The translations under genes and the position numbers were made by a program. A stretch of DNA of 64,000 nucleotides from Promethearchaeota archaeon. Its GTDB lineage: Archaea; Asgardarchaeota; Lokiarchaeia; Sigyniarchaeales; SOKP01. The DNA is taken from NCBI GenBank assembly GCA_029838195.1, contig JALGVJ010000002.1, positions 96,001-160,000 of the forward strand, in the 5' to 3' direction. Shown in pieces: positions 1 to 64,000 of this stretch; positions within the stretch are counted from its first letter, which is position 1; each line of letters begins with the position of its first letter. Below the pieces are notes generated by a model that saw nothing but the letters and a program-made list of their open reading frames with translations, had not been told where the DNA came from and made no database searches.

Positions 1-300
1 GATAAAGGTGTAATTATAGGCCCAGAAGCTACCTTAATTAATGAAGCTCTCACTAATCGACTTAAATCTTACGCTCTTTTTACTCCCGTCTTAGAGATTC
101 CCACGCCTGAAGGAGCTGCGGCAATCATTGAAGTGTTAAATTCTATTTATGGATTAAATATTGATACTTCCAAGTTAATAGAAGAAGGAAAAGAAATTAA
201 AGCAAAAATGTTGGAACTTGCGGAGAAAGCTAAGGAATATCAAGCACAGCAATTGGGGTCAGCTAGAGAGAGTCAAGGTTACACGCAATATTATCAATGA
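1..300 (+). CDS. 3' part of PAC2-family proteasome assembly chaperone (5'-truncated by window edge)
   Basis: Frame 1 is open to TGA at 298-300: ...IIGPEATLINEA...IPTPEGAAAIIEVLNSIYGLNIDTSKLIEEGKEIKAKM...QYYQ. This resembles the archaeal PAC2/Pba C-terminus (PxPxxAxxxIExL...IDxxxLxEE). Not in the ORF track. Confidence 0.75.
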   Translation, partial: DKGVIIGPEATLINEALTNRLKSYALFTPVLEIPTPEGAAAIIEVLNSIYGLNIDTSKLIEEGKEIKAKMLELAEKAKEYQAQQLGSARESQGYTQYYQ

Positions 301-343
301 ATCTTACATGATTTTTTTTTGATTCCTAATTTCTAGTTTTTCA

Positions 344-519
344 ATTTTAATAAATCATTTATCATGTAAAAGGATAAACACATCCTTTAGGAACAAATAT
401 TTGATTTTATTTTTTTAAAATCAATGATTAAAAGATTCAAATAGAAGAAGCAGTCAAAAACGAGACCAACCAAGTATTAACTGGATGAATTATCATGTTC
501 ATTTAAATAAAAATTTATT
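344..519 (+). repeat. Imperfect direct repeat, copy 1 (copy 2 at 2741-2943)
   Basis: Shared blocks attttaataaatcatttatcatgtaaaaggataaac, tttaggaacaaatatttgatt, gattaaaagattcaaatagaag and accaaccaagtattaactggat. Confidence 0.9.
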
Positions 520-650
520 TTTTTAGTGTTTATTTCGTTCTCAACAGTGTTTTTTAAATAAGAGATGGGTTTTTTCTATATCAAATTAAAATAAATTCAT
601 AATGAATAATTTAGTTAAAGAAAGGAAAAAAAAGATTTTGAGTGAAAATT

Positions 651-1988
651 TCATTTCTTTTCCCAATCAAAATCAAGAGTTATTAATTTTTTAGTATAAA
701 TATATGCAATGATTAAAATTAAGGAACAAATCGGACCCCAAATATAATATCCAATAGGATTTTCATAACTTCCAATGGACGGTAAGGATAAAATGAAACC
801 TAAAACCATTATTCCAAATGCTTGAAATATATTTAAAAGTATGCTTGGAAATCCTTTATAAATCCCCGCTAATAATTCTCCCGTTCTTTTTTGCTCATCT
901 TCTGCAAGGTCAGGATTGTAAATTGTCGGAAAGAGATACCAACCCCCCATTATTGCTGTAATTCCGAGCACAAAAATTAATCCAAAAATTATATTTAATG
1001 GCGGACTTAATGGAATTAATCCAATTAAAGATAAGGGAAGCCATATCATTGCGTAAAGGAAAAGGAGCAAGAGAGTGGGTTTCTTTCCATTTTTTTCAAT
1101 TAATCGTCTCCATAACGAAAAGAAAAAAAGTGTTCCTAAAAGTAGAACAAGTGCGGCAATGAGATATTCTATCATACCAAATTTTAAAATAGTTTCGATA
1201 TAAATCAATAAAATTGAGCCTAGCATTATCCAAGCGAAGGAGGCTATGCCTTGCATCAAAGTCACTAGTATATAATTCTTGTGCTTTAAAATCCTTTTTA
1301 AATGTGTGATGTAATTTGATTTTATTTCATGATAAGGTTCCGTTGGTATGAGTACTACGGCAAGATAATAAAATGCTACTAAAAGAATAGCAAGAAAAAG
1401 TACAGTCCAAAGAAAATCAGATGGAATTACATCCGGATTTGCTACGATTTTCTTTCTAGCTTCTGTCAAAACAACAAATGTGAAAATAAGCATGATACCT
1501 TGTCCTATCATTTTAAAAACATTTAATATATGAGAGAGTTTCGGTCGTTCTTCTACAGAGAAAAGTTCAGGGATCCATGCACCGTGGACTGTAGAAAACC
1601 CTACAGAAAATTGAAGTGCCACGTCCCATATTAAAAGCCAAATGAAAAGAGTAGTTTCGCTTGGGTTTTTTAACACCAAATTGGGTAAAAGGACAAAGAT
1701 AAAAGCTATTGCTGTTAAAGGCGCAAAAATAAGCAAATAGGGTTTCCTTCGACCAATCCGAGTATATTTACCATCACTTATCCAACCCAAAAAAAATTGC
1801 GAGGAGGCAATCGAAAGATATCCTACACCTGTTGCTATTCCAACCAATGCGGGATTAACATTATATGCTAATGTATAAAGAAATAATATGGAAAATCCAA
1901 TAGTACCCATAACAAGGGTAGACATTATACTTGGGAAGGAGAATATTACCATTAATTTAGTTGAACCAGGTTTTTTCTCATTATTCAT
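651..1988 (-). CDS. MFS transporter, GPH/MelB-like family
   Basis: About 12 hydrophobic segments; GWISDG...TRIGRRKPY loop motif. Confidence 0.85.
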   Translation of the reverse strand: MNNEKKPGSTKLMVIFSFPSIMSTLVMGTIGFSILFLYTLAYNVNPALVGIATGVGYLSIASSQFFLGWISDGKYTRIGRRKPYLLIFAPLTAIAFIFVLLPNLVLKNPSETTLFIWLLIWDVALQFSVGFSTVHGAWIPELFSVEERPKLSHILNVFKMIGQGIMLIFTFVVLTEARKKIVANPDVIPSDFLWTVLFLAILLVAFYYLAVVLIPTEPYHEIKSNYITHLKRILKHKNYILVTLMQGIASFAWIMLGSILLIYIETILKFGMIEYLIAALVLLLGTLFFFSLWRRLIEKNGKKPTLLLLFLYAMIWLPLSLIGLIPLSPPLNIIFGLIFVLGITAIMGGWYLFPTIYNPDLAEDEQKRTGELLAGIYKGFPSILLNIFQAFGIMVLGFILSLPSIGSYENPIGYYIWGPICSLILIIAYIYTKKLITLDFDWEKK

Positions 1989-2158
1989 TTCTATCGTAAT
2001 ATTTTTTTAATTGCTTTTAAATAAGAAGAATTATTTTGCTCCAAATTTAAAGATGTGGTTTTAAAATTAAAAGAAAAAAATTACGGATCAAATTATACTT
2101 CCATGTAGGATTTAATGCTTTTTAATCATATTAATCTATTTTATCTAAACATTTATTA

Positions 2159-2662
2159 TTGAAAATAAAACCTTCCAATTTTATGAAAGAAAAATTCCCT
2201 AAAAAATTCTCAAAAAATAAATTAAGATTTTTCATCTTTTTAATATTTTTATCATTCTATACCCTTCTCTCCTTTAATTCCTTCGGTCATGGATTAAAGA
2301 AAAATCTCCGTCCAGGTCTTCTTTCGTTAGAACAGCACGAGCTGCTCTGCCGGCTGAATAGTTTTCATGGAGATCATGCGTTTTTCACAGCTGCGAATTT
2401 GAAATGGTTAGCCTTTCATGAAATACAGCGTGAATTCCATTCCAAGGAGGAATCCGGAAAGCATCCCAAAAAGAAGCGGGGGGCAAAAAGAAAAGCACGC
2501 ATTCGTTCTAAAATAGAAGCCGTCTTTGGAATCATGAAGGAAAATTATCATTTCGGTCCTACTCAGGTCCGGGGAGGGTAGATGATCAAGGACGAAATGG
2601 GTTTGAAGGTGAATGCATGGAATCTTTTCCATTTACTATCCCATGTGGAGGGGCTTTTTTAA
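2159..2662 (+). pseudogene. DDE transposase remnant (IS4/IS5/IS1182-like C-terminal part)
   Basis: RSKIEAVFGIMKENYHFGPTQVRG, then an in-frame TAG (2579-2581), then MIKDEMGLKVNAWNLFHLL. This matches the R..IE..FG..K...RG...NL transposase signature. GC is locally higher and the N-terminal part looks non-homologous. Confidence 0.65.
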
Positions 2663-2740
2663 GATCGTATCAGTTTAAGGAGATTATTTCATGAAAATTA
2701 ATAAAGAAGGATATTCATTAATTTATCAACAACCTTTTGT

Positions 2741-2943
2741 ATTTTAATAAATCATTTATCATGTAAAAGGATAAACGCATTATTTAGGAACAAATATTTG
2801 ATTCTTCTTATTTTTTTTTATAAATCATGAACTCGAACTTCTTTTAAAATAAAGGATTAAAAGATTCAAATAGAAGCAGTCAAAAATAAAACCAACCAAG
2901 TATTAACTGGATAAAAGATTATGTCATTCAAAGAAAAATTTAT
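2741..2943 (+). repeat. Imperfect direct repeat, copy 2 (upstream region and first codons of the ferredoxin gene)
   Basis: Matches 344-519, with about 30 extra nt in the middle. Confidence 0.9.
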
Positions 2944-3358
2944 CCCGGTTCAAATAGATCAAGAAGCTTGCATGCATTGCGAACGTTGTTTAAGAGCTTG
3001 CACTCAAAAAGCCATTTATTTTAAAAATAGTGTTCGTATGGTGGATTATAATAAATGTAAGGGCTGCTTAACTTGCGTGCAAGTGTGTCCGAGAAACGCC
3101 ATCCAAGTTACTTCGGCTTTTCCAAATCAAGTGATAAGCATTAAAATTGACCATGATAAATGTACTGTTTGTGGTAAATGCACGGAAAATGGGTTTTGTC
3201 CTAATCATCTTTTTTATAAAGATATTATCATCAAGGATCATGAAAAAATTGAAGGGATTCGATTCAAATTTAAGGAGATTTCACGATGTCAAAAATGCTT
3301 GCGATGTGAGGTGTCATGCCCCCAAAAAGCCATCATTCCGGTGGTCGTGAAAATATAA
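2921..3358 (+). CDS. Polyferredoxin (four predicted 4Fe-4S clusters)
   Basis: CMHCERCLRAC, CKGCLTCVQVCP, CTVCGKC...CP, CQKCLRCEVSCP. Confidence 0.92.
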   Translation: MSFKEKFIPVQIDQEACMHCERCLRACTQKAIYFKNSVRMVDYNKCKGCLTCVQVCPRNAIQVTSAFPNQVISIKIDHDKCTVCGKCTENGFCPNHLFYKDIIIKDHEKIEGIRFKFKEISRCQKCLRCEVSCPQKAIIPVVVKI

Positions 3359-3397
3359 TTATTTTTTTTCGTGCTCAGCTCAGTTCATTTCAATCTT

Positions 3398-4000
3398 TTA
3401 AACGTTTTTAAATTTCTCTTGAATTTTTTTTATAATGAGGGGTTCGATTTCTGAGAAATTTTGAAAAACATGGATCCCTTCCATTTGTTTTAATTTATTC
3501 ACGTTTTCTAATTCAATATCCCTGATTTTTAAGATGAGGGGGGAGCCATCGGGTCTTGAAGTGACAATCGGTTCGACATGCTGATCGGAAGGTAGAAGAT
3601 ATACGGTTATATTTCCCTTGATGGTTTGGGCAACGCAATTAGTAATTAAAGAATCCGCAATTCCATGTACGATTTTAGCTATGGAATTAGCAGATAAAGG
3701 GCATACTAAAAATAAATCGTATTTTCCTAATTGAAGCGGGCCGGCAAAGAAGGGATTATTTGGCGTCTTTTCCACTTTTATCTTAGTAATGACCTCCGTG
3801 AGGTATAACCATTGTTTATACCACTTTATGACTACTTCACCTTCTTTTGAGAGCATTACCGTGATGTCTATTTTTTCTTGGTAAGTTTCTTGTAATTTTT
3901 TCATGAGATCGATGGATTCTTTAATCAAATACCCTGTTCCTGTCATTCCCCACATGATTTTATAAGGAGATTTTTTATCTGTCATGATAACATTTGGCAT
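3398..4000 (-). CDS. afpA: Archaeal flavoprotein (AfpA/DmrX-related, HFCD flavoprotein fold)
   Basis: IMWGMTGTG and CPLSANSIAKIVHGIADSLITN motifs. Confidence 0.8.
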   Translation of the reverse strand: MPNVIMTDKKSPYKIMWGMTGTGYLIKESIDLMKKLQETYQEKIDITVMLSKEGEVVIKWYKQWLYLTEVITKIKVEKTPNNPFFAGPLQLGKYDLFLVCPLSANSIAKIVHGIADSLITNCVAQTIKGNITVYLLPSDQHVEPIVTSRPDGSPLILKIRDIELENVNKLKQMEGIHVFQNFSEIEPLIIKKIQEKFKNV

Positions 4001-4205
4001 GTGGAAATAGTTTTAAAATCTTGAAGCTCTAGATGAAAAGGCATTTTATTTGTCATAATTTTTTTATTCCATATAATTTTTTCTAACTAGAGATTAAGAA
4101 ATTTTGTTAATGGTGAACTCTTTTTTATAATTAAAAAGAATACTGTTGAATGAACAATCTTAACTTGAATAAAATTAAATTACTTCTTACTCATTTGAAT
4201 AAATA

Positions 4206-6704
4206 ATGAATTCAAATAATCTTTCAGAGGTTTCCATTGAAGATAAAAAAATTCCCATTGAAGAATTAGAAAAAATCGATTCTACCTTCAAGATTCGGTC
4301 ATACAAGCAACAAATTAAAAGAATTGAGAAAAAAGGAATAAAACCACAATCCATAGAAGAAGTTTTAGATGACTTTTTTAATAAAACAAGACTTATTAAA
4401 AAATCCACGAAACTAGCAATAACAAAAGTGTATTACTCTCCGAAAGATCGTATCATCATCTTAATAACTAATAAAGGCGGCGAAATCATTAGAAATAGAG
4501 ATCGATTCACGGAAAAATACGGCTGGTTTTTTTTCGTCACTAAAAAAGAATTAAAAAAGAAAAGATCAGAATTGTCAGGTGAAGAAGAAGGGAGCGAAAA
4601 AAAGAAAAAAGAACATAAAGAAATTACAGTTGGCGAATTTGAGTTTCATTTTGAAGATAAAATCATTATGATCAAGCAAAAAAAAAATATGCGCCCTTTA
4701 TATCGAACTAAAGAATACAGAAAATATATCAATTTGATTAAGAAAAAAAATATTCCCCAAGTGCCTATTTTAGAAGTTTTAAAAGATTTTTTCTATGAAT
4801 TTACAAGTATTCCAATTAAAGAAAAAAAAGCAATAGAAAAAATTAATTATTACGAGGAGGATAAAGTAATCGTTATAAAATCTTTCATTGGAGACCAAAT
4901 GTACAACCATCTAACTGAACTTGTAGAGAAGTATGGCTGGTATTTCTACATCACAGGTGTTTCGGTGGGAGAAAGCAAGATTTCCCTGGCAATTGATAAA
5001 ATCGAACGAAAATTTGAAGAAAATCATTGGCAAAACGTGTCGTTTTTGAAGGGAACATCTCTTGAGGATATTAAAATCACGCTTTATCCCATCTCTCAAG
5101 AACCCAATCATAATTGCATGATTTTACAATTTGGAACTTTTACGTTAATGTTGGATTGCGGCATTTCAGAAGAACATTTCGAATATATTAAAGATTATTT
5201 AAATAGATACCCAGAAATCTTGTCAGAAAGTGAAAATAAATTAGGAATCAATAATAATAAGATTCAATGGCAAAAAAATCAAAAATTAGACATTCAGCAA
5301 GAAAATAATTTGGAAACCCCTACTCAAATATCTCAAGGATTAGGAAATACTCTTCCTCCCGATCAAAATGAATATATTACTAATGGCGAGTTTAAAAGAC
5401 AATTAATGAAAGAAAGCTCGCACGATGCGGAGATCCCGAATTCAATGGAACAATCTTCTTTCATTCAAGCTAATTCAAGCCAGCAGGATTCTCACGAACC
5501 ACAACAATTAAACGCAGTCTATATTTCTCATAGTCATTTTGATCATGTTTCTGGCTTAAAAGATCTAATAAAAATATATCCGGATGTTCCTATTTTATGC
5601 TCAAGAATTACTCTGGATCTTTATTTATTAAGAGATTCCAATTTCTTAAAACAAGAAGATTTTTCCACGATTGAAGAAGAAGAGTATGTTAATGTGGTAA
5701 GAAATGTAATTTACGTGGAAAATGGCACGAAAATCAAATTTAAAGATGAGGATTCCTATCTTGCGTTTTTCCACGCGGGGCACATGCCCGGTGCCTTAAT
5801 GTTATTAGTTAAGATTAAAGATTTTAGGCTCTTATACACGGGAGATTATACATATTGGGATATTACTCCATTTGCAGGCACGAGACGATTTTTGGACCAG
5901 ATTTCTAAGCCTATTGACTTCTTGTTGATTGATGGAACAAGTGCATATGAAGAGTTTGGGGATCCCTACAGCCATTTTGATAGTCTCATCTTGTTTTTGG
6001 AACAAAAGGCAGAGTATGGTGACAACACGTTAATTGGGGCAGATCCTTCTTCTTTGGCCATTTCTTTCATGTTGGTTTTCTGGAGGTATTTTCGAAAACT
6101 TCAATTAAGAAGCGATTTCAAAAAAAGACCGAATATTTACGTGGATATGATGGTGAGAAAAAACATCCAAGTTATTAATCACCGTTATGAATATATCTAT
6201 GGTCCCATTTCTCGCTTGATAAAAGATAGAGCAAACCCTTTCAACAGCATCAAATTTCGATGGTTTGACAAAGATGATCTGGACTTTTTGAAGAAGAAAA
6301 ATAACATAATCATCTCTCACCCCCCGGATTTAAGCTATGGAATCATCAGGAACATAATCAATGTGATAGCAAGAAATCCTCATAACTTAATCTTTTTAGC
6401 GGGGTCCATTCAAGAAGAACCCGGATTGTCTCTCGTAGAAGGCTCAAAAAAAATCGTTTTTTCCGACACGTGGACAGTCCCTCTTCGGGCATTATTGTTG
6501 AACACGTTTGCACCTCAGATAAAAATTAAATTACACGGCGATCAAACCCAATTATTTAAAATGATTGAAATATTAGAACCGAAAAATGTGTGCTTTTTCC
6601 ACCAAAATCCTTATAAATTAAATGAAGTCGCTGAAAAAGTTAAGGATATGGGAGTAAATAAAGTGTCCATCCCACGAAAAAGAAAACTCATGATCTTAAA
6701 TTAA
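4206..6704 (+). CDS. Beta-CASP metallo-beta-lactamase nuclease with two N-terminal KH-like repeats
   Basis: MLDCG, HSHFDH, HAGHMPG, YTGD, DGT, LHGD and FFHQ motifs; duplicated N-terminal unit ending EKYGW. Confidence 0.8.
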   Translation: MNSNNLSEVSIEDKKIPIEELEKIDSTFKIRSYKQQIKRIEKKGIKPQSIEEVLDDFFNKTRLIKKSTKLAITKVYYSPKDRIIILITNKGGEIIRNRDRFTEKYGWFFFVTKKELKKKRSELSGEEEGSEKKKKEHKEITVGEFEFHFEDKIIMIKQKKNMRPLYRTKEYRKYINLIKKKNIPQVPILEVLKDFFYEFTSIPIKEKKAIEKINYYEEDKVIVIKSFIGDQMYNHLTELVEKYGWYFYITGVSVGESKISLAIDKIERKFEENHWQNVSFLKGTSLEDIKITLYPISQEPNHNCMILQFGTFTLMLDCGISEEHFEYIKDYLNRYPEILSESENKLGINNNKIQWQKNQKLDIQQENNLETPTQISQGLGNTLPPDQNEYITNGEFKRQLMKESSHDAEIPNSMEQSSFIQANSSQQDSHEPQQLNAVYISHSHFDHVSGLKDLIKIYPDVPILCSRITLDLYLLRDSNFLKQEDFSTIEEEEYVNVVRNVIYVENGTKIKFKDEDSYLAFFHAGHMPGALMLLVKIKDFRLLYTGDYTYWDITPFAGTRRFLDQISKPIDFLLIDGTSAYEEFGDPYSHFDSLILFLEQKAEYGDNTLIGADPSSLAISFMLVFWRYFRKLQLRSDFKKRPNIYVDMMVRKNIQVINHRYEYIYGPISRLIKDRANPFNSIKFRWFDKDDLDFLKKKNNIIISHPPDLSYGIIRNIINVIARNPHNLIFLAGSIQEEPGLSLVEGSKKIVFSDTWTVPLRALLLNTFAPQIKIKLHGDQTQLFKMIEILEPKNVCFFHQNPYKLNEVAEKVKDMGVNKVSIPRKRKLMILN

Positions 6705-7115
6705 ATGATGGTACGTACAATTATGAATACTAACAAAATCAAGGATTTCATTAAAAACGCAAAAAACGTGGGAGAAATCGAGAATCCTGATGGATTTGGA
6801 GAGGCAAGGCGATCCGAATTTGGTGATATTATTTACACTTACGTTAAGATAAAAAAAAATATGATTGCAGAAATTAAATTTGAAGCCTTTGGATGCCATA
6901 TTGCGTTTGCCGTAGCACAAATTATATCAGATATGGTAAAAAACATGACTTTAGAACAAGCATTAAGCTTGACGGAACAAGATTTAAACCGCGTGCTTGG
7001 TCAAGTTCCTCCAAATAAAGAAAAATGTATCTCTTTAGGGTTAGAAAGTTTAAAGAAAGCTATAAAATATTATCAAAATAATGGTAAATTCCAAATACCA
7101 AAATATAGGAATTGA
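6705..7115 (+). CDS. iscU: IscU/NifU-N-like scaffold protein, divergent
   Basis: KNVGEI...GDII...IAEIKFEAFGC...VPPNKEKC; first conserved Cys absent. Confidence 0.75.
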   Translation: MMVRTIMNTNKIKDFIKNAKNVGEIENPDGFGEARRSEFGDIIYTYVKIKKNMIAEIKFEAFGCHIAFAVAQIISDMVKNMTLEQALSLTEQDLNRVLGQVPPNKEKCISLGLESLKKAIKYYQNNGKFQIPKYRN

Positions 7116-7281
7116 ACTAAATATTCTCTCATTTTTTCATTATCCTTTATCTTAAATATTAATATTTCATGATTGATTTATTCATTTTTCTTTATATAAA
7201 TAATAATTCATAGCTCAAATTTACAATTTAAAATGAAAACATATTTTTATTTTAACTCTTATATCCTTTCAGAGATGTGAG

Positions 7282-10200
7282 GTGTTTAATATAAAAATGA
7301 CCGAAGAATCTTCAGACCAGGTGAAAATGAAGCTTAGCGGAATGACTTGTGCCTCTTGTGCTTTAAAAATTGAAACCAAACTAAAAGGTTTAAAGGGAGT
7401 TAAAAGAACCGTCGTTAATTTTGCCAATGAAGAAGCTATTGTGGAATATGATTCTAAAAAAATCAATTATGAGGATTTCAATAAAGCCATTCGTGATTTG
7501 GGGTATAAATCCAGTTTAGCAAAAATGGATTTAAAAGTCCTTAATTCAATGGCCGAAAAAGAGTTTGAAAGCTTAGTAAATAAGATAAAAACTATTGAGG
7601 GTATTCATGATGTTAGGGCAAATTATAATGCAAGCAAAGTATTTGTAGAATTCAATGAATTAAAAACAAGCGAGACCGAAATAATTAAAAACATCAAGAA
7701 ATTAAATATCGAAATTGAAAAAACAGCCAGTGCCATTGATAAAGAGATAGAACAGCATAAGAAAGAAATGAAATATAGGTTGAGAATTTTAACCATTTCC
7801 TTAATCTTGACTTTAATAATTACTCCGATTAGTTGGTTTGTTCCTGAATCTTTTAATAGAAATTTGATTCTCTTTTTCCTTGCATTGATTAATTATGCGG
7901 TAGGAGGAACATTTTTTCTAATTGGAGCCATTCGTTCATTAAAAAACAAATCTACCAATATGGATGTTTTAGTGGCTTTAGGTACTACTACTGCATTGAT
8001 CTATTCAATTTTAACCACATTTTTCATTGAAGGCTCTACGTTTTTTGAAGCCATGAGTATGATCCTAACGTTTCTTTTAATTGGGAAATATCTTGAACAT
8101 AAAACTAAAGGACAAGCATCAGATGCCATAAAGAAATTAATTGGATTACAACCAAAAACAGCTACGCTATTAAAAGATAGTAAGGAAATAGAAATTCCAA
8201 TTGAAGAGATTGAAATTGGGGATGTTCTAATAGTTCGACCAGGTGAAAAAATACCTGTGGACGGAAAAATCATAAAAGGCAGCACGAAAATAGACGAATC
8301 CATGATAACAGGGGAAAGCCAATATGTGAAAAAGAAAGAGGGTGATGAAGTAATAGGAGCTACGGTAAATCAAACGGGCCTTATCCACGTCATGGCCGAG
8401 AAAGTAGGAAAAGATACGTTATTATTTCAAATAATCGATTTTGTTAAACAAGCACAAAGCAAAAAAGCTGCAAAACAACAATTAGCAGATAAAGTTAGTA
8501 ATTATTTTGTACCCGTCGTAGTTCTTATTGCCTCGATCGCCTTTCTTTACTGGTATTTCATAGCAGGCATGGGATTAGAATTATCTTTATTAATATTTAC
8601 CTCTGTAGTTGTAATTTCCTGCCCCTGTGCGCTAGGATTGGCAATTCCCACAGCCGTGATGGTGGGAACGGGTAAAGGTGCTGAAACAGGTATTTTAATA
8701 AAAGGAGGAGATTCTCTTGAAGCCATTAATTCAATAAACACGATAGTTTTCGATAAAACAGGAACTTTAACCGTAGGGAAACCCAGAGTATCCGCCATTT
8801 TTTCAGAAAAAAAGAAACAAGGAACAGGATTTGATGATAAAGAATTGTTATACTTTGCAGGAAGTGCTGAATTAGGATCGGAACATTCTCTTGCGCGTGC
8901 GATTATCGAAGAAGCAAATCAATTAGGTCTTAATTTAAATGCGCCTAAAGAATTTGAAGCCGTTCCGGGTAAAGGAATCATTGCTACTGTAGACAGAAAA
9001 GAAATTTTAGTAGGCAACGAAAAATTAATGGAGGACCATGACATTGATACTAGCGTCTTTAAGGAAGAATTTAAGAAAATTCAAGAAGAGGGAAGAACGG
9101 CAGTTTTCGTGTCCGTAGAGAAGGTAATAAAAGGCATCTTAGGAATTTCGGATAAAATTAAAGATCAAGCTCCCTATGCTCTCGATAAATTAAGAGAAAT
9201 GAAGCTTGACCTCTACATGCTCACGGGAGATAATAAACAAACAGCCATGTCAATAGGTAAGCAATTAGGTTTTGATGAACACCATATTTTAGCAGAAGTA
9301 CTTCCTAATGATAAGGCTTTAACCATTCAAAAACTTCAAGAATCGCAAAAAGGATTAAGAGTAGCCATGGTAGGAGATGGTATTAATGATTCGCCCGCCT
9401 TGGCTCAAGCTGACGTAGGAATTGCAGTAGGTTCGGGCACGGATATCGCTATTGAAACTGCAGATATCGTGTTAATGAGAGGGGATTTGAGGAATGTCGT
9501 TTCTGCCATAAAATTGTCCAAAAAAACATACAAAAAAATGATTACTAACTTATTTTGGGCATTTATTTACAATATCATAGGCATTCCGTTGGCAGCTGGC
9601 GTGTTATATTTCTTAACAGGATATTTTTTACCTCCTTACCTCGCAGCAGTATTCATGGCGACAAGTTCTGTTTCAGTGGTGACAAACGCCCTCTTTTTAA
9701 AGCGTTATGATCCAAGAACAGAACAACAAATTGAAGAAGAAAAATTATTAATGATGGAGGAAAAAGTTATTGATCCCGTGTGCGGAATGGAGGTTGTTCC
9801 TTCTAAGGCCATTGAATATCTATATAAAGGAACTAAATATTATTTCTGTAATCCAAATTGTGAGGCGCGTTTTAGAAGTGATCCTGAAACATTTAAAAAT
9901 TTTGATAACATGAATCCCGGTTTAATGCATAAACCCTTATCAGAAACGAATTTAGTGGAAGACCCCGTATGCGGAATGAAAGGGAAGCCCAATGATTGGA
10001 TTGAATATGAGCATGAAGGAAAAAAATATTATTTTTGCAATCAGTCTTGCCTGGTCGAATTTAAAAAGAATCCGTCGAAATATATAGATAAGAAAGATGA
10101 AAAGACCGAAGAATTTTTAAAAAAGCAACATGAAAAAGAAATAATAAAAAATGAAAAAATTAAAGTTGAGGAGGAAAAGCAAGATATGGGTAAATTAAAA

Positions 10201-10353
10201 TGTTCCGTGTGTGGAGCTGAACAAGAAATTCCACAGCATTGTGGAAAGCCCATGTATGTTGAAGGTGATCAATTAGTCTGCTGGATGGGAGCATCATGTG
10301 GAGCTCAACCCATACCAGAACATTGCGGAAAGAAAATGGAAATTGTCAACTAA
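7282..10353 (+). CDS. copA: Cu+-translocating P1B-type ATPase with C-terminal 2x YHS/TRASH and a Cys/His metal-binding tail
   Basis: GMTCASC, TGES, CPC, DKTGT, GDGIND, YN and MxxSS motifs; DPVCGM...YYFC twice. Confidence 0.95.
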
Positions 10354-10479
10354 TTGTTTATAATTTTTTAAAATCTTTTTTTTAATATATATCTATAAAA
10401 CTAAATTAAACCATTATTAGTCTTTTAGAAGTTCCTAATTGTTTGAAAATTAAAATAAATTAAATTAAGAAGAAAATAA

Positions 10480-12798
10480 TCACGTATTATATTTTTCTCG
10501 TTTTTTAATATAATTTTCAAAATGTCTTGAAAAAAGAGCGTGATTTGGAATGCGTGTTACTTCCTTTTTAAACTTTGGAAATTCTTTATTTAATAATGAA
10601 AGAATATTTTTCCAAGCCTTTTGATGTTCGGTTTTTGATCCAATTGATTTAGCCAAACAAGCCATGACATCTCTTGATTTTTGCCTCTTAAGATTCACTT
10701 GCATCACGTTAATAATTTTCTTTTTTAAATTCTTATAATCATCAGGTCTAAAACTTTCTAAAGAGAGAGCAAGAGAATCATCGGAAATCGGTATTATTTT
10801 AATGAGTTTATCTTCTTTAACATCTGCATTTGGAACTAATTCTAATTCAAAATCCTCCTTACTAATCCTTTCTAAAATGGGATATAAATCGCCCGGCGTA
10901 ATTTTAGTCTGTAATTCAATTTGAAAAGCAATATCGGAAATCGGAATGTAATAATTAGGATATTTTTCAGGATTCTCAATTCGAAAAATATATTCTTTCT
11001 TGATAATATCAAGAATTTGTTGTTTTATGGGCTCCGGAATCTTTCCTTCCTTAAAAGTGATTTTTTGGAACTTTAATTCTTTTGCTTTTTCTATTCTCTC
11101 TTCTTCTTGGAGTTTTTTTTTATAATTGGTCGAAAGGGAAGCTATAAATTGATCAGTTGCCTTATCGGCCTTTAAATCTGCCTTTAAACTCAATTCAGCA
11201 CGTCTTGGACGTGAAATGGAACGAATTAATTTGTCCGAGAGAAATTTTTGAGCTTTTTTTCGAGCAATATCTTTCTTTTCGAATTGTTCTGTGATTGAAA
11301 GAAAATCAATCATTAAAATAGACTTACCTCTTCCTTCTGATACCCGTTTTAATTCAATGTTTAAATCTTTTTGTGCGAGCCTTTTGATTAAAGATCGAAT
11401 GACTGCTTTCGATTGACGTGTTGTTTTCATTAATTGAAGTTCAATAGACTCTAAAGGAAAAGGTTCGCCTCTTCTAATATATTCATTTCTAATAAATTTA
11501 TAAATAATATCCATTGTCCTTTCCTCTTCATCTATGAGTTCTTTTTCCATTCTCAGGAACATGGATGTTTCATGAGGTTTCATGTAATAAAGTAAAAGCG
11601 TCAAACCCACAAAAATAATCATTATAATTGAGATAATATATTTATCAGCTAATAGAATTAAACCAAATCCGGAAATCTCTTGATTAGGAATATGAGTTGA
11701 TAAGGAATAGCGGGTGGTAGTTTGAGCAAAAATAGTAGATAACATGAATAAAATTAGTCCATCTTGTTTAAAGAATAAAATTTGCCATCCTAATGTTTTA
11801 CCCGTTTTATAAATCACGCGATATAAGAAAAACATGGAAACTCCGAATTCTAAAAAAAAAAAGAAGCTCGCGACACTCCCACTTGTTCCCAATACATTTT
11901 TTAGAGAATTTACGGTTTCAGGGCGTAATAACAAGTAAATCGTCAACTGCATTAGTTGGAAAAAGAATATGAAAAATACAATGAGGGAAAATGTAAAATT
12001 ATCAAAAATTCCTGCTCTACGCGTTTCTGCCCTTCTCCGAGTAAATACAAATTCTAAAGAAACAAAAATCATGGTAACAATCAAACTAAAATAGATTAGG
12101 GGCATGATGATTCTCATTTCCACATAATATACTAAAATTGCACCATGAGGATCCAAGGGAGCAAGGAAATCTAACGATAAATAGACCAGAAGAGCTCTAT
12201 AAAGCCAAGAAATAAATACCAATCCCGCTAAAATAAGAAATGGAGTAATTGTCACGATTAAATTTCTAAATACAGAATATTTTTTAATAATGCGTGCTTC
12301 AATTTCGGTTGAAAATCTCCTTGAATATATATAAAACCTACTGCTATAAATGAATAGCCAGATCATGGAAAATGTGAGTAAGAAGTAAGTTAGATTGAGT
12401 GAGGTCCCAATAACCCGTGCAAATAATAAAAAGAGAGGAATGAATATTCCAAGATACAAGCAAATTTGTTTTATTACAGTATTTTTCAGGAAAATAAATT
12501 CCCTAATTTGGTTGTTGCTATAGAGCAAAGAAAGTACTAAGTAAAAAATAATGAGGGAATTAGCAATGGCAAAGGGATTTCCAATTGTAAAAAATGATAT
12601 AATAACATTGTCGGGATTATTAATAGCAAATAATAATATAAAGGAATAAAATAGAAAGATGATATAAAGCCCTAAAAATTTTTTTTCAAAAGAAAAAGAC
12701 TTTGGAGGTTCTTGATTTTTTAAAAGTAAGGTATCTGGGAACAGAATTTTTTTTATCCTTTCCTTTAATTGACGTGGAGTAGTGTTCGTTTTTGACAT
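10480..12798 (-). CDS. Multi-pass membrane protein with large charged C-terminal soluble region, function unknown
   Basis: 772-aa ORF; about 10 TM segments in the first 410 aa. Confidence 0.7.
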   Translation of the reverse strand: MSKTNTTPRQLKERIKKILFPDTLLLKNQEPPKSFSFEKKFLGLYIIFLFYSFILLFAINNPDNVIISFFTIGNPFAIANSLIIFYLVLSLLYSNNQIREFIFLKNTVIKQICLYLGIFIPLFLLFARVIGTSLNLTYFLLTFSMIWLFIYSSRFYIYSRRFSTEIEARIIKKYSVFRNLIVTITPFLILAGLVFISWLYRALLVYLSLDFLAPLDPHGAILVYYVEMRIIMPLIYFSLIVTMIFVSLEFVFTRRRAETRRAGIFDNFTFSLIVFFIFFFQLMQLTIYLLLRPETVNSLKNVLGTSGSVASFFFFLEFGVSMFFLYRVIYKTGKTLGWQILFFKQDGLILFMLSTIFAQTTTRYSLSTHIPNQEISGFGLILLADKYIISIIMIIFVGLTLLLYYMKPHETSMFLRMEKELIDEEERTMDIIYKFIRNEYIRRGEPFPLESIELQLMKTTRQSKAVIRSLIKRLAQKDLNIELKRVSEGRGKSILMIDFLSITEQFEKKDIARKKAQKFLSDKLIRSISRPRRAELSLKADLKADKATDQFIASLSTNYKKKLQEEERIEKAKELKFQKITFKEGKIPEPIKQQILDIIKKEYIFRIENPEKYPNYYIPISDIAFQIELQTKITPGDLYPILERISKEDFELELVPNADVKEDKLIKIIPISDDSLALSLESFRPDDYKNLKKKIINVMQVNLKRQKSRDVMACLAKSIGSKTEHQKAWKNILSLLNKEFPKFKKEVTRIPNHALFSRHFENYIKKREKYNT

Positions 12799-13254
12799 TA
12801 TGTTTTTAATTCTGTTTTAAAAATTAATGCATTAATTAGTTTAAAAAATTTATGGATTAAATTTATTATGGAGAATTAAAAATTCTTATAGTTCAAATAG
12901 TAAAAAATGGTAAATTACAAAACGACAGAAAAATATTGAACATTTTCTATTAATCTGGGTCATGAATTCATGATTGTACAAAACCTTTATAGATAAAAAA
13001 ATTCATGATAAACATGATTACAAGGGCAATAAATTTAAAAAATCTAACATGTTTCTCATTTTTCTAAGATTTAGATTCCACGCTTTCATTTTGTTATGAT
13101 TTTGGATTTTATTTAATTAATATTAATTAACCTAATTTTAAAGTAAAAAAATTAATCTTAAAAAATTAAGGACAATAGAGATCATGTAGAAGATAACTTT
13201 AAAAAGATTAACATGTAAGATTTAAATATAAAACCATCATTTTTCTATATAAGA

Positions 13255-13521
13255 ATGGATAAAGAGAAAGAAAACCTTCTTGAATTCATTAAAAAAGCCA
13301 TTGAATATTTGGCAGAAAATAACATCTCAGATGTTGTTATTCTCTCCTCTTATAAAATTGCCTCTGTATTAAAAGAAAATTATGGCGTAGATATCAAAAT
13401 TGATAGAATAGGACGAGTTCTAAGCAATGTTGCTAAAAATAATCAATTAAAGCGGTTACAAACCAACATTCCTAAATATCAGTTATATAAACAAAAAATC
13501 CATACGTTGCGGTATTTCTAA
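13255..13521 (+). CDS. Small basic protein, probable winged-helix DNA-binding fold
   Basis: 88 aa; SSYKIA...IDRIGRVL helix pattern followed by a beta hairpin. Confidence 0.55.
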   Translation: MDKEKENLLEFIKKAIEYLAENNISDVVILSSYKIASVLKENYGVDIKIDRIGRVLSNVAKNNQLKRLQTNIPKYQLYKQKIHTLRYF

Positions 13522-13560
13522 CTACGACATGTAAATTAAAATAGAAAAAAGATATCGTTT

Positions 13561-14907
13561 TCATGGTTTTTCCATTTGTTTAACCAAATCAGTGAGGGTT
13601 TTCAGGAGAGATTGAAAGGTGCTAACTTGATTTCTTAACGCATTAAATTTCTCAATAAATAGCTTATTCGTATCATCTATTTCTTGTTGATATTGTCCCA
13701 TGCTGGTATTAACATCTTGTTGAATTTTTGAAAAAATATCTTCCATCTCTTCCTTTATTTGATTTAATTTGCCTCTAAACTCCTCATATTTTTTTATGAT
13801 TTCTTTTGAAACAAAACTCGATATGTCTGAAGTGTTGGATAATCTCGAATCTAACTCTCTTAACGTTTCTATCACCTTGGAATAGTTGGAATTTAAATCC
13901 TTTTCCACGGTGTCAATGATCTCTTGTTTTGTTTTCTTTATGGCTTTTTCCCATTGATGTATCATGGTTTCATGTTCATCCTTATTCTCCATCAATTTTA
14001 AGAGAAATTCATTTAATTCTTGCTTAAATTGCTCTATTATCCATCCTTCTATTTTTTTTATCCCTCTTGAAATTCGCTTTTTCATGGATTCGGTCGTTTC
14101 TTTTAAATCATCCGCACCTTTAGTTGTACCTTCTTCAATGCGTTTTAGCCACGGATTGAAATTTGATTCAAAAGAGGCCGTGATGGAATTTGAGAGGGCG
14201 TTAAATGCTAATCTCATCCCATTAGATAAAAAAGGCTTTTCTGATTCAACATCTCCTTTTTCCCCCTCAATTAAAGCTGTTTTTGGAATTTCCTGTAATT
14301 CTCTCCCTGGAATGGGCTCTATCTCTCTTAATTCTTTTATAAATCTGGTATCATTGAACTCTCGAAGTTCGATTAATTCTTTAATCCATGTAAAATATTC
14401 TAAACTATCGGGTAATTCTATTTCCACATCCATTTCATGATATTGGAATGAATCCTTAGAATTTAGCCGGTCCATGCGAAACGCTTTTAGTTCTATCTTT
14501 TTATCCTCATTAAATAAAAGCGGATTGAAAATAATACAAAATCCAGTAGGATTACTCTCATTTTGAATTAATTGATGATTAGGTAAATCACTTTCATTAA
14601 ATTTTATTTGCTCTTGTAAGGAAGTGCGATACCATCCAAGAATGGATTGGTCTTCAGGTTTATATCGCTCATTAATTCGGAGCAGCAATTTTTCCTCAAA
14701 AGCAGGAATTTCTTCTGCCATTAATTCTACATGATCAAAAGGCACGCACTCATTTATGATAATTTTTTTTCCATTTTTTTCTTGGATTCCCAAGCAAAAA
14801 CCCACTACATTATATCTCTTTTCTAAGGCAGGACTTCCAAATCTAAGGGCATGACGAATCATTTGATGAAAGGCACGCCTCGTTAGTTTTATTAAAATGT
14901 TTTCCAT
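13561..14907 (-). CDS. Inactive MPN (MPN-) domain protein with long C-terminal coiled coil
   Basis: MIRHA...NVVGFCLG...GWYRTS...FNESD...IIFNP...AFR: MPN fold lacking the catalytic Glu and both His. Confidence 0.8.
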   Translation of the reverse strand: MENILIKLTRRAFHQMIRHALRFGSPALEKRYNVVGFCLGIQEKNGKKIIINECVPFDHVELMAEEIPAFEEKLLLRINERYKPEDQSILGWYRTSLQEQIKFNESDLPNHQLIQNESNPTGFCIIFNPLLFNEDKKIELKAFRMDRLNSKDSFQYHEMDVEIELPDSLEYFTWIKELIELREFNDTRFIKELREIEPIPGRELQEIPKTALIEGEKGDVESEKPFLSNGMRLAFNALSNSITASFESNFNPWLKRIEEGTTKGADDLKETTESMKKRISRGIKKIEGWIIEQFKQELNEFLLKLMENKDEHETMIHQWEKAIKKTKQEIIDTVEKDLNSNYSKVIETLRELDSRLSNTSDISSFVSKEIIKKYEEFRGKLNQIKEEMEDIFSKIQQDVNTSMGQYQQEIDDTNKLFIEKFNALRNQVSTFQSLLKTLTDLVKQMEKP

Positions 14908-16433
14908 TATTCTTTTTTACCTTCCGCTTCTTGTTTTTTGTTCAATTCTGAAGTTAATTGTTTAATTTTTTTTTCGGATTGCGTTAACTTGTCTACTAAT
15001 CTATTCTTTTCAGCTGTTAATGTATTAATCTCCCTTTTTAATTCGCCTAGCTCTTCTTCCTGCTTACGAATAATTCCTTCATTTTTTTCTTTAATTCCTT
15101 CTATTTGAGTTATCATGTCTTTTAATATCGAATTGTGATTTTCCATTTCTCCCAACAATTCACTAGCAAGTTGTTCCATTTCCTCCCGATTAGTTTCCAT
15201 CCATTCTTGAAAATGAGTTTCCTTCGCCTTAATGTTTTCCTCAAGATTCGATTTAAACATGAAAACCTTCTCTTTTAACGGTTGAGCGTAATTTTTATCC
15301 AAATCTTCCAATTTTATTTGTTCCTCCAATTCTCTTGAAATTTTCTCTATATTATTGTAGTTGTTTTTAAAATTTTCTACCAAACCTTCGAAAGGCTCGT
15401 GAAAAGCTGCTTTAAAAATAGTATCAATTTTCGATTTGATATCATTTTTTAACAAATTCAAGTCCTCTAACAAGATTGGCTCGTGTTCTTCCAGTAGTAT
15501 TTCTTGTTCCACCCAAATGCTATCTATTCCATCTAGCCCTTCCTTTATAGAATTTTTTATCATTTTCTGAATGGAATGCAAACCCTCTCTTATCGTCCTG
15601 GCGATTTCTTCTAAATTTTCTCTCATCATGAAATTGGTCTTGATAATCCTCCTGAGTAGCTCTTGACTCCATTCATTTAAATATTCCACGAAGGGTTTTA
15701 TAAAGCCCTTTATGAGTTCATTTAACCCATTCTTTAGATGCCCCAAAAACTCCTCGTAATTTATTGAAGGACGCCTTGATTTTAATTGCTCTCGTGAGGG
15801 TATAAAAATTTCTCCAATAAAATCAGGCACTTCTTTGAGTTCCAAAATAGGAGGTTGCTTTTCATGGATTGAATTCATTAGTTCGATGAGTTTAAGGTAA
15901 TATTTTTGCGAATCCGGGACCTCTATAATCGTCTTTACCTCGTGATATTTTGAATTTACTCCCTTCGAAGGATCATCTAACCGAAATGTTCGAAAGCCTA
16001 CATCGCCCGGTTTTTCCAAATATAAATGATCGAAAACAATTCCAATCGCACTTGGATTTCCACTCTGCCACCCCAATTGATTCCTTATATCCGTTCTGGA
16101 AAAAAATATGGTGAGCTCAGGATGAGAATGATACCAACCCACTCCAAATAAATTCTGTTTCGCATATTTCATGTCGATCGCTTCAAAAACAGAATAATCC
16201 TCGGGAGAAAAAGAAACCTCAATAGAGCTTCCGTGAGAAATGGGAACAGCATCCTCCACGATTACGTTTTTTGGTGTTCCTTCCCCCTCTAATCGCCCGA
16301 TTAAAACGCCCATGACTTCTCTCAAGCGATTTTTATCGCGTGACTTGTTTCCAAAACGGAGCACGTGCATGAGCATCTTATAATATGCTTTCGGTCTAAT
16401 TATCACGATTGAGTTATCTTTCACGCTCAACAC
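14907..16433 (-). CDS. JAMM/MPN+ metalloisopeptidase (Rpn11/CSN5-like) with long C-terminal coiled coil
   Basis: KMLMH...EVMGVLIG...GWYHSHPELTIFFSRTD: complete E-xn-HxH-x7-S-x2-D motif. Confidence 0.9.
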   Translation of the reverse strand: MLSVKDNSIVIIRPKAYYKMLMHVLRFGNKSRDKNRLREVMGVLIGRLEGEGTPKNVIVEDAVPISHGSSIEVSFSPEDYSVFEAIDMKYAKQNLFGVGWYHSHPELTIFFSRTDIRNQLGWQSGNPSAIGIVFDHLYLEKPGDVGFRTFRLDDPSKGVNSKYHEVKTIIEVPDSQKYYLKLIELMNSIHEKQPPILELKEVPDFIGEIFIPSREQLKSRRPSINYEEFLGHLKNGLNELIKGFIKPFVEYLNEWSQELLRRIIKTNFMMRENLEEIARTIREGLHSIQKMIKNSIKEGLDGIDSIWVEQEILLEEHEPILLEDLNLLKNDIKSKIDTIFKAAFHEPFEGLVENFKNNYNNIEKISRELEEQIKLEDLDKNYAQPLKEKVFMFKSNLEENIKAKETHFQEWMETNREEMEQLASELLGEMENHNSILKDMITQIEGIKEKNEGIIRKQEEELGELKREINTLTAEKNRLVDKLTQSEKKIKQLTSELNKKQEAEGKKE

Positions 16434-16561
16434 TATATTCGTTGATACCTTAAATTTATTCTACAATTTTTAAATTGCTTAATAATGATATTAAAAATAT
16501 ATTTTCTAATTAAAATAAATAGAAACTAATGCTCCTTAATATTGGAATGTGTAAAACACTC

Positions 16562-17245
16562 CTAATGGGGTAATTTTTTACCACAATAAGGACAATAGAT
16601 CCAATTCAAATTTCCTCCGCAATAGGGACAAAATCTAGACCCTTTATCTTTTTCTCCTTTTTTTGCTCCAGCAGGCCCGCTACTTGGAATGAAAGGAACA
16701 GTTTCTTGATCAGAACCCGAAGGTATGGAAGGAAGCGTGCGTGAAGTCTTAGTAGCGGGAGGTGCAGGCTCCGTAAAAGGAGGTTCTTGCTCGCGAGAAA
16801 ACAATACTCTTTGCTGAAATGCTTGCCTCTTTTCTTCTTCGGTTTTAGGTTTATCTATTACCGTTCCTTGGGTCGCGGGTCTTTTTAATTCGGATTCAGG
16901 TACTTTGTCCAATTTTATATGCTTGGTCTCTGATACGGGAGCAGACATTCGCATTTTGTCTTTTTTATCTAGGGCTTGTTTCAATAAGGCTTGTACAGTC
17001 TTCATTATGCCGTATGGATTTATATTGGGGAGCGTGACAGTCCTTAGAACCCATCCAACAATGATATTCGAGTTTGGTCTGTCACCCTCCACATCTTCAT
17101 CTTTAAACACGTAAGAATCGATGATATTTTTTCCTTTTAGAATTCTACCTGCCCATTTGCCATTAATTAATCCCAATTGTAAGAGATAAGAAGTTCCGGA
17201 GATTCCTAATGCCGTAGTTAACGGCTCAAATCCTAATTCTACCAT
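16562..17245 (-). CDS. Protein with globular N-terminus, Pro-rich linker and C-terminal double CxxC zinc ribbon
   Basis: CPYCGGNLNWIYCPYCG; EPPFTEPAPPA...LPSIPS. Confidence 0.75.
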   Translation of the reverse strand: MVELGFEPLTTALGISGTSYLLQLGLINGKWAGRILKGKNIIDSYVFKDEDVEGDRPNSNIIVGWVLRTVTLPNINPYGIMKTVQALLKQALDKKDKMRMSAPVSETKHIKLDKVPESELKRPATQGTVIDKPKTEEEKRQAFQQRVLFSREQEPPFTEPAPPATKTSRTLPSIPSGSDQETVPFIPSSGPAGAKKGEKDKGSRFCPYCGGNLNWIYCPYCGKKLPH

Positions 17246-17421
17246 TTAAATCACTATTCACATTTAAGATGACATGAAATATCATGGATGAATATTACTA
17301 ATTAGATAGAAATTTTTCTATAAATAATTTTTGTCTTTTCTATGACAGAGTAAAAAAAAATAAAAACATGTTCTTTTATAATTGTTTTAAAAGTAAATAA
17401 ATATCAAAAAATGGAAACAAC

Positions 17422-18381
17422 ATGACCGTTATTATTCCTAAGGAAGTATATTTTACGATTGTTGCCGCGTGTGTTCGATTTGCCAATAAGAAGATTCCGA
17501 GAGAGCGGTGGTTAGAGGAGTGTGGAATTTTCATCGGAAAAAACGTGGGGAAAAAGAAAGACCAAGATGTGGTAATTACGGCGGCTTATCCTATCATGCA
17601 TGAAACGTATGATCCAAACGCAGTGGTCGATCGATATGTATGGTCCGATGAGGATTATATCTCTACGACGATGATTGAAGATGAGGCTTTTGCGCGAAAT
17701 GAATTCGTGGTAGGATGGTGGCATTCGCATCCGGGTTTCAAGGTAATGTTATCGGGTTTTGGGGATAGAAAAACCACGCTCTCCTATCAGAGCTTGAATC
17801 CTTTAGCCATTGCCTTGGTATTCAATCATGAGCGGTTGCTTCGTCAAATAGAGCTTCCCGGTAGGCAAGGGGATCCGGTGAAGCAATTAAAAAATGATCC
17901 TGGCTTCAAGATTTTTAGGTTAGAGGATCCTAATAATGAGAAGAGCAATACTATTGAAGTGAAGTATCGAATAGAAGGGTTTGAAAGTCCGGAACAAATG
18001 GTCTTGGAGGCTCAGAAGCTCATTATAGATATCACTAACTTTTTTCCCCCGGATAATCTCGTGGAGTTTTATAGTAATTACATTAATGGACGGATCAGTA
18101 AATTAAATTCTCAATTATTGGGCACGGAGGAATATTTGAGGACATTACTTCGTAAGGGGGAGGGACATCGCGTTTCTGAGGTATTGGAGCAGCAAAAGAA
18201 GGACATTCAAAAATACGTGGCAGAAACGTTTCTTCAGATTGAAAAAATTAAGAGTTTCATGAACTATCTCGAATATAAAGAGAGGACGAGGGTAATTCCG
18301 GCGATTGAAGATATTTTGCACCTTTGGGATGAAACCATTGGCGGCTTGGATGAAAAATTAGCGGAGCTTTCCCGGATTTAA
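17422..18381 (+). CDS. JAMM/MPN domain protein (Rpn11-like) with helical C-terminus
   Basis: EECGIFIG...GWWHSHPGFKVMLSGFGD. Confidence 0.85.
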   Translation: MTVIIPKEVYFTIVAACVRFANKKIPRERWLEECGIFIGKNVGKKKDQDVVITAAYPIMHETYDPNAVVDRYVWSDEDYISTTMIEDEAFARNEFVVGWWHSHPGFKVMLSGFGDRKTTLSYQSLNPLAIALVFNHERLLRQIELPGRQGDPVKQLKNDPGFKIFRLEDPNNEKSNTIEVKYRIEGFESPEQMVLEAQKLIIDITNFFPPDNLVEFYSNYINGRISKLNSQLLGTEEYLRTLLRKGEGHRVSEVLEQQKKDIQKYVAETFLQIEKIKSFMNYLEYKERTRVIPAIEDILHLWDETIGGLDEKLAELSRI

Positions 18382-18627
18382 AAATTTTTTTTAAGAAAAA
18401 CATGGGATCCGTGTTTAAATTTAAATTTTTTCAGTGTAATGCATGTTTTCGCAAGTGATTAAGCGGATTTTCAAGGAAAAAGTTTACCTTTCCCTAATTT
18501 TAATAGTATTGAATCATACAAAATCTTTTTTTGCTTTCTAAGTTTTTATGGGAAAAAGGTTTAACATAAATTAATTTTCAAAAAATTGGATTAAAGAAGA
18601 TAAGCAATAACTCAATATAGCATTAAG

Positions 18628-20832
18628 ATGAAGAGGATAAATTTTCCGTTTACAGCGATAATTGGACAAGATAAAATGAAGATAGCTTTAATTTTGAACG
18701 TGCTGGATCCGTTAATTGGAGGTGTTCTTCTTACGGGGCATCAAGGAACTGGAAAATCTACTGCTGTCCGATCTTTAGTGGATATAATGCCAAAAATAGA
18801 AGTGGTGAAAGATTGTCCCTTTTCTTGTGATCCTAATTCGAATTTAGATGAGCTCTGTGATGAGTGTAGAGAGAAAAAGGAAAAGGGAATCTTGGAAACC
18901 GAATGGAGAGAAATGGAATTAGTGAATCTTCCTTTAGGATGTACTGAAGATATGGTTTGCGGCTCTCTCTCAATTGACAAGGTGCTCACGAAAGGGGTTT
19001 CGGAGCTTCATCCGGGATTATTGGCAAAAGCAAATCGAGGAATCCTTTATATAGATGAGATCAATTTGCTTCAAGATCACATAGTGGATACACTTTTAGA
19101 TTCCGCTGCTTCGGGGGTAAATATTATTGAACGAGAAGGAATTTCGGTTATTCATCCTGCCCGATTCGTTTTGGTTGGAAGTATGAACCCTGAGGAAGGT
19201 GAATTACGTCCGCAAATAGCAGATCGCTTGGGATTAGAAGTAAAAATCGTTTCTCCTCGAAATCCGAAAATTAGAGCAGAAATTACAAAGAGGGTCATTG
19301 AATTTAATGACAATCCAAAAGAATTTATCAAGCAATTCGAAAAAGAACAAAAAGATTTAAAAGAGAGAATAATCCGGGCTCGTAAAATAATCAAGGAGGT
19401 TGAAATTCCAACTGCTGTCTACGAATTAGTTTCGAAAATTGTAGATGAATTAGAGATTTATTCGCAACGTGCGGATATCACTTTCATTCGGTGTGCGCGA
19501 GCTCATGCAGCATTCAATGGAAGAAAAAAAATTAATCAAGAGGATATTAACGTTGCCATGGATTTAGTTTTTGAACACCGAATTAAATCCCTTCATTATG
19601 AAATGACCCCTCAAGAGATTGAAGCAAAAATCACCGAGGTATATGGCAAAATAAGAGAAGCCATAGAAGATTTAAACGTTTACCAACCAAATAAGGAAAC
19701 AGAAGGCCCTTTAAAGCATACAGACGAACCGCAAAAAGAATTTCAGAGACAACCCATCGATCCGGATAAAGTTGACATACCTGAAACGAGAGAACAAAAA
19801 TTACCTCCTCCAAAGTATCCCGATAAAAAAGAAAGAGAAGCTAAACCAGCAGGGGGATGGAAAGTTAAGAATATTCCGAAGTACAAGGAGGATCTAAATT
19901 TTTTCGAAAATAAGATGGACGCACTTCCTTTAATTTATAATATGGAAAAACGCATGACCTCTATATTAAATAATTTAAGGAAAGACAGGAAGATTTCTAA
20001 TTATGGAGGTAGGGGCATAGGTAGGAGAATAAAGATGGTCTCTTCCCGGAAAGGCAGATACGTTTCTTATAGAATTCCAATTAATCATCAACCGAAATCG
20101 TTAGCCTTGGACGCAACCATTCGAACATTCTTTAAAAATCAAGTCTATAATCATACGAAAATCGATTTTCCCATTAAATTCGAAGAAAACGACTTGAGAG
20201 ATAAAATCTTTGAATATCGAGCACCCTTAGCTCTATTTTTTGTATTAGATAGTTCTGCCTCCATGTATTATGTCATCAAACAGATGACGGATGTCATTCT
20301 CTCCCTCCAAAAAGAAGGGTACAGAAAGCGTGATAAAATCGCATTAATCATATTTCGAGGTAAAGATGCAATAGTTTTACAAAAACCCACCGTCTCGTTT
20401 CAAAATGCGCTGCGCAAATTAAAAAACATTAAAGGAAAATCCTACACGCCAATGGCTGCAGGTTTAAATGAATGCCTCAAGCTCATTAAAATTGAGAAAT
20501 TGAAGAACCGAAACATCATTCCGGTAATTTTTATTTGTTCTGATTGTGGAGCTAACATCTCCGTTAAATATCCGGATCTCGTAGCCCAGGTAGAATCTGA
20601 TTACACTTTAATCGTGGAAGAATTAAATGACATCGCAAAAAAAATCGCAAAACACCGCATTCATTTAATTGTATTGGAACCAAAAAAATCCCAAGCCACG
20701 AGAGCTCTTGGAGTTCATCCTTACTCTGCAGAAATGATAAAAAAGAATTTTAAAAAACACGGAGCCGATATCTATCAATTTGACAGATATAATCCCTCTT
20801 CGCTTATTTTGGAACTTAAGAAAATCTTATGA
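18628..20832 (+). CDS. ChlI/ChlD-like chelatase subunit (AAA+ fused to vWA)
   Basis: FPFTAIIGQ, GHQGTGKST, PGLLAKANRGILYIDE, GSMNPEEGELRPQ, Pro-rich linker, MIDAS DSSAS. Confidence 0.9.
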   Translation: MKRINFPFTAIIGQDKMKIALILNVLDPLIGGVLLTGHQGTGKSTAVRSLVDIMPKIEVVKDCPFSCDPNSNLDELCDECREKKEKGILETEWREMELVNLPLGCTEDMVCGSLSIDKVLTKGVSELHPGLLAKANRGILYIDEINLLQDHIVDTLLDSAASGVNIIEREGISVIHPARFVLVGSMNPEEGELRPQIADRLGLEVKIVSPRNPKIRAEITKRVIEFNDNPKEFIKQFEKEQKDLKERIIRARKIIKEVEIPTAVYELVSKIVDELEIYSQRADITFIRCARAHAAFNGRKKINQEDINVAMDLVFEHRIKSLHYEMTPQEIEAKITEVYGKIREAIEDLNVYQPNKETEGPLKHTDEPQKEFQRQPIDPDKVDIPETREQKLPPPKYPDKKEREAKPAGGWKVKNIPKYKEDLNFFENKMDALPLIYNMEKRMTSILNNLRKDRKISNYGGRGIGRRIKMVSSRKGRYVSYRIPINHQPKSLALDATIRTFFKNQVYNHTKIDFPIKFEENDLRDKIFEYRAPLALFFVLDSSASMYYVIKQMTDVILSLQKEGYRKRDKIALIIFRGKDAIVLQKPTVSFQNALRKLKNIKGKSYTPMAAGLNECLKLIKIEKLKNRNIIPVIFICSDCGANISVKYPDLVAQVESDYTLIVEELNDIAKKIAKHRIHLIVLEPKKSQATRALGVHPYSAEMIKKNFKKHGADIYQFDRYNPSSLILELKKIL

Positions 20833-20894
20833 GGGATATTTTTTTATTATAAAACACTCATTTTTCCACGAATGGTATTTCGTAGTTCTATCTC

Positions 20895-22169
20895 ATGAAG
20901 CAAGTAAAAAAAAAATCCGTATTAGTAGTAGGATTTAATTCCCGTCCTTTAGTTTCTTCTTTAAAACAAGCAGGATATGAAATATATGTCGTAGATTTTT
21001 TTGGAGACTTAGATCTTTATCCGCTCGTAAAAGATAGTATCATTTTAACAAAAGAATTAGGTAAAAACTATTCACTTTTGAGAAAAGACTACGGTAAATT
21101 CTTAACTTCTTATACTATTGAAATGATGCTAAAATATCGGTTTATTGATTATTTAATCATAGGAAGTGGGTTAGATGATGGTTTTGAGGAAAGAGATTTA
21201 ATTCTCAATGCGATAAAAGAAAACGAATTAACTATCACGTATATTAATAATGATACCCGCGTGGTTAAAAATACCAGAAATATTATCAAACTCCATGAAA
21301 TATTAAAAAAAAATGGATTTCATGTTCCCAAAACAGTTTCCTTTATTGCATATAAAAAAAATCAAACCTCATTAGAGTATCCGCTGGTATTGAAGAAAAA
21401 AACGGGTAGTGGGGGCGTGAATGTATATAAATTTGAAAATGAACGTGAATTAAACTTCTTAATTAAAAGATTTTCAATTTCCAATGATTTTAAGCCGGAA
21501 GAATGGTTTGTTCAAGAATATTTAAAAGGAATCCCCGTGAGCTGTACAATAATCTCAAATGGAAAAGAGAGTAAAGTAGTGTCAATTAACCGCCAAATAA
21601 TTGGGTTAAATTATTTAAATCCACCTAGTGAGTTCATGTATTGTGGGAATATCGTGCCGGCGAACTTATTAAAGAGTGATGATGAAAAAATTGCTAAAAT
21701 ATCGCTCTTTTTATCAAAACATCTTGGTTTAAAGGGGATTAATGGATTTGATTTTGTTTTAAAAAATCATCAACCATATTTCATGGAGATAAATCCAAGA
21801 ATTCCCGGTTCAATCAACGCTTCCGAAGCGGCTTTAAATTTAAATTTATTAGATCTGCATCTTAAATCGTTTGATGACAATAAATGGGAAGAAATAAGTG
21901 AAATTTTTGATAAAGTCCAACCCAAGCAATTTGCAACTAAATTAATTTTCTTTTCCCCTCATGCAATATCCGAACAGAAAATAGAACAAATTAATTGCTT
22001 AAAACACCTACATGATAAGACCATTCCGGAAAAACGTGCAAATAAAGGAGAGCCTTTATGCACGATTCTTCATGTAAATAATTCATTTAATTCTTCATTT
22101 TTTGGAGCTTTAAAAATTGTTGATAAGATCTATGAGATCCTTGAAAATAGGCCCTCCTTAAAAAACTAA
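20895..22169 (+). CDS. ATP-grasp carboxylate-amine ligase (COG2232-like, associated with C1-cofactor biosynthesis)
   Basis: VDFFGDLD, KKKTGSGG, QEYLKG, YCGN, GINGFDF, MEINPR. Confidence 0.8.
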   Translation: MKQVKKKSVLVVGFNSRPLVSSLKQAGYEIYVVDFFGDLDLYPLVKDSIILTKELGKNYSLLRKDYGKFLTSYTIEMMLKYRFIDYLIIGSGLDDGFEERDLILNAIKENELTITYINNDTRVVKNTRNIIKLHEILKKNGFHVPKTVSFIAYKKNQTSLEYPLVLKKKTGSGGVNVYKFENERELNFLIKRFSISNDFKPEEWFVQEYLKGIPVSCTIISNGKESKVVSINRQIIGLNYLNPPSEFMYCGNIVPANLLKSDDEKIAKISLFLSKHLGLKGINGFDFVLKNHQPYFMEINPRIPGSINASEAALNLNLLDLHLKSFDDNKWEEISEIFDKVQPKQFATKLIFFSPHAISEQKIEQINCLKHLHDKTIPEKRANKGEPLCTILHVNNSFNSSFFGALKIVDKIYEILENRPSLKN

Positions 22170-22283
22170 AGATATCGCCTTAAAAAACTCGTACGGTTAT
22201 CAAATAAACAATATTGAATTTTATTCTTTTAATTTATTTTTTGAAACTTTAACAAGAGAAATCATTAAATTTAGGAAAAGAAA

Positions 22284-23027
22284 TTAGGCCTTAATTATAT
22301 TTTTGATTCGAACAATGTAACTTCCTAATTTTTCTTTTGCAGGAACAGCAATACATAAAAGCCTTCTCTCGTCAATACTATGGATGATAATTGACCCTTG
22401 TTCTCCGGAAATAATTGAATATTCCAGATCTTTAGTTTGTAATAAAATGTCAGACAAATTAAAAAGGGCTGAAACCATCGCCGAAATCATCGGTTCTGGC
22501 ATGGCACTCTGAATTCTTATGGGAAGTCCATCTCGAGTCATGATAGCAATAAAACTAAGATCAGGGATGGCTCGCTTTAAAGCTTTAAAAATTTCTTCTT
22601 TAATTAATTCGGAGGTTTCGATATAAGCAGAAATCTGTAAAGCAAAATTTTCTAAACGCTTCACGTACAGATCAAGCCCTTCTAACTCAGCCAATTCACG
22701 ATTCAAATACGCAACAAGGGTGATATTTTCCGTTAAATAGCTGAGAATTATGCGTTCTTTTCCGGTAATGATATCATGAGAAATTTTTTGATTTAAGGAA
22801 TCTCTGATTAATTTCGAAGAGAGAAAAAGCAAACTGCTTGTTGCGGCTGAAATTTCATCTTCTCTTAATTTCGGGGAATATTGTTCTTTAAAATGACTCG
22901 CAATTGGAGAACCACCTTGCGTGCCGATGTTAATACCTAATAAAGCAGAGTTTTCAGATAATTCTTTTTTAATTAAATTTTCAATCTCTAGATTAATCTG
23001 TTCAAAATTTTCCTTATCAATCTCCAT
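22284..23027 (-). CDS. Tandem roadblock/LC7 (LAMTOR-like) domain protein
   Basis: Two units: GTQGGSPIAS...EISAATSSL and MTRDGLPI...MISAMVSAL...IISGEQGSIII. Confidence 0.85.
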   Translation of the reverse strand: MEIDKENFEQINLEIENLIKKELSENSALLGINIGTQGGSPIASHFKEQYSPKLREDEISAATSSLLFLSSKLIRDSLNQKISHDIITGKERIILSYLTENITLVAYLNRELAELEGLDLYVKRLENFALQISAYIETSELIKEEIFKALKRAIPDLSFIAIMTRDGLPIRIQSAMPEPMISAMVSALFNLSDILLQTKDLEYSIISGEQGSIIIHSIDERRLLCIAVPAKEKLGSYIVRIKNIIKA

Positions 23028-23146
23028 ATAAAGAAAAAAATAAATTCGGATATTTATATATATTCAAATCCAAAAAAATTCTATTGAATCATGAGTTAAA
23101 AATACTTATAAAATTTATTTTAATTTCCTTTTCTTTTCGAACTAAA

Positions 23147-24250
23147 ATGATGGTAATTGTTTTAGCAGCAGGATTAGCTACAAGACTCCGTCCACTTTCG
23201 AATCGAATACCAAAACCTTTAATTGATATTTCCGGAAAACCTCTCATAACTCGAATTATTCATGCGTTTAAAAATGCCGGTTTGAAGGATTTTTTAATTT
23301 TAACGGGTTATAAAGCTAATTTAATAAAAAATGAAATAAAGAAAATTAAAGGAATTAATACTTTTTACGCGAATCAAGAAAAACAAGCAGGAATGGCGGA
23401 TGCTTTATTATTATGTCTTGAGTATTTAAAGGAAAAAAATGGCTATCTTTCAGATTTTTTTCTTACAGCTTCGGATATTCTATTTTCTCCAAACGTTATC
23501 CAATTGATGCAAGAATGCCATGTTTCGACGAATTCTGATGGAATCCTTACACTGATGGAATCAAAAAATGAATTCATAGCACGATCTCATGGAAATGTTA
23601 AATTATCAGGTATAAATGTTATTAAAATCGGAAATTATTCCCAAATTCTATGGAATGTAGCAGATATTATAGAAAAACCTGAACCTCACCAAATTTTAAG
23701 TGATCTGTACTCTTTACCTCTTTATATATTTACACCCGGTATTTATGAACCATTAAAAAAAGTAAAACCTTCGCTTCGAGGGGAAAAAGAGCTCCAAGAC
23801 GCCATTAAACTAATGATTAGAGATAATGCAAGAATTTTTGGTTTAAAAATAATAGAAGAACTCATCACGCCAGAGAATATTGGAAAATATCATCTCACCT
23901 ACTTGCGAGATATCCAACAAATGAATTTTCAATTCCTTTCAAATATTTTTGTTAAAACTAAAAGGAAAAATTTACCTAAGATTCAGAAACCCGCATTAAT
24001 CGAAGAAAAAGTAAAAATCGGGGAAAATGTATCTTTAGGCCCAAATGTCATTGTAAAAAAAGGAGCGGTAATACAAAATAATTGTAAGATTTCTAATTCT
24101 ATTTTATATGAAAGGAGCAAGATAAATCCATCATGTGAGATAAATGGTTGCATAATAGATGAGAAAATAAAGATTCCTCCTAATCTACACGTGAATAACA
24201 AGTTTTTATACATGGATGAAGAGGGAAATTTAAAAAGCAAGGATTTATGA
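23147..24250 (+). CDS. Sugar-1-phosphate nucleotidyltransferase with short hexapeptide-repeat tail
   Basis: LAAGLATRLRP...PKPL, EKP, RGEKELQDA; start moved from TTG 23084 to ATG 23147. Confidence 0.88.
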   Translation: MMVIVLAAGLATRLRPLSNRIPKPLIDISGKPLITRIIHAFKNAGLKDFLILTGYKANLIKNEIKKIKGINTFYANQEKQAGMADALLLCLEYLKEKNGYLSDFFLTASDILFSPNVIQLMQECHVSTNSDGILTLMESKNEFIARSHGNVKLSGINVIKIGNYSQILWNVADIIEKPEPHQILSDLYSLPLYIFTPGIYEPLKKVKPSLRGEKELQDAIKLMIRDNARIFGLKIIEELITPENIGKYHLTYLRDIQQMNFQFLSNIFVKTKRKNLPKIQKPALIEEKVKIGENVSLGPNVIVKKGAVIQNNCKISNSILYERSKINPSCEINGCIIDEKIKIPPNLHVNNKFLYMDEEGNLKSKDL

Positions 24251-24391
24251 AAATATTAAATGTTAATCAAAAGGTTTTAATCTAGTCTATATTTTTTAAT
24301 CATGAGCGATATAATCATTATAAGATTTTTTTCAAATTATCATCAAATTTATTATAAAAAATTTAAAAAAAGTGAAAGATCTAGAGAAATA

Positions 24392-25225
24392 ATGGAAGAT
24401 TTAAAAATTCAAATTGAACTCAAGGATAAAATGATTAAAACACTTCAAGACTCCATTAAATTAAAAGAAGATCAAATTGCAACGTTAATGGATTCCTTAT
24501 CGTTAAAAGATAAACAATTGGAATCGTTGCAAGCCTCCTTGGAAAAAAAAGATGAAAAAATAAAAGCTTTAGAAGAAACGTTAGAAATAAAAAAAGAAGA
24601 ATTAAAAAAGCTAAGTTCTGCTACTATTATTGACGATGCTGTACTTAATGAAAAAGATGAATTAATAGAAGAGTTAAATAATAAAATTGAAATCTTAAAT
24701 CAAGAATTAGAAAAATCTGATGAAGAAATAGAAAAGTTGAAACTAGCAAATCAACTGTTAAAAGAAAACAAAAAGGAGAGCGCTTCATCAACTTCTCAAA
24801 TCATTAATTATACTCATTATGAGTTGTCCCGCGATGATATTCTTTCTTACATGAAAAAGATTTTAGATCAAGCACTTCATAAGGTAATCATCACGACTCC
24901 AACCATAACTGATCTACAAGAACTCTATTTATATGAGATTAAATCTTCAGTTAGCATGAGCATTTCTTGTTTCATTGATCAAAGTAATCCCGACGATATG
25001 GAACTTTTAGAAGAATTTGAACACTTCGATAATATCAATATCAGACATTTCGAAGAAAAAGATCGCTACATGATGTTAAAAGACGGAGAAGAATTACTCT
25101 TGGGTATAATCGGAGAAAATAATTCTAATATTCTCATTTTTCACACGTTAGATCCAAAACACGTGAAAACCCTTAATTCCCTTGCTATTGATAGCTGGGT
25201 ACGCAGTAAAAAAATTGTATTTTAG
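24392..25225 (+). CDS. Coiled-coil protein with C-terminal TrmB-C/PLD-like domain
   Basis: 14-aa repeats LKDxxIxxLxxSLx; ILDQALHKVIITTP...KDGEELLLG...W; start could alternatively be 24302. Confidence 0.6.
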   Translation: MEDLKIQIELKDKMIKTLQDSIKLKEDQIATLMDSLSLKDKQLESLQASLEKKDEKIKALEETLEIKKEELKKLSSATIIDDAVLNEKDELIEELNNKIEILNQELEKSDEEIEKLKLANQLLKENKKESASSTSQIINYTHYELSRDDILSYMKKILDQALHKVIITTPTITDLQELYLYEIKSSVSMSISCFIDQSNPDDMELLEEFEHFDNINIRHFEEKDRYMMLKDGEELLLGIIGENNSNILIFHTLDPKHVKTLNSLAIDSWVRSKKIVF

Positions 25226-25352
25226 CTTCTTATTGGAGGGAAATCTTTCAATTCCCTCGATGGCTTGTTATTTATTAATCTTTGCAATTATAAGAAGCAA
25301 AAAAAGAAAAACCATATAATTCCTATATTTTAAAAGATTAAGTGTCCAATTA

Positions 25353-26192
25353 TTATAATTCAATAAATGTCCTCTTCCTTTCGTGAAAATGAGCTAATTG
25401 TGTATATCCTATCTCCATAACGATTTTTCTTAACTCATTAAATCTATAACCGACCTCTGCAGGATCGTGAGAATCCGAGCCAAATATTATGGGAATGTCA
25501 AGCTCATGCATGATTTCAATATATTCTCGAGAGGGATACGGCTCTTTTACCTCTTTTCTAAATCCTCCTGAATTTATTTCTATGACTTTATCCTTTTTCT
25601 TAATTATCTCTAAAAGTTCTATTGCTTTTTCTTTTATTTTTTCCTTGTCGTAAGGGTGTTTATTAAACTTTTTAGGTAAATCAAAATGGGCAATAATATC
25701 AAAATCAAAGTTTTTTGAGAGGAGCATTTTTTTCATTTTGTTGAAATATTCCATGTAAACGGTATCATTCCCATAAAATTCATATTTATGCATGTATCTG
25801 GTATCATCTAAACACCAGATTCCTTCTTTTGGTTCTAAAAAATGGATGGAGCCTAAGATATAATCTAGTTCTTTTTTCCATTTTGAAAGATAACGATTCA
25901 ATAAAGATTCTTGCCCCTCAAAATAATCAATTTCAAACCCGATTCTAATTTGAATTTCCTCGTGAAATTCTTGTTTTAACTTTTTAGCATCTGAAATGTA
26001 ATCTGAAATTTCTTCCAATGTCATACTATATTCTTTGTAAGGAATATCTTTTAACTGATAAATTTCATAAGGAAAGTGGTCACTAAACCCAATGGTGTCA
26101 ATCTTTTTAGAAACAGCAGCTTTTACGTATTTTCTTAAAGGACCTACCGCATGTCGGCATAAATAATTATGAGTGTGCCAATCTTCAATCAA
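25353..26192 (-). CDS. hisJ: Histidinol-phosphatase, PHP (HisJ/HisK) family
   Basis: DWHTH...CRHA, GFSDH, GFEID, GSIH, AHFD, GSDSH. Confidence 0.9.
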   Translation of the reverse strand: MIEDWHTHNYLCRHAVGPLRKYVKAAVSKKIDTIGFSDHFPYEIYQLKDIPYKEYSMTLEEISDYISDAKKLKQEFHEEIQIRIGFEIDYFEGQESLLNRYLSKWKKELDYILGSIHFLEPKEGIWCLDDTRYMHKYEFYGNDTVYMEYFNKMKKMLLSKNFDFDIIAHFDLPKKFNKHPYDKEKIKEKAIELLEIIKKKDKVIEINSGGFRKEVKEPYPSREYIEIMHELDIPIIFGSDSHDPAEVGYRFNELRKIVMEIGYTQLAHFHERKRTFIEL

Positions 26193-26322
26193 GATTTTTA
26201 AAACCCGTGTATTTATTATAAAAAAGTTAAGAAAAAATGCTTTTAATGACTATCAGTTAATGCATACCATTAATAGAAAGCAAAAAAGTTTATGATCAGT
26301 ATTGAAAAATAGGGGAATTTAA

Positions 26323-27120
26323 ATGGAATTTAGTGAAAAGCAATTTGATGGACCTTATGAGGTCATTGGGATTGAAATAAATATTGAAGGAGAAATGCTT
26401 CGAGGAGTCTTATACTTGCCTCCCTCACCTTATGAAAAACCTCATCCTATCATCATTTATTTTCATGGTTTTCCTCAATTAACACCTTTTCAAGATATTG
26501 CTAAAGAATATAGTTTTCTCCTTAATATGGGATATGTACTTTTAATTTTTAATTTTAGAGGCTACCAAATTAGTGATGGAAAAGTTTCCCTTAAATCCCA
26601 GCTGCAAGATGCTTTTCATGTTTTAATTTTCACCAACAAATTGGCAGAGGAATCTTTAATTCAAAAAGAAAACATAAATATTATTGCCCATGATTTAGGA
26701 GGTTTTATAGCTTGCATCTGTTGTAAGGAGCGTCCTATAAATAAATTGTTATTGTTAAATCCAATTTTAAATTTAAGTCGACACGTACATGATGAAAGAT
26801 TTAAAGATTCCTTGAAATACATTAATCATTTTTTACCAGGACATGTAAGAGGGATAGAGGATGTTGAATATTTCGTTAAAATGACGAAAGAAGAACTTTC
26901 TGATCTGCAATTTAAATTTGACACGTTGCGAGTAAATGAATTTTTAATAATTCTTGGAGATAATGACAAGATTACTCCGCTTTCAGAAGTAAATGCAGTT
27001 TTTCACGAAATCAATCAAAAATTTAAATTAATTACCATTCCAAATATGGATCATGAGTGTCTAAATGATGAAGAATTAGAACAAATGAAAAAAGAAATTA
27101 AAAAATTTTTTACAAGTTAA
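26323..27120 (+). CDS. Alpha/beta-hydrolase fold protein
   Basis: YFHGFP, FNFRG, AHDLGG elbow, GDND, MDH. Confidence 0.8.
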   Translation: MEFSEKQFDGPYEVIGIEINIEGEMLRGVLYLPPSPYEKPHPIIIYFHGFPQLTPFQDIAKEYSFLLNMGYVLLIFNFRGYQISDGKVSLKSQLQDAFHVLIFTNKLAEESLIQKENINIIAHDLGGFIACICCKERPINKLLLLNPILNLSRHVHDERFKDSLKYINHFLPGHVRGIEDVEYFVKMTKEELSDLQFKFDTLRVNEFLIILGDNDKITPLSEVNAVFHEINQKFKLITIPNMDHECLNDEELEQMKKEIKKFFTS

Positions 27121-27176
27121 ACACGTTCATGAATAAATGTGGAAATTAGACTTTTAAATGATTTTAGCTTAAGCAC

Positions 27177-28328
27177 ATGAATGAAAACAAAAAAAACTTA
27201 GAGGATTTTATTCACTTTTCCACTATATTGGAAGAAAGTAATGATGAAGCTACAAGATTGAAATGTCTTGTTAAACTAATTAACTTTAATATTGAATCCG
27301 AAAAACTCATGAAAATTTTAGAGGATTTAATCATCTCTGAAGAAAGTGAATTGATCCGGGGAAAAGCCTTGGAATTTTTTTATGAAAAATTTGTCGATAT
27401 TAAAATAGATCCTTTAGAGTGGTCAATCCAAAATGATGATTCCCCTTCAATTCTATGTTTACATGAGAAATTATTAAATAGGTTCTTAGGGGATAAAGCT
27501 AACAAATTAAGATCTCTTATCCATGAGAGATATAAAAAAATTGCTGCTCTCTTTCGTATTTCCCCAGAAGAAATAAAATTTTTCCACGATTTAGGCATCA
27601 ATTTCAATTTAAATAAAAATTATCTCACGGATTCCTACATGGAATTTTATCTCCAAAAAAACATCGCATTTGGAGTTGAAAACAACCATGTTAAAGTTTT
27701 AACTATATCATTTTTTAATCAAATTCCAAAAACTATAAAAAATTTACCGTATCTTGAGCATCTGGATTTAAGTTGTAATTATTTGACAGATTTACCTAAA
27801 GAATTGACCTCTCTAAGGCGGCTGCAATTTTTAGGATTGAATTGGAATAAATTTGATCACGTGCCTATGGTACTTAAAGATTCACGTGTAAACGAAAATT
27901 TAGTGCTAGAAATGAATCATAATAACATTAAAGAAATTCCAGAATGGTTAGTTAATGTAAAAAATTTAAAATCGCTTTTACTTCGAAATAATAAAATTAA
28001 CACTTTCCACGTTCCAAGATCGAATTCAACTAAATTAGAATATCTTGATCTCAGTAATAATAAAATTTCCGAAATTCCCTTAATTTCGAAAACCTTGCAA
28101 AATTTAAAAGTATTAATCCTAAATCATAATTTAATTGCAGGCATCCCTGAAGATTTTTCCAATTTTCACTCGCTTGAAAAATTAGAATTACAGAATAATC
28201 AAATTAAAACCGTTCCAAAATTTATTCTTGATTTAAATAATTTAAAAATTCTGAATTTACGACATAATCCAATCAAGAAAAAAAGCGAGCTTTTAAAAAG
28301 AAGCAATGGACTTAAAATCATGATTTAA
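27177..28328 (+). CDS. Leucine-rich repeat protein with N-terminal HEAT-like helices
   Basis: About 9 LxxLxLxxNxI/LxxxP repeats. Confidence 0.9.
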   Translation: MNENKKNLEDFIHFSTILEESNDEATRLKCLVKLINFNIESEKLMKILEDLIISEESELIRGKALEFFYEKFVDIKIDPLEWSIQNDDSPSILCLHEKLLNRFLGDKANKLRSLIHERYKKIAALFRISPEEIKFFHDLGINFNLNKNYLTDSYMEFYLQKNIAFGVENNHVKVLTISFFNQIPKTIKNLPYLEHLDLSCNYLTDLPKELTSLRRLQFLGLNWNKFDHVPMVLKDSRVNENLVLEMNHNNIKEIPEWLVNVKNLKSLLLRNNKINTFHVPRSNSTKLEYLDLSNNKISEIPLISKTLQNLKVLILNHNLIAGIPEDFSNFHSLEKLELQNNQIKTVPKFILDLNNLKILNLRHNPIKKKSELLKRSNGLKIMI

Positions 28329-28672
28329 TAAAATTTCAAGGAGTATAACTTTTCTTTCTCTTTTTTTAAGAAAAATATTATTTTTAATGAAGTATTTCAT
28401 GTTAGGAATGATTGAAAGCCCCTTAAATCTCTCATAATGGTTCTAATAATGCTCAGGAGACAAAAAAAATAAAAAAACGATTTGGTAAAAATAAAGAATT
28501 GGTAAGAAGGAGTTGAAAAAGGAGAAAATAAGCAAAAAAAAAGTGAACATGTTTAAATTATTTTTAATATCCCAAAAAAAAAGGCTATATCTCTTTTTAT
28601 TTCATTTTCAAATCTCTCCATAAATTTGAAAATTTTTTTTGGGTTGGACCGTGTCCTTCGAATGTTTCACCA

Positions 28673-29419
28673 TTACATTTTTAATTGGCTGGAAAGAATA
28701 AAGATTGATCCCATAATCCAAATAAGTCTTCCTAAAGTAAACCAAATTATCGTATTTGTCACGATTCCCAATCCTAAAATGGTCGCAAAATAAATAATTC
28801 CAATGGGAAGTAAGGAAATTCCAATTATAAGTCTATTCATGCGGACTTTTAATGCTTGATTATCCGTTCCTTTTTTAACTCGATTTAATGACATGATCGA
28901 AAGAATGTAAAGGATGGTTGGAAATAACATGAGAGCACCAAAGAAAAGATTTATATTCGTTGCTACAATGACCATGGAAGCAGATTCCCACTCTGAAGGC
29001 GGGAGCACGTTTCCTTCCACATTTCGAACGTAGATGGATTCGTTCGTGATCATTAGGATTCCAAGCACGTAGAATATAGTCCCAACTATTATAATTTTCT
29101 TTCTATTAATCGCTTTTACTGAATGTTCTATTATTTGGGTGGCAATGTAAATTAAATAAGCGAATGTAATAGCTGCAAAAATTTGAATATCTCGTACAAC
29201 ATTTACGACTTGTAACATTAAAACGCTATCTGCACCATGCGTCCAGATGATTAAATCAGAAATTGTATAAATATTCCAAGACCACATTGCACTTCCAAAT
29301 AATTTATTAACGATATAGGCTCTTTTTTTATAAATTATTATCCCCGTGATGAAAAAGCAAAAAATTTCGATAAATTTAGGGATGTATAACCAATATTCAA
29401 CGGGATCATAGACTGGCAT
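28673..29419 (-). CDS. Seven-TM membrane protein (HisKA_7TM-like sensor module), function unknown
   Basis: Seven hydrophobic segments; no soluble output domain. Confidence 0.55.
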   Translation of the reverse strand: MPVYDPVEYWLYIPKFIEIFCFFITGIIIYKKRAYIVNKLFGSAMWSWNIYTISDLIIWTHGADSVLMLQVVNVVRDIQIFAAITFAYLIYIATQIIEHSVKAINRKKIIIVGTIFYVLGILMITNESIYVRNVEGNVLPPSEWESASMVIVATNINLFFGALMLFPTILYILSIMSLNRVKKGTDNQALKVRMNRLIIGISLLPIGIIYFATILGLGIVTNTIIWFTLGRLIWIMGSIFILSSQLKM

Positions 29420-29613
29420 TAATTCATCTAAATGAAAATCAGAATTTATTTTTTGTTTTTATAAATCATAATGATAAATAGCGCCCCTTAGTTCTTTTAA
29501 ATCACTCTTCATTTCTAATGATAACATGATCCTTAAAAATTCTCATGGAAAAAATTCTTAAATTATAATATGAATTATAAGAAATATTCAATAGTTAAAT
29601 CACGGAAAACAAG

Positions 29614-30168
29614 ATGAAAAAACTTCCAACTATTTTTCCCGATGTCTTCATTATAGAACCAGATGTATTTAAAGACGAGAGAGGTTTTTTTTTAGAATCT
29701 TATTCGTATAAAAAGTATAAAGCGTTAGGAATCGATTATATATTTGTTCAAGATAATCATGCTAAATCTAAAATTAATACTATCCGAGGACTTCATTTTT
29801 CACTCTACCCTGGACAAGTTAAGTTGATAAGATGCACGCAAGGAAGAATTTGGGATGTATTTATAGATATACGGCCCACGTCCCCTAATTTTAAAAAATG
29901 GCAAGGTGTTGAATTAACCAGCGACAATTTTTTGCAAGTATTAATTCCCGTAGGTTATGCTCATGGATATGCGGTTCTCTCAGAAACTGCTGAGGTCCAA
30001 TATAAAGTGTCAGAATATTATGATCCCCAATTAGAAAAAGAAATTTATTGGAACGATCCTACTTTAAACATTGACTGGAAAGTAAAGACCCCATTAATTT
30101 CAAATCGAGATAAAAATGCCCCGCTTCTTGATGATTATTTAAAAATCCATCCTGATCCTTTTATCTAA
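29614..30168 (+). CDS. rmlC: dTDP-4-dehydrorhamnose 3,5-epimerase
   Basis: DERGFFLES, QDN, IRGLH, DIRPTSP, GYAHG. Confidence 0.95.
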   Translation: MKKLPTIFPDVFIIEPDVFKDERGFFLESYSYKKYKALGIDYIFVQDNHAKSKINTIRGLHFSLYPGQVKLIRCTQGRIWDVFIDIRPTSPNFKKWQGVELTSDNFLQVLIPVGYAHGYAVLSETAEVQYKVSEYYDPQLEKEIYWNDPTLNIDWKVKTPLISNRDKNAPLLDDYLKIHPDPFI

Positions 30169-30205
30169 GATTTTTTTCCCCTCCTTGATTTCTCCTGTCA
30201 AGAAC

Positions 30206-31711
30206 TTATTCTAAAGATAAATTTGTAATTAATCCAATGAGAAATTTCCATGATTTTTCCACGCTTCTAATTTCCAATCGCTCTTCTGGAGAGTGCGCAT
30301 TTAAGCCCGTAGGCCCATAAGTAATCATTTGAAGTTGAGGATAATGCTGTTTAAATATTCCATTTTCTAAGGTTGCGTGTAAAGCCGTGACATTAAGTTC
30401 TTCTTGAAATAGGTGTTTATAGGTCTTTTTTGCTACGTTCACGATGTGCGAATTAAATTCTGGAGCCCACGCACCATATCCTTCGTAAAAATTTAGTTTA
30501 AATTTACAGTTGAGGCGCTCCAGTAGTTCTTTAATTTGTAAAGCAATTTTTTCATTTTCTTTCAAATTAAAACTTCGTTGCATGAACATTATTTTAATGG
30601 AACGATTTTTCGTAATAATGGAAGAAAGATTAGTAGACGTATGAATTAAATTTTTTACGACGGGATGATACTTCACGGGCCCATTAATTACTGTATTAAG
30701 AAACTGGATAAGTTTTTCTTTTTCTTCCTCAAATATAGCTTTCAATGAAGTTTCAAGATTTAATTCTTCTACATGGATCTTAATATTTCTCTCAATTTTA
30801 GGATTTTCTTTTTTTATTGATTGATAAAAATCATTTATTTTTTTATGTAAATCTTTAACTTCCTTTTTTATAACATGAATGATACACGTGCATTCACGCG
30901 GGATGGAATTCATTTTATCTCCGCCCTTAATTAATTCTAAATGATAGTGGAAATGAGTATTTAACATTTTTAATAGTTTTCCCATTAGAATTATTGCATT
31001 TAATCGTCCCTTATCTATATCTAAAGCACTATGTCCTCCTATGAGTCCAGAAATATGAAGTTTTAGAGAAGTATAATGTTCTATCTCATCATTTAGCTCA
31101 TCAAAATTAATCTTAATCTCAACTTGTGTAGGAGACCCTCCCGCATTTCCAACAATTATAGTATAATCCTCGAATCCATCTAAATTAATTAAATAATCTC
31201 CTTCGATCATGGATTTTTCTAATTGAAATGCTCCAAACATGCTATTTTCTTCATCTACGGTGAATAATAAATCAATTGGGCAATTATTAAATTCGAGTTT
31301 ACCTTCTTTCACTAATTTCATTAATGCTAATTGAAATGCAACTCCTACGCCATTATCAGCACCAAGCGTTGTATTTTCAGCTTTTACCCATTCTCTTCCA
31401 TCAATTTTCACTATTTTCAATTTTAAAGGATCTTTTGAGAAATCATGAGTACTCCCCTTAATCTTCTCACAAACCATATCTAAGTGTGATTGGAGTATAA
31501 TTGGTTTTTTCATAGAATGCCCTTTAATTCTAACTAATAAGTTTCCAATTTTATCTACCTTACTTGCATATCCGAATTTATCTGCTTCTTTTTGAATGTA
31601 GGCTCTAATCTTCTCTTCATGACCAGAGCATCGTGGAATTTTTGATATTTCTTGAAAGTAATACCAAAAATCTTGAGGTTGTCCTAACGATTCAATTTTA
31701 AACTCTTTCAT
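30206..31711 (-). CDS. pepD: Aminoacyl-histidine dipeptidase (M20C)
   Basis: QSHLDMVCEK, TTLGADNG, DEE, GGHS, AHSPEE. Confidence 0.92.
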   Translation of the reverse strand: MKEFKIESLGQPQDFWYYFQEISKIPRCSGHEEKIRAYIQKEADKFGYASKVDKIGNLLVRIKGHSMKKPIILQSHLDMVCEKIKGSTHDFSKDPLKLKIVKIDGREWVKAENTTLGADNGVGVAFQLALMKLVKEGKLEFNNCPIDLLFTVDEENSMFGAFQLEKSMIEGDYLINLDGFEDYTIIVGNAGGSPTQVEIKINFDELNDEIEHYTSLKLHISGLIGGHSALDIDKGRLNAIILMGKLLKMLNTHFHYHLELIKGGDKMNSIPRECTCIIHVIKKEVKDLHKKINDFYQSIKKENPKIERNIKIHVEELNLETSLKAIFEEEKEKLIQFLNTVINGPVKYHPVVKNLIHTSTNLSSIITKNRSIKIMFMQRSFNLKENEKIALQIKELLERLNCKFKLNFYEGYGAWAPEFNSHIVNVAKKTYKHLFQEELNVTALHATLENGIFKQHYPQLQMITYGPTGLNAHSPEERLEIRSVEKSWKFLIGLITNLSLE

Positions 31712-31717
31712 ATTGTT

Positions 31718-33226
31718 TCATTCTAAATTTTTTAATAATTGAATAAAAAAATCCCATGTTCTTTTAACACTTTGAATATTTAGCCTTTCACCCGGCGAAT
31801 GTAGCTCTTTTATATCTGCACCGATTGAAATTAATTCCATATCGGGAAAATGTTTTTTAAAAATTCCGCATTCTAAACCCGCATGAATGGCTTGAATTTG
31901 AGGTTTTTCCTTATATAATTGTTCGTGAGTTTGAATTGCAATTTTGAGCAATTTTGATTCGAATGAAGGCTCCCAACCGGGGTATTCTCCTTCATGAGAA
32001 ATTTCAAAATTCATGTCTGCCAATTTTAGCAAGGCTTCTATTTCTTGATAAATCTGTTTTTTAGATTTTTCATTAAAACTTCTCTGAGTCGTTAATATTG
32101 AGATTTTTCCGTCTTTACACTCGATTGAGGCTAAATTAGTAGAGGTATGAACTAAATTTTGTATTTTCGGATGCATGGAAATAATTCCATGAGGGAAAAT
32201 ATAAAGCATGTGAATGAGTTTTTCCTTAATTATACCTGATAACCCGACCCTATCTTGAGGATCATGAATTTCTTCAATTATAAACCGAATCTCAGGTTCT
32301 AAATTTTTGATTTCTGATTCTAATTCTTGAATAATAGATTTGATAAATTTTAACACTTCTTTTATATTTTTTTCTTCAAAGTATAAAAGGGCTCGCGCTT
32401 CTCGAGGGATAGCATTCCCTAGTTTTCCTCCTTGTATTAAGGAAATACAAAAAAAATAATTGTTATTTAACTCCCATAAAATTTTACTAAGTATTTTTAT
32501 TGCATTGGCCCTGTTTTTATCTATATCAACTCCCGAATGCCCTCCTTTCAAGCCTTGAATGCCGATTTCAAGTGCTTTTGGATTGTTTAACTGAGTTTCC
32601 ACTGGAACTGGTGAATATATTGCATGCCCTTTTGTAGTTATACCTCCTGCACAACCAATAATGAATTTTTCAGAGTCTCCATCTAAATTAATGAAATACT
32701 TCCCTTTAATCAATGATTTATCAAAATTAACTGCTCCAATCAATCCTATTTCTTCTTGTACCGTAAAAATTAAATATAAATTTTTCTTAGGAAATGATAC
32801 CTCTTTTGAATGGATTTTTTTCATTAACGTTAGGAGATAGCAGATTCCAACGCCATTATCGGCGCCTAAAGTGGTACCATCTGCTGATAACCATTCAACT
32901 CCGTCAACTTTAATGATTTTTAAAGGTATTGGATCTTTTGAAAAGTTGAATTTTTTCGATTCTTCCTTTTCACAAACCATATCCAGGTGACTCTGGCATG
33001 CTAAACCCAAATTATTTTCCTCGTTTCCAGTTCCTATAATTTTAATAACCAAATTTCCAAAATTATCTATTGTGGAAGAAAATCCTAAATTATTTGCTTC
33101 AGTTATGATATAATCTCTAATCTTCTCTTCCCTTGAAGAACATCGAGGGATTGTGGATATCTTAATAAAATAATCCCAAAATTCGGGAAAATTAAGATTC
33201 TTGTTTAATCTTTCCTTAATTTGAAT
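31718..33226 (-). CDS. pepD: Aminoacyl-histidine dipeptidase paralog with probable non-canonical ATT start
   Basis: Same motifs plus HAGLECG. The frame stays open upstream of 33052 and encodes FWDYFIKISTIPRCSSREEKIRDYI, with no ATG/GTG/TTG in that stretch. Confidence 0.85.
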   Translation of the reverse strand: MQIKERLNKNLNFPEFWDYFIKISTIPRCSSREEKIRDYIITEANNLGFSSTIDNFGNLVIKIIGTGNEENNLGLACQSHLDMVCEKEESKKFNFSKDPIPLKIIKVDGVEWLSADGTTLGADNGVGICYLLTLMKKIHSKEVSFPKKNLYLIFTVQEEIGLIGAVNFDKSLIKGKYFINLDGDSEKFIIGCAGGITTKGHAIYSPVPVETQLNNPKALEIGIQGLKGGHSGVDIDKNRANAIKILSKILWELNNNYFFCISLIQGGKLGNAIPREARALLYFEEKNIKEVLKFIKSIIQELESEIKNLEPEIRFIIEEIHDPQDRVGLSGIIKEKLIHMLYIFPHGIISMHPKIQNLVHTSTNLASIECKDGKISILTTQRSFNEKSKKQIYQEIEALLKLADMNFEISHEGEYPGWEPSFESKLLKIAIQTHEQLYKEKPQIQAIHAGLECGIFKKHFPDMELISIGADIKELHSPGERLNIQSVKRTWDFFIQLLKNLE

Positions 33227-33598
33227 AGTAATCCCCTGAAATGTTTCATGACTTTTTTTGGTTTTTTCTAAATGGAAGGGATTAATTTCATGAATCTTAG
33301 ATTAATATAAATACTTTAACCTTTTCAGTCTCTCATGCATTAATTAGATCCGTAAATCATGACAAAAAAGAGACATTTATAATTAAGTATTTAGGCATTC
33401 TAAGTTTCATAAAAAAAAAATCATCTTTCCATGCATGAGGATTTCCCATGCTTTCTAATTACTTATGTTAGGCAAATATTTTTAAAAATTTAGTTTTTAA
33501 ATACTAAAGTAAAAAGAGAATAATTAATTATCAATAAAAAAGGATTCATTATGATAATATGAACTTTATTTCCACCTTTTATTATTTGATGATAAAGA

Positions 33599-34267
33599 TC
33601 ATGGTTTATTTTGATGCATGTAATTCAAAATATATTTTTTTACTTGGTTGGCGGGTTGAATGATGCCAAAATGACCTTCACAGAGAATATCTGCTCCTAA
33701 ATCTAATAATTTTTGCATGGATTCTTGGTAATCCTTTAAATTGGAACCAAAACTTTTCATAAACGGCCCGTGAATGTCTTGTCCAAAAAGAATTTTCTTT
33801 CCTTCTATATCTAATAATACCGAAATTGAACCCGGGGTGTGTCCTGGTGTGTGAATGCATTGAAATTCTAAATTTCCAAATTTTAAAATTTCTATGGGAT
33901 TGCTAAATTTTTTATATAATTTAATTGGTTCATATATTACACCATACCACGAAGCAGCCGTTTGTGAATCATGGCCTTTTTCTTCAATGGGCTTGGAATC
34001 CAATTCATGGGCATAAAACTTAACATTTGGGTTAATTAATTTCAAATCGTGGCAAGCACCGATGTGATCGATATGAAAATGCGTGATAATGCAATGTTTA
34101 ATATCGATGGGATTAAATCCTTGTTTTTGAATTCCCTTTATTAAATTAATATCCATGCCACAATCAATTAATATTAAGCCATCTGGACTTCTACTATCAA
34201 TTAAATAAACTTCGCATCCAGAATTTCCCAAATCATATACATTTTTTACAATTTCTTTCATGGACAC
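33599..34267 (-). CDS. MBL-fold metallo-hydrolase (glyoxalase II-like)
   Basis: THFHIDH, HTPGHTPG, GQD, EGH. Confidence 0.9.
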   Translation of the reverse strand: MSMKEIVKNVYDLGNSGCEVYLIDSRSPDGLILIDCGMDINLIKGIQKQGFNPIDIKHCIITHFHIDHIGACHDLKLINPNVKFYAHELDSKPIEEKGHDSQTAASWYGVIYEPIKLYKKFSNPIEILKFGNLEFQCIHTPGHTPGSISVLLDIEGKKILFGQDIHGPFMKSFGSNLKDYQESMQKLLDLGADILCEGHFGIIQPANQVKKYILNYMHQNKP

Positions 34268-34607
34268 TTAACCAATAAATATAATATTTACCTTTTTAAA
34301 TTTTGATTATCATTTTTTTAGTTAGATAAAATCAATTGTAAATAGTAATTCTCTAAGTAAATTAAAAAATTTGTTATTTATAAGATTAAATTTTCTTATT
34401 AAGAACGAGATATTCAAATTAACATGCCCTTTTTTGTTAAAGCATTAAGAAACGGAAAAATATAAGGTTATTAATAATATTTTAAATAAAAAGAGATTCA
34501 ATTCGTTTCTTGTTTATTAAATGAAAAAAATAGAATTTGGAATTAATTTTTTCCATAAAATAATTTAATCGTCGAAATTCCATGCGGATCTTAAAAATTT
34601 TGATTTC

Positions 34608-35408
34608 CTAATCTCTTTTTACTTTATTCGAATAGAATTTATTATATAGCAATAATGTAATTAATGCGGCCATTTCACTGCTAAATAGCACATCAGAACA
34701 ATAATGAGCACCGAGAACTACCCTCGACGCAGCTACAAATACGCCCCAACCAATAATTACCACGATTCCTATTATTTTCCAAGGATCTTTCCAAGATTTA
34801 TTACGCAATAAGATTAAAAATGGTAAAAACATGAATCCCATGCTAGCATGCCCGGAAGGAAAAGATCGATTTCCGGTAATACCATTAGGCACGTACCATG
34901 GAGTGTAGTTCGAAAAATCGGGATTTAAATCACGAAATCGAACTCTACCCCATAAAATTTTAATGGATTGAACAAATAGCAGAACGTTTATTAAAGCTAA
35001 TAAGACTACCACGCCAGCAAATTTTCGATATTGTCGCCAATCTTTATTAAAGGTTAATAAAGTAAAGGCGGAAACTGAAATAATTTCAGCCGAAGTGTCT
35101 AATATTTCTTTAAAATCAGCATCCATGACGGCGGGTATTAACATGATAAATGCGATGACGAGCATTATAACGCCTCCAATTTTTTGTTTTTTAATATCGG
35201 TAGTTATACTTCCAATAGTAATGGCGAGTGCCGTAAATATGAGTCCCCATCCTGGAGATTCTCCAAAATCTCTTCCAAATTGCCCCCAAACAGAATTTTC
35301 GTTCACGATTGCGATGGAAATTTCTAAATCATATATTCCGAAGATAATTGAAAGTACACCCCAACTAATTAAAATGAAAGACAACATTAATTTAGAGAAA
35401 TTATTCAT
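34608..35408 (-). CDS. PAP2-family membrane phosphatase
   Basis: KILWGRVR, SFPSGH, SRVVLGAHYCSD. Confidence 0.9.
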   Translation of the reverse strand: MNNFSKLMLSFILISWGVLSIIFGIYDLEISIAIVNENSVWGQFGRDFGESPGWGLIFTALAITIGSITTDIKKQKIGGVIMLVIAFIMLIPAVMDADFKEILDTSAEIISVSAFTLLTFNKDWRQYRKFAGVVVLLALINVLLFVQSIKILWGRVRFRDLNPDFSNYTPWYVPNGITGNRSFPSGHASMGFMFLPFLILLRNKSWKDPWKIIGIVVIIGWGVFVAASRVVLGAHYCSDVLFSSEMAALITLLLYNKFYSNKVKRD

Positions 35409-35498
35409 GATATGTTCTTCTTTTAATTGTAGTTCAAATGATTAATTTTCTAATAATATGTTTACTAATTTTATTATCATTAGCGAAAATATAAGCTT

Positions 35499-36239
35499 TT
35501 ACCTTTTGTAATTTAATTTATTCTTGTATTCATTCAAAATATCCGGATAATCGGTATAAAGCGCTTTAACTTTCTTTCCGTTATATTCTAATTCGAGTAA
35601 GGGTTTCATCCTCGTTTTTAAATTAACATCCCATACAAAAACATTAAAATGATGTTTAGTAAGGATTTTAAAATTTTCTCTCACGTAGATGTTATTTTTA
35701 ATGTTTACGGCCAAAACATTAATTTTCTTGAGTTTTTTTATGTTGACATTATTTAAATTTATTTTTTTAATGAAAAAAGGGAGCGTGTGAACTAAGGAAA
35801 TATCGGGAAAAATTTTTCTCAACCACGCGAGTACGCTTAATCTTTGGTCTGTAATCAAGATATTTTCAATAAGGGAAAATTTTTTAGCCAATTCAATTGC
35901 TTTTTTCCCCACGTGTCTATCCGATATATCAAAACTAAAATATAAATTATTATTAAAAATGCGAAATTCTTCAAAAACTTCCTCTAAAGTAGGTATGATT
36001 CTGTCATCTTTAAATGGGAGATTTTTAATTTCTTGTAATGTTAATTTTGAGATATTAAGGTTAGAGGTATTTATTTTAACATGAGGATCATGAAAACATA
36101 TGATTTTTTTATCTCTTGTCATTCTTAAATCGGTTTCGATTCCGGCACCCATTTGTACTGCTTTTCTAAAACATGGGATGGTATTTTCAATACAATATCC
36201 CATGGCACCTCGATGACCAAAAATGTAATGTTCTTCCAT
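35499..36239 (-). CDS. Glycerophosphodiester phosphodiesterase family protein
   Basis: GHRGA...ENT, ETD...T.D...HD, IPTLEE, TDYPD. Confidence 0.9.
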   Translation of the reverse strand: MEEHYIFGHRGAMGYCIENTIPCFRKAVQMGAGIETDLRMTRDKKIICFHDPHVKINTSNLNISKLTLQEIKNLPFKDDRIIPTLEEVFEEFRIFNNNLYFSFDISDRHVGKKAIELAKKFSLIENILITDQRLSVLAWLRKIFPDISLVHTLPFFIKKINLNNVNIKKLKKINVLAVNIKNNIYVRENFKILTKHHFNVFVWDVNLKTRMKPLLELEYNGKKVKALYTDYPDILNEYKNKLNYKR

Positions 36240-36334
36240 TTGAATTCACAGAATTCGAGGGTTAATTATCGTCAAAAAAGATAGTTTATTAAGAATTTTA
36301 AATTACTACTATTATTTAAAATAAACACGCAAAA

Positions 36335-37183
36335 ATGAAAAAAATGGAGAATAATAATAATCAATCAACTATTAAAAATGGAGAAGATAAAAAAACATTT
36401 TCTAAAAAGCTAAAAAATTACATGAAAAATCTATTAGATTTTTCCCAATTTGATAAAATAACAATATTTTATATCATAATCTTTATAGCTGTAATGGGTA
36501 TCACGGTTTATGTGTTATATTATATGGTTTTTGTTGATGATACTTTTCTTTATCAAATTGTAGTTGAATGGATTGTCAACCCAATTTATCTACTGGGAAT
36601 TTTTGGGATCTTTCTTTTCTTACTAATTATGACTCTCCAAGGTATCATCGCTCCTATTCCATCGGAGGTTGTTTTAATTGCTACGGGCATGATTTATGGA
36701 TTTGTTGTTGGAGGAATTATGGGAACTATTGGTTCTGTTGCTGCAGGTGTCTTCTGTTTTTATTTAAGTAGAAAAGGAGGAAGACCTTTAGCAGAGAAAT
36801 TTGTAGGCACTAATGCTTTACTTTTAATCGATGAATTAATTCATAAATACGGTTCCGGGATTATCGTTGTCGCACGATTTTTACCTTTCATTCCCTTTGA
36901 TCCCGTTTCCTATGCCGCAGGGCTTGTAGATATGGATTCAAAGAAATATACCTTAGCCACGTTTCTAGGATCCATTCCTCGTGCTTTTTTTTACGCGTAT
37001 CTTGGAGCTTCATTAGGAGTGCAACCCCCTGTCAATATAGCCGATTTAGACCCCGCCCAATTTCAATATCAAGCTTCATTGTTTAACATGATTTTATTGG
37101 TCATAGCGGTCGTTTTAATAATCGGTTTCGGCACGTATTACCTCTATAGCCTATATTGGCAAAAGAAGAAAGGATTACGATAA
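36335..37183 (+). CDS. TVP38/TMEM64 (DedA/VTT) membrane protein
   Basis: APIPSEV...GMIYG, ARFLPFIPFDPVSYAAG. Confidence 0.9.
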   Translation: MKKMENNNNQSTIKNGEDKKTFSKKLKNYMKNLLDFSQFDKITIFYIIIFIAVMGITVYVLYYMVFVDDTFLYQIVVEWIVNPIYLLGIFGIFLFLLIMTLQGIIAPIPSEVVLIATGMIYGFVVGGIMGTIGSVAAGVFCFYLSRKGGRPLAEKFVGTNALLLIDELIHKYGSGIIVVARFLPFIPFDPVSYAAGLVDMDSKKYTLATFLGSIPRAFFYAYLGASLGVQPPVNIADLDPAQFQYQASLFNMILLVIAVVLIIGFGTYYLYSLYWQKKKGLR

Positions 37184-37227
37184 AAAAATAAAATTCTTAA
37201 TGAGCAATAATAATTATCTTTTTCTAA

Positions 37228-38268
37228 TTAATTACATATTATTTTTTTTAAAAATTTTAGGAGCCAAGCAGTTAAAACGGGTTGTAAATCATTTTTCCAT
37301 GCCAATCCATCTAATTTTTTCATGGCTCCTTTTTCCCTAATATGCTTCAATTGAGAGTCTAAATCTTCTAGTAAAGTTTCTTTCCGGTATATTCTTTTAT
37401 ACTTTTCCGTTAGACCCGAATGTATGTCTCTGATTAAACTTTCTTTCATTAGAGATTCAAATTCTTTTAATTCATAAAAACTTCCAAATTTGAAATAACC
37501 CGTGAGGAACTGAGCCACGGCTTTTTCTATTTCCTTCTCAAGAATTTCAGTTTTAGCAATGCAATAAGATTTAATTAGCCGCTCTAGAAGAGAACCATTG
37601 AATTCACAAGCAAGGAGCCGCTTGTTATTTTTTTTAGAAAAGAGTTCCTTTTTGATTGTATTTTGTTCTCGCCTTGATTTTAAGACATCAGTATAATCTG
37701 CTTTTATGATAGATGATAGACCCGTGCGTAATGTATTAATTCTAGTGGAGATTTTTTTATTTCCAAGGAAAAGTGTGGGAGAATAGTTTACATATTTTGA
37801 TTCTAATTTTTCAAGCTCTTCTGATGATTCTATAAAATTCGTAAAAAAATGGTGATAAAGCAAGCTTACATCATGTTCTTTTATGTTTTCATTAAATAAG
37901 TTGAATCGAAGATATTCATCATAATCAAGAAAGAATTTAAAAATGCAATCATCTACGGGTAAGTCATTGTCATTTTCAGGGTAATTTGTCCTCACTAAGT
38001 ATTTTTTATATGATAATCGAATTTCTTGGGCTCTAATCCATTCAAATGCCAAATGTGTTAAAGTTTTCCCTTTTTTTAATTTTTCTTCATATTTTTTTAA
38101 GAAAAAAGTTAGATATTTTATTGAATTTCCGATGGAATTATTTAATAAGAATCTAGCAGTTATTTCTTCTTGGGAATGAGAAGAAAACTGATTTTTTACT
38201 CGTTTATAAAAAAAATTTAATTTTTTTTCATCGATTTTATATAATTGTTCAATCTCTCTTTTTATCAT
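37228..38268 (-). CDS. Hypothetical protein
   Basis: 346-aa ORF; no motif recognised. Confidence 0.6.
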   Translation of the reverse strand: MIKREIEQLYKIDEKKLNFFYKRVKNQFSSHSQEEITARFLLNNSIGNSIKYLTFFLKKYEEKLKKGKTLTHLAFEWIRAQEIRLSYKKYLVRTNYPENDNDLPVDDCIFKFFLDYDEYLRFNLFNENIKEHDVSLLYHHFFTNFIESSEELEKLESKYVNYSPTLFLGNKKISTRINTLRTGLSSIIKADYTDVLKSRREQNTIKKELFSKKNNKRLLACEFNGSLLERLIKSYCIAKTEILEKEIEKAVAQFLTGYFKFGSFYELKEFESLMKESLIRDIHSGLTEKYKRIYRKETLLEDLDSQLKHIREKGAMKKLDGLAWKNDLQPVLTAWLLKFLKKIICN

Positions 38269-38289
38269 TTTCTCATCACTTAATATGAA

Positions 38290-39303
38290 TTATTCTCTTT
38301 TATCTAAAAGAAGCTTAATTTTATTCAATTCTTCCTCAGAATTAAGGCCCCAAGGAGTTAGATTCAATTCGGAATTTATCTCAATAATTAAATCATCTAA
38401 ATTTTTTTTTGAATCTAAACCACTTCTTAATTTTTTTCTAAAAAATGCTATATTAGTTGGAAATCCTTCCTTTTTTATATTTGTAGGAGTCAATATTACA
38501 CCATAACTTTTTTTATGAGAATTTGAAATAAGGAATTCTTCTAAATAGAAAATCTTCTTTTGGTTTGAGCTTAAATTAATTTGTCGAATGTTAGAGTACA
38601 CTCCTCTAATTTCAAATAAATTCAAGGTTTCATTGATTAGCTTCTCGTAATAGTCTGGTAAAACAGCTAATACATAAAAAGAAGGAAGTTCCTTTCCGTG
38701 CTGTTTTATAAATGAAGGATCAAATGTATACAGGTTTCCTTGTTTACTTTTGCCGACACTTTCTCTCTCGATAACTCCTAAGCATTCATATCTTGTTTGC
38801 TCTTCCCAATATATTTTTCTTGCAGCTCCTAGTGAATAATTAATCAAATTAAGACCTCTTTTTAACTCATTTTTTATGATTAATTCTTCATTTACTTGGC
38901 TTTTTGAAGCTTTATTAATATAACGATCTTCGATGATGCTAGGATGAATGTATTTCTTTAATTCATCATGGATTAGCCTTATATCTTCAGTATAAGGAGA
39001 ACCAATAAAGGTAAATAGGTTTGTCGTGCCTTGTTCAGTCTCCAAGTGGGAATTTAAGCCAAAAAACGATTGAATCACATCAATATCAGTTGAATTTTTT
39101 ATATCTAAAGAAAGGCTCGATTCTATCAATTCAATTTTCCATTGACCAAATTCAATGTCCGATTCGGCCAAAAAAACAGGTCCTAAAAACTTAAAACTTA
39201 GCATTTTCAAGTTATCCACGTTTTCCGCAGATATCTCTCGAGAATATTTAATTCTCTCATATACTAATTTATTTTCATCTGAGAAGAACAAACCACTTAG
39301 CAA
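38290..39303 (-). CDS. Hypothetical protein
   Basis: 337-aa ORF with TTG start; probably co-transcribed with 37228-38268 (21-nt gap). Confidence 0.6.
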   Translation of the reverse strand: MLSGLFFSDENKLVYERIKYSREISAENVDNLKMLSFKFLGPVFLAESDIEFGQWKIELIESSLSLDIKNSTDIDVIQSFFGLNSHLETEQGTTNLFTFIGSPYTEDIRLIHDELKKYIHPSIIEDRYINKASKSQVNEELIIKNELKRGLNLINYSLGAARKIYWEEQTRYECLGVIERESVGKSKQGNLYTFDPSFIKQHGKELPSFYVLAVLPDYYEKLINETLNLFEIRGVYSNIRQINLSSNQKKIFYLEEFLISNSHKKSYGVILTPTNIKKEGFPTNIAFFRKKLRSGLDSKKNLDDLIIEINSELNLTPWGLNSEEELNKIKLLLDKRE

Positions 39304-39947
39304 AATAAACCCCTAAATTAAAATATAAAGTATTAAACACAATCTTAATATTTCAAAAAATTATAATTTAAAATACTTTCGTTTTAATAAAATAAATTTT
39401 GCTATTAATATCTTATTCAATCTCGTAAAGATATTTGGAAAGCTCTTGTTTAAATAAAAGTTTTATTTTCTTAATCTCAAACACGAATTTCTTTAATTAA
39501 AATAAAGCATGATCATGAATACTAGTGAAAATTTTGAAGAAATATTAAAAAAATTTTTTTTAGAGGAATTAGAAAGTATAAAAAACGAATTGGATTGCTT
39601 TTTTTAAAAAAAATAAACAAAAATTGACAGAAAAGGAGAAAAAATTAGGTAAATCAATTATTGATTATTACATTCCTAATATTAAAGAAATAGGTAATGG
39701 AGAATAAAAATTCAATTATCTCCAATCATGAAAAAAGGAAATCAAAACACCTTGACCTTTTCTAACCTATAAATTAATTTCAATTGAAAAACATTTATTA
39801 CTTAGGCTTTTGATATGATCTATTCTTTTTGGAGTGTAATGATTTCAATCATTATAATTCCCCTCACTATGGTACATGTAAAAATTATTTAATACATGCT
39901 TTAAATTATTATATTAATTAAAAATAAGGTAAAATCTTTTATTCTTC

Positions 39948-41018
39948 ATGATTAAAAGAATTATTATCGTCCATTGGAATCGGCAGTCAGGTCCAGAGCC
40001 TATTATTCAATATCCTCCTGAAAAATCTTTTCCTAAAAAGAATATACTATTAAAAATTTGGAGCCAACATGAATTAACGAATGATTCTATAATCGACTTT
40101 TATTCTGATGAAGATAAGCAAGAATATATTTCCATCCTGCAACAACACGGAGGAGAACTGTATTATCTTCTCTTAGTACAAGAAAAAAGCGAATTCATTG
40201 GAAGCTTGATGGATTATAGTGATATTTTAGCAATATTAAGTAAAAATTTGATCGAGTTGTTAAATACTAATAAAATCACAAGAGCAGTGTACGAAGCATT
40301 TAATACCATAAACAATTACGGAAGATTAGAGAAGGAAGAAAACCTTTTAAGTTTCTTTACCGATAAAATTAAATTTACCATTTTAGAGATATTAAGAGAA
40401 GGAGTTATCTCGAAATCTGAATTGATTAATATCTTGAAGAAAGAATATGGGTTTTCTCCAGCTAATATTGATCTCTTAATAATTTCATTTATTCGAGAAC
40501 AAATGCTTATCAAACGGGATGTTCCTGGGCGTAAGGATGATTATTTTATGATAAAAGATTTATTCATAACGAGAGTGCTCCCTAAAAATTTATTTTCTCT
40601 TGTAAAAGATATGGAAAAAGAGGACTTTCAAAATTTACGCGTGCGTTTACTTTCCATTTATCGTGATTCCGATTTTGTTTCAGACATTAATGAGAAAATT
40701 CTAATAAATTTTCTAATGAATAAAGATGTATTTACTTTAATTAAAAAATTGAGAAAAACCTCTTTATTAGTTGTAGAATGCCTAAGTTTTTTAAATAATA
40801 ATGAAGACCTGTTTAATGAATTAATAGAAAATAAAATCATTTATGAGAATAAAGGATCCGTGTACCTCATATCTGATTTAAGATTTATTAAATTTACTCC
40901 TTTTTATCTCTTAAATAAATTATTAAAACGATATCATAGAAATGAAATCTCTTCCGATGAACTATTCATTCATGCAGATTTACTTGTTCGGAGCAAGAAT
41001 GAATATGAAATAATTTAG
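39948..41018 (+). CDS. Longin/uDENN (NPRL2/3-like) domain protein with C-terminal winged-helix-like repeats
   Basis: N-terminal IIIVHWNRQSGPEPIIQYP matches the (F/W)xxxxGPxxxxQxP hairpin of uDENN/NPRL longins. Confidence 0.65.
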   Translation: MIKRIIIVHWNRQSGPEPIIQYPPEKSFPKKNILLKIWSQHELTNDSIIDFYSDEDKQEYISILQQHGGELYYLLLVQEKSEFIGSLMDYSDILAILSKNLIELLNTNKITRAVYEAFNTINNYGRLEKEENLLSFFTDKIKFTILEILREGVISKSELINILKKEYGFSPANIDLLIISFIREQMLIKRDVPGRKDDYFMIKDLFITRVLPKNLFSLVKDMEKEDFQNLRVRLLSIYRDSDFVSDINEKILINFLMNKDVFTLIKKLRKTSLLVVECLSFLNNNEDLFNELIENKIIYENKGSVYLISDLRFIKFTPFYLLNKLLKRYHRNEISSDELFIHADLLVRSKNEYEII

Positions 41019-41024
41019 AAAAGG

Positions 41025-41609
41025 TTAAATCTCTACATGAAATGGTAATTTAAAATAGTAAGAAGGCTTTATGTTAAGAGTCTTAACTACAGAAAGATAA
41101 TTTGGTTCAAATACTTGAAGATAGGGCGGTTTTTCGCCTTCTTCTTTTTTAATTTTTGAACTAATAAAAAAATGGGGAACGTAGGCGGGAACTAATACAT
41201 TAATTCCAACTTGGTATTCTAAACCAATTAGATCTTCAATCTTTAATCTAGAGATTTGGTCTTTTAATAACTCTAATTTCGAATCGAGTGATTTTCTCAA
41301 TAGTTTTTTCATGAAGGAAGGGGAAAAATTAGGTACAACTAGATAGGGTTTAGCATTAATTTTCATGCTTGCCTTGAGTTGAACAACCCATTCTGGAAAA
41401 GGATGAATTTCTAATAACCTTTCTCTTTCTAAATCTAAAACCAAATCTCCTACCAAAAGAGTTCCCAAATCATGGGAATATCTTTCTTTAAATAGCTTGA
41501 TATCCTCATTGGGTTGTTGGATTTCAAATAAATGGGCATATATCTCTTTATTTTCTTGATAACATTTAAAATTAATAATTTTTTTAATTTTTAGGGCACG
41601 GTCACTCAT
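41025..41609 (-). CDS. Hypothetical protein
   Basis: 194-aa ORF. Confidence 0.55.
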   Translation of the reverse strand: MSDRALKIKKIINFKCYQENKEIYAHLFEIQQPNEDIKLFKERYSHDLGTLLVGDLVLDLERERLLEIHPFPEWVVQLKASMKINAKPYLVVPNFSPSFMKKLLRKSLDSKLELLKDQISRLKIEDLIGLEYQVGINVLVPAYVPHFFISSKIKKEEGEKPPYLQVFEPNYLSVVKTLNIKPSYYFKLPFHVEI

Positions 41610-41711
41610 TAAAATCCATTTAAATTTATTTTTAGTATATATAAAATTATTTTATTTAAAAAGGCCATAATATTAATAAAATAATTTAATAAAAAAGAAA
41701 AAGCCTCCTTT

Positions 41712-42590
41712 TTAAATACGTTTTAATAGAAATTCGACTAATCGTCGATTTTTTTTAACATTTTCATAAACTTTAAAGTGGTTGGCTTCGAGAAATTCTT
41801 TTAAGGAATCCCAATCTTTCTTAATTTCGTCGGATAGGTCTTTTAAAATAACCTTTAATGGTTCAAATTCATTTGTATAAATTAACTCATCATTTACCCG
41901 GTTAGCCTCCTTTGAGAGTAGAAATAAGTAGTAGTCAATTAAATCCTCAGGATTCATGACATTATCCGGTTTATTCCCATCTCCAGCTTTCTCGCCTCTT
42001 AATAATTTTGTGTCTACCATCGTAGGCAGAATTGAATTGATGGTTATATTTTCTTTTTTATATTCTAATGCCAATGCTTTTTGCAATCCTACTACGCCGT
42101 ATTTTGAAGCCGTATACGCCGCAAATTTCGGCATGGCATTCGGATATGCTGCACTTCCGGTGATGATGAATCTTGCCTTATCCTTTTTATCATCCCTCTT
42201 TAGGTAAGGAAATGCCGCTTTAAATGCATGAAATACTCCGTTTATATTCACATTGATAATGGTTGCAAATTTTTCAGGACTAAATTCGTGTGTATTCCAT
42301 CTCCCTGAAGCTCCTGCATTTGCTATCACAGCGTTTAAAGGACCTAACTCGTCATAAAAATATTTGAATAATTTCTCTATTTCTTCATAATTCGTAACAT
42401 CAGCTGTTTTTATTACAATTTTACCCGATACACCAAGATTTTCAATTTCTTTTTTAACTTGTTCTAATTCTTCTAAAGTTCTTGAGGTTAGTCCTACATT
42501 TGCCCCTTCCCTTGCACATGCTATAGCCACGGCTTTCCCGATGCCTCGTCCCGAACCCGTGATTACAATATTTTTATTTTTTAAAAGCAA
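41712..42590 (-). CDS. SDR-family NAD(P)-dependent oxidoreductase
   Basis: TGSGRGIG, NAG, YTASK; AGGTGA SD before the TTG start. Confidence 0.93.
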   Translation of the reverse strand: MLLKNKNIVITGSGRGIGKAVAIACAREGANVGLTSRTLEELEQVKKEIENLGVSGKIVIKTADVTNYEEIEKLFKYFYDELGPLNAVIANAGASGRWNTHEFSPEKFATIINVNINGVFHAFKAAFPYLKRDDKKDKARFIITGSAAYPNAMPKFAAYTASKYGVVGLQKALALEYKKENITINSILPTMVDTKLLRGEKAGDGNKPDNVMNPEDLIDYYLFLLSKEANRVNDELIYTNEFEPLKVILKDLSDEIKKDWDSLKEFLEANHFKVYENVKKNRRLVEFLLKRI

Positions 42591-42886
42591 TTTTTCACCT
42601 TTTTTTCTTAAAATTTTTGTTTAATGAATCATGATGCTTGGTTTAATCATTATCCTTAATATGTGAAAAATTTTTTCCTTAATTAGAGGAATTTTAATTA
42701 TTCTACAACTTCTTTTTAAAATTTAAAAGTTAGGATCTTTTCAGTTAAAAAGTAAAAAAAATTAGCAGCAGAGGTTATTACATTCCTTAAAGTAAAATAA
42801 CAATTTAGGAAGAGTAAAAATTTAAAAATTCTTTTTAGTATAAATATTATAATTTAATTCATTTCAAATTAATTCAGAAAAAAGTC

Positions 42887-43636
42887 ATGAGTTTTATAAC
42901 AGAAGGTAAAGCGGCTTTAAAAAAAATCATATCAGTAGTCGAGGAAATCGATAATTTAAACATAGATTCAATGCCTAGAATTAAAGAATACTCTCAAAAT
43001 CTTCTAGAAATGATTGGCGATTTTGAAAACACCAGACTAAATAACTTAAAAAAGATTGAAACAAATACAGAAGAGATCAATTCACTAAAGAACAAGATTT
43101 CTCAAAATAATCGAGATATTGCTAATTTAGAGGAAAAAAATCAAGAATTAATGAAAAATAGAGACAATCTCTTGAATAGGATTCAAGAAAAACAAAAGGA
43201 AATTGTGGATACCCAAGACCAAATTAAAGCAAAAAAAGAAGAGTTAGAAGCAAGAACCCAGAGATTAGAGGAACTGGAAGCAAGGATCACGGAATTGAAC
43301 CAATTACAAACAGAAATCGAAGAGAAACTGAAAAAATTAGAAGAAGATCTAAAAGAAGAGTACGAGAAAAAAAATACTTATCTTCGTACCTTTAAAAATC
43401 GAGTAGAAGCTATTAAATCCTTGATTAGAAAAGATTACATTCGTTCTGATCAATTAAAGGTTATAAAATCGCTTCAAGTTGATGCGGCTTTAGATATTAA
43501 AGGCATATCTTCGGCTACGGGTATACCTATAGATAGAGTTAAATTAATCCTTTCCCAAATGGTTCAAGCCAATGGCCCTATTGAATATGATCCTAAAGCA
43601 GGTGTAGTTACATTAAAGGAGGAGGTTGATTTCTAA
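42887..43636 (+). CDS. Long coiled-coil protein with C-terminal winged-helix-like domain
   Basis: Heptad region of about 150 aa, then LDIKGISSATGIPIDRVKLILSQM...IEYD...GVVTL. Confidence 0.7.
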   Translation: MSFITEGKAALKKIISVVEEIDNLNIDSMPRIKEYSQNLLEMIGDFENTRLNNLKKIETNTEEINSLKNKISQNNRDIANLEEKNQELMKNRDNLLNRIQEKQKEIVDTQDQIKAKKEELEARTQRLEELEARITELNQLQTEIEEKLKKLEEDLKEEYEKKNTYLRTFKNRVEAIKSLIRKDYIRSDQLKVIKSLQVDAALDIKGISSATGIPIDRVKLILSQMVQANGPIEYDPKAGVVTLKEEVDF

Positions 43637-44361
43637 TGGTAAAAGAAATACTTGGACAAATAGAACAATTTGAAACGACATTTGATACCTATTTGCAATT
43701 ATTGAAAAAAAATAACGATGAGATATATCAGAACATCAGTATAACTTGGAAAAAAATGCAAGAAGCACTTAAAGAAAATGATGAATTGCTAAAAACCTTA
43801 TCACAACAGACTTCTGAATTGACCGAATTGCGCACGAAAAGCGAAGAATTAGATAAAACCATCGAAGCTTTAAACGAAAAAAGAGAGAATCTCAATTCAA
43901 AAATTAATGAATTGAATGCTGCTTTAGAAACTGCCGTCAACGACTTAAAAAATCCCCAATTAGAACTTGAGAACTTAAATTCGAAGCTTCAAGTAGTAAA
44001 TGAAAAAATAAGTGCTAAGGAAAATGAGAAAACCGCATTAGACCAAAGAAGGATTGAAAATGAAAATAAAGAGCAAGCCTTGAATGCCGAATACGGCAAG
44101 AAGATGGAAGAATTAGAAAAACAAATCCAACAACTAAAAAGAGAAAACTTCTTCAGTTCGTTCCTCATTGACCATTCAGATGAAGAAATCCATGAAGTCG
44201 ATATCTTAGCCATTATAATGGAGAAAAAATCGGCAAAATTAGATGAGTTGAAAAAATTATTAGATATTCCTCCTATTATGGCTCAGAGAACAATAATGCA
44301 ACTTGGAGTGAAGGGTATACTTAAAATTGATGAAGGTTCTGGGACAGTGAGCTTATTATAA
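43636..44361 (+). CDS. Long coiled-coil protein with C-terminal winged-helix-like domain
   Basis: Heptads, then ILAIIMEKKSAKLDELKKLLDIP...LGVKGILKIDEGSGTVSL; TAATG overlap with upstream gene. Confidence 0.7.
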   Translation: MVKEILGQIEQFETTFDTYLQLLKKNNDEIYQNISITWKKMQEALKENDELLKTLSQQTSELTELRTKSEELDKTIEALNEKRENLNSKINELNAALETAVNDLKNPQLELENLNSKLQVVNEKISAKENEKTALDQRRIENENKEQALNAEYGKKMEELEKQIQQLKRENFFSSFLIDHSDEEIHEVDILAIIMEKKSAKLDELKKLLDIPPIMAQRTIMQLGVKGILKIDEGSGTVSLL

Positions 44362-44584
44362 TAATTAAAAATAGTTTAATGATTATTTTTGAGTTATTTA
44401 TTTTTCCTTTATTTTTCTTTTAAAATTAAGAAATAATATAGAAATAATTCTTGCTAAAAATTGTATGAGAACTTAATATTTTTTATTCTGGAAAAAATAA
44501 ACTTAAAATGAAAGGTTTTTCTGATTGTTTTCTTTTTTTTAAATTAAATCTCATTATTAATTAGTATTTTTCAGAATTATTCTT

Positions 44585-45340
44585 ATGTATAATCATAATC
44601 TAAGAAGTAGAAAATATTTTAATCGATTTGAATTAAAATATCTAATTTCTTTAAAAACTCGTGATAATATCATCAAATATATAACTCCCTTGATGAAATT
44701 AGATCCGCATATAAAATATTACAATTATGAAGTTAGAAGTTTATATTTTGACTCTTTTTTTGGAAATTTTTATTTTGATAAAATTGATGGATTAAAACAA
44801 CGTGTAAAATTAAGAGTTCGATTTTATCCTGATCAAAAAAAATGTAATGATGAATTAGCCTTTATTGAAATAAAAAAAAAAAATAATGAAAATGTAATTA
44901 AGCAGAGGATAATAGTACCTCTTAATGATGTTTTTCAAATAATTGATGCAAATTCTCAAAAAGCAAAAGATTTTTACAATAATGCAACTCTTCATGAAAA
45001 AAAAATATTAAATGAAATTTGGTATTTAAAAAGAAAATATCATCTTCATCCTATCAGTGTAGTGATTTATCAGCGCCAAGCATTCCAATCTAAAATAGAA
45101 AAAACTTTCAGAGTTACTTTTGATTCAAAAATTAAAGCACGAAATTTCAATTTTAATTTAAAAGAAAAAGAGGGTACTAAATTTATAATTCCCCAAAACC
45201 TTATTATAATGGAATTAAAATTTAATAGTGTTATCCCTAATTGGGCATTAAATATATTACAAGGTAATGATTGTATTCATGAAAAAATTTCAAAATATGC
45301 TTTAGGTTTAAATAAAATTCACACTTTCCGTTTAATATAA
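44585..45340 (+). CDS. VTC-domain (polyphosphate polymerase/CYTH-like) protein
   Basis: RFELKY, VRSLYFD, RVKLRVRFY, FIEIKKK, RVTFD, IMELKF, ISKY. Confidence 0.9.
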   Translation: MYNHNLRSRKYFNRFELKYLISLKTRDNIIKYITPLMKLDPHIKYYNYEVRSLYFDSFFGNFYFDKIDGLKQRVKLRVRFYPDQKKCNDELAFIEIKKKNNENVIKQRIIVPLNDVFQIIDANSQKAKDFYNNATLHEKKILNEIWYLKRKYHLHPISVVIYQRQAFQSKIEKTFRVTFDSKIKARNFNFNLKEKEGTKFIIPQNLIIMELKFNSVIPNWALNILQGNDCIHEKISKYALGLNKIHTFRLI

Positions 45341-45382
45341 TGTTTAATAAATTTTTTTTTTAAATTATTATTTTACTCTCAT

Positions 45383-46168
45383 ATGAAATTTCAAGAAGAA
45401 TTCCTTATTTCAAATTTTTTTTTTACGTTTATTGAAGAATCATTTTTAAATTTATATACAGATATTAGACCAATAACTGTAATAGATATCATCATAATGT
45501 TATTCTGGAGTATAATTCTCTCAACCATAATTGCAACAACCTATCGCGGGACTCATAAATCTGTTTCTTATTCACAAAATTTTACACAATCCTTAATTAT
45601 ATTGAATATTATCATTAGTGCTGTCATGTTAATTGTAGGTACCAATATTGCTCGAGCTTTTACCCTTATAGGAGCTCTTTCAATCATTCGATTCCGTACA
45701 GCTATAAAAGATACCAGGGATATCGCATTTATTTTTTTTACCATGGTAATAGGAATGGCATGTGGTGCTAGATTTTATCTTTTAGCTATAATTGTAACTT
45801 TAATTTTATGTAGTTTAATCTATTACATGTCTCATGTACAATTTGGGAGAAAACATATTCAGCAGGACATATTAGAAATGGATATACCTTTAAATGAAAA
45901 TTATGTGGATCCATTAAAACCTATTTTTGAAAAATATTTAAAATATTATACTATTTTAGGTGTTGAATCTCTCGATCCCTATAGTAATCGCGTGAGTTTT
46001 TTAATAACGTTTAAAAGTAGCAGAGCAAATCTAAAATTTTTAAAATTTAAAGAAAAAGAGCAAAATAATAGTCCGGATCAGAGAATGGAATTATTAAAGG
46101 ATCTTCAAAAAGTGGGGTTTATTAATAATATAAAATTAATTGAAGGAACGAATTCAATTGAATTATAA
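45383..46168 (+). CDS. DUF4956-family membrane protein
   Basis: NIARAFTLIGALSIIRFRTAIKDTRD...GMACG. Confidence 0.9.
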   Translation: MKFQEEFLISNFFFTFIEESFLNLYTDIRPITVIDIIIMLFWSIILSTIIATTYRGTHKSVSYSQNFTQSLIILNIIISAVMLIVGTNIARAFTLIGALSIIRFRTAIKDTRDIAFIFFTMVIGMACGARFYLLAIIVTLILCSLIYYMSHVQFGRKHIQQDILEMDIPLNENYVDPLKPIFEKYLKYYTILGVESLDPYSNRVSFLITFKSSRANLKFLKFKEKEQNNSPDQRMELLKDLQKVGFINNIKLIEGTNSIEL

Positions 46169-46212
46169 TATATTTAATGATTTTTTAATTAATAATTTTT
46201 TAATCTATAAGT

Positions 46213-46270
46213 ATAAAATTGTTTTGATTTATTTTCTATAAATAAAATTGTTTTGATTTATTTTCTATAA
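46213..46270. repeat. Perfect tandem repeat, 2 x 29 bp
   Basis: ataaaattgttttgatttattttctataa at 46213-46241 and 46242-46270. Confidence 0.9.
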
Positions 46271-46322
46271 AAATATTATCTTCTCTATTTGATGGACCTC
46301 TCTCTTCTAAGATATAAAAATT

Positions 46323-49052
46323 TCATTCATTCCACGTTTCAAAGAACTCGTCACAAATTTCTAGCCTTTCAGGAATATATTGATATAAATGATTAATATA
46401 GTCTTCAATCTTGAATTCTTTGTTTTTTCCGCTAGGAGAAAATCTTATTGGTTCACTTGCTTCAACAATTAAAGGATTCCATGGAAATTCAAAAATATCT
46501 GGATATAAAACATTCTTTATTGAATTGTAATAATTAGAGAGAAAATCAATAATAAATTCTTCATTCCAGAGTTCTTGCCTTATTTCGTTCCATCTATCCT
46601 TACAAGCCTGAATAAATTCAGAATTATTTAACAATCTTTTAAAAAGAGCATTATCTTTACCAATTGTTTCAATAACGCCAATATCTATTTTTTTATTTAT
46701 ATATAATTTACATGCCCGTTGACCAAAACTGTAATCAAAATCCCACGGACAAAGAAAAAAGTGAGCGGGATATGTATCTCTTATTATTAAATAATTTGCA
46801 TGCCAACTGTCCATATGATCGATGAAAAGTTCGAAGATAAAGAAATCTATTAAATTTTTTTTGTCAAATATCGAATAGATACCCGTTTCATTATTAAAGA
46901 AATCATCATCACTTTTATTCATGATAAAATCAATAATTTGAGGTAATATCTCATCCTTTAAAACAATCAAATCTTCATTTGGCCATTCTTGCTCCCAATA
47001 ATTTGAATTATAAATAGACAAATTATTATTTGTAGCAATGTTAAAAATTAAGCTGGAGTTAATATTTGATTGAGAATTATTTAAATTAAATAATTTTTTA
47101 TCTATCCTTTCTGAGAGTAAATATAAACCATTATATTCATTATTTAAAAATAAATTAACATATCTAGATTTAGGTAAAATACAAGTCGGGTTAGAAGCAG
47201 AAAGACTCCGCCAAAGGTCAAATGCTAACTTTGTTCTCATTCTTGTATAATCTAGTTGCATGGATAATAAGTACCAATCATCATCATCTCGCATGCCTAA
47301 TAAAGATACTTTTTTTGATAATTCAAGAGAATAACCTGGTTTAGCGTCGTTCCACGTTGTTCTTCCTCTAAATTTAATAGAAGAATTTGGCAATACATGT
47401 TTTTCATGAGGAAATGAATTGTATAGTTCAAAGTTACATGATATAAACCTCTTTTTTGTTAACTCTTCTTGGAAAGTAATATAAATCGACGGAAGTTTTG
47501 AATATAAATTTAGAGTTATATGTTTTCTAGCAATATCTTCTAATTTAGAATATCGAGATAAAACCCATCTTTCAATTCTTTTATAAACATTTTCTGTTTT
47601 TTCATTGTAATTATTTCTTAATAATCCTTTTTTCATATATTCATATAGAGCAGATATCTTGTTAATTAAAAATGTTTTTTTCCATATAGTAGAATTTAAT
47701 TCTTTCCAACGATTTAATAAATCTATTCGAAATTGTTGGTTTAAGGATGAATCTTTAGGAAATAATAACCTATAAAATAAATGATTAAATTTGCAGAAAC
47801 TTGTTATATTCGCATTAATAGTTATCCAATCTTCATAAGATAGATTTTTTTTCCTTGAAAATCCCCAACTCATATCAAAATCCCAAGGGGCAAAATAAAA
47901 AGTTGAGTTAAGTTTTTCTTTTCGTATAATAAAAATTTTAGAGCCTTCTATACTATTATGACCAATCAATAATTCAAATAAAATTAAATCAATTATTTGA
48001 GTACGATTTATTTTGGTGAAAATGCCATTTTCATTATTAAAAAATTCTTTATCCGATGAGGTTAATATAAAATTCTCTAATTTAATAATATCTTTATTTA
48101 ATTCTTTATTCTGGGGAGCAATTTGATTCCAAATTGTTTTTCCATGCCCATACCAATTTTCTGCTTTTATTAAAATATCTAAATCCTTTGAATCATTTAT
48201 TCCAAATAATTTTTTATCAGGTTTTTCCATGAGAAGATGTAATCCTTTATATACATTATTAATATAAAGATCTACTGGTTCTGCTTTAGGAAGGCTACAA
48301 AGATAATCTTTTTCTCTTAAAGAATTATATAAATCTAATGCTAATTTTATCCTTAAAGCACTAGAGTTTTTTCTTGAAGGAATTAATAACCAATCATCAT
48401 CATTACGCATGTTTAAAAGATTTGAGTTTTCCCTGAGTTCTATTTCATATCCATTAGTAGAATCTCTTAATTTTATATTAGCTTTAAGTTTCTTATACGC
48501 CCAATTATATTTTGAAGAAGAATATTCAAAAAGCTTATTATTAGGACTTAATCTTATATCACATTTCACTTTAGAATAAGTAATTAAATCATTACATTCT
48601 ATTTCTATTATTGGTAAATCCTGCTGATAAATAATTGTTGTGCACTGAGTAATTTTAGAATCACAACGGAGATAAACAGTACAATTCTTTATCTTTCTTG
48701 CTTTTAATTTAAAGCTCCGGGATTCTGGAATTTTTATCCAATCTGAATCATCATTAAATTTAACCCAAACATTTTTTGTAAATTTTGGAACATGACAAAT
48801 AAAAATTTCTTGCATATTATTGGTTATATATCGTGATCCTTCAATCCCAAATTTATATAAATAATCTGTTTCTATATATTCCATATCAAAATTTTTAAAA
48901 TATAATATATTATTTTGAGATTCAATAAAACTAAACAATCCAATTGAGGAAATAGTTAAAGTAGAGAATAAAATAAAGAAAATTAAATCTTTATATCTAT
49001 TAGATCTTGGTATTTTATGAAGTGTTTTTTGATTTTTTCTCTTAGTAGGCAT
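46323..49052 (-). CDS. Membrane-anchored protein with two tandem CotH kinase domains
   Basis: N-terminal TM; motifs LP.I.I, DDDW.L, L..N..Y.GL.LL.E and PWDFD each occur twice. Confidence 0.88.
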   Translation of the reverse strand: MPTKRKNQKTLHKIPRSNRYKDLIFFILFSTLTISSIGLFSFIESQNNILYFKNFDMEYIETDYLYKFGIEGSRYITNNMQEIFICHVPKFTKNVWVKFNDDSDWIKIPESRSFKLKARKIKNCTVYLRCDSKITQCTTIIYQQDLPIIEIECNDLITYSKVKCDIRLSPNNKLFEYSSSKYNWAYKKLKANIKLRDSTNGYEIELRENSNLLNMRNDDDWLLIPSRKNSSALRIKLALDLYNSLREKDYLCSLPKAEPVDLYINNVYKGLHLLMEKPDKKLFGINDSKDLDILIKAENWYGHGKTIWNQIAPQNKELNKDIIKLENFILTSSDKEFFNNENGIFTKINRTQIIDLILFELLIGHNSIEGSKIFIIRKEKLNSTFYFAPWDFDMSWGFSRKKNLSYEDWITINANITSFCKFNHLFYRLLFPKDSSLNQQFRIDLLNRWKELNSTIWKKTFLINKISALYEYMKKGLLRNNYNEKTENVYKRIERWVLSRYSKLEDIARKHITLNLYSKLPSIYITFQEELTKKRFISCNFELYNSFPHEKHVLPNSSIKFRGRTTWNDAKPGYSLELSKKVSLLGMRDDDDWYLLSMQLDYTRMRTKLAFDLWRSLSASNPTCILPKSRYVNLFLNNEYNGLYLLSERIDKKLFNLNNSQSNINSSLIFNIATNNNLSIYNSNYWEQEWPNEDLIVLKDEILPQIIDFIMNKSDDDFFNNETGIYSIFDKKNLIDFFIFELFIDHMDSWHANYLIIRDTYPAHFFLCPWDFDYSFGQRACKLYINKKIDIGVIETIGKDNALFKRLLNNSEFIQACKDRWNEIRQELWNEEFIIDFLSNYYNSIKNVLYPDIFEFPWNPLIVEASEPIRFSPSGKNKEFKIEDYINHLYQYIPERLEICDEFFETWNE

Positions 49053-49209
49053 TTTTTTATATCTAAATCTTAATTCTAAACTAAATTATGTCAATTATTG
49101 ATCATATTCATCATTTATAAAATTTGTATTAAAGAAACTCTGTTTTTGATTAAATAAGTGGAATATTATATCATAAAAAATAGTCTATTTTTTAATTCGT
49201 AAAAAATCT

Positions 49210-50910
49210 TTAAGAATAATATTTTTTTATTTCTTTAATGACGAGGTGGATTAAATCTTTTTCATTCTTAATAGCATAAAAAGAGACCTTGTCAAGTAAC
49301 CCTTTAAACTTATTTTTTGGGATTTTCTCAGATCCAATAAAAAACCCTACGATTTTATGACCTTTTTGTACCAGTTCTAATAGCAATTGTTTAGAACGTG
49401 TCCAATTATAAATACCAAAATCCGTGATAATGAAAATAAGGACGTTACCTTCTGCCTTATTAACTTGTTTTTTGATAGCTTTAATTGGAAGTTGAGTTCC
49501 TCCTCCTTGGTATCTTAATAAAACGTTTTCTGCTTCGTGATAATTCTTAGACCATTCACAAATTTCAGCATGGTTAGAAAAATTAATCACGCTAAATTTA
49601 ACACCTTTCATGCGTGCTTGATGTAAAATGGCAAAAGAAGCAACAAGAGCGGCGTGATAAGGCCCCCTCTCATTTTTTACGTGTTCCATAAAATTCCAGT
49701 ACATTGAACCTGATGAATCCAATACTATTAAGAGATCCGGCATCCTTTTTTCTTCTACACGTCCAACACCCCTCTCATGTTTCCATTTCTTCGTGGTAAC
49801 ATTAGGAATAATGATAGGAGAAGTTACGATCGTGAGAATGGCATCTAATTCTTCTATAGGATCTCCGATCCTCCATTTTTCAGGATATAGGGGTAGAGTG
49901 CCACTATATTTTTTTTCATAAATTTTAATTGAAATCAAATTATTAGCTAAGCCTCGATACCACGTAGCTAGTGCATTTCCATCGATTAAAATTCCTGATT
50001 GTCTTGCGGGGGCTCCAAATTCCGAATAAGGTATATTTTTTGCAAATTCCTCCGCTTTTTTTCTTAATTCATCTTCATTGTCTTTTTTTAATTTATCTGA
50101 ATTTTTCGTTTCTAAGGGATTATCTATGATTTCTAATACATCATCGGGAATCTCCATTTCAAGCTCATATCCTGGAATTTTTCTACGCGATTTTCCTTTT
50201 AAGGGGGCCCCTGCTCCCCTCATTATTGTAAATTCCTCCTTTAAGAAATCTTTTAGATAATAAGCGACTTTCGAAACTTTTTCTTCCCATCGTGAATCAT
50301 CTTCAAAATCCGTTAATATAATTTTTTTAATTTTATTAGCCAAAGCATCGGTTTCTGGAGAAGTGAAAGACTCGTAAATTTTAATGTTCCATAGTTTTTC
50401 ATAAATGTTGAATAAAAATTTCGAAAATCTACTCAAGGATTTAAAATCAGGCATGGCTACATGTTCAAATGTCTTTTTAATTTCCCATTTCATTAAATCT
50501 GGCTTAGCTTTGTATAATTTCGTGTCAATAATCAAATCAGCAAATAAATTTACAACCAATGGAGCATGAGTAGAATGAACATGTTTATTAGCAGCATGTA
50601 ATAATTTTGCATGAATGATGCCATCATAAGGGATGATTTGATAATGCGATATTTCATGGAGCAAGATGGCGTGAAAATATTGGATATATTCTTCATCATC
50701 CTTTAGTGGGGGAACATTCGCTAGATTCATCGTTATTTCCCATTTATGATTAGGATCAATGTAAAAACCTTCTTTCCGCTTGTAATCAAAAACATATCGA
50801 GGTTCATTTAAAGGAGGGAAATAAAACTCTTTTAAAGATAGATCCCATGCTATTTTGGCTAATTTTTTGAGTTTAGCTTCCTTTTCTTGTATTATATTTT
50901 TATTGAGCAA
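49210..50910 (-). CDS. vWA-domain protein with N-terminal HExxH metallopeptidase-like domain (MoxR partner)
   Basis: ILLHEISHY; LDSSGS, GGGT, ITD MIDAS; AAGGAGG SD before the TTG start. Confidence 0.85.
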   Translation of the reverse strand: MLNKNIIQEKEAKLKKLAKIAWDLSLKEFYFPPLNEPRYVFDYKRKEGFYIDPNHKWEITMNLANVPPLKDDEEYIQYFHAILLHEISHYQIIPYDGIIHAKLLHAANKHVHSTHAPLVVNLFADLIIDTKLYKAKPDLMKWEIKKTFEHVAMPDFKSLSRFSKFLFNIYEKLWNIKIYESFTSPETDALANKIKKIILTDFEDDSRWEEKVSKVAYYLKDFLKEEFTIMRGAGAPLKGKSRRKIPGYELEMEIPDDVLEIIDNPLETKNSDKLKKDNEDELRKKAEEFAKNIPYSEFGAPARQSGILIDGNALATWYRGLANNLISIKIYEKKYSGTLPLYPEKWRIGDPIEELDAILTIVTSPIIIPNVTTKKWKHERGVGRVEEKRMPDLLIVLDSSGSMYWNFMEHVKNERGPYHAALVASFAILHQARMKGVKFSVINFSNHAEICEWSKNYHEAENVLLRYQGGGTQLPIKAIKKQVNKAEGNVLIFIITDFGIYNWTRSKQLLLELVQKGHKIVGFFIGSEKIPKNKFKGLLDKVSFYAIKNEKDLIHLVIKEIKKYYS

Positions 50911-50940
50911 TGAATTATCCTCCTTAAAATGAGCCCTTTT

Positions 50941-52704
50941 TTATAATTCTTTTTGAATGTATTCTAATTTATCAAGAACGTTTCTCAGTTTTAATGCTTC
51001 TGCGCCACCTGAAATCTGAATGTTAACGATTGAATCCTCACTCGTTCCCGTTACATTTATTTCCATCAGTAAATCTTCTGTTCGAATTTGTTTTGTCTGA
51101 CGTTTTTCGAAAGCAGCCTTGAGAGGTTGATCTAAAGTGGGAAATTCTGCTACTACATCCGCCCATAATTCTCTCCAAAATCCATATTTAATGATATAAT
51201 CTGTAACTGTCTGCCTATACAATTCTTGATTGCACCAATTAATTAAGTATGCTCTATTTGGAAAGTCTAAATTTTCTATTAATTCTTTTCTAATTAAGGC
51301 AAGATCCTCGATATTTCCTTTTTTGGCTGCTTCACCTATTCTTGAAGCCAAGTTAGTGTAATTTTTCTCTTTTATAGCATCAACGTATGGGATTAAATCA
51401 TATTTTACAATTAAATCATTATTAGCAAATTTTTTTAATTCTTTAAAATCTTCCGGATTATTCTTTCCTTCTCTAAATTTTGCCGTAATTTTGTAACAAA
51501 TTTCCCGGTTTTTATATCGTTTCTGTATTAATGATAATAAATATTTAGTAAAATGATATTTATTTCCCCAATAAGGGGCTTTATCTAATTCCCTCTTCAC
51601 GTAATCTACCCGATGGGAAATAACATGGGGAGCGATCGTATTTATGATATTTACATCAATTTTTGGTAATCCTAATAGCCATGTCAAGGCTTTGGCATAT
51701 CGTAAAATATCTTTTGCTACTCGAACGCTTAATATAGAGTCTATTTTATTACATATGTTTTGATCTGTATTGAAGTGACATCCCGAACATAATCCCGTGC
51801 TCGGTTTTAATTCTTCAGAATTTCCTTTATCAATACGGGAACAAAGATTATATTCTCTCACGATTGCATGAATATAATTATTAACTTCTTCACTAAAGGA
51901 GATTTTATTGACATGATACCAGATTTCCATTAAATCATCAATCTCAAGAATTTTAGGGACCTGAATCACCTCATCGTACCCTGAATATTTTTCATCTTTT
52001 CCGGATAAAATCAATTGTAGATCTTGCGTGGCAGGCATGGAAATGGGTACGGATATACCAAACCGATCTAAAAAAGGTTTTGAAAGTTCAAACGTGCCTA
52101 CATCTTGAGGATTAATTGTCCCATATAAGCAATATTTTGAAATTGCTAAAGTAAAGTCATAATATTTTATGGTACCCTCTGCTAACAAGGATAATAAAAT
52201 ATCTTGAGCATAAGGTGTTAACCGGTTGACCTCATCAATTATTTTCCAGAAACTCAGAATGAATTCTCGCCATATTACTTCCTCTTCTCCTTCTTTCATT
52301 AATTTCCCTAATTTTAATGTTCCAATTAATTTTTCTTCCGAAAGCTGTGGATGCCCTCTTATAATGGATTGTTCGATTTGTTCTATTGACTTAGAGGTGA
52401 ACATGCGCCCTAATAGCTTGACTAAGGTGGTTTGGAACAAGTCGCTGAGTTAGCCACCTTTTTTTCCTCCACCATGCCCACCAATCAATAACATTGCAGA
52501 ATTTGGAACTATTGCATTTAACACGCATAATGTAAGAATCTCCGGTAGATTTTGGGATACAATTTTCTTATTTTTCTCATCATAATGTTTAATTGTTAGA
52601 CTCTGAGAATGGACGAATAACTGGTTGGCTTGGACAATATTAATAATTCTCCATACTTTTCTTCTTAATTCTTCCTCCTCTTTTAAATGTGTCGTCAAGT
52701 TCAT
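50941..52704 (-). CDS. MoxR-type AAA+ ATPase, interrupted by a 30-nt insert (predicted spliced product 577 aa)
   Basis: ORFs 52450-52704 and 50941-52440 are in the same frame. Removing 52432-52461 gives Walker A GGHGGGKTT. IIDEVNR, TINP and PFLDRF are intact. Confidence 0.85.
52432..52461 (-). other. Candidate bulge-helix-bulge mRNA intron (30 nt)
   Basis: mRNA GGUGG-A-GGAA-AA^A-AAGGUGGCU-AACUC-AGCGACUUG-UUCC-AA^A-CCACC; contains an in-frame UAA. Confidence 0.75.
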
Positions 52705-52967
52705 TGCTAATTCTCTCGGATGTTTTAATACTTTTTAACAAATTCAATATACCTTATTTTAAATTTTTTATCCACGAAAAAAATACATACATGGGAATAT
52801 AATTTTATCCCTTGAAACGGTTCAATAAAAAATTATAGGAACAAGTTAAAAAAATCAATGTATCTACTAAATCGTGAAAATTATGACTTAAATTACTAAT
52901 TCTTTATCATATTTGATAAACGTTAAACAAACTTAAAAAATATTCATGGTATCAGAATTTTTCTTTA

Positions 52968-54215
52968 TCACTTAGGAAATAATTTAACAAATACCTTTTC
53001 TCCTTTCTTTAAACCTTCTTGAAAAGGTGGTATTTCTATAATTCCATCAGATTGGGTTAAAGAACTTATTATTCCCGATCCCTTCAATTTAACCGGTATT
53101 GCCACCAAGTCTCCATCTTCTCGTTTTATTTTAACTCTAAGATAGTTTAAATGCCCAAGAGTAGAAACAGGAACATCTTTACTCATTTTTGCTAAGAGCT
53201 CAATCCGGGGATCGATCTTAGAACACCCCATCATTTTGCGTAGAGTAGGACCTATTACTTTCAGGAAACCAACATAGGCTGCTACGGGTGTGCCAGGTAA
53301 GCAGAAAACTAGTGATTCTTTAAAAAGAGCAATCAATAAAGGTGATCCTGGGCGCATGGCAATGCCATGTGTCAATACATTTGCCTCTTCATGCATTATT
53401 TCCGGTAAAAAATCTTGAGATCCCACGGATGTGCCTCCCGTAAAAATAATAACACGTGAATTATTGGAAGCTTCATGCAAAGATTTTCTAATAAGTTCTT
53501 TATCATCCTTTAAAGTAGCGTGATGGATTACTTTACCACCATAAAGTTTTACCAAAGAAATAAGCATGGGCGTATTAGAATTGTAAATTTTATTAGGTTC
53601 TAAGGGCTCTCCAACTTCTATTAATTCATCGCCCGTACTAAAAACGCTAACCGTTGGAATCGTACTTACTTTTATTTTTTCAATGCCTAAAGAACATAAT
53701 AACGCCACGTGTTCGGCCTTCAATTCAGTTCCTTTTGATAAAATAATGGAATCTTTTATAATATCCTCTCCTTTTCTTGAAATATTTTTCCCCGGCACTA
53801 AAGGAGCATGCAAGTATACGATATTTTCTTTCAATTCCGTATCTTCTATTTTAATTACAGCACTTGCGCCTTTTGGAATAGCAGCTCCGGTAGAAATCCG
53901 AATCGCTTCTCCTTCATGTAGTTCTTGTTCAATTTTTTGGCCAATTTCAATTTTTCCTACTAATTTTAATATTTTAGGATTAGTTGGAGAGGCGCCAAAA
54001 CTATCCTCTGCTCGAATTGCATAGCCATCCATGGCAGACCTGTCAAATGGAGGCACATCTATTTTACTGAAAATATCTTCTGCTAAAATTCTATTTAATG
54101 ATTGGAACACGTGAATTTCTTCCGATGGGAGGATGGACACGTGGGAGAATAAATTTTTTAATGAATCTTCTAAAGATGTTAATTTTGCAAATCCTATTTT
54201 TCTTAATCGGTCCAT
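52968..54215 (-). CDS. moeA: Molybdopterin molybdotransferase MoeA
   Basis: PPFDRSAMDGYA, STGDEL, TGGTSVG, PGSP, LPG. Confidence 0.95.
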   Translation of the reverse strand: MDRLRKIGFAKLTSLEDSLKNLFSHVSILPSEEIHVFQSLNRILAEDIFSKIDVPPFDRSAMDGYAIRAEDSFGASPTNPKILKLVGKIEIGQKIEQELHEGEAIRISTGAAIPKGASAVIKIEDTELKENIVYLHAPLVPGKNISRKGEDIIKDSIILSKGTELKAEHVALLCSLGIEKIKVSTIPTVSVFSTGDELIEVGEPLEPNKIYNSNTPMLISLVKLYGGKVIHHATLKDDKELIRKSLHEASNNSRVIIFTGGTSVGSQDFLPEIMHEEANVLTHGIAMRPGSPLLIALFKESLVFCLPGTPVAAYVGFLKVIGPTLRKMMGCSKIDPRIELLAKMSKDVPVSTLGHLNYLRVKIKREDGDLVAIPVKLKGSGIISSLTQSDGIIEIPPFQEGLKKGEKVFVKLFPK

Positions 54216-54221
54216 TTCACT

Positions 54222-54758
54222 TCACTCTTTTTTTCTAATGAGATAAATTATATGACCAAGTTCAGGTAAGATTAATTTTTCAAATGCGAGTTTAACAGCG
54301 TTTGGAGAGCCCGGTAAAATGAAAATTGCTTTATCCTCCATTTTTCCTGCCAAAGCGCGGGACAATATTGCCGAAGAACCAATTTCATTGTAAGAGAGGT
54401 ACCTAAAAATTTCTCCAAAACCTTCAATTTTCTTTTCTAATAGTGGTTCTATAGTTTCATGGGTAATATCTTTAGGAGAAATGCCTGTTCCGCCGCTAAA
54501 AATAATAGCATGAAGATTTTTATCTTTTAATAAATTTAAAAGAACTTTTTTGATGTATTTTTCAGAATCGGGAACTATATCATGAAAGAGTAAAGAGATG
54601 CTTGCTTCTTTTTCGAGCATGTTCTTAACCAGCGGAATAGTTTTATCAGAACTTTCTTTTCCATCCAATTTTTCCTCAAAACGAGACGTACTAACGACTA
54701 TTAAGGCGATATTAATTTCTGTTGGTCCCTTTTGCTTATGTTCTTCATGTACTTTCAT
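54222..54758 (-). CDS. moaB: Molybdopterin adenylyltransferase MoaB/MogA
   Basis: GGTGISPKDIT, GFGEIFR, LSRA, LPGSPNAV. Confidence 0.95.
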   Translation of the reverse strand: MKVHEEHKQKGPTEINIALIVVSTSRFEEKLDGKESSDKTIPLVKNMLEKEASISLLFHDIVPDSEKYIKKVLLNLLKDKNLHAIIFSGGTGISPKDITHETIEPLLEKKIEGFGEIFRYLSYNEIGSSAILSRALAGKMEDKAIFILPGSPNAVKLAFEKLILPELGHIIYLIRKKE

Positions 54759-54797
54759 TTTTTCTCACGTTAAAAAATAGATTTTAATTCACTTTAA

Positions 54798-56024
54798 TTA
54801 AAAAGAATGAACCTCCCTAATATCCCCTTTTTCTATTATTTCTTCTAATTCTTCTATTTCGATGTATCCATCCGCTTGAAAAATCGTACTTATTGCTTCG
54901 GAACCTGTTTTTACGGGATAGATTTTCTTCACCCCTCCTTCCTCCTTTATTTTTATTGCTTTAAATTCATGCCTTCCTAAAGTACTATATATACGCTCTC
55001 CTACCTCTATTTTAACGGAAAATTTTTTTCTTAAAGGAAATCCGGAAAATCTCCTCAAAAAATCATCAATGAAAATATAAAAACAGCTTAATGCGGAGGT
55101 TGGAAAGCCCGGTAAAATAAAAATAATTTTTTCTTTTAACTTTGTAAAAATGATAGGTTTTCCCGGCTTAATTCTCACGCCATGAACCAATATTTCAATG
55201 TCTCTATATTGTTCTAGCACTTTAGGTCCTAAATCTCCTTCTCCTTTAGAAGTTCCTCCCGAAAGAATTACTATATCACTCTGAGATAAAGCCAAATCCA
55301 TTTTTTGTTTTAAATCATCAAATGAATCTCTTGCTATTCCTAAATAATTTACAACTGCTCCGGTGTTCTCAATTGCTTGTTTTAAAACAATAGAATTAAT
55401 ATCATATATCTTTCCAACGGGAAGAATGGATGTATCATGGGTTATTAATTCATTTCCCGTACTAAAAAGAGCTATTACCGGTTTTTTAAAAACCGGAATT
55501 TCTTTAATACCGCAAGAGGCTAAAATGCCTATGGTGGCTAAATCGATTAAACTACCCTTTTTAATAATGATATCTCCCATTTTTACATCATGCCCAATAT
55601 TAACCACATTAGTACCTGGAGCGACTGCTTTATAAATTTCTATTTTATCCCCCTTTTTCTCCGTAAATTCAACCATTACAACACTATCTGCATTTTCCGG
55701 AAGGGCTGCCCCTGTTGCGACATAAGCACATTGATTCTTGCCCAATTTTCTTTTAGGTTCGTCTCCCGCTTGGATGATTTCAATCAATTCTACAGAAATC
55801 GGGTTATCCTCTTCAGCGCCAAAAGTATCTTTTGCCTGAACCGCGTAACCATCCATTCTACTTTTTCGAAAATGCGGAACATTGATTTTACTTTTAATAT
55901 CACGCGAAAGCGTTCTATTATAACTTTCTTCAAGAGAAACGATCTCTTCTTTAAAGTTTGGTCTTGGAATTTGATCCAAAAGGTTTTTAAATTCAGCAAC
56001 CCGAATTGTTTTTAAAAATTTCAA
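54798..56024 (-). CDS. moeA: Molybdopterin molybdotransferase MoeA, second paralog
   Basis: SRMDGYA, STGNEL, SGGTSKG, KPGKP; start set at TTG 56024 after a GGAGG SD. Confidence 0.93.
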   Translation of the reverse strand: MKFLKTIRVAEFKNLLDQIPRPNFKEEIVSLEESYNRTLSRDIKSKINVPHFRKSRMDGYAVQAKDTFGAEEDNPISVELIEIIQAGDEPKRKLGKNQCAYVATGAALPENADSVVMVEFTEKKGDKIEIYKAVAPGTNVVNIGHDVKMGDIIIKKGSLIDLATIGILASCGIKEIPVFKKPVIALFSTGNELITHDTSILPVGKIYDINSIVLKQAIENTGAVVNYLGIARDSFDDLKQKMDLALSQSDIVILSGGTSKGEGDLGPKVLEQYRDIEILVHGVRIKPGKPIIFTKLKEKIIFILPGFPTSALSCFYIFIDDFLRRFSGFPLRKKFSVKIEVGERIYSTLGRHEFKAIKIKEEGGVKKIYPVKTGSEAISTIFQADGYIEIEELEEIIEKGDIREVHSF

Positions 56025-56040
56025 GGTTTTGCCTCCATTC

Positions 56041-56499
56041 TTAATGAATCCATCGTGAAGTCCCATTGTAATAAATTTCTTTCTTCCACACGGCTATTTC
56101 TTTTTTGTATCTTTCCACTGCTACTTCTAATGCTTTAAAACCTTCTTCTCGGTGGGAAGAGGCTACGACTACATGGACTAATTCCTCAGAAAGATTAAAT
56201 TCTCCTTTTAAATGAACGATAATGAGTTCAATGATTTCTTCAGATTGCTTGAGTTCCGTACATATTTTTTCAATACTTTTATTCGCAACTTCCTCATATG
56301 CATCTATTAACATGGCCTTGACGGGCTTTCCATCGATGGACTTTTCTCGAACTATTCCTGTAAACGTGAGGATGGCTCCTGCTTCTTTAATTTGCGGATG
56401 TTTTTTTAAAGATTGAACAATGGAATCAAGCGTTATTGTTCCTTTAAGATAAATACCTGATTTGATATTTATCAAGCGATCATTCTTAAATTTTATCAC
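56041..56499 (-). CDS. moaE: Molybdopterin synthase large subunit
   Basis: GAILTFTGIVR, SSHREEGF, VWKKE. Confidence 0.95.
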   Translation of the reverse strand: MIKFKNDRLINIKSGIYLKGTITLDSIVQSLKKHPQIKEAGAILTFTGIVREKSIDGKPVKAMLIDAYEEVANKSIEKICTELKQSEEIIELIIVHLKGEFNLSEELVHVVVASSHREEGFKALEVAVERYKKEIAVWKKEIYYNGTSRWIH

Positions 56500-56780
56500 C
56501 CTCCTGAAATTGGTAAAAGAAAAGCAATTTTATCACCGTCCGATAAAGTTATAGAAAGCGATGCGTTTGATGGCTGAGCTTCATGATTTAACATGATCGA
56601 AATGTTTTCATTCAAATCTTGGGTATTTTCATTCCATAACAATTTTTCAAGGTTCGGATATTTTTTCATGAGCAATCTAATGACTTCTTTTAACCTATTG
56701 TCATCATCTAATTCAACAATCTCTCGCTCTTTACCCGTAATATCTTTAAAATCTGCAAAATATAATATTTCAATCTTCAT
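56496..56780 (-). CDS. moaD: MoaD/ThiS ubiquitin-like sulfur carrier
   Basis: MKIEILYFA...DGDKIAFLLPISGG; start set at ATG 56780. Confidence 0.93.
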   Translation of the reverse strand: MKIEILYFADFKDITGKEREIVELDDDNRLKEVIRLLMKKYPNLEKLLWNENTQDLNENISIMLNHEAQPSNASLSITLSDGDKIAFLLPISGG

Positions 56781-56811
56781 GGTGTTTCGATCTTTATTAT
56801 CCTCATTATTC

Positions 56812-57744
56812 TTAATAATACGGTTTTCTTGACTCAACCACTTGGCGAACAATTTCTTCATATTTAGCCATGGAATAATGATTTTTTAAAGCGTCCTTAA
56901 CATTCTTACCTAAATCAGAACGATATAAACAGCCAAAAAGATTACCATCACATCCCACCCGTAGTTTCGTGCAGCCCAAGCAAAATTCATGACTTGGAAT
57001 TATCGTCTCAATTACAGCAATATTCTCTTTAGGTGTCTTGATTTTGAATACTTTTCGGTTTTGCATGCTCCCTCTCGTCCTTATTTCGATAGCTTTTTTT
57101 TCTAATTCATTAATAATTGGATTTAAATCCACGTGATGCCTATTATAAAAAGAACCGTTTCCCCCCACTTCCTTGGAAATTTGATGCAATTCAATTAATT
57201 GCAATACAAATCCATTTTTTCCGCAAAATTCTATCATGTCAGTTAATTCCATGTCGTTTATTTCTTTTAATACGACAAAATTAATTTTTATTGGATCAAA
57301 TCCTGCCTCTTTTGCAATTTTTAATCCTTCCAGCACGCGCACTAATGCATTAGAACCATATATTCTTTCATAAGTAGCTGAATGTAATGAACCGAGCGAT
57401 ACATTTATCCGATTTAAACCCGCTTCTTTTAATTGCCTTGCTTTTTCTGCCAGAAAAAAACCATTAGTTGTAAGGGAGATATCTTTATAAAGTCCTAAAT
57501 CTGATACCCTTTTAATTATCTCAATGACCTCTTTCCGGCATAAAGGTTCTCCCCCCGTGAATTTTATCCGGGTTATCTTCAATATCTCCCCCAAAATTCT
57601 ACATAATTTTACAATCTCTTCCACCGTGAGCTCAGCAGTTTTCGGAATAAATCCCTCTTTATCACAATAAATGCAATTAAAATTACACTTAGAAGTAATT
57701 GAGAACCGCAAGTGCTTGATCTCTCGATTACACGAATCCTTCAT
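56812..57744 (-). CDS. moaA: GTP 3',8-cyclase (radical SAM)
   Basis: CNFNCIYC, TGGEPL, FCLGCTKLR...GCL. Confidence 0.95.
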   Translation of the reverse strand: MKDSCNREIKHLRFSITSKCNFNCIYCDKEGFIPKTAELTVEEIVKLCRILGEILKITRIKFTGGEPLCRKEVIEIIKRVSDLGLYKDISLTTNGFFLAEKARQLKEAGLNRINVSLGSLHSATYERIYGSNALVRVLEGLKIAKEAGFDPIKINFVVLKEINDMELTDMIEFCGKNGFVLQLIELHQISKEVGGNGSFYNRHHVDLNPIINELEKKAIEIRTRGSMQNRKVFKIKTPKENIAVIETIIPSHEFCLGCTKLRVGCDGNLFGCLYRSDLGKNVKDALKNHYSMAKYEEIVRQVVESRKPYY

Positions 57745-58184
57745 GATACTTGCTCATGACCTTTTATTTTTTCCTCTACTTTAATATCGGATATGAATGT
57801 CGAAGGATATTGCCCATTCTCATCTTTCTCATGCTTTTTGATCACGTCCCAAATGTTAAGAAGGGCGATTGAAACGCCAGTAAGAGCTTCCATTTCCACC
57901 CCCGTTTTAGCATGACTTTTTACCGTACACGTGAGCTTGATCACGTTCTCTCCCTCAAAATTAATGGAAAAGGCGACATTGTTTATTGGAATCGGATGAC
58001 AAAAAGGAATTAACTCTGGTGTCTTTTTCACGGCAGTAATGCCCGCCGTCTTCATGATTGTTTCAACATCTCCTTTCTCAACCAACTGATTCTTTATCCG
58101 TTCCACGCTTTCTTTTTTTAAAAAAATTTTTCCCGATGCCGTGGCGATTCTTGAAATTGTATTTTTTTGGGAGATATCAATCAT
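57741..58184 (-). CDS. moaC: Cyclic pyranopterin monophosphate synthase
   Basis: MIDISQK, KGDV, LIPFCHP, KTGVEMEAL. Confidence 0.95.
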   Translation of the reverse strand: MIDISQKNTISRIATASGKIFLKKESVERIKNQLVEKGDVETIMKTAGITAVKKTPELIPFCHPIPINNVAFSINFEGENVIKLTCTVKSHAKTGVEMEALTGVSIALLNIWDVIKKHEKDENGQYPSTFISDIKVEEKIKGHEQVS

Positions 58185-58451
58185 TTTTATCGATATGTTT
58201 GCTGGTTACAATCGACTTGATTTCATCAATATTACTTTAATATTAAAATTTTCCTTATTTATTCTTCACTTTACTCTTTAAATGTACCCTTCACGCTTTC
58301 GTTTCTCATGAACGTGTCTTCGAATAAGAAGCGTTGGTTTAAAACTTTCATGCTTCTAAAACATAACCTTTAAATTTAATTTCAAATTACGATATGTATT
58401 ATAGTACACAACGGACTTGTTATAAAAAAAATAAAGATTTAAGAAAAAATC

Positions 58452-59399
58452 ATGCGGAAAAGAATGAAATTAGGCATTTTAACATTAATTATTTTGATAA
58501 TCATCGGCTCTTCTATTGCAATCATTTTTACCTCAGAACAATCAAAAGAGCGTGTAATTTTAGCAACTACAACTTCGACTAATGATTCGGGTTTACTAGA
58601 TTATCTTTTACCCGTGTATGAGAAAAAATGGAACATTCGAATCGAAGTGTTATCTCTTGGAACAGGTAAAGCCATCGCAACGGCACAAAGAGGAGATGCA
58701 GACTTATTACTGGTTCATGCCAGAGAAAAAGAAGATCTATTCATTGAACAAGGATATGGCGTGCATCGTGCTTGCATCATGTACAATGATTTTATCATTA
58801 TTGGTCCTTCTGCTGATCCGGCCGGCATTAATGGAAGTTCTATAAAAACAACCATGCAAAAATTGAAATCAGAAGGAGAGGCCGGGAAAATAGTGTTTTA
58901 CTCAAGAGGCGATAACTCGGGAACTCATATCAAGGAATTAGAACTTTGGGCGCTTATCGGGTTCACGCCAAATCCTTTAAGAGATTCTTGGTATAAAGAA
59001 ACGGGGACAGGAATGGGCAATACATTAACGATAACGGACCAAAATAATGGGTATACACTCATTGATAGAGGAACGTGGCTTTTTTCAAAAGATAACGTGG
59101 AATTAACGCTTTTGGTGGAAGGAGATAAAATTTTATTAAATCCTTATGGCGTGATGGCTGTTAATCCCGAGAAGCATCCTGGAGTTGATATCAAATTTGA
59201 ATGGGCAATGAGCATTATAGCTTGGCTTACCTCTGAAGAAGGCCAAACACTCATTGGTGGGTATACCGTGAATGGAGAAGTTTTATTTCATCCTTGTTTT
59301 GGAATTTGTGATCAGACTCACGATTGTCCAACAACAGCGGAAGAAGTAGCATTTTGGAGTAAATATAATGGAGGATATACAGGCTCCGAGAGTTTATGA
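58452..59399 (+). CDS. tupA: Tungstate ABC transporter substrate-binding protein
   Basis: ATTTSTNDSGLL, GTGKA, SRGDNSGTHIKE. Confidence 0.93.
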   Translation: MRKRMKLGILTLIILIIIGSSIAIIFTSEQSKERVILATTTSTNDSGLLDYLLPVYEKKWNIRIEVLSLGTGKAIATAQRGDADLLLVHAREKEDLFIEQGYGVHRACIMYNDFIIIGPSADPAGINGSSIKTTMQKLKSEGEAGKIVFYSRGDNSGTHIKELELWALIGFTPNPLRDSWYKETGTGMGNTLTITDQNNGYTLIDRGTWLFSKDNVELTLLVEGDKILLNPYGVMAVNPEKHPGVDIKFEWAMSIIAWLTSEEGQTLIGGYTVNGEVLFHPCFGICDQTHDCPTTAEEVAFWSKYNGGYTGSESL

Positions 59400-59490
59400 T
59401 TTAAATACAATCAAAATACTATAAAAAACTTTAAACTTTTTTTTAATTTTAATAATTGAATTAATTAATAGAAAGAGGAAGGAGATTCTT

Positions 59491-60186
59491 ATGAAAAATG
59501 AAATCATTCAAGGAATTATTCAAGCAATCATGTTGATAATTATGTTTGATAGAGAAATTTGGTTTACAGTAATCCTTTCAATTGGCGTTTCAGGAACAGC
59601 TACATTCATCGCAAGCATGATTGGCTTACCAATAGGCTCTCTAATGGGCTTGCGAGATTTTTGGGGAAAAAAAAGCATTACAAATTTACTAAATACATTT
59701 ATGGGATTTCCTCCCGTCATCATGGGATTATTTGTTTTTTTATTGCTTTCAAAAAATGGACCTCTTGGTTCTCTGGGATTATTATATACCCCAACTGCCA
59801 TGATTATTGCCCAATTACTTTTAGCCATACCCATAATAGCAGGAACTACTAAAGCCGCTATAGAATCCGTCGATCCCGCATTAAGAGAGACCATATTATC
59901 ATTAGGTGCCACTGAAATTGAATTATGGTGGGAATTGATTAAAGATTCTAAACGATCAATCATTGCCGGAATTCTTGTTGCATTTGGACAAGCAATTAGC
60001 GAAGTTGGGGCTGTAATGATTGTCGGGGGCAATATTCGTTGGCACACACGTGTTTTTACAACCTCTATAGTTTATCAAACCCAAATGGGAGAATTTGGAA
60101 TGGCAATTGCTTTAGGTTTCATTCTCATTAGTGTTGCATTTATCTTGAACTATACTTTAACTTACTTACAGTCTAAAGAAGATTAA
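59491..60186 (+). CDS. tupB: Tungstate ABC transporter permease
   Basis: MGFPPV, GPLG, AISEVGAVMIVGGNI. Confidence 0.93.
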   Translation: MKNEIIQGIIQAIMLIIMFDREIWFTVILSIGVSGTATFIASMIGLPIGSLMGLRDFWGKKSITNLLNTFMGFPPVIMGLFVFLLLSKNGPLGSLGLLYTPTAMIIAQLLLAIPIIAGTTKAAIESVDPALRETILSLGATEIELWWELIKDSKRSIIAGILVAFGQAISEVGAVMIVGGNIRWHTRVFTTSIVYQTQMGEFGMAIALGFILISVAFILNYTLTYLQSKED

Positions 60187-60187
60187 A

Positions 60188-61282
60188 ATGAATTATTTAT
60201 TGCGAGTGGAACATCTTTCAAAAACTTATTTTAAGAAAAATGGTTCTTCGAGAGAAGTATTAAAAAATATCTCTTTTTCCCTAAAGAAAGGAGAATGTTT
60301 TGTAATTATTGGGCCAAATGGTTCAGGTAAAACTACCTTATTAAGAATTTTAGGATTATTAGAGCCTCCTTCCGGCGGAAACATGTATTATGATGGAATA
60401 AACCTGAGAACGCTCCCCAAGAAAGAACTGATCTCGTACCGTAGAAAATTTTCTTTTGTACGTCAAAAGCCGGTCGTGTTAGATACCACCGTTTATAACA
60501 ATATCGCTTTTGGATTGAAAGTTCGAGACTTTAATAAAAAGGAGATTGATTCAGCAGTTAAAGAGATTATTAAATTAGTTGGGCTAGAAGGGATGGAAAA
60601 AAAGAATGCCCGTTCTCTTTCGGGAGGAGAAATGCAGCGCGTTGCGATTGCCATGAATTTTGTTGTTTCGCCGGAAATTTATCTATTGGATGAAGTATCT
60701 GCCAATTTAGATCCACAAAATATCGTTCTCCTGAATGAGTTAATTAATACAATTAAACAAAATTTGGACAAAACAATTATTTTAAGCACGCATGATAAAT
60801 TAGAAGCAATTAAATTTGCGGATAAGATAGGTGTATTAAATAATGGTAGCTTTACTCAAGTAGGCTCTCCATCAAATATATTTACAAATCCAAAAGATGA
60901 ATATACAGCTCGATTTGTTGGATATGAAAACATTTTTGTTGGTATGGGTAAAGTCGAGCCGACTTCAGGATTAAATAAAATAAAGATTAATGATCTTACA
61001 ATCGTTGCATCCATCCAGAAAGAAGGAGAAGTTAAAGCTTGTATTCGTCCTGAAAGTATCGTGATTTCAAAAAATCCCCAAAAAGATGTGAGCTTTCGTA
61101 ATAATTTCAAGGGTATAATAAGAGAAATAAGAGATTTAGGTAATATTTGCCATGTTTTCGTGCAATGCTATTCAGAACAGTTCTTAGTATCAATTACCAA
61201 TAATGCTCGTAAGAATCTGAATTTAAATGTCGGCTCCCAAGTTTATATAAGCTTTAAAGCTACAGATATCACTATTCTTTAA
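60188..61282 (+). CDS. tupC: Tungstate ABC transporter ATPase with C-terminal TOBE
   Basis: GPNGSGKT, LSGGE, LLDE, THD; gene context. Confidence 0.9.
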   Translation: MNYLLRVEHLSKTYFKKNGSSREVLKNISFSLKKGECFVIIGPNGSGKTTLLRILGLLEPPSGGNMYYDGINLRTLPKKELISYRRKFSFVRQKPVVLDTTVYNNIAFGLKVRDFNKKEIDSAVKEIIKLVGLEGMEKKNARSLSGGEMQRVAIAMNFVVSPEIYLLDEVSANLDPQNIVLLNELINTIKQNLDKTIILSTHDKLEAIKFADKIGVLNNGSFTQVGSPSNIFTNPKDEYTARFVGYENIFVGMGKVEPTSGLNKIKINDLTIVASIQKEGEVKACIRPESIVISKNPQKDVSFRNNFKGIIREIRDLGNICHVFVQCYSEQFLVSITNNARKNLNLNVGSQVYISFKATDITIL

Positions 61283-61391
61283 ACTCATGATGGTTTCTCA
61301 ATTTCCACTGAATTTAACGTAATATTTCCCCAATTTATGGAAAAAGAAATAAGGGAAAATGATTATATCTTACCTAAAAAATACATGGATT

Positions 61392-62564
61392 TTATATAGC
61401 TAATTTTTCTAATTTTCTTTTCGCTTCGTTTAAGGTTTCTGGTTTTTTACAAAAACAAAATCTCGTCTGAGTTTCTCCATCCTTTCCGCTGGCATAAAAA
61501 GAAGAGCCCGGCACGGTAGCAATTCCAATGTTTTTTATTAAATATAATGCTAATTCCGTTGAAGTTTTAAGATCATGTTTTTCCATGTATTTTTCACAAT
61601 TAGTCATGATATAATACGCTCCTTGTGGCTTGATTGGTTGGAGATCGGTTTCTTTTAATGCGTTATAAAGCGTATCTCTTGCTTTGGTATAAAAATCTCT
61701 CAACCATGAATAATAATCGTAATCCAAAGACAGAGCAAATGCTGCGGCTTCTTGAAGGGGAGCTGGAGCACCAACGGTGAGAAAATCATGTACCTTTTTT
61801 ATTTCAGAGGTGATTTTTTCACTTGCAATGGTCCAACCGACTCTCCACCCCGTTAAAGAATAGGTTTTTGAAATGGAATTAATTGTAATGGAATTATCCT
61901 GCATTTCATCCAAAGAAGCAATTGAGAGATGTTTATTGTTATCATAAATTATATGCTCATAGATCTCGTCTGTAATTGCGATGGCATCGTATTTAATGCA
62001 TAAATCTGCAATGAACTTAATTTCTTTTTCAGAGAAGACTTTGCCAGTGGGATTATTTGGGGTATTTAAAATAATAGCTTTCGTTTTAGTAGTAAATAAA
62101 TTTTCAAGTTCATCAAAATCAAATGTCCAATCAGGGGGATTTAATTTAATGTACTTGGGAGTAGCTCCCGATAAGAGACAGTCTGGGCCATAGTTTTCAT
62201 AAAAAGGGGAAAAGATTATAACTTCATCCCCTGGATTGACGCCAGCTTTCATTGCTGAAATCATGCATTCCGTGGAACCACAACAAACAACAATATTTAA
62301 ATCTTTATCAACCCATTTCATGTTATTATATTTAGCAACCTTTTTTGCTATCGCAGTTCTTAACGTCTCAGAGCCCCATGTAATGGCATATTGATTAATA
62401 TTCGCTTGAATGGCTTCAATAGCAGCTTGTTTTATGGATTCAGGGGCTGGAAAATCAGGAAAACCTTGAGCCAAATTGATACAACCGGGATGCTGATTAG
62501 CCACCCGTGTCATTTCCCTGATAACGGATTCTTTAAAAGTTGCGGTAATTTTTGATAGCTCCAT
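61392..62564 (-). CDS. PLP-dependent aminotransferase class I/II (YbdL/kynurenine aminotransferase-like)
   Basis: INLAQGFPDF, NTPNNPTG, DEIY, SISKTYSLTGWRVG. Confidence 0.93.
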   Translation of the reverse strand: MELSKITATFKESVIREMTRVANQHPGCINLAQGFPDFPAPESIKQAAIEAIQANINQYAITWGSETLRTAIAKKVAKYNNMKWVDKDLNIVVCCGSTECMISAMKAGVNPGDEVIIFSPFYENYGPDCLLSGATPKYIKLNPPDWTFDFDELENLFTTKTKAIILNTPNNPTGKVFSEKEIKFIADLCIKYDAIAITDEIYEHIIYDNNKHLSIASLDEMQDNSITINSISKTYSLTGWRVGWTIASEKITSEIKKVHDFLTVGAPAPLQEAAAFALSLDYDYYSWLRDFYTKARDTLYNALKETDLQPIKPQGAYYIMTNCEKYMEKHDLKTSTELALYLIKNIGIATVPGSSFYASGKDGETQTRFCFCKKPETLNEAKRKLEKLAI

Positions 62565-62777
62565 GATAAATTTTGAAGTTTTTTCATGACTAAGATAAAA
62601 ATCTATAGTTTATTTAAGATTTTTAATGATTAAATCTTTCTGATTGCCCTCCATTTTAAAAATTTATACTTATTATTATCAATAATTATTACTTCTTTTT
62701 GAAAAAAGAAGGCCTTCACAAAATTTAATAAATTAAAGAAAATTCCTTAAAATCTTGCTTAAGAATTGAGTTTTAAT

Positions 62778-63473
62778 TTAAAAAAATTCGAGAATTTCCC
62801 ATAAACTATTTATGATGTAATCTGGTTGTATTGCCCATTGAGTAATTGTTCCCGAATATTTCGCTTCTTCTCTTAATATTAAACAAGCATCAATTTGAGC
62901 TCTTTTTGCAGCTATTATATCAATTTTTGAATCTCCAATCATAATGGCCTCTTCCGCGTTTGTTGAGTTGAACCCAAGGTGGTCTAATGTTATTTTTATT
63001 CCTGTTGGAGCCGGTTTGGCAAATTCTTGCGGATATTCGGAAGAGAGAGCAAACACGTGATGAAAATATTCCTTTATCTTAAATTTTGTTAGCATGTATT
63101 CCACGATATAATATGCCGTGTTAGAAACGATGCCTAATTTCACGTTTTTCCACTTTTTTAAAAGATTGACTAAGATAGGGCGAACATCCGAAAAAAGTTT
63201 AATTTTATTTTCCTTCATCAAAATCCTTCGATGAGAAAAATCCAAAAAATCATATTCTTCCCAGAACTTGTCTATTTCAGGCACCCTCCATTCTTCCAAC
63301 AAAATTCTGTAATTTTCTCCTGCTTCCCATAATTTATTTCTAATCTTTCGTTCGGGAACGCATTCAGTTAGTTTTTGCAAGGTTTTAACTAAAATGGAAT
63401 CAAAATAATTAGAGGGATCCGGAATGTGAATCAAGCAATTATCCAAATCAAATAAAAAAAACCGATACTTCAT
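62778..63473 (-). CDS. HAD-family hydrolase
   Basis: FDLDNCL, VSN, KPAP, IGDSKID. Confidence 0.9.
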   Translation of the reverse strand: MKYRFFLFDLDNCLIHIPDPSNYFDSILVKTLQKLTECVPERKIRNKLWEAGENYRILLEEWRVPEIDKFWEEYDFLDFSHRRILMKENKIKLFSDVRPILVNLLKKWKNVKLGIVSNTAYYIVEYMLTKFKIKEYFHHVFALSSEYPQEFAKPAPTGIKITLDHLGFNSTNAEEAIMIGDSKIDIIAAKRAQIDACLILREEAKYSGTITQWAIQPDYIINSLWEILEFF

Positions 63474-63488
63474 GGGGGCAACCCGCGT

Positions 63489-63854
63489 TTAAAAATATCC
63501 CACGTGTCCCAGATTATTTCCTTTTTCATCCAACGCAAATACTAACCCCATGGAAAGAATCTCCTCTTCTTTCTCCGCTTCCTGCTTAGAGGGTTTAGCC
63601 ACTTTTTTTATTGTTTCAAATTTTAATTGAAAAATCCCCCCACACTTCTTGCATTTGATATGGATAATTTTCACGTGTTTATTTTCATCATCGTGCTCCT
63701 CTTTCTTAAAAGGTTCTAATAACGCTTTATCTGTATTATCACATCCTTTTAAAAAGCATTGATCTAAACTAATTTTTTCCATGCCGCGTCGAGCTAATGA
63801 TATCCAAGCATGGCTTGGGATTTCCATCCACAAATCTTCTTCTTGATCGGTCAT
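63489..63854 (-). CDS. Hypothetical protein, probable zinc-binding
   Basis: CFLKGC and CKKC pairs. Confidence 0.6.
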   Translation of the reverse strand: MTDQEEDLWMEIPSHAWISLARRGMEKISLDQCFLKGCDNTDKALLEPFKKEEHDDENKHVKIIHIKCKKCGGIFQLKFETIKKVAKPSKQEAEKEEEILSMGLVFALDEKGNNLGHVGYF

Positions 63855-64000
63855 GATTTTCTCTTTTAAAAATCTTTCTTTTCTTTAATTTAATTAATTA
63901 CTACTCTTTATCCTTTTAAATTGGTAAAAGGTAATAAATTCTTTAGATTATAATTTATAGAAACATCATTATTTTTCGTTTAACAATGAAACAGGCTCTG

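Follow-up and report, generated by a model that had tools for sequence, protein, structure and literature searches.

A tandem MPN gene pair of a lokiarchaeial genome encodes a JAMM-type protein and a catalytically dead paralog predicted to form a heterodimer

In the proteasome lid, the COP9 signalosome, eIF3 and BRISC/BRCA1-A, the catalytic core is a dimer of an MPN enzyme and its dead twin. Two adjoining genes of a Promethearchaeota archaeon raise the question of whether an archaeon makes a pair of this kind and, if so, how that pair relates to the eukaryotic ones. Such an organisation was not known in archaea as of 2018 (PMC6043591), and no description of the present pair was found in the literature searched. 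The genes lie in a window of 64,000 nucleotides (contig JALGVJ010000002.1, positions 96,001 to 160,000), to which all coordinates refer. An initial annotation, made from the letters alone, had read them as the archaeal counterpart of MPN+/MPN- heterodimers and had assigned them to an Asgard archaeon, in agreement with the name Promethearchaeota carried by related records. The upstream and downstream genes are hereafter called UP and DN:

14907..16433, minus strand: UP, ORF of 508 aa with a GTG start, MPN+ protein (in the AF2 model, MPN domain aa 1-192, low-confidence linker 193-244, helical tail 245-508)
16317-16319, minus strand: codon of the UP general base E39
16089..16130, minus strand: UP codons for the zinc and oxyanion portion of the JAMM motif, H102-S-H104-x7-S112-x2-D115
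15858..15941, minus strand: UP linker and post-MPN helix (aa ~165-192), which together with helix 1 (aa 14-32) form the predicted dimer interface
14910..15707, minus strand: UP helical tail, made of a 195-aa core and, C-terminal to it, a coiled-coil extension of variable length
14905..14909, minus strand: TAATG stop/start overlap joining UP and DN
13561..14907, minus strand: DN, ORF of 448 aa, catalytically dead MPN protein (MPN domain aa 1-189, tail aa ~226-448)
13564..14232, minus strand: helical tail of DN, 223 aa long here and 222-226 aa in the majority of orthologs

UP carries a complete JAMM motif, EVMG ... GWYHSHPELTIFFSRTD, comprising E39, H102, H104, S112 and D115. In DN the corresponding stretch reads NVVG ... 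GWYRTS ... FNESD (N33, R94, S96, N104 and D107), with substitutions at the Glu, the two His and the Ser. Both proteins match PF01398, the eukaryote-type Pfam JAB/MPN model (UP, 1.8e-13; DN, 2.2e-6, above the cut-off), which outscores the Prok-JAB model in the Pfam scan. UP thus has the fold and the motif of a JAMM/MPN+ protein, whereas DN, as found in the window, has the MPN- fold and is not an MPN+ enzyme, its metal ligands being gone. BLASTP aligns the two over 387 aa (24% identity, E 6e-25), a span that includes the common YHE..PDS..Y linker. The full motif of the upstream gene, the loss of the Glu and both His downstream, the TAATG overlap and the shared post-MPN linker had all been noticed in the initial annotation and were borne out here; the Ser proved to be lost as well, and the linker falls both within the BLASTP alignment and within the interface predicted below.

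The annotation had also pointed to helical tails common to both genes, and this too was confirmed. The AF2 model of UP comprises an MPN domain (1-190), a disordered segment (193-244) and two helices of ~130 residues (245-376 and 384-507). Pairwise BLAST of the UP tail against the DN tail alone was not significant (E 0.38); profile-profile comparison with hhalign aligned them over 194 columns (98.7%, E 2.3e-16). UP and DN are therefore full-length paralogs, homologous throughout the MPN domain, the linker and the helical tail. The lengths of the tail cores are fixed despite 14-28% identity: the UP core is exactly 195 aa long in 19/23 orthologs, the extension that follows it varying between 10 and 140 aa (71 aa in the window copy). 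The UP-tail profile was run against 1.84 billion representatives and retrieved the MPN proteins of this family and, below them, only long generic coiled-coil proteins, so that the UP tail does not recur as a module in other proteins. Scanning both tails with Pfam and NCBIfam returned sub-threshold generic helical matches only, and VIA-align returned generic coiled coils only (Z ~8).

For the UP MPN domain, the best VIA-align match was Rpn11 (4o8x_B; Z 18.0, rmsd 2.8 over 158 residues), ahead of CsRpn11 (Z 17.0), BRCC36 (5cw3_A; Z 16.1) and Rpn8 (Z 14.8), the bacterial Cap3 (Z 12.3) and BubCD (Z 9.8) standing further down the list. The top Foldseek match was BRCC36 (6gvw_B, E 8e-14) and the best PDB sequence match CsRpn11 (1.1e-9). 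The nearest structures by fold are thus Rpn11, CsRpn11, CSN5 and BRCC36, which supports a eukaryote-type MPN fold for the pair.

The tandem pair was present in every genome of the host's Promethearchaeota (Loki) family in two samplings (24/24 and 25/25), and also in some sister families. Because it recurs in every genome of the family that was searched, the arrangement is far beyond chance, and the coupled tandem described in the initial annotation is a conserved feature. The order UP then DN is kept at 26/27 related loci, and the distance between the two ORFs, by ORF coordinates, is -35 to +17 nt in 26/27 related genomes; in the exception (genome G017), UP and DN are ~6 kb apart, with four unrelated ORFs in between. 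The DN ORF is intact and full-length in all 27 orthologs. A word-based homolog search with DN returned only 3 proteins, since divergence within the family is too rapid for 5-mers to stay in common, and the search for related loci gave no match when queried with the UP protein alone and gave matches when queried with an alignment. Among 150 genomes of the phylum, no tail-bearing relative was found outside the order, all matches there being at the level of the MPN domain.

The MPN phylogeny proposed in the initial annotation was computed from non-eukaryotic MPN sequences. UP and DN form one clade (support 92-96), made of a UP clade (97-99) and a DN clade (95), and a single long-tailed MPN+ gene of a sister family (f4) branches outside it. 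Since this single-copy gene lies outside the pair, the duplication that gave rise to UP and DN is local. DN evolves 2-4 times faster than UP, the end branches measuring 0.97 and 0.26. Common descent of DN with the eukaryotic MPN- families was not found: DN is sister to UP. From the sequences, the pair appears to be an analogue of Rpn11/Rpn8 or BRCC36/Abraxas and not their ancestor, the duplication having occurred inside one Lokiarchaeial order. The term "archaeal counterpart" hence holds only in the sense of an analogue.

The two paralogs differ in the fate of their active sites. All five catalytic residues of UP are invariant in 24/24 orthologs, and V166, P173 and Y179 are conserved in its linker (~165-192). 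In DN the full motif is intact in 6/27 orthologs, degenerate in 19/27 and altered by a Ser-to-Thr change in the other two (2/27); both His are retained in 13/27, so that the retention of HxH, which the initial annotation had named as counting against its reading, holds for about half of the orthologs, and at least 5 independent changes are placed on the tree. The conservation of the DN catalytic positions (0.61) is no better than background (0.55), while the DN residues of the predicted interface are more conserved than the rest of its MPN region (0.617 vs 0.553; Mann-Whitney p 0.018). The description of DN as a pseudo-JAMM is therefore correct for the window copy but does not extend to the family as a fixed trait: judging from the orthologs, the "pseudo" state is lineage-specific and arose several times. 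As about one quarter of DN orthologs have the full motif, the partner may still be an enzyme in those lineages. DN is nevertheless still under purifying selection: against an 80%-identical relative, the only one for which the ratio is usable, most genome pairs being saturated with dS above 1, its dN/dS is 0.33 for the whole protein and falls to 0.19 for the inactive MPN domain, at a dS of 0.30.

The proposal that the two proteins form a heterodimer is supported in silico. The full-length UP-DN complex was predicted with an ipSAE of 0.66, the best of 3 controls giving 0.00; this mark is reached by 58/80 solved complexes and 2/110 mismatched pairs, counts that are rough here since the prediction relied on custom alignments. 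At least 38% of contacts are common to the runs, and the pLDDT of the partner is at least 61. The score may mirror likeness to known structures, as MPN+/MPN- heterodimers have already been solved. Near relatives of a true partner are also accepted by the test, and UP-DN was the only pairing modelled besides the controls. The confident interface opposes UP 14-32 and 170-195 to DN 13-28 and 163-189, equivalent residues of the two proteins touching in register in an H1/H4 four-helix-type arrangement. In the model, the invariant L25/R26 of UP contact E180 of DN, a residue that does not change in 24/24 DN orthologs, whereas the matching position of UP is variable. The tails contact each other with low confidence only. 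This prediction supports a heterodimer held by helix 1 and the common post-MPN linker/helix.

The explanation that we favour, with somewhat better than even confidence, is a co-made paralog heterodimer in which UP is a zinc isopeptidase and DN its non-catalytic partner, the two having arisen by local tandem duplication. A single long-tailed MPN+ gene was duplicated in tandem inside one Lokiarchaeial order, and the DN copy then evolved faster and lost catalytic residues repeatedly in separate genera. What the sequences show is the structure of the genes, their paralogy, the pattern of conservation, the selection and the phylogeny; the heterodimer is predicted, and the isopeptidase activity and the substrate are inferred. 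UP would be an isopeptidase of the eukaryote-like JAMM/MPN+ type, its likeliest substrate being one of the genome's own ubiquitin-like proteins, as a conjugate or as a precursor, and DN would be the sister copy turned structural or regulatory partner. The MPN domains would dock as predicted above, and the homologous tails, with their indel-intolerant cores of ~195 residues, probably lie side by side as a stalk.

Alternatively, UP and DN could work apart, each as a homodimer held by this H1/H4 surface and by its own tail, DN being an independent, non-catalytic Ub/Ubl binder or, where its motif is intact, a second enzyme of other specificity. Homodimers are sterically plausible, as the predicted interface pairs equivalent residues, and in crystals CsRpn11 forms a parallel H1/H4 homodimer (PMC6043591). 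The product of the single-copy gene of the sister family has to work either on its own or as a homodimer, 6-8/27 DN orthologs have a full or near-full motif, and the two genes are separated in the one exceptional genome. However, order and near-zero spacing are kept at 26/27 loci down to ~20% identity, DN-specific invariant residues such as E180 meet invariant UP residues, repeated loss of catalysis under continued purifying selection is what a partner subunit would be expected to show, and the heterodimer prediction passes where the controls give 0.00. We therefore regard separate homodimers as rather unlikely.

A heterodimer acting outside the ubiquitin system, either as a JAMM peptidase of another substrate or as a scaffold like eIF3f/h or the Prp8 MPN domain, has a still smaller share of our confidence. 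Long stalks suggest a structural role, and the conserved neighbours of the pair encode a membrane protein, a chelatase-like AAA+/vWA protein, a zinc-ribbon protein and a small protein of 88 aa. The pair has no E1, E2 or Ub gene beside it, so its substrate is a guess, and the separate Ub-E1-E2-JAMM operon elsewhere in the genome has a JAMM of its own. Against this reading, the invariance of the UP motif argues for catalysis, and the closest relatives of UP by sequence and structure (CsRpn11, Rpn11, BRCC36, CSN5 and AMSH) are all Ub/Ubl isopeptidases. The genome moreover contains three ubiquitin-family genes, one of which ends in GG plus two extra residues, and at least 5 MPN paralogs.

JAB proteases are known in the bacterial CBASS Cap3 and Bub-type systems. 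That the pair belongs to a mobile defence or conflict system of this sort is highly improbable: Cap3 and BubCD do figure among the structural matches and an AAA+/vWA gene lies nearby, but only some of the genomes have that gene next to the pair, inheritance of the locus is vertical (genomes of the same genus are sisters in the tree) within a stable syntenic core found in every genome of the family, its base composition does not stand out within the window, E1/E2 or CD-NTase partner genes are absent and PF01398 beats Prok-JAB. Least credible of all is that DN, for all its fast evolution and decayed catalytic residues, is an incipient pseudogene without a function of its own, given 27/27 intact ORFs, low dN/dS at unsaturated dS, a tail fixed at 222-226 aa and conserved interface residues.

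The favoured heterodimer was compared with known MPN pairs. Like BRCC36-Abraxas and BRCC36-KIAA0157 (ABRO1), the cores of BRCA1-A and BRISC, it would join an MPN+ enzyme to an MPN- partner resembling a paralog of it. In both members the MPN domain precedes a helical or coiled-coil C-terminal region, which in the eukaryotic proteins takes part in pairing. It differs in that the archaeal tails are far longer (~220-310 aa) and found only in this archaeal family, that some genera retain the motif in the partner that is inactive here and that the pair stems from a duplication inside one Lokiarchaeial order. Rpn11-Rpn8 of the 26S lid and CSN5-CSN6 of COP9 are likewise active/inactive paralog pairs, and the predicted UP-DN interface uses the same surfaces, helix 1 and the helix that follows the MPN core, as those named for Rpn8, CSN6 and Rpn11/Rpn8 (PMC4140821). 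In the model, however, the helices pair in register, which is nearer to the parallel CsRpn11 homodimer than to the antiparallel Rpn8-Rpn11 arrangement (PMC6043591); the pairs are not orthologous and no PCI partners were found in the archaeal genome. PF01399 (PCI) gave weak, winged-helix-level matches there, as it also did in control prokaryotes, and PF13012, the C-terminal domain of Rpn8/Rpn11-type proteins, gave none in the pair and one match elsewhere, below the cut-off; these results lend no support to a lid- or CSN-like PCI complex as context. CsRpn11 of Caldiarchaeum subterraneum (PDB 6fju/6fjv), which processes a Ub precursor (PMC6043591), is also an archaeal eukaryote-like JAMM, but is a single ~200-aa protein encoded beside a Ub operon, without inactive paralog or long tail.

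A close archaeal relative of eukaryotes seems to have arrived at this design on its own, a caution that eukaryote-like features of Asgard archaea need not always be ancestral to the eukaryotic ones. Living genera show a series from the unduplicated gene through pairs with both motifs intact and single-residue losses to fully dead partners, and the birth of a pseudoenzyme subunit is therefore directly testable. As far as the sequences indicate, a stalked, probably ubiquitin-related machine would be added to a lineage with several ubiquitin-like genes and at least 5 MPN paralogs per genome.

A further and quite doubtful possibility is that the pair serves as catalytic core within a larger deubiquitinase assembly, stalked and specific to Asgard archaea, in which the double stalk of fixed length would set the distance of the MPN heads from a platform, perhaps the 772-aa membrane protein encoded nearby. 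This would place ubiquitin editing at an archaeal membrane, as BRISC or AMSH do in eukaryotes, and extant genera would then preserve every step from a two-enzyme to an enzyme/pseudoenzyme dimer. The neighbouring genes are:

10480-12798, minus strand: 772-aa protein with ~10 predicted transmembrane helices (synteny, hydropathy)
13255-13521, plus strand: 88-aa protein, conserved neighbour under strong purifying selection (dN/dS 0.04)
16562..17245, minus strand: 227-aa protein, conserved N-terminal domain of unknown fold and C-terminal zinc ribbon
17422..18381, plus strand: MPN3, third MPN+ paralog (319 aa), divergent and outgroup to the pair

In a genome of another family (L047), the pair likewise has a homolog of the membrane protein nearby; for the cytosolic half of the membrane protein, Pfam and NCBIfam gave sub-threshold generic helical matches only. 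Scans for sigma-70 promoters and terminators, with models that are not applicable to archaea, gave site numbers no higher than those of shuffled sequence. The chelatase-like gene was rejected as an obligate member of the cluster, as it adjoins the pair in part of the genomes only. The 227-aa neighbour is conserved by synteny and its zinc ribbon gave sub-threshold Pfam matches. Its N-terminal domain gave only sub-threshold generic helical matches in Pfam and NCBIfam, its AF2 model was unusable (mean pLDDT 54) and an atlas search returned its own Promethearchaeota cluster only. In Promethearchaeum syntrophicum MK-D1, which lacks the pair, the homolog of this protein is encoded divergently beside the MPN3 homolog. 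This arrangement is better explained by a partnership with MPN3 than by membership of the pair operon, and the zinc-ribbon gene probably belongs with MPN3.

On the minus strand, two genes follow each other head to tail. The upstream gene (UP) encodes an MPN+ protein and the downstream gene (DN) an MPN protein that is catalytically dead in the window:

14907-16433, minus strand: UP, open reading frame of 508 aa
13561-14907, minus strand: DN, open reading frame of 448 aa

The initial annotation had described translational coupling by TAATG, a full JAMM motif in UP with loss of the Glu and both His in DN, and paralogy with a common post-MPN linker; all parts of this observation are correct, as the open reading frames, the overlap, the Pfam matches, the motif and the alignment agree. 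The UP stop codon overlaps the DN start codon at 14905-14909, and both proteins match the eukaryote-type JAB/MPN family PF01398 (UP, 1.8e-13; DN, 2.2e-6), on which each scores better than on Prok-JAB. UP carries the canonical motif (E39, H102-S-H104, S112 and D115), whereas DN has N, R, S, N and D at the five positions. The two align with 24% identity over 387 residues (E 6e-25), past the MPN core and through a common YHE..PDS..Y segment.

The source assembly (4.5 Mb, 96.6% complete; window on contig C72) was compared with related loci from Promethearchaeota, which form the Loki lineage within the Asgard archaea. With DN as query, matches were found in 39 of 41 related genomes, including 24/24 of the family of the source genome, and a DN-family profile gave full-length matches in 25/25 family genomes; in the rest of the phylum (150 genomes sampled), the matches listed span little beyond the MPN domain. 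UP followed by DN, with ORF ends -35 to +17 nt apart, is the order at 26 of 27 loci, the sole genome with the genes apart being G017 (locus L032, 6820-12865; ∼6 kb with four unrelated ORFs between). Among these intervening ORFs, one encodes a hexapeptide-repeat transferase and another a protein that weakly matches the Arf family.

In trees of the MPN region, all UP sequences formed one clade (SH-aLRT 97-99), as did DN when two very long branches were excluded (SH-aLRT 95), and UP and DN were jointly one clade (92-96) when the tree was rooted on MPN3, a third MPN+ paralog in the window. Family f4, a sister family in the same Lokiarchaeial order, has a single MPN+ gene (loci L135-L138) without a neighbouring paralog; its product, of 670-685 aa, keeps the JAMM motif intact, has a linker like that of UP, and its tail is longer still. 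In the tree the f4 proteins fall outside UP+DN, and they resemble the state before duplication, the simplest reading being that one tandem duplication would have occurred within this order. The position of the f4 proteins makes the duplication local. Pairwise similarity between the UP and DN tails was not significant; profile to profile, however, they matched at 98.7% (E 2.3e-16, 194 columns), and the duplication therefore took in the whole gene.

On these alignments, the copies have diverged unequally since the duplication: identity to the window copy is 31-43% for UP orthologs and 15-34% for DN orthologs, and the end branch of the window copy is 0.26 for UP and 0.97 for DN. All five catalytic residues are kept in 24/24 UP orthologs and in 6/27 DN orthologs, 2/27 of the latter having a Ser-to-Thr change and 19/27 being degenerate. 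The DN motif state varies even within one genus, with at least 5-6 state changes on the tree; the term "pseudo" suits the window copy and most orthologs, and inactivity is not a settled property of DN.

The AlphaFold2 model of UP (24 orthologs in the alignment, mean pLDDT 74.6) has an MPN domain (1-190), a low-confidence stretch (193-244) and two very long helices (245-376 and 384-507). The closest structural neighbour of the MPN domain is Rpn11 (4o8x_B; Z 18.0, rmsd 2.8 over 158 residues), followed by the Caldiarchaeum Rpn11 homolog CsRpn11 (Z 17.0), CSN5 (16.1), BRCC36 (16.1) and Rpn8 (14.8); Foldseek ranked BRCC36 and Rpn11 at the top. By sequence, the best solved structures were CsRpn11 (1.1e-9), then Rpn11, BRCC36, CSN5 and AMSH, and DN had no match in the PDB.

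Prediction of the complex, with both chains at full length and genome-matched alignments, scored 0.66 against 0.00 for the best of three controls (contact agreement at least 38%, partner pLDDT at least 61). Among solved complexes, 58 of 80 reach the mark that it passes, as do 2 of 110 mismatched pairs; these counts are only rough because custom alignments were used. The model favours, without demonstrating, UP-DN binding; as MPN+/MPN- dimers have already been solved, the score may partly echo them; it shows likeness rather than binding of this pair. The confident interface comprises, in UP, helix 1 (residues 14-32), some loop positions within 139-145, and residues 170-195, and, in DN, residues 13-28, 129-138 and 163-189. 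It covers the post-MPN linker, so that the element common to both proteins is the predicted docking surface; linker and helix contacts pair equivalent residues (for example, UP 173, 182 and 186 with DN 166, 174 and 178), and helix 1 of each chain packs against the partner's post-MPN helix. This predicted packing is the same kind of parallel H1/H4 arrangement as in the CsRpn11 crystal homodimer (PMC6043591), and it engages the surfaces that have been described for dimers of Rpn8, CSN6 and Rpn11-Rpn8 (PMC4140821).

Conservation gives independent support for the predicted docking. In DN, conservation is higher at the predicted interface (0.617) than elsewhere in the MPN region (0.553; p 0.018), whereas the former catalytic positions (0.61) are not better conserved than that background. 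DN E180 is invariant and meets the invariant UP L25/R26 in the model, the equivalent UP position being variable. We lean slightly towards UP and DN forming a heterodimer of enzyme and partner. Separate homodimers, the state in which CsRpn11 crystallized, or independent roles of the two proteins are unlikely.

The tails gave structural and profile matches to generic coiled coils only. Searched against 1.84 billion representatives, the UP-tail profile found only the UP/DN-type MPN family, then unspecific long coiled-coil proteins lower down; in full-length matches the tail begins at about residue 245, and shorter fragments also matched. The UP tail core is 195 residues in 19/23 orthologs and the DN tail 222-226 residues in most, the cores being almost free of indels at a tail identity of only 14-28%; the length of the C-terminal extension of UP ranges between 10 and 140 residues. 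A paired, in-register stalk would require just such a fixed core length, which does not prove one, and tail-tail contacts in the complex model are of low confidence only.

The most likely role of UP is that of a zinc isopeptidase acting on a ubiquitin-like protein. The same genome has three ubiquitin-family genes, and a further JAMM+ gene:

Contig C26, locus L006, 4259-8542: classical Asgard ubiquitin operon (Ub-E1-E2-JAMM-membrane-RING)
C8:1708-1965 and C87:2016-2435: ubiquitin-family genes, one product ending in GG plus two residues, the other in GG
Contig C7, locus L005, 6837-8414: JAMM+ protein of 525 aa

The operon encodes a Ub-like protein (118 aa), E1 (407 aa), E2 (175 aa), a small JAMM (265 aa) and a membrane protein (389 aa) with a Cys-rich C-terminus; the product ending in GG and two residues would need C-terminal processing. 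The 525-aa protein is TPR-like by eye in its helical C-terminal half, and its gene neighbours one whose 187-aa product carries two Cys-x2-Cys...His motifs; a JAMM+ paralog of ∼530 aa occurs in most family genomes. None of the genes adjoining the pair points to a substrate, and no credible PCI-type partner was found in the genome. A 791-aa ORF (C54:57846-58373, minus strand) gave two weak matches to the PCI winged-helix part (best 1e-7); the PCI Pfam search also gives matches in control prokaryotes. A non-ubiquitin or purely scaffolding role of the pair is improbable.

DN is not a dying gene: every ortholog is full-length, and dN/dS (80%-identical relative, unsaturated dS 0.30) is 0.33 for DN as a whole and 0.19 for its dead MPN domain, the UP values being 0.17 and 0.08. 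Decay of DN, or membership of a defence system, is very improbable.

Among known systems, BRCC36-Abraxas/ABRO1 is nearest in architecture, with MPN+ and MPN- subunits and pairing helices after each, and Rpn11-Rpn8 is nearest by MPN fold. The pair differs from both by its local duplication, its unique tails and its unfixed inactive state. The "archaeal counterpart" of the initial annotation thus holds, as far as can be inferred, for a likeness in working, but not for descent, which is not shared. According to a 2018 paper (PMC6043591), the MPN heterodimer organisation had no known case in archaea. Full-text searches of the literature turned up no account of an archaeal pair of this kind.

The wider order is likewise conserved in the family: 772-aa membrane protein, 88-aa protein, DN, UP, 227-aa zinc-ribbon protein and divergent MPN3, with a chelatase-like AAA+/vWA gene often coming next; in more distant families the pair alone is constant.

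10480-12798, minus strand: 772-aa protein, ∼10 predicted transmembrane helices
13255-13521, plus strand: 88-aa protein, dN/dS 0.04, weak DUF3867 match
18628-20832, plus strand: fused ChlI/ChlD-like AAA+ and vWA protein, TIGR02442 3e-177

Purifying selection on the 88-aa gene is very strong; this gene and the 772-aa gene have a divergent region of 456 bp in common, and both are syntenic with the pair throughout the family; the 360-aa cytosolic half of the 772-aa protein had no family match. The TIGR02442 (putative cobaltochelatase) match falls under the curated cut-off, no large subunit of CobN/ChlH type is seen in the vicinity, and the AAA+/vWA gene adjoins MPN3 in part of the genomes only. 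Cultured Promethearchaeum syntrophicum MK-D1 (L139, NZ_CP042905) lacks the pair and keeps a 244-aa zinc-ribbon homolog divergent beside a 324-aa MPN3 homolog (3160-5007 of L139), so the 227-aa gene probably goes with MPN3 and not with the UP/DN pair; the MK-D1 genes could be open to experiment. MPN3 (17422-18381, plus strand) has a one-residue insertion in its JAMM motif (S-x3-D), confined to this genome and its relative of the same genus, all further full-length orthologs in the alignment having the canonical S-x2-D. The MPN3 gene of G020, a related genome (L028, 10239-10589 and 10600-11238), is broken into two ORFs exactly at the motif.

What the first reader, a model, noticed from the sequence alone, without database searches (positions are those of the whole stretch)
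52432..52461. Candidate bulge-helix-bulge intron inside the Walker A codons of an Asgard protein-coding gene
Seen: the minus strand reads GGHGGGK-[KGG*LSDLFQ]-TTLVKLLGR, and deleting the 30 nt restores the P-loop GGHGGGKTT in frame. The RNA can fold with a 4-bp central helix GGAA/UUCC and an AAA bulge 3' of each strand. The outer exon-exon helix is GGUGG/CCACC with one extra A, and the inner stem is AAGGUGGCU/AGCGACUUG (7 of 9 pairs) closing an AACUC loop. Established: archaeal splicing endonuclease EndA cuts after the second nucleotide of each 3-nt bulge and RtcB ligates. Applying that rule removes exactly these 30 nt. Such mRNA introns are best known from crenarchaeal cbf5, where they also interrupt a conserved motif. 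Inference: tRNA-type mRNA splicing of a MoxR ATPase in a Lokiarchaeia-like organism, invisible to standard gene callers. The fold is a relaxed rather than perfect BHB, and the A-runs make the exact boundaries ambiguous by 1-2 nt.
Basis: partly seen in the sequence, partly recalled or inferred. Interest (0 to 1): 0.95.

Follow-up and report, generated by a model that had tools for sequence, protein, structure and literature searches.

The report
tRNA-type mini-intron in Asgard ATPase gene
A 30-base hairpin shaped like an archaeal tRNA intron sits inside the ATP-binding loop codons of a MoxR-type ATPase gene of an Asgard archaeon, and comparison with relatives shows the gene stays under selection, so the insert is almost certainly cut out of the mRNA by the tRNA-splicing enzymes, which published work documents for only one other archaeal coding gene (cbf5).

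Summary
On the minus strand, 52461-52432 is a 30-nt insert with an in-frame TAA. It lies between K and T of the Walker A motif of a single-copy MoxR-like AAA+ gene. About 120 orthologs lack it.

The insert is real DNA: it is present in five MAG assemblies and in contigs of two further sequencing runs.

It folds as a relaxed bulge-helix-bulge (BHB). Cutting after the second base of each bulge removes exactly these 30 nt.

- **Second lineage.** A lineage 89% identical carries an intron at the same site. All 9 changes lie in the hairpin arms, two of them compensatory. The spliced gene has dN/dS 0.06 in both exons.
- **Other sites.** Orthologs in four other genomes carry 30-nt inserts of the same build (1+9+5+9+4+2 nt) at two other conserved motifs. 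One shows an exon-intron compensatory change.
- **Host.** A tRNA gene of the same genome holds the same kind of 30-nt intron. The only rpl11 gene is split by a 28-nt BHB insert. EndA alpha and beta and RtcB are present.

No RNA data exist, so splicing itself is inferred. The scan has already followed up other mRNA mini-introns on other DNA of this genome. Verdict: first reading supported (about 0.88). It is a new member of the cbf5-type mRNA BHB introns, here in Asgard archaea.

The parts
52462..52704 (-). Exon 1 of the MoxR-like AAA+ ATPase gene (81 codons, ATG at 52704, ends ...GGHGGGK)
   Evidence: dN/dS 0.061 against the L048 lineage.
52432..52461 (-). 30-nt BHB mini-intron. In order: 1 nt (third base of the 5' bulge), 9-nt arm, 5-nt loop AACUC, 9-nt arm, UUCC (central-helix strand), then AA (first two bases of the 3' bulge). 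It contains the in-frame TAA at 52452-52450.
   Evidence: The same site is occupied in L048-L050.
50941..52431 (-). Exon 2 (496 codons plus stop), starting ACC ACC = TT of Walker A. The annotated 499-aa ORF 50941-52440 starts at a TTG that lies inside the intron.
   Evidence: dN/dS 0.061. No other stop or indel.
52464..52467 (-). Exon strand GGAA of the 4-bp central helix. It pairs with UUCC at 52437-52434.
52469..52473 (-). 5' strand GGUGG of the exon-exon (outer) helix. The partner is CCACC at 52430-52426. A52468 is unpaired between the outer and central helices, which is the relaxed feature.
   Evidence: No intron-less ortholog has five Watson-Crick pairs here.
52426..52430 (-). 3' strand CCACC of the outer helix (Thr-Thr codons)
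52438..52460 (-). Intron hairpin h': arms 52460-52452 and 52446-52438 (7 of 9 pairs), loop 52451-52447
   Evidence: Two both-side compensatory changes relative to L048.
49210..50910 (-). Downstream partner gene (HExxH + VWA, 566 aa), intact
   Evidence: 116 orthologs across the class, none with an internal stop.

Best explanation
The 30 nt at 52461-52432 (minus strand) are a bulge-helix-bulge intron in the pre-mRNA of a single-copy MoxR-like AAA+ ATPase. The transcript folds as follows. Exon bases GGAA pair with the intron's UUCC to form the 4-bp central helix. A 3-nt A bulge follows each strand. An exon-exon helix GGUGG/CCACC and a 9-bp intron hairpin flank the motif. The host's heteromeric splicing endonuclease (EndA alpha+beta) cuts after the second base of each bulge. 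RtcB then joins the exons, restoring GGA AAA|ACC ACC = GGGK|TT and a 577-aa ATPase. The intron is probably released as a 30-nt circle. Unspliced mRNA stops four codons into the intron and gives only an 84-aa fragment. The intron belongs to a stereotyped ~30-nt class that this lineage also carries in tRNA genes and in other protein genes. I read it as a tolerated insertion that persists because the site can be spliced, not as a regulator. Shown here: the insert, its boundaries, the fold, the covariation, the purifying selection and the presence of the enzymes. Inferred: cleavage, ligation and the fate of the intron.
For: 1. The boundaries are set by orthologs alone. The canonical cut rule (PMC2738675) removes exactly those 30 nt.

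2. The insert is real DNA. It is identical in a second assembly. Contigs of runs X3 and X4, from two studies, span it with no differences.

3. A lineage 88.8% identical (L048-L050, three MAGs) has an intron at the same site, 21/30 identical. All 9 changes lie in the arms. The loop, UUCC and the bulge As are unchanged. Two pairs change on both sides and stay paired, and the A.G next to the 5' bulge becomes C-G.

4. The spliced CDS of G000 against L048 gives dN 0.028, dS 0.455, omega 0.062. Omega is 0.061 in each exon, and there is no other stop or indel.

5. Of about 125 orthologs in 161 genomes of the class, four more genomes have inserts. All are 30 nt, all have stops and all share the 1+9+5+9+4+2 build. 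They sit at GTFE|LS (G099, G046, G101) and RGH|PQ (G071, G046). The central helices fit each site: UUCG/CGAA, GGCC/GGCU, GGUC/GGCU. In G101 it is UUUG/CAAA, a synonymous exon change matched by an intron change. G046 against G101, which share the first of these introns, gives omega 0.056 at dS 1.74.

6. All 7 introns show 11-12 of 13 central and inner pairs in register, against 2-8 when the partner is slid by 1-3 nt. The chance rate of central plus inner pairing is 6.2e-4 per position, and 4.9e-5 with the outer helix, for three independent sites.

7. The partner gene is intact in all of these genomes, and there is no second copy of the ATPase.

8. The host has EndA alpha (Tyr/His/Lys present) and beta, plus RtcB. 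Asgard EndA is the broad-specificity (alpha-beta)2 type (PMC5829648).

9. A host tRNA gene (C58) has a 30-nt T-loop intron of the same build. ARAGORN folds that tRNA only after the intron is removed. The single rpl11 gene has a 28-nt BHB insert whose canonical cut restores the L11 reading frame.
Against: No RNA evidence exists: no RNA run holds this DNA, so cleavage and ligation are inferred. In this genome the BHB is relaxed. One extra A sits between the outer and central helices, so the 3' bulge faces an unpaired base. The first inner pair is A.G, so the 5' bulge is effectively 4x1. The inner stem has 2 mismatches in 9, and the whole-region fold is only z -1.9. The architecture alone is as common in the genome as in a reversed control, so structure by itself proves nothing. 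My ORF-rescue scan of the genome found no excess of such motifs over a decoy pairing rule. An in-frame start codon (TTG here, ATG in L048) lies near the 3' end of the intron, so a two-polypeptide reading is formally possible. The L1 loop of EndA alpha was not examined.
Confidence: 0.88

Rival explanations
1. Recently inactivated pseudogene: a 30-nt insertion with a stop killed the ATPase, and the BHB-like fold is coincidence.
For: There is an in-frame stop in the catalytic P-loop. The fold motif alone is common in this AT-rich genome. A clear pseudogene copy with a point stop exists in another genome (G074).
Against: Two lineages that share the P-site insert have diverged to dS 0.45, yet omega is 0.06 in both exons with no further damage. 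The E-site insert persists across dS 1.7 with omega 0.056. All seven inserts are exactly 30 nt, share one build and obey the cut rule. The partner gene is intact.
Confidence: 0.03
2. Split gene: the ATPase is made as two polypeptides, 84 aa plus 499 aa starting at the TTG/ATG inside the insert, which assemble without any RNA splicing.
For: An in-frame TTG (G000) or ATG (L048) sits 3 codons before exon 2. Gene callers annotate two ORFs. Purifying selection on both parts would also fit this reading.
Against: The break would fall between the Lys and Thr of the P-loop and add 3 extra residues on each side. At the other sites there is no start codon after the stop (G046 E site; both H-site inserts), and G046 would need three pieces. 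It does not explain the exon-intron complementarity, the compensatory changes or the constant 30-nt build. The frameshifting 28-nt insert in rpl11 cannot work this way.
Confidence: 0.04
3. Translational recoding: ribosomes read through the stop or hop over the 30 nt, as in phage T4 gene 60.
For: A hairpin and a stop lie close to the take-off point, which superficially resembles gene 60.
Against: No matching take-off and landing codons keep the frame at any of the three sites (read from the sequences). The stops are of different kinds (TAA, TGA), and there are two in one insert. Read-through would put 10 residues into the P-loop. It gives no reason for the 4-bp exon-intron helix to co-vary.
Confidence: 0.02
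4. Assembly or sequencing artefact, or a DNA-level excisable element.
For: MAGs can carry chimeric joins, and genome contamination is 7.9%.
Against: The same insert is in five MAG assemblies of two lineages. Unassembled-run contigs from two further studies span it with zero differences. No insert-free DNA form was seen.
Confidence: 0.01

Closest known systems
BHB intron of the cbf5 (pseudouridine synthase) pre-mRNA in Crenarchaeota (Desulfurococcales, Sulfolobales; PMC2738675 and the papers it cites)
   Same: A short intron in a protein-coding mRNA that interrupts a catalytic motif. In cbf5 it lies in the codon of the catalytic Asp, here in Walker A. It has a relaxed BHB at the exon-intron borders, is cut between the second and third bulge bases by a heteromeric EndA, and is patchily present among related species.
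   Different: The host is an Asgard (Lokiarchaeia/Promethearchaeota) archaeon and the gene is a MoxR-like AAA+ ATPase. The intron is a stereotyped 30-nt hairpin (1+9+5+9+4+2). The same gene has acquired such introns at three different sites in different genomes. Splicing is proven by cDNA for cbf5 but only inferred here.
[quoted passage not shown]
   Same: The motif, cut rule and enzymes (EndA, RtcB) are the same. A tRNA gene of this genome (G000:C58:1192-1313) carries a 30-nt T-loop intron of the same build, with loop AACAC against AACUC here.
   Different: The substrate is an mRNA, so there is no tRNA body to help recognition. The exon helices are made of codons (Gly-Gly against Thr-Thr). 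The preprint covers tRNA genes only: a term search of it found no occurrence of mRNA or cbf5.
Unconventional HAC1/XBP1 mRNA splicing by Ire1 plus tRNA ligase in eukaryotes (from my own knowledge, not tested here)
   Same: A small intron is removed from an mRNA by an endonuclease that recognises paired stem-loops, and the exons are joined by a tRNA ligase (RtcB in metazoa). Removal changes the protein made.
   Different: The nuclease is different (Ire1, not EndA/TSEN), the recognition motif is different, and that system is a stress-regulated switch. No sign of regulation was found here.

Membership tests
Archaeal BHB (EndA-dependent) intron | Two 3-nt bulges on opposite strands separated by a 4-bp helix | tested here: met
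   GGAA/UUCC with AAA 3' of each strand. The form is relaxed in G000, with an extra A opposite the 3' bulge and an A.G pair beside the 5' bulge. In the L048 lineage that pair is C-G, which gives a clean 5' bulge.
Archaeal BHB (EndA-dependent) intron | Cutting after the second base of each bulge yields the functional junction | tested here: met
   The rule removes exactly the ortholog-defined 30 nt and restores GGGK|TT. The same holds for all six other introns at three sites.
Archaeal BHB (EndA-dependent) intron | Flanking helices h (exon-exon) and h' (intron) | tested here: met
   h is GGUGG/CCACC, 5 Watson-Crick pairs offset by one unpaired A. h' has 7 of 9 pairs. At the H site h is interrupted by a 4-nt bulge.
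Archaeal BHB (EndA-dependent) intron | Structure kept by compensatory change | tested here: met
   Both-side changes that keep the pair: two at the P site, one at the E-site inner stem, and one exon-intron pair in the E-site central helix. A further change creates a pair at the H site. Only seven sequences were available, so this is counted, not modelled.
Archaeal BHB (EndA-dependent) intron | Host encodes splicing endonuclease and RtcB ligase | tested here: met
   PF01974 hits of 100.7 and 66.4 bits, plus a fragment. The alpha subunit has Tyr/His/Lys and the beta subunit lacks the His. RtcB scores 553 bits. The broad-specificity L1 loop was not examined; it is reported for Asgard EndA in PMC5829648.
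Archaeal BHB (EndA-dependent) intron | Removal from RNA observed (spliced junction, circular intron, or in vitro cleavage) | not testable with these tools
   No RNA run holds this DNA. Only DNA contigs could be laid.
MoxR-like AAA+ ATPase (host gene) | AAA_5/AAA_3 core with an intact Walker A after removal of the insert, and a VWA partner gene | tested here: met
   PF07728 scores 30 bits from residue 92 on the unspliced read-through. Orthologs carry PF07726 and PF07728 and are named MoxR-like. Walker A GGHGGGKTT is restored. A VWA_2 partner lies downstream.
Group I / group II intron, intein | Ribozyme core of hundreds of nt, or an in-frame protein-splicing domain | tested here: not met
   The insert is 30 nt and contains stop codons. 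It is far too small for a ribozyme and cannot be translated as an intein.

The most novel reading that the evidence does not exclude
The ~30-nt hairpin introns form one mobile class. On this reading they move between tRNA genes and hairpin-forming sites in mRNAs, for example by reversal of the EndA/RtcB reaction followed by reverse transcription, or by another unknown insertion route. That would make this Asgard lineage a living case of recurrent intron gain in protein-coding genes. Three separate gains in one ATPase gene, a shared fixed build with a host tRNA intron, and arms that evolve far faster than the surrounding gene (50% against 11%) would be its traces.
Probability: 0.2. Interest if true: 0.93.

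Novelty: new member of a known kind. Interest (0 to 1): 0.82.

Why it matters
Splicing of protein-coding mRNA by the tRNA-splicing machinery is documented in archaea essentially for one gene, cbf5, in Crenarchaeota. Here the same mechanism is strongly indicated in an Asgard archaeon, in the catalytic loop of an ATPase.

- **Recurrent gains.** Sister genomes have gained such introns at two other sites of the same gene, and the class also sits in tRNA genes and in the only rpl11 gene.
- **Annotation.** Standard gene callers split these genes into a "hypothetical protein" plus a truncated enzyme. The public records do exactly that, so Asgard proteomes and metabolic reconstructions are being under-called.
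- **Gene expression.** It implies that translation in these cells must wait for, or tolerate, an RNA-processing step.
- **Intron origins.** It offers a tractable system, with a 30-nt substrate and two or three enzymes, for asking how introns arrive and persist in coding genes in the closest prokaryotic relatives of eukaryotes.

Tried and rejected
- **RNA evidence.** The look-up of sequencing runs listed no RNA holder, so expression and splicing could not be examined. Read laying gave DNA contigs only.
- **Structure-only genome scan.** The fixed 30-nt architecture gave 446 hits against 433 in the reversed control, so it has no discriminating power.
- **ORF-rescue scan.** I looked for BHB motifs whose removal fuses two ORFs of at least 60 codons. 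It gave 313 real hits against 489 with a decoy pairing rule. Apart from this locus it found no convincing case. It also missed rpl11, whose first exon is shorter than the cut-off, so it says nothing about how many such introns the genome has.
- **Insert sequence in the genome.** blastn-short of the insert found no second copy, so it is not a repeated sequence element.
- **Tool-based alignments.** MAFFT alignments of the introns (A2, A3) put them out of register. The count of structure pairs and a covariance model were therefore not used, and the pair tables were computed on gapless 58-nt windows in Python. The tRNA column was mis-typed and should be ignored.
- **dN/dS against distant orthologs.** Synonymous sites are saturated against G009 and most genus g2 pairs. 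Only G000 against L048 and G046 against G101 are usable.
- **Codon bias for the outer helix.** ACC is about 22% of Thr codons in a crude count, so ACC-ACC is not rare. The support is weak: no intron-less ortholog has all five Watson-Crick pairs, but 4 of 33 reach five pairs when G.U is allowed.
- **Sequence similarity between introns of different sites, or to the tRNA intron.** It is about 12/30, which is not informative.

Full report
**What is there.** On the minus strand, 52704..50941 is one reading frame with a single internal stop, TAA at 52452-52450. It encodes a MoxR-like AAA+ ATPase: Pfam AAA_5, with orthologs that sources name MoxR-like or AAA family ATPase of Promethearchaeota/Lokiarchaeia. 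In an alignment with 14 orthologs of 575 aa, all of them read GGHGGGKTT. The window has ten extra codons, KGG*LSDLFQ, between K and T. The insert is 52461-52432. The gene is single-copy in its 4.5-Mb, 33% G+C genome.

**The insert is real DNA.**
- A second public assembly is 99.98% identical over 5.2 kb and holds the identical insert.
- Contigs of two further sequencing runs, from two studies of sediment metagenomes, span 52388-52538 and 52398-52558 without a single difference or gap.
- Three more MAGs of a sister lineage have an insert at the same place.
- No insert-free DNA form was seen.

**The fold.**
- an outer helix GGUGG/CCACC;
- one unpaired A;
- a central helix GGAA/UUCC;
- AAA 3' of each central strand;
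- an inner stem of 7 of 9 pairs closing the loop AACUC.

The published rule for BHB motifs places the cut between the second and third bulge bases (PMC2738675). Applied here it removes exactly 52461-52432 and gives GGA AAA|ACC ACC.

The fold alone proves nothing. The same fixed architecture occurs 446 times in the genome and 433 times in the reversed sequence. What is improbable is that it falls on boundaries fixed independently by orthologs. The chance rate is 6.2e-4 per position for the central and inner helices, and 4.9e-5 with the outer helix.

**Comparative evidence at the same site.** The cluster of the truncated 499-aa product led to three MAGs (L048-L050) that are 88.8% identical to the window over 2.66 kb. 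They carry a 30-nt intron at the same position, 21/30 identical.
- All nine differences lie in the two arms.
- The loop, UUCC and the bulge bases are unchanged.
- Two pairs change on both sides and stay paired (G.U to U-A, and U-A to A-U).
- The A.G next to the 5' bulge becomes C-G, so that lineage has a clean 3-nt bulge.
- One pair is lost.

With the introns removed, the two genes differ by dN 0.028 and dS 0.455, so omega is 0.062. Omega is 0.061 in exon 1 and 0.061 in exon 2, with no other stop or indel in 1734 nt. A gene killed by the insert would not show this.

**Comparative evidence at other sites.** I searched 161 genomes of the class and found about 125 orthologs. Only four other genomes were interrupted, all in one genus.

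| Genome | Site | Insert |
|---|---|---|
| G099 | GTFE\|LS (E site) | 30 nt, with stop |
| G101 | GTFE\|LS (E site) | 30 nt, with stop |
| G071 | RGH\|PQ (H site) | 30 nt, with stop |
| G046 | both sites | two inserts of 30 nt, three stops in all |

All have the same build as the window's insert: 1 nt, a 9-nt arm, a 5-nt loop, a 9-nt arm, 4 nt complementary to the exon bases that precede the last two exon bases, then 2 nt.

The central helices fit each site: UUCG/CGAA, GGCC/GGCU and GGUC/GGCU. In G101 the helix is UUUG/CAAA. There a synonymous Phe codon change in the exon is matched by a change in the intron.

The cut rule gives the ortholog frame in every case. In all seven introns, 11-12 of the 13 central and inner pairs form in register, against 2-8 when the 3' partner is slid by 1-3 nt. 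G046 and G101 share the E-site intron (24/30 identical). They have diverged to dS 1.74, with omega 0.056.

The partner gene (HExxH + VWA) has 116 orthologs in the same genomes, and none has an internal stop. These loci are therefore not decaying.

**The host splices such things.**
- **Enzymes.** The genome encodes an EndA alpha subunit (202 aa, catalytic Tyr/His/Lys present), a beta subunit (199 aa, no His) and RtcB. Asgard EndA is reported as the (alpha-beta)2 type with the L1 loop that confers broad specificity (PMC5829648).
- **tRNA genes.** Rfam tRNA finds 29 genes, more than half of them 85-122 nt long. ARAGORN finds only 16. This fits the heavily interrupted Asgard tRNA genes described in bioRxiv 10.64898/2026.10.13.758758.
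- **A tRNA intron of the same build.** One tRNA gene (G000:C58:1192-1313) has a 30-nt T-loop insert of exactly this build, with 9 of 9 inner pairs and loop AACAC. ARAGORN folds a cloverleaf only after it is removed. Two others have 29-nt anticodon-loop BHB introns.
- **rpl11 and TFE.** Earlier notes of this scan report mRNA mini-introns in other genes of this genome, and I checked two of them. The only rpl11 gene carries a 28-nt frameshifting BHB insert, and its canonical cut joins ...KALVTGG to SASGGPPIGPAVGP. The TFE gene has an in-frame TGA inside a strong hairpin. A single-copy ribosomal protein gene that needs a 28-nt removal argues that mRNA splicing of this kind works in this cell.

**Mechanism proposed.** The pre-mRNA folds into the BHB. 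EndA alpha/beta cuts both bulges, and RtcB joins the exons and probably circularises the intron. The spliced mRNA gives a 577-aa ATPase. Unspliced mRNA gives an 84-aa fragment. The cuts, the ligation and the circle are inferred. I found nothing that points to regulation.

**Rivals.**
- **Pseudogene.** Contradicted by omega 0.06 across two lineages and by the constant build.
- **Split protein** starting at the TTG/ATG inside the intron. This would break the P-loop, has no counterpart at the other sites, and does not explain the covariation.
- **Translational hop or read-through.** It lacks take-off and landing codons.
- **Artefact.** Excluded by independent DNA.

**Weak points.** There is no RNA. 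In this genome the BHB is relaxed, with an extra A, an A.G pair and two inner mismatches. My own structure-based scans of the genome had no power. The covariation rests on seven sequences.

**Literature.** Searches of the held library found BHB introns in coding mRNA only for cbf5, and nothing on Asgard mRNA introns. A term search of the Asgard tRNA-intron preprint found no occurrence of mRNA or cbf5.

**Verdict.** This is a new member of a known kind: an EndA-type intron in a coding mRNA, here in a new phylum and gene, and as part of a larger set that the scan has met before in this genome.

Noticed in passing
G000:C47:5281-5900 (minus strand; not in the window): The only rpl11 gene of the genome is interrupted by a 28-nt frameshifting insert with a BHB fold. 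The canonical cut joins ...KALVTGG to SASGGPPIGPAVGP.
   Followed up: partly
G000:C69:44376-44618 (minus strand): The TFE (TFIIE_alpha) gene has an in-frame TGA inside a strong hairpin (...STGKLACFA*VPEWFIYFW...). My cut rule picked a 28-nt placement, whereas the reading frame requires a removal whose length is a multiple of three. The exact borders are not resolved.
   Followed up: partly
G000:C58:1192-1313 (L042), G000:C40:18102-18203 (L043), G000:C54:55340-55441 (L044): These are tRNA genes with introns. C58 has a 30-nt T-loop BHB intron of the same 1+9+5+9+4+2 build, plus a 20-nt anticodon-loop intron. C40 and C54 have 29-nt anticodon-loop BHB introns. ARAGORN finds only 16 tRNAs in the genome, against 29 Rfam hits.
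   Followed up: partly
L035 (G046:C2:81549-83321), L033, L034, L037: The same ATPase gene carries 30-nt introns at two other conserved motifs in four genomes of another genus, and G046 has two at once. The neighbouring VWA gene of similar length has none in 116 orthologs. The ATPase gene may be a preferred target, or this may be chance (5 of about 125 against 0 of 116, and the genomes are kin, not independent).
   Followed up: partly
window 52438-52460 against L048: The intron arms differ at 9 of 18 positions between two lineages whose surrounding DNA differs by 11%. The loop, the central strand and the bulges are identical. Either the arms evolve fast under a pairing constraint, or the hairpin was replaced.
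   Followed up: no
window 52438-52440: The start codon of the annotated 499-aa ORF (TTG here, ATG in L048) lies inside the intron. Public records annotate the gene as an 84-aa hypothetical protein plus a 499-aa AAA ATPase.
   Followed up: yes
G074:C132:24569-25147 (L036): A second, partial copy of the ATPase gene in another genome has a point stop (VVWR*FM) and several changed conserved residues (GRHGGGK). It looks like an ordinary pseudogene and makes a useful contrast to the intron-bearing copies.
   Followed up: no
G000:C53:22042-22209 (L040): A 106-aa fragment is nearly identical to part of the EndA beta subunit on C8. It may be a duplicate, a strain variant, or contamination (the genome is rated 7.9% contaminated).
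   Followed up: no
window 49210-50910 and 52968-54758: The ATPase gene sits between an HExxH + VWA partner gene and molybdopterin genes (MoeA, and a MoCF_biosynth domain protein). In G046 and G099 the ATPase and VWA genes are about 3 kb apart rather than adjacent.
   Followed up: no
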